Shown here: positions 1 to 6,297 of the stretch, in pieces
Position numbering within the stretch: position 1 is the first letter of the stretch
How the letters are laid out: each line of letters starts with the position of its first letter
NCBI GenBank assembly: GCA_038826135.1
Contig: JAWBON010000067.1
Coordinates: 1 to 6,297, forward strand
DNA length: 6,297 nucleotides
Direction: 5' to 3'
From: Candidatus Odinarchaeota archaeon
Lineage (GTDB): Archaea > Asgardarchaeota > Odinarchaeia > Odinarchaeales > Odinarchaeaceae
The notes under the pieces: generated by a model
Told to the model about the DNA's origin: nothing
The model's database searches: none
Seen by the model: only the letters and a program-made list of their open reading frames with translations
Program-made: the position numbers and the translations under genes

Positions 1-261
1 TAGGTTAGCTATCAGCCTTAAGTTAACTTTACTGCTATTTTAGATAATGTGTTAAAAGGAGTGTTGAAAACTTTTTATTTCACGTGTTTTTAAAATCGAA
101 GAGGCTTGTAAGCGTGTAAAAGTTTCGTTTATGTTAATTTTTCGCTTTATATTATAGCTTATTTTCGATGAATTACACTTTTAATTATTTATTAAACTTT
201 CCGTAGTGGCGCGCCTTAAAATTACTGAAAGTAATAAAAAAAATTAATATTTATGATTGAA

Positions 262-282
262 AAACATAAAGTTTTTATATTA
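262..282 (+). promoter_or_regulatory. Putative BRE/TATA promoter of mat
   Basis: A-rich AAACATAAAG followed by TTTTTATATTA (272-282), about 30-45 nt upstream of the candidate starts at 314/329. Confidence 0.55.
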
Positions 283-313
283 AAAAATTCCGTTAAAAAT
301 CGAGCGTATTTCC

Positions 314-1549
314 ATGCGTGGGATGATTATGCAAAGAAATATTAATGTTAATACTTTAAATTTAACACCTATTGAAAACCAAGAAATGGAAATAGTTGAG
401 CGAAAAGGAAAAGGCCACCCTGATACAATATGTGATGCAATCGCCGAGGAAGTAAGCAGGAAATTGTCAAGATATTACTTGGATAATTTCGGCAGAATAC
501 TACATCATAACGTTGATAAGGCTAGTTTAGCCGGAGGGAGAGCTAGAGCTGTTTTCGGCGGAGGCGAAATCCTAGAGCCCATCTACATATTAATGCTTGG
601 AAGAGCGGTTTCAGAGATCGTATATAACGGTGGTATAGAGAGAGTACCATTAGGAACATTGTGCGGGGATGCGATAAGAGATAAAATTGAAAACACTATA
701 AGATATTTGGATGTTGAAAGACATTTAATCATAGATCATAAAATAAGAGCAGGATCATCCGATCTAGTCGGCTTATTCAACTCTGCAAAAGAGATACCTA
801 AAGCTAATGACACATCATTCGGTGTCGCTTACGCCCCCCTGTCGGAGACTGAGAGAATAGTTTTACAAACCGAGTTAATGTTAAACTCCCCAGAGTATAA
901 GAAAAAGCTTCCAGAGATCGGTGAGGATATTAAAGTAATGGGTTTAAGACAGAAAGATAAAATAAAACTGACAATCGCAGCTGCAATGATTTCAACCCTG
1001 ATACCTGACTTAGACCACTATCTAAACGTTAAAGAGCAGGTTAAAAATGATGTATTAGATTTAGCGGCTAAAATAACTGAAAGAGAGATTACAGTGGATG
1101 TTAACACAGCGGATATAGTTGACCGAAACAATCCGTGTGTTTACATTACAGTAACCGGAACATCCGCTGAAAACGGTGATGATGGACAGGTTGGGAGAGG
1201 AAATAGAGCTAACGGTCTTATCACCCCGTTTAGAACAATGTCGCTTGAAGCAACCTCGGGCAAGAATCCTGTGAGCCATGTGGGGAAAATCTACAATGTT
1301 CTCGCAATGGATATAGCTGACCAAATAGTTGAAAAAATTAGCGGCGTCAAAGAAGTGTATATACGAATATTAAGCCAAATCGGTAAACCAATAGATCAGC
1401 CGCTCGTAGCTAACGCGCAAGTAATATTGGAGAATGGTGTTAAATTCAACACTGTAAATTCGGATATAGTAAGCATTATAGACGAAAACTTGGAAAACAT
1501 AACGAAGATAACGGAAAGATTTCTAAAAGGCGAGGCTAAGCTTTACTAA
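314..1549 (+). CDS. mat: Archaeal-type S-adenosylmethionine synthetase (methionine adenosyltransferase); true start probably ATG 329 (MQRNINV...)
   Basis: Family motifs [54 protein letters not shown] and [16 protein letters not shown]. Archaeal MATs usually begin MRNIxV; GGGAT (320-324) lies just upstream of ATG 329. Confidence 0.96.
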
Positions 1550-1556
1550 GCCCCGC

Positions 1557-1567
1557 TATTTTAATTT
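1557..1567 (+). terminator. Possible T-rich archaeal terminator after mat
   Basis: TATTTTAATTT begins 8 nt after the TAA, in the 94-nt convergent gap. Weak, because the background is AT-rich. Confidence 0.25.
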
Positions 1568-1643
1568 GATATGAGAAATAATATTTGAACGCTGCAATAA
1601 CGACCCTTCGAAAGTGAATCCGGTATTTCCCTGTATAAAGACT

Positions 1644-2231
1644 TCACCGTATAAGTTTAGGTTCACACCTCTGATTCTTTAAAGCCTCAACAAGCTGTGA
1701 AACTGTGTCTATCCTGTCAGAGAACTCGGTGCAACACCAACCGAACTCTGAGAGATGATGCGCGTCTGAGCCGGCTGTAGCTGCAACATGCTTTTTAAAA
1801 GCTGCTGCTAGCGCATTTTCATCAATACTGAATCTTAGTCTATCCGACACCTCGATCCCGTCAACTTCAAGATCATATACTTTATCACCAAGGTATACAG
1901 GCCATTCCCTAAACGGATGAGCTGCTACAGCAACCCCGCCTGCTCGGTGAATTGCTTCTATCATTATATTCGCGGGTCTATTCGGTTTCAAAACATTTTT
2001 TAAACCATAGACTAGCAGCTCACCCTCTAAAACTGTTAGCTCATAGCCTAGGAAGACTTTAATATCGTATTTACGGGCGATTTTAAACTCTTCCGCAAAA
2101 TTAGCGATGACATTATGATCCGTTAAAACAATGCATTCGATACGGTAGGATGGAGCTGCCTCAAATATCTCTTTGAGAGTAAGCTCCGAGCAGGGTGAAG
2201 CTGTGGAGTGAACGTGTAAGTCTATTAGAAA
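1644..2231 (-). CDS. PHP-domain (polymerase and histidinol phosphatase family) metal-dependent phosphoesterase, ~195 aa; extends 80 codons upstream of the ORF-track call and has no canonical start codon
   Basis: Manual translation upstream of TTG 1991 stays open to a TAG at 2237-2235 and reads (N)FLIDLHVHSTASPCSELTLKEIFEAAPSYRIECIVLTDHNVIANFAEEFKIARKYDIKVFLGYELTVLEGELLVYGLKNVLKPNRP. PHP motifs DLHxH, TDHN, GxE, AHPFR and GSDAH are present. Confidence 0.88.
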   Translation of the reverse strand, partial: FLIDLHVHSTASPCSELTLKEIFEAAPSYRIECIVLTDHNVIANFAEEFKIARKYDIKVFLGYELTVLEGELLVYGLKNVLKPNRPANIMIEAIHRAGGVAVAAHPFREWPVYLGDKVYDLEVDGIEVSDRLRFSIDENALAAAFKKHVAATAGSDAHHLSEFGWCCTEFSDRIDTVSQLVEALKNQRCEPKLIR

Positions 2232-2238
2232 GTTCTAT

Positions 2239-2245
2239 ACCTCCT
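2239..2245 (-). promoter_or_regulatory. Shine-Dalgarno site AGGAGGT of the PHP gene
   Basis: Minus strand reads TAA(stop of upstream gene)-ATTT-AGGAGGT-ATAGAAC-TTT-CTA-ATA-GAC-TTA-CAC. Confidence 0.75.
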
Positions 2246-2249
2246 AAAT

Positions 2250-2897
2250 TTATTCTTTCACTATTCTATTAAGCCAACTATCAAGTTCTTTCAACAGCTT
2301 GTTAGCGTACTCTGGAGGTATAGGCTTATTCTTAGGGAGATGCTTGATTTTCTGAATCCACTCATGCATTTCATAGAAAACAGGGTGGTGAGGCACCCAG
2401 CTCATTAACGTATCCCGTGTTTCAGCGATCTTATTAATTAGTTCACCAGCAGTCAACTGTTCTCTAACAGCTTTACCTAAACTGTTTAACGTGTTCTCTG
2501 TAGCTGTTTTATTAGCCTCCTGTCTGACAGTGCCTCTGGCTGTTTCTTTAACTTGAGGTTGAGGTTCTTCAATCTCTTGAACAACAATCCCCTCCACGCT
2601 GGGCTTGCTCTTAACAATTTTCTCTAATTCCAGTACCCTATCTATAAGTTTCTCCAAAGTCTCCTTCGTAGTGAATCTTAAGCCTCTAATAGAGACCTCT
2701 AAACTGTCTAGTTTACTAATATTTTTCTGAAATTCGTCAAGCTGGTTTTGAACTAATCCTAATCTGTCAATGACGCTTAGACCAAACTTCTCTAACGCTT
2801 CCTTTACTTTAGAGAAGTTCTTAATATTCTCTTGAAGAACATTCTTTATTTCAATTAAAGATTGTTCAAGCTTGCTCTCATCTTTGGTAGACAACAC
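2250..2897 (-). CDS. Coiled-coil protein with a C-terminal Vps28-CTD-like four-helix bundle (putative ESCRT-I-related protein); start GTG 2897 or TTG 2894
   Basis: aa ~5-96 are heptad-rich and helical, aa ~97-130 are a P/E/Q-rich linker, and aa ~131-215 form four predicted helices. HEWIQKIKHLPKNKPIPPEYANKLLKELDSWLNRI aligns without gaps to the human VPS28 C-terminus as recalled from memory. The CDS itself is near certain; the confidence value is for the product call. Confidence 0.55.
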   Translation of the reverse strand: MLSTKDESKLEQSLIEIKNVLQENIKNFSKVKEALEKFGLSVIDRLGLVQNQLDEFQKNISKLDSLEVSIRGLRFTTKETLEKLIDRVLELEKIVKSKPSVEGIVVQEIEEPQPQVKETARGTVRQEANKTATENTLNSLGKAVREQLTAGELINKIAETRDTLMSWVPHHPVFYEMHEWIQKIKHLPKNKPIPPEYANKLLKELDSWLNRIVKE

Positions 2898-2900
2898 CCC

Positions 2901-2906
2901 TCACCT
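2901..2906 (-). promoter_or_regulatory. Shine-Dalgarno site AGGTGA of the coiled-coil gene
   Basis: Minus strand AGGTGA-GGG-GTG-TTG; the 6-nt spacing to TTG 2894 favours that start. Confidence 0.7.
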
Positions 2907-2920
2907 AAAACTTGTATTAA

Positions 2921-4210
2921 TTATATTTCTTTCAGGTTTATAAATGCGCAGACACTGCAAAGCTCATCATAGCTTAAGCCACCGTGCTGCCCCAGTAGAG
3001 TAGCGTCCACTATCTTATTTTCACCTTCATGGTTTTTAAGTGAAGCGGTATGTTCACCCGTTAACACGCATATAATATCCCCCATCCTCTGTTTCACTTT
3101 AAAATTACTGGGTTTCTTATGAAAGATTAATTTCGCTAGTTCTTCATATTTGAAGACAAATCCTCTATCTGAGACGGTTTCTGAAATGAGATTGAACGCT
3201 TCGTCAAACATTCCAGGTTTGGTGTAAAAATGAAGTGTTCTACCAGATTTACCGACACCCCCTCTAAAATATTTAGCGTTAACTTCAGAGTCGATGTCTT
3301 GCATGTTAAGAATTTTACTTGGATCAACTGTCCGCTGACCGTGATCCGAGGTTAAAACTAGCACTGTTTTCTCAGCTACTTCTTCTGTTAAACCCAGTTT
3401 TATAGCTTTCAAAGATTCCTCAAACATTTTAAAACTCATTTCAATTTGAGGGCTTTCAGGACCGTATTTGTGAGATAACTCATCAACCATATCCAAGTAG
3501 ATGTGAATAAGCTTTTTCTTATTATCTTCTTTACAGAGCAGTTTATTAGCTAAGCTGAAAGCGTCGATGATATCACCGAAACTCACTATATTGTTATGCA
3601 GTATAGTTGAGAGCCCTGTAGCTGCGATCGAATAATTATATAAGGAGACATCCATTAAACTGTCTTTACTGATGTTTTTATGAATAGACTGCTCCCAGAG
3701 ATAGTTTGAGAAGTTAAGCCCCAGTTTAGTAAGTGAGTCTCTGAATTGAGCTTTTTCACTTGAAAACTTTAAAGTATCTATAATAGTTCCAAGCTCCGCT
3801 ATCAGTATTTTGTAACCTAGTAAACCATGCTGTTCAGGGTATTTCCCAGTGTGTAAACTCATAATCGCTGTTGAAGTTATCGTGGGGAAAACTGATGACA
3901 CTGGAAAGTAGAAAGCGTTTTCTACAAAAAACCTGGAATACTTATTAAACTGTTTAAAACCCAGAGAGTCCATTACTATAAAAACTATGTTTTCAATATT
4001 ATCGTTTAAAATATCCGCTAAAATGTTTTTCAAACGACTGTCTGAGTAAAGTGTTTCACATTCACCTAATTCTAAGCCGAGTGAACGTATTAAAGTCGGT
4101 AGAATCATCGTTATGTTTCGATCATAATTAGGTCTATAAATCCCGTCGAAACCCTTAATAGGTTTAATAAACTGGGTTAATTCCTCAATTAATTTGTCAC
4201 GGTCTAACAT
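2921..4210 (-). CDS. Alkaline phosphatase superfamily protein, type I phosphodiesterase/nucleotide pyrophosphatase-like, probably cytoplasmic
   Basis: VFIVMDSLG (metal Asp), SSVFPTITSTAIMSLHTGKYPEQHG (Thr nucleophile region), YLDMVDELSHKYGP, LTSDHGQ and GQHGGLS: the expected metal ligands appear intact. No signal peptide is visible. Confidence 0.88.
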   Translation of the reverse strand: MLDRDKLIEELTQFIKPIKGFDGIYRPNYDRNITMILPTLIRSLGLELGECETLYSDSRLKNILADILNDNIENIVFIVMDSLGFKQFNKYSRFFVENAFYFPVSSVFPTITSTAIMSLHTGKYPEQHGLLGYKILIAELGTIIDTLKFSSEKAQFRDSLTKLGLNFSNYLWEQSIHKNISKDSLMDVSLYNYSIAATGLSTILHNNIVSFGDIIDAFSLANKLLCKEDNKKKLIHIYLDMVDELSHKYGPESPQIEMSFKMFEESLKAIKLGLTEEVAEKTVLVLTSDHGQRTVDPSKILNMQDIDSEVNAKYFRGGVGKSGRTLHFYTKPGMFDEAFNLISETVSDRGFVFKYEELAKLIFHKKPSNFKVKQRMGDIICVLTGEHTASLKNHEGENKIVDATLLGQHGGLSYDELCSVCAFINLKEI

Positions 4211-4265
4211 TCCTGAACATCCTTAAATGTTAAATTAGTTTTTACTATGATTAGGGGGCTATACT

Positions 4266-4706
4266 TTGAACATGCCTAATCTTGGTAATATTAAGCGTTT
4301 TATTATTTTAAATCTTTCAAGAAAAAGAATCCTATCATCCCTTGTAATTTTAATCATCGGAATAGTAGAGTTAACCGTCTCCATGGTTTTTTTCTACCCT
4401 AATACAAGTTTAGATAATATTATAAGAGGTTTTTTCATAGCGTTTTACGGGGGAATAGAATTTATAACAGGCTTGGCGGGGCTTATTTTAAAGTTTAAAT
4501 CAGACTTTGACAGATTCGCACAGGTAACAAGATATATAATTATCATACTTTTATTTATACCGTACATAGCTGTATTAGCAAGTTTCCTAATCCAGGACCC
4601 TGTTCTAACAGCTTTCAGATTAAACGCCTTGATTTTAAGCTTAGTATCACTTATAAATTTATCATCAATACCAGTAATCAAACACTTATACAGTAAAGAA
4701 CCCTAA
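4266..4706 (+). CDS. Uncharacterised membrane protein with four predicted TM helices
   Basis: Hydrophobic segments ILSSLVILIIGIVELTVSMVFFY, GFFIAFYGGIEFITGLAGLIL, YIIIILLFIPYIAVLASFLI and LNALILSLVSLINLSSIPVI. GGGGG (4254-4258) lies 7 nt before TTG 4266; ATG 4272 is an alternative start. Confidence 0.75.
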   Translation: MNMPNLGNIKRFIILNLSRKRILSSLVILIIGIVELTVSMVFFYPNTSLDNIIRGFFIAFYGGIEFITGLAGLILKFKSDFDRFAQVTRYIIIILLFIPYIAVLASFLIQDPVLTAFRLNALILSLVSLINLSSIPVIKHLYSKEP

Positions 4707-5293
4707 TAATTAAAATATTTTCTAAGCTCACCCTCACTCATACCACTAAGCCAGTTAACCCATCCAGCTAAAAAAACAGCCGGCCTCTCGTTAACTATCT
4801 TCAAAAACTTATCAACAGAAACATCCACAGTATCATAAGAAGTATCCAACTCGTAAACATCACTCGCACCATAAGCGCGAACCGCGTTAAAAGTACATGA
4901 ACCAAGAATCTCAGCCTGCACATTCTCAAATATTTTACCCCTACCATAACCTTTCAACCCCAGTCTCCTCTCCAGAACAGCAGGATGAGTTCTCAAAACA
5001 ATACAGCAATCAACATATTTTTTAGGAGTTAAATCCCCGAAATGTCCCTCAACTATAACAACCCCCACAAGACCGGATAAAAACCGGTTTAAAAACCGCT
5101 TCAACCTAGCCTCCTCAACAATAAAAGTATCTCTACACTCATCCCTGCCTGTAATAGCACCACCCTCAGCAGCCAGCTCCGATAAACTGAATAATCTCAC
5201 ACCAAGCCTTTGAGCAGCAAGTCTAGAAACACTAGTTTTACCAGTGCCAGGCGTACCGCTTATAACTATCACCTTAACACATCCACTGTCCAA
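4703..5293 (-). CDS. Archaeal AK6/Fap7/hCINAP-type adenylate kinase/ATPase; real start possibly GTG 5272 (MIVISGTPG...)
   Basis: Walker A ISGTPGTGKT, VVIVEGH (hhh[DE]xH motif) and LRTHPAVLERRL..KGY...KIFENVQAEILG, typical of the AK6 family. Confidence 0.9.
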   Translation of the reverse strand: MDSGCVKVIVISGTPGTGKTSVSRLAAQRLGVRLFSLSELAAEGGAITGRDECRDTFIVEEARLKRFLNRFLSGLVGVVIVEGHFGDLTPKKYVDCCIVLRTHPAVLERRLGLKGYGRGKIFENVQAEILGSCTFNAVRAYGASDVYELDTSYDTVDVSVDKFLKIVNERPAVFLAGWVNWLSGMSEGELRKYFNY

Positions 5294-5332
5294 GAAGACA
5301 CCGGCTGTAAATACTTCAAATTAATAGATACT

Positions 5333-5350
5333 GAAAAGATATTTATAATT
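5333..5350. promoter_or_regulatory. BRE/TATA element in the divergent adenylate kinase / surface protein gap
   Basis: GAAAAG (5333-5338) then ATTTATAATT (5341-5350) on +. The core TTATAA is palindromic. Confidence 0.55.
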
Positions 5351-5391
5351 ATTTAACAATTAAATTAATAAAAGAATTATACCAAACCCCC

Positions 5392-5396
5392 GGGGA
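5392..5396 (+). promoter_or_regulatory. Shine-Dalgarno-like GGGGA before TTG 5403
   Basis: 6-nt spacing to TTG. An in-frame TAA at 5397-5399 excludes earlier starts. Confidence 0.55.
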
Positions 5397-5402
5397 TAAC
5401 GT

Positions 5403-6297
5403 TTGATAAAAAACAAAATAATACCATTAATAATAATTATTTCAATACTGTCATTAACAGGACTCTACTTTCTATCACCCACCATATCCTATAGCGGAGG
5501 CGGAACAGAAGAATATGCAAGACCCGGATCAGCATACATGACAGGCACCCATTACAATGACATCATCACCCTACCATCATCACCTAACACAACCGTTGAC
5601 GTACCAACAGGTTGGAGTATAACCCAGACAAATATATCCATCTCGAACCTTGTAGAGTCTGATGATTTCATAATTAACGGAACATTCGATACGGGTAGCG
5701 GAACCTCCAGTCCACCCTGGAGCTACGGCGAGTATGATCCCGGGAACATTGCAAGCGGTTCATGGGTGAATGGACTACCCTTATCAGGTAATAAATGCGT
5801 TTACGCACAGATGCCAGCCGCCTCTGGGGGAACAACATTCCAAAAAGGTACAGTAAGTTATTGGACAGCCAATTTCACCGTTAATAAGGGAGTAGTAACA
5901 GATGCTATTTTGGATTTATGGTATTATGCTGATTTCGCATCAAATTTTGATCGCGGTGAATTCCAAGCATATGTTTATGTGGAAGGCCATACTGTTTGGG
6001 CCAGAGGGTTCAATGAAATTTCTGATGCGGGTCAAAGAAACACTTGGGTTCATTTAACAATAAATATATTTACTGACACTAATGGCCAACCTGTATTTAA
6101 TTTACCAAACGATCAGAATATTAACGTAAGAGTTGGTGTTAGATATACATCCGGAACTGCTACTTATAGTGGCTGGACTTCGAATAACCGTGTATATTAC
6201 GATAATGTATCAATTGTTTTAACAGCGCAAGTTAAAGCTGAGCAATTGAACCTTACAGTAACAGATCCGAACTTATCAAACCATACTTTGGTATCTA
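5403..6297 (+). CDS. Secreted/cell-surface glycoprotein, N-terminal 298 codons (3' end outside window), with a probable beta-sandwich/CBM-like domain
   Basis: Manual translation finds no stop from TTG 5403 to the window end: MIKNKIIPLIIIISILSLTGLYFLSPTISYS (signal peptide-like)...VDVPTGWSITQTNISISNL...IINGTFDTG...PWSY...LWYY...RNTWVHLT...RVYYDNVSIVL.... It is S/T/N/G/aromatic-rich with 8 N-x-S/T sequons. Confidence 0.88.
   Translation, partial: MIKNKIIPLIIIISILSLTGLYFLSPTISYSGGGTEEYARPGSAYMTGTHYNDIITLPSSPNTTVDVPTGWSITQTNISISNLVESDDFIINGTFDTGSGTSSPPWSYGEYDPGNIASGSWVNGLPLSGNKCVYAQMPAASGGTTFQKGTVSYWTANFTVNKGVVTDAILDLWYYADFASNFDRGEFQAYVYVEGHTVWARGFNEISDAGQRNTWVHLTINIFTDTNGQPVFNLPNDQNINVRVGVRYTSGTATYSGWTSNNRVYYDNVSIVLTAQVKAEQLNLTVTDPNLSNHTLVS

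Follow-up and report, generated by a model that had tools for sequence, protein, structure and literature searches.

The eukaryotic sorting machinery, in which the C-terminal bundle of Vps28 binds Vps36 and connects ESCRT-I to ESCRT-II, has its closest prokaryotic relatives in the ESCRT components of Asgard archaea. The window analysed here, a 6,297-nucleotide stretch of odinarchaeal DNA taken in its entirety, encodes a protein (P0001) for which the first-pass annotation proposed a coiled coil ending in a Vps28-like bundle, and this raises the question of whether P0001 is the Vps28 of its organism, a second ESCRT-I subunit, a repurposed paralogue or an unrelated helical protein. The open reading frame described for it is present on the minus strand, extending from a GTG at 2897 to a TAA stop codon at 2250-2252. 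The true start is likely the TTG at 2894, giving 214 instead of 215 residues, because the AGGTGA ribosome-binding site is better spaced for this codon; the 214-residue form is also the one carried by public collections. A word-indexed search returned 11 relatives, all unnamed or labelled 'hypothetical' (OdinLCB4_001165 among them), and a sequencing-run search found the locus in hot-spring metagenome runs only, with no RNA run listed. The gene and its parts are laid out as follows:

2901..2906, minus strand: AGGTGA, Shine-Dalgarno-like site (direct sequence reading)
2250..2897, minus strand: P0001 gene, coiled coil plus Vps28-C, 215 aa from GTG 2897 (open reading frame)
2610..2885, minus strand: N-terminal coiled coil, aa 5-96 (continuous heptad register; single helix in the model)
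2661..2687, minus strand: RGLRFTTKE motif within the coiled coil, aa 71-79 (family conservation)
2538..2609, minus strand: flexible linker, aa 97-120 (pLDDT < 50; poorly conserved)
2253..2537, minus strand: Vps28-C-like four-helix bundle, aa 121-215 (hhalign, Foldseek, VIA, ESM Atlas)
2358..2420, minus strand: best-conserved core of the bundle, aa 160-180, TRDTLMSWxPHHPVFYEMxEW (family alignment)

Comparison of the family's C-terminal domain with 21 Asgard Vps28 proteins using hhalign yielded probabilities of 93.8-95.4% (P from 1.8e-7 to 1.8e-8), whereas the reversed control and 40 column-shuffled controls did not exceed 2.3% (P ≥ 0.02). P0001 itself aligned colinearly with the canonical Odin Vps28 over about 200 residues in BLASTP (E 7e-5), and its best-conserved core lines up with the HPV..E..EW segment of that protein. 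The matches were reciprocal with the family HMM, which scores the canonical Odin Vps28 at 29.9 bits and, in a genome-wide search of the closed Odin genome, recovered specifically the C-terminal domain of the canonical Vps28 (E 3e-4). The family profile also matches Asgard proteins of ~790 aa whose C-terminal-domain half scores above the Pfam VPS28 cut-off. The register proposed by eye against VPS28 (HEWIQKIK...SWLNRI) is the same as that of the hhalign and BLASTP alignments to Asgard Vps28. The profile comparison suggested along with it gave a divided result: hhalign detected Asgard Vps28 as above, but Pfam VPS28 (gathering threshold, 24.5 bits), which scores the canonical Vps28 of sister genomes at 48-52 bits, returned no match to P0001 even at E ≤ 1. 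Weak Pfam matches to MIF4G_like (E 0.019), BrxC_helical, HBS1_N and RecG_N fell far under their cut-offs and were discarded as helical noise. Searches of PDB sequences with phmmer and the family profile did not reach eukaryotic Vps28 significantly, a 67-sequence profile of the C-terminal domain attaining Xenopus Vps28 (2j9w) merely at E 1.3, and a Pfam scan of 64 distant relatives returned only coiled-coil-type families, VPS28 being absent from the 25 commonest.

In the AlphaFold2 model, the C-terminal region folds into four helices at residues 121-145, 150-167, 173-185 and 195-214 with pLDDT of about 90 (pLDDT 91.2 and pTM 0.80 for the bundle modelled by itself); the helical domain seen at first reading is hence present, but starts some 10 residues before the claimed residue 131, at residue 121. 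Vps28 C-terminal domains came first in three independent structure searches, in agreement with the fold predicted in the first-pass annotation. The best Foldseek matches were 2j9w and 2j9v (TM 0.67-0.73), at E-values of just 0.04-0.2; the best VIA-align match among 48,161 chains was 2j9u_A (Z 12.5, rmsd 2.4, 91/94 residues aligned; runner-up Z 10.5), on a scale where helical bundles may attain a Z of about 13 from their common arrangement alone, according to the program's own warning; and the ESM Atlas search returned eukaryotic VPS28 (PF03997) clusters at TM 0.71-0.72. Of the Vps28 C-terminal-domain structures, 2J9U, 2J9V and 2G3K are from yeast and 2J9W is from Xenopus. An ESM Atlas feature search with the bundle retrieved only an unnamed Asgard cluster (0.81), which serves as a lead only. 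The resemblance to Vps28 could be due to chance, the four-helix bundle after the coiled coil being generic and unrelated, as the silence of Pfam VPS28, the Foldseek E-values above 0.01 and the Z of 9-10.5 attained by many designed or unrelated bundles might suggest, but the loss of the hhalign signal upon reversal or shuffling, the reciprocal HMM matches and the concordant structure searches largely refute this explanation, leaving it a very slim chance. Together, the profile alignments with their clean controls and the structure searches indicate that the P0001 bundle is, with high confidence, a divergent homologue of Vps28-C.

Although P0001 resembles canonical Vps28 in having a C-terminal bundle homologous by sequence (via Asgard Vps28) and by fold, a flexible linker before it and a similar length (215 aa, against 229 aa in Odin Vps28), it is not the canonical Vps28 of this organism: it is missed by the Pfam model, is encoded far from vps23 and vps22 and coexists with the canonical gene. 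The first-pass annotation had reported no ESCRT genes in the window, and none were found there; genes for ESCRT-III, Vps4 and Vps25 lie on a different contig (C57) of the same assembly. Neither Pfam VPS28 nor Pfam EAP30 (Vps22) matched anything in the window genome, where a contig end interrupts the ESCRT cluster, and vps28 is missing from this assembly only because C57 ends after vps25. In sister genomes, a full-length PF03997 gene sits between vps23 and vps22, and in the closed sister genome the P0001 orthologue (239 kb) and the ESCRT cluster (1,064-1,069 kb) are 825 kb apart. Four genomes (G001, G013, G024 and G044) encode both a canonical vps28 and a P0001-family gene, and no ESCRT gene was found near the P0001-family gene in six loci. 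On an unrooted tree of Vps28-C domains, in which long branches make the inner order of the P0001 family unreliable, the P0001 family falls outside a single clan (100/99) that unites the C-terminal domains of all canonical Vps28 proteins. On this placement we rejected a recent Odin-specific duplication of vps28, an idea prompted by the better HMM score of the Odin Vps28. Of the options raised at first reading, that of a repurposed paralogue proved right, because the canonical Vps28 is a separate gene within the ESCRT cluster of sister genomes, and P0001 is a paralogue outside ESCRT-I.

The N-terminal half sets the two proteins further apart, since P0001 carries a continuous coiled coil of ~90 residues in place of the steadiness box or headpiece hairpin of canonical Vps28. 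Residues 5-96 follow a single heptad register, with 69% of its a/d positions occupied by L, I, V, M or F, compared with 48 ± 4.5% after shuffling (a share reached by 1 of 2000 shuffles), and residues 6-96 form one helix in the AlphaFold2 model, as expected from the heptad-rich N-terminus described initially. The 'acidic/Pro linker' that was thought to follow is indeed disordered, but the label fits its composition only roughly, residues 97-125 holding five acidic and three Pro residues against four basic ones. Within the coiled coil, R71-T76 do not vary in any of the full-length family members and K78 hardly does, and to judge from this conservation the RGLRFTTKE patch is a probable partner-binding site.

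It has further to be considered whether P0001 replaces canonical Vps28 on a Vps23 dimer, forming a second flavour of ESCRT-I. The colinear BLASTP alignment, whose N-terminal half includes the KVKxxLEKxGLxV motif, the match of the family HMM to an N-terminal stretch of Odin Vps28 (domain E 0.001) and the similar length of both proteins are compatible with such a subunit. In hhalign, however, the N-terminal half of P0001 showed no significant similarity to the Vps28 N-terminal domain (1.8%, P 0.027) and matched Vps23 at 0.6%, the same as the reversed control, while the true Vps28 N-terminal domain aligned with the Vps23 steadiness box at 94.8% (P 5e-8); comparisons of the N-terminal half with Sel_Asgard and with a distant group also gave nothing above the reversed control. 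Moreover, the model contains one long helix and no hairpin. A steadiness box or headpiece hairpin is not detectable in P0001 by either approach, a non-detection that is not proof of absence, and a replacement of Vps28 within ESCRT-I is considered very unlikely. The same comparisons uphold the view that the N-terminus is a long stalk instead of a Vps28 headpiece, and give no support to specific homology of this stalk with Vps23 or Vps37.

The family profile matched 62 of 151 sampled Asgard genomes at E ≤ 0.001, and 65 representatives matched the family among 1.84 billion proteins; this combination of coiled coil and Vps28-C is restricted to, and widespread in, the Asgard archaea. In another Asgard family, coiled-coil plus Vps28-C genes adjoin ubiquitin E2 genes, and the window genome also encodes a small GTPase fused to a Vps28-C-like domain. 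In Odinarchaeia, P0001 lies between two phosphoesterase genes:

2921..4210, minus strand: upstream gene, AP-superfamily phosphodiesterase / nucleotide pyrophosphatase-like, with a PglZ-like segment, 429 aa (Asgard-wide subfamily)
2239..2244, minus strand: GGAGGT, ribosome-binding site of the PHP gene, 5 nt past the P0001 stop (sequence reading)
1644..2234, minus strand: downstream gene, PHP-domain metal-dependent phosphoesterase (open frame from 2234)

The genes are separated by 24 nt (AP to P0001) and about 15 nt (P0001 to PHP), with a ribosome-binding site in each gap. No ATG, GTG or TTG was found at the expected start of the PHP gene, and the position of the GGAGGT indicates putative co-transcription and coupled translation of the P0001 and PHP genes. 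This order, from the AP-superfamily phosphodiesterase through P0001 to the PHP phosphoesterase, is retained, orientation included, at five more Odinarchaeial loci whose proteins are as little as ~36% identical, and one further contig carries the same operon with a middle gene that scores 183 bits against the family. In the Jordarchaeales, the same AP-PHP pair flanks a gene for a GT2 glycosyltransferase. AP or PHP homologues were not found in the neighbourhoods of the paralogue and of distant members, and no P0001-family member adjoins the AP gene of Atabeyarchaeum. AP-superfamily and PHP phosphoesterases are not known to have an ESCRT role and, taken with the GT2 gene of the Jordarchaeales, this suggests that the operon is concerned with phosphoester or glycoconjugate chemistry and not with membrane scission.

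The operon lends substance to the possibility that the Vps28-C homologue has been fully repurposed as a scaffold or regulatory subunit of the two metal-dependent phosphoesterases, acting in a pathway for phosphoesters, nucleotides or glycoconjugates and having no ESCRT contact. The tight three-gene arrangement persists at about 36% identity, conservation of the complete N-terminal region is confined to loci with the operon, the AP-PHP pair predates the insertion and has GT2 in its middle in the Jordarchaeales, and ESCRT genes are absent from the vicinity in every genome examined. Yet conservation of the bundle core is strong, no known family is nearer to the bundle in sequence than canonical Vps28, the ubiquitin E2 neighbours of some relatives and the fusion of others to small GTPases beside Rab-like GTPases point to trafficking and ubiquitin contexts, and compact genomes can keep gene order without physical interaction. 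On balance, we regard complete repurposing as unlikely, if still a serious contender. A three-chain complex prediction of the AP enzyme, the PHP protein and P0001 (own alignments, no controls) scored 0.00 and is evidence neither way.

The explanation we favour, with a probability of roughly 0.55, is that P0001 is a Vps28 paralogue outside ESCRT-I whose coiled coil, linker and Vps28-C together would act as an adaptor docking on ESCRT-II. Its bundle would dock on the partner used by canonical Asgard Vps28-C, most likely the ESCRT-II subunits Vps22/Vps25, and would do so without joining the Vps23-Vps28 core of ESCRT-I, because P0001 has no detectable steadiness box. The coiled coil, in which the RGLRFTTKE patch is invariant, might oligomerise and/or hold a lineage-specific partner, for which the co-encoded phosphoesterases would be the obvious candidates. 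Taken by itself, docking of P0001 on ESCRT-II is a tentative proposal drawn by analogy with the binding of eukaryotic Vps28-C to Vps36, and direct binding to the operon enzymes is rather doubtful. Two more elaborate versions appear improbable, namely that the coiled coil carries the AP and PHP phosphoesterases while Vps28-C docks them on ESCRT-II/III, or that P0001 or its paralogue is the bridging factor between ESCRT-I and -II postulated by Hatano et al. (2022). If true, an enzyme-carrying adaptor would bring the hydrolysis of phosphoesters (lipid head-groups, nucleotides or glycoconjugates) to sites of membrane remodelling, and the operon would provide a concrete candidate for what one Vps28-C adaptor brings along.

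These considerations fit into a body of work on Asgard ESCRT systems. Asgard proteins with Vps28-C have been proposed to reach ESCRT-II without core ESCRT-I, Vps28-C being combined with adaptin-appendage, longin, TPR, Ig-like and HTH/PCI domains or separately encoded (Makarova et al. 2024, mBio, PMC10936438, as far as the portions consulted go). P0001 belongs to this already described class of accessory proteins, with which it shares the pairing of Vps28-C with another module (here a coiled coil) alongside a full vps28 gene, and the novelty implied by the first-pass annotation was overestimated. What is specific to the P0001 family is its tight AP-P0001-PHP operon; those portions of Makarova et al. 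(PMC10936438), which include the supplementary tables in part, make no explicit mention of the Odinarchaeial coiled-coil plus Vps28-C family or of the phosphoesterase operon. The Odinarchaeal Vps28 (OdinLCB4_14280) has been characterised, and both ESCRT-I and ESCRT-II proteins from this thermophile have already been purified (Hatano et al. 2022, PMC9192718). In Loki- and Heimdallarchaeota, the same study reported that ESCRT-I contacts Vps22 by Y2H; for Odinarchaeota, where Vps22 does not dimerise, it states that some undetermined factor likely bridges ESCRT-I and -II.

The C-terminal 56 residues of P0001 also match the end of NCBIfam NF045535 ('Sel_Asgard, putative selenocysteine system protein'; E 1.8e-5), and hhalign relates the P0001 family to Sel_Asgard at P 4e-6, both being Asgard-restricted proteins of about 215-250 aa with a related C-terminal bundle. 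Membership of P0001 in that family is nevertheless hardly credible, given a score of 24.7 bits against a cut-off of 132, the presence of the window genome's own Sel_Asgard-type gene on contig C72 and a separate clan for this group on the tree (98/91); in one Asgard family, the distance between Sel_Asgard and vps28 is 7-10 kb, whereas P0001 resides in its phosphoesterase operon. The 'selenocysteine' label is itself doubtful, because the closed sister genome carries a Sel_Asgard gene above cut-off and SepSecS was not found in it. A second Odinarchaeial paralogue (C100:813-1424 in the window genome; 1,210,359-1,210,916 in the closed genome) shares the coiled coil and the same bundle with P0001 (hhalign P 3e-13 over 166 columns), but has neither the RGLRFTTKE motif context nor the phosphoesterase operon, and adjoins Rieske and radical-SAM genes instead. 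In all, a Vps28-C-type bundle occurs in five or more proteins of an Odinarchaeial genome of 1.3-1.4 Mb (canonical Vps28, P0001, the second coiled-coil paralogue, the GTPase fusion and the Sel_Asgard-type protein), a pattern that supports the notion of Vps28-C as a reusable docking module.

The window comes from contig C67 of an Odinarchaeia bin (1.26 Mb, 105 contigs, 93% complete), and the gene under study encodes P0001:

2250-2897, minus strand: P0001 open reading frame, 215 aa counted from GTG

A TTG one codon downstream of the GTG has the better spacing from an AGGTGA site at 2901-2906, and the 214-aa form starting there is the version of P0001 in public collections. A word-indexed search with P0001 returned eleven relatives, all unnamed or 'hypothetical' and none with a precomputed Pfam domain; those named are Odinarchaeial and include OdinLCB4_001165 of Ca. 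Odinarchaeum yellowstonii. Their alignment revealed two highly conserved blocks, RGLRFTTKE (aa 71-79) and TRDTLMSWxPHHPVFYEMxEW (aa 160-180). AlphaFold2 with the family alignment predicts a single helix spanning aa 6-96 (pLDDT about 70), then a disordered segment (aa 97-120) and four helices (aa 121-214, pLDDT about 90), and a predicted domain-only model of the bundle, built on a 67-sequence alignment, reached a pLDDT of 91.2 and a pTM of 0.80. The heptad-rich N-terminus proposed in the first-pass annotation was borne out: one unbroken register spans aa 5-96, with 69% of a/d positions occupied by L, I, V, M or F against 48 ± 4.5% in shuffled sequences, a value attained by one of 2000 shuffles.

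Pfam VPS28 gave no match for P0001 at E ≤ 1, and PDB sequence searches with P0001 or the family profile returned nothing significant. With the predicted full-length model, the top PDB matches in Foldseek were entries for the Vps28 C-terminal domain (2j9w, 2j9v and 2g3k), and VIA-align against 48,161 representative chains ranked the yeast Vps28 C-terminus (2j9u_A) first (Z 12.5, a value that the common arrangement of helical bundles can yield; rmsd 2.4 Å, 91 of 94 residues aligned), with a designed binder as runner-up (Z 10.5). The predicted domain-only model left the ranking unchanged (TM 0.67-0.73 in Foldseek, Z 12.5 in VIA-align), and a search of ESM Atlas models retrieved eukaryotic clusters with PF03997-bearing members at TM 0.71-0.72. 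By itself, this model-based evidence is suggestive rather than decisive, because the Foldseek E-values for the Vps28 matches remain at 0.04-0.2 and bundles can reach such Z values in the manner described.

Profile comparison of the family C-terminal domain with 21 canonical Asgard Vps28 proteins, gathered via the Pfam model, yielded hhalign probabilities of 93.8-95.4% (P 1.8e-7 to 1.8e-8), with the bundle falling on the C-terminal end of Vps28, against at most 2.3% (P ≥ 0.02) in controls where either profile was reversed or the target columns were shuffled 40 times. BLASTP aligned P0001 colinearly with the canonical Odin Vps28 (E 7e-5), on which the family HMM scored 29.9 bits, and a six-frame whole-genome search with this HMM located the Vps28 C-terminal domain (E 3e-4) in the closed genome of the same genus that carries OdinLCB4 locus tags (hereafter, the closed sister genome). 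Asgard proteins of ~790 aa score above the Pfam VPS28 cut-off in the C-terminal-domain half, where the family profile matches them as well. The register previously drawn by eye against Vps28 is that of the computed alignments, and the Vps28-like bundle claimed on that basis is upheld by a profile match (P 1.8e-8) far beyond its controls (P ≥ 0.02) and by the top rank of the Vps28 C-terminal domain in the structure searches. We take homology of the bundle to this domain as established, with a probability of about 0.9.

P0001 is not the canonical Vps28, the ESCRT-I subunit. The genus has three other genomes, and in each of them a PF03997 gene of full length is present (E about 1e-13, frames of 230-241 aa); it is missing from the window's own assembly only because contig C57 stops just after vps25. 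The cluster in the closed sister genome (1,418,269 bp) reads vps23, vps28, vps22, vps25, vps4 and two ESCRT-III genes, in agreement with the locus tags 14270-14300 of purified Odin proteins (Hatano et al. 2022, PMC9192718), and the P0001 orthologue lies at 239 kb, 825 kb from it. No steadiness box was detected by hhalign in the N-terminal half of the P0001 family, which reached 1.8% with the N-terminal domain of Vps28 and 0.6% with Vps23, not above the reversed control; the positive control, Vps28 N-terminal domain versus Vps23 steadiness box, gave 94.8% (P 5e-8). In a maximum-likelihood tree of C-terminal domains, whose inner order is unreliable because long branches join inside the short-branched P0001 family, all canonical Vps28 proteins, the Odin copy included, form one clan (100/99) without the P0001 family, which rules out a recent Odin duplicate of vps28.

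On C57, Vps4 (L003:4979-6631, plus strand; 551 aa) carries an intein inside its AAA domain (Pfam Intein_splicing, aa 177-327), whereas the 383-aa Vps4 encoded in the closed sister genome lacks one. The ESCRT-III genes there adjoin a gene (L003:1953-2846, plus strand) whose 298-aa product combines a longin-like domain at the N-terminus (Fuz_longin_1) with an Arf-like GTPase domain, an arrangement repeated in the closed sister genome.

What is specific to P0001 is its operon. The gene starts 24 nt after that of an AP-superfamily phosphodiesterase (AP; PF01663 plus a PglZ-like segment), and the frame of a PHP-domain phosphoesterase (PHP) opens about 15 nt downstream, with a ribosome-binding site directly after the P0001 stop codon. 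A putative kinase gene is found near AP here and on a further contig, L058:

2239-2244, minus strand: GGAGGT, perfect ribosome-binding site of PHP
4703-5293, minus strand: AAA_18/putative kinase gene (NF003012-like)
L058:3363-3953, plus strand: its counterpart

The PHP frame opens at AAC 2234, after TAG 2235-2237, and no ATG, GTG or TTG was found ahead of the essential DLHVH motif (region 2220-2252, minus strand); in orthologues, translation begins at a TTG that coincides with the L in LHVHS or lies slightly upstream of it. In the window, the start codon is likely to be a non-canonical one. Five further Odinarchaeial loci, drawn from two genera, keep the order AP, P0001-family gene, PHP, with proteins down to ~36% identity, and L058 keeps it too, with an unannotated 195-aa middle gene (183 bits against the family) and the kinase neighbour, which may be functionally linked to this neighbourhood. 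The kinase gene adjoins AP directly in L058; in the window, a small membrane-protein ORF on the opposite strand lies between them. Only loci with the triad have the N-terminal region at full length, invariant motif included.

The AP subfamily is Asgard-wide. AP and PHP flank a GT2 glycosyltransferase gene, not a Vps28-C gene, in Jordarchaeales (L059:4001-6618, GCA_038861695.1), and Atabeyarchaeum has AP with neither a P0001-family gene nor PHP; the AP-PHP pairing therefore predates the middle gene. An asparagine-synthase-like gene lies upstream of AP in both L059 and L057. These contexts hint at a glycoconjugate or phosphoester pathway for the enzyme pair. The main rival explanation, which we consider somewhat unlikely, holds that the bundle now serves the pathway of the phosphoesterases and makes no contact with ESCRT whatever.

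The first-pass observation of a coiled-coil protein ending in a Vps28-like bundle is confirmed, and its reading as a possible ESCRT-I-like adaptor or repurposed paralogue is supported overall. The established parts of P0001 are the coiled coil, the tether, the Vps28-C bundle, the lack of a detected steadiness box and an operon with two phosphoesterases. In eukaryotes, the partner of the Vps28 C-terminal domain is the ESCRT-II subunit Vps36. Yeast two-hybrid data connect ESCRT-I with Vps22 in Loki- and Heimdallarchaeota, and an undetermined ESCRT-bridging factor has been postulated for Odinarchaeota (Hatano et al. 2022, PMC9192718). By analogy, the P0001 bundle would dock on the partner of the canonical Asgard domain, and we propose ESCRT-II tentatively in this role. 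The coiled coil may oligomerise, hold a partner, or both; the co-encoded AP and PHP enzymes would be obvious candidates, though we consider their direct binding by P0001 somewhat unlikely.

Asgard proteins that carry Vps28-C but are not part of core ESCRT-I have been described by Makarova et al. 2024 (PMC10936438), who suggest that these reach ESCRT-II without core ESCRT-I subunits; the class is therefore already known, and P0001 is a further member. Searched exhaustively with the family profile, 1.84 billion representatives yielded 65 proteins at E ≤ 0.001, many matching in the bundle only, at their own C-terminus, and 62 of 151 sampled Asgard genomes had a family match, mostly in proteins of 170-290 aa. 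The window's genome encodes a 204-aa coiled-coil plus Vps28-C paralogue on contig C100 (L034:813-1424, minus strand; E 1.5e-11, hhalign P 3e-13 against the P0001 family). All four genomes of the genus keep it, as does the sister genus (290 aa there); genes for a Rieske protein and a radical-SAM protein lie around it, together with unknown genes. The same genome encodes a 363-aa protein (L035:655-1743, plus strand; C10:21726-22814) whose Arf/Ras-like GTPase domain covers aa 113-278 and whose C-terminus weakly matches the Vps28-C-like bundle (positions 141-216 of the family profile; genome-wide E 0.008). Next to it are genes for an HD-domain protein and for a Ras-family GTPase that is Rab-like (L035:3-545, E 1.8e-58), and the closed sister genome has a 378-aa counterpart at 123,878. 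In three genomes of another Asgard family, coiled-coil plus Vps28-C genes (199-226 aa) lie divergently beside a ubiquitin-conjugating enzyme E2 gene (UQ_con):

L041:342-806 / 1153-1830: divergent gene pair
L042:1474-2070 / 2395-2895: divergent gene pair
L045:1474-2151 / 2473-2973: divergent gene pair

The bundle also matched NCBIfam NF045535 ('Sel_Asgard, putative selenocysteine system protein') weakly (24.7 bits, cut-off 132). Sel_Asgard is over its cut-off in 80 of the 151 genomes, in one Asgard family shares a contig with vps28 at a distance of 7-10 kb, and is represented by:

L055:2003-2662, minus strand: Sel_Asgard-type gene in the window's genome (contig C72)
L056:3955-4611, minus strand: Sel_Asgard-type gene in genome G001

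Its C-terminal end aligns to Vps28-C (P 4e-6 against the P0001 family, 1.4e-4 against Vps28), and it appears to be another Vps28-C-related family. Its 'selenocysteine' name looks doubtful; SepSecS (TIGR03531) was not found in the closed Odin genome, though Sel_Asgard there exceeds its cut-off. Asgard proteins of ~790-800 aa (G137:C153:8111-8686, G143:C3:131104-131679 and about 15 others) have an end region with a full-length match to Sel_Asgard, and its C-terminal-domain half scores above the Pfam VPS28 cut-off. In the ESM Atlas, the bundle model matched, at TM 0.70, a cluster of Asgard proteins that are 788 aa long and bear PCI, E3_UFM1_ligase and DDRGK domains, and the ~790-800-aa proteins may be fusions of a Vps28-like module with a UFM1-ligase-like protein.
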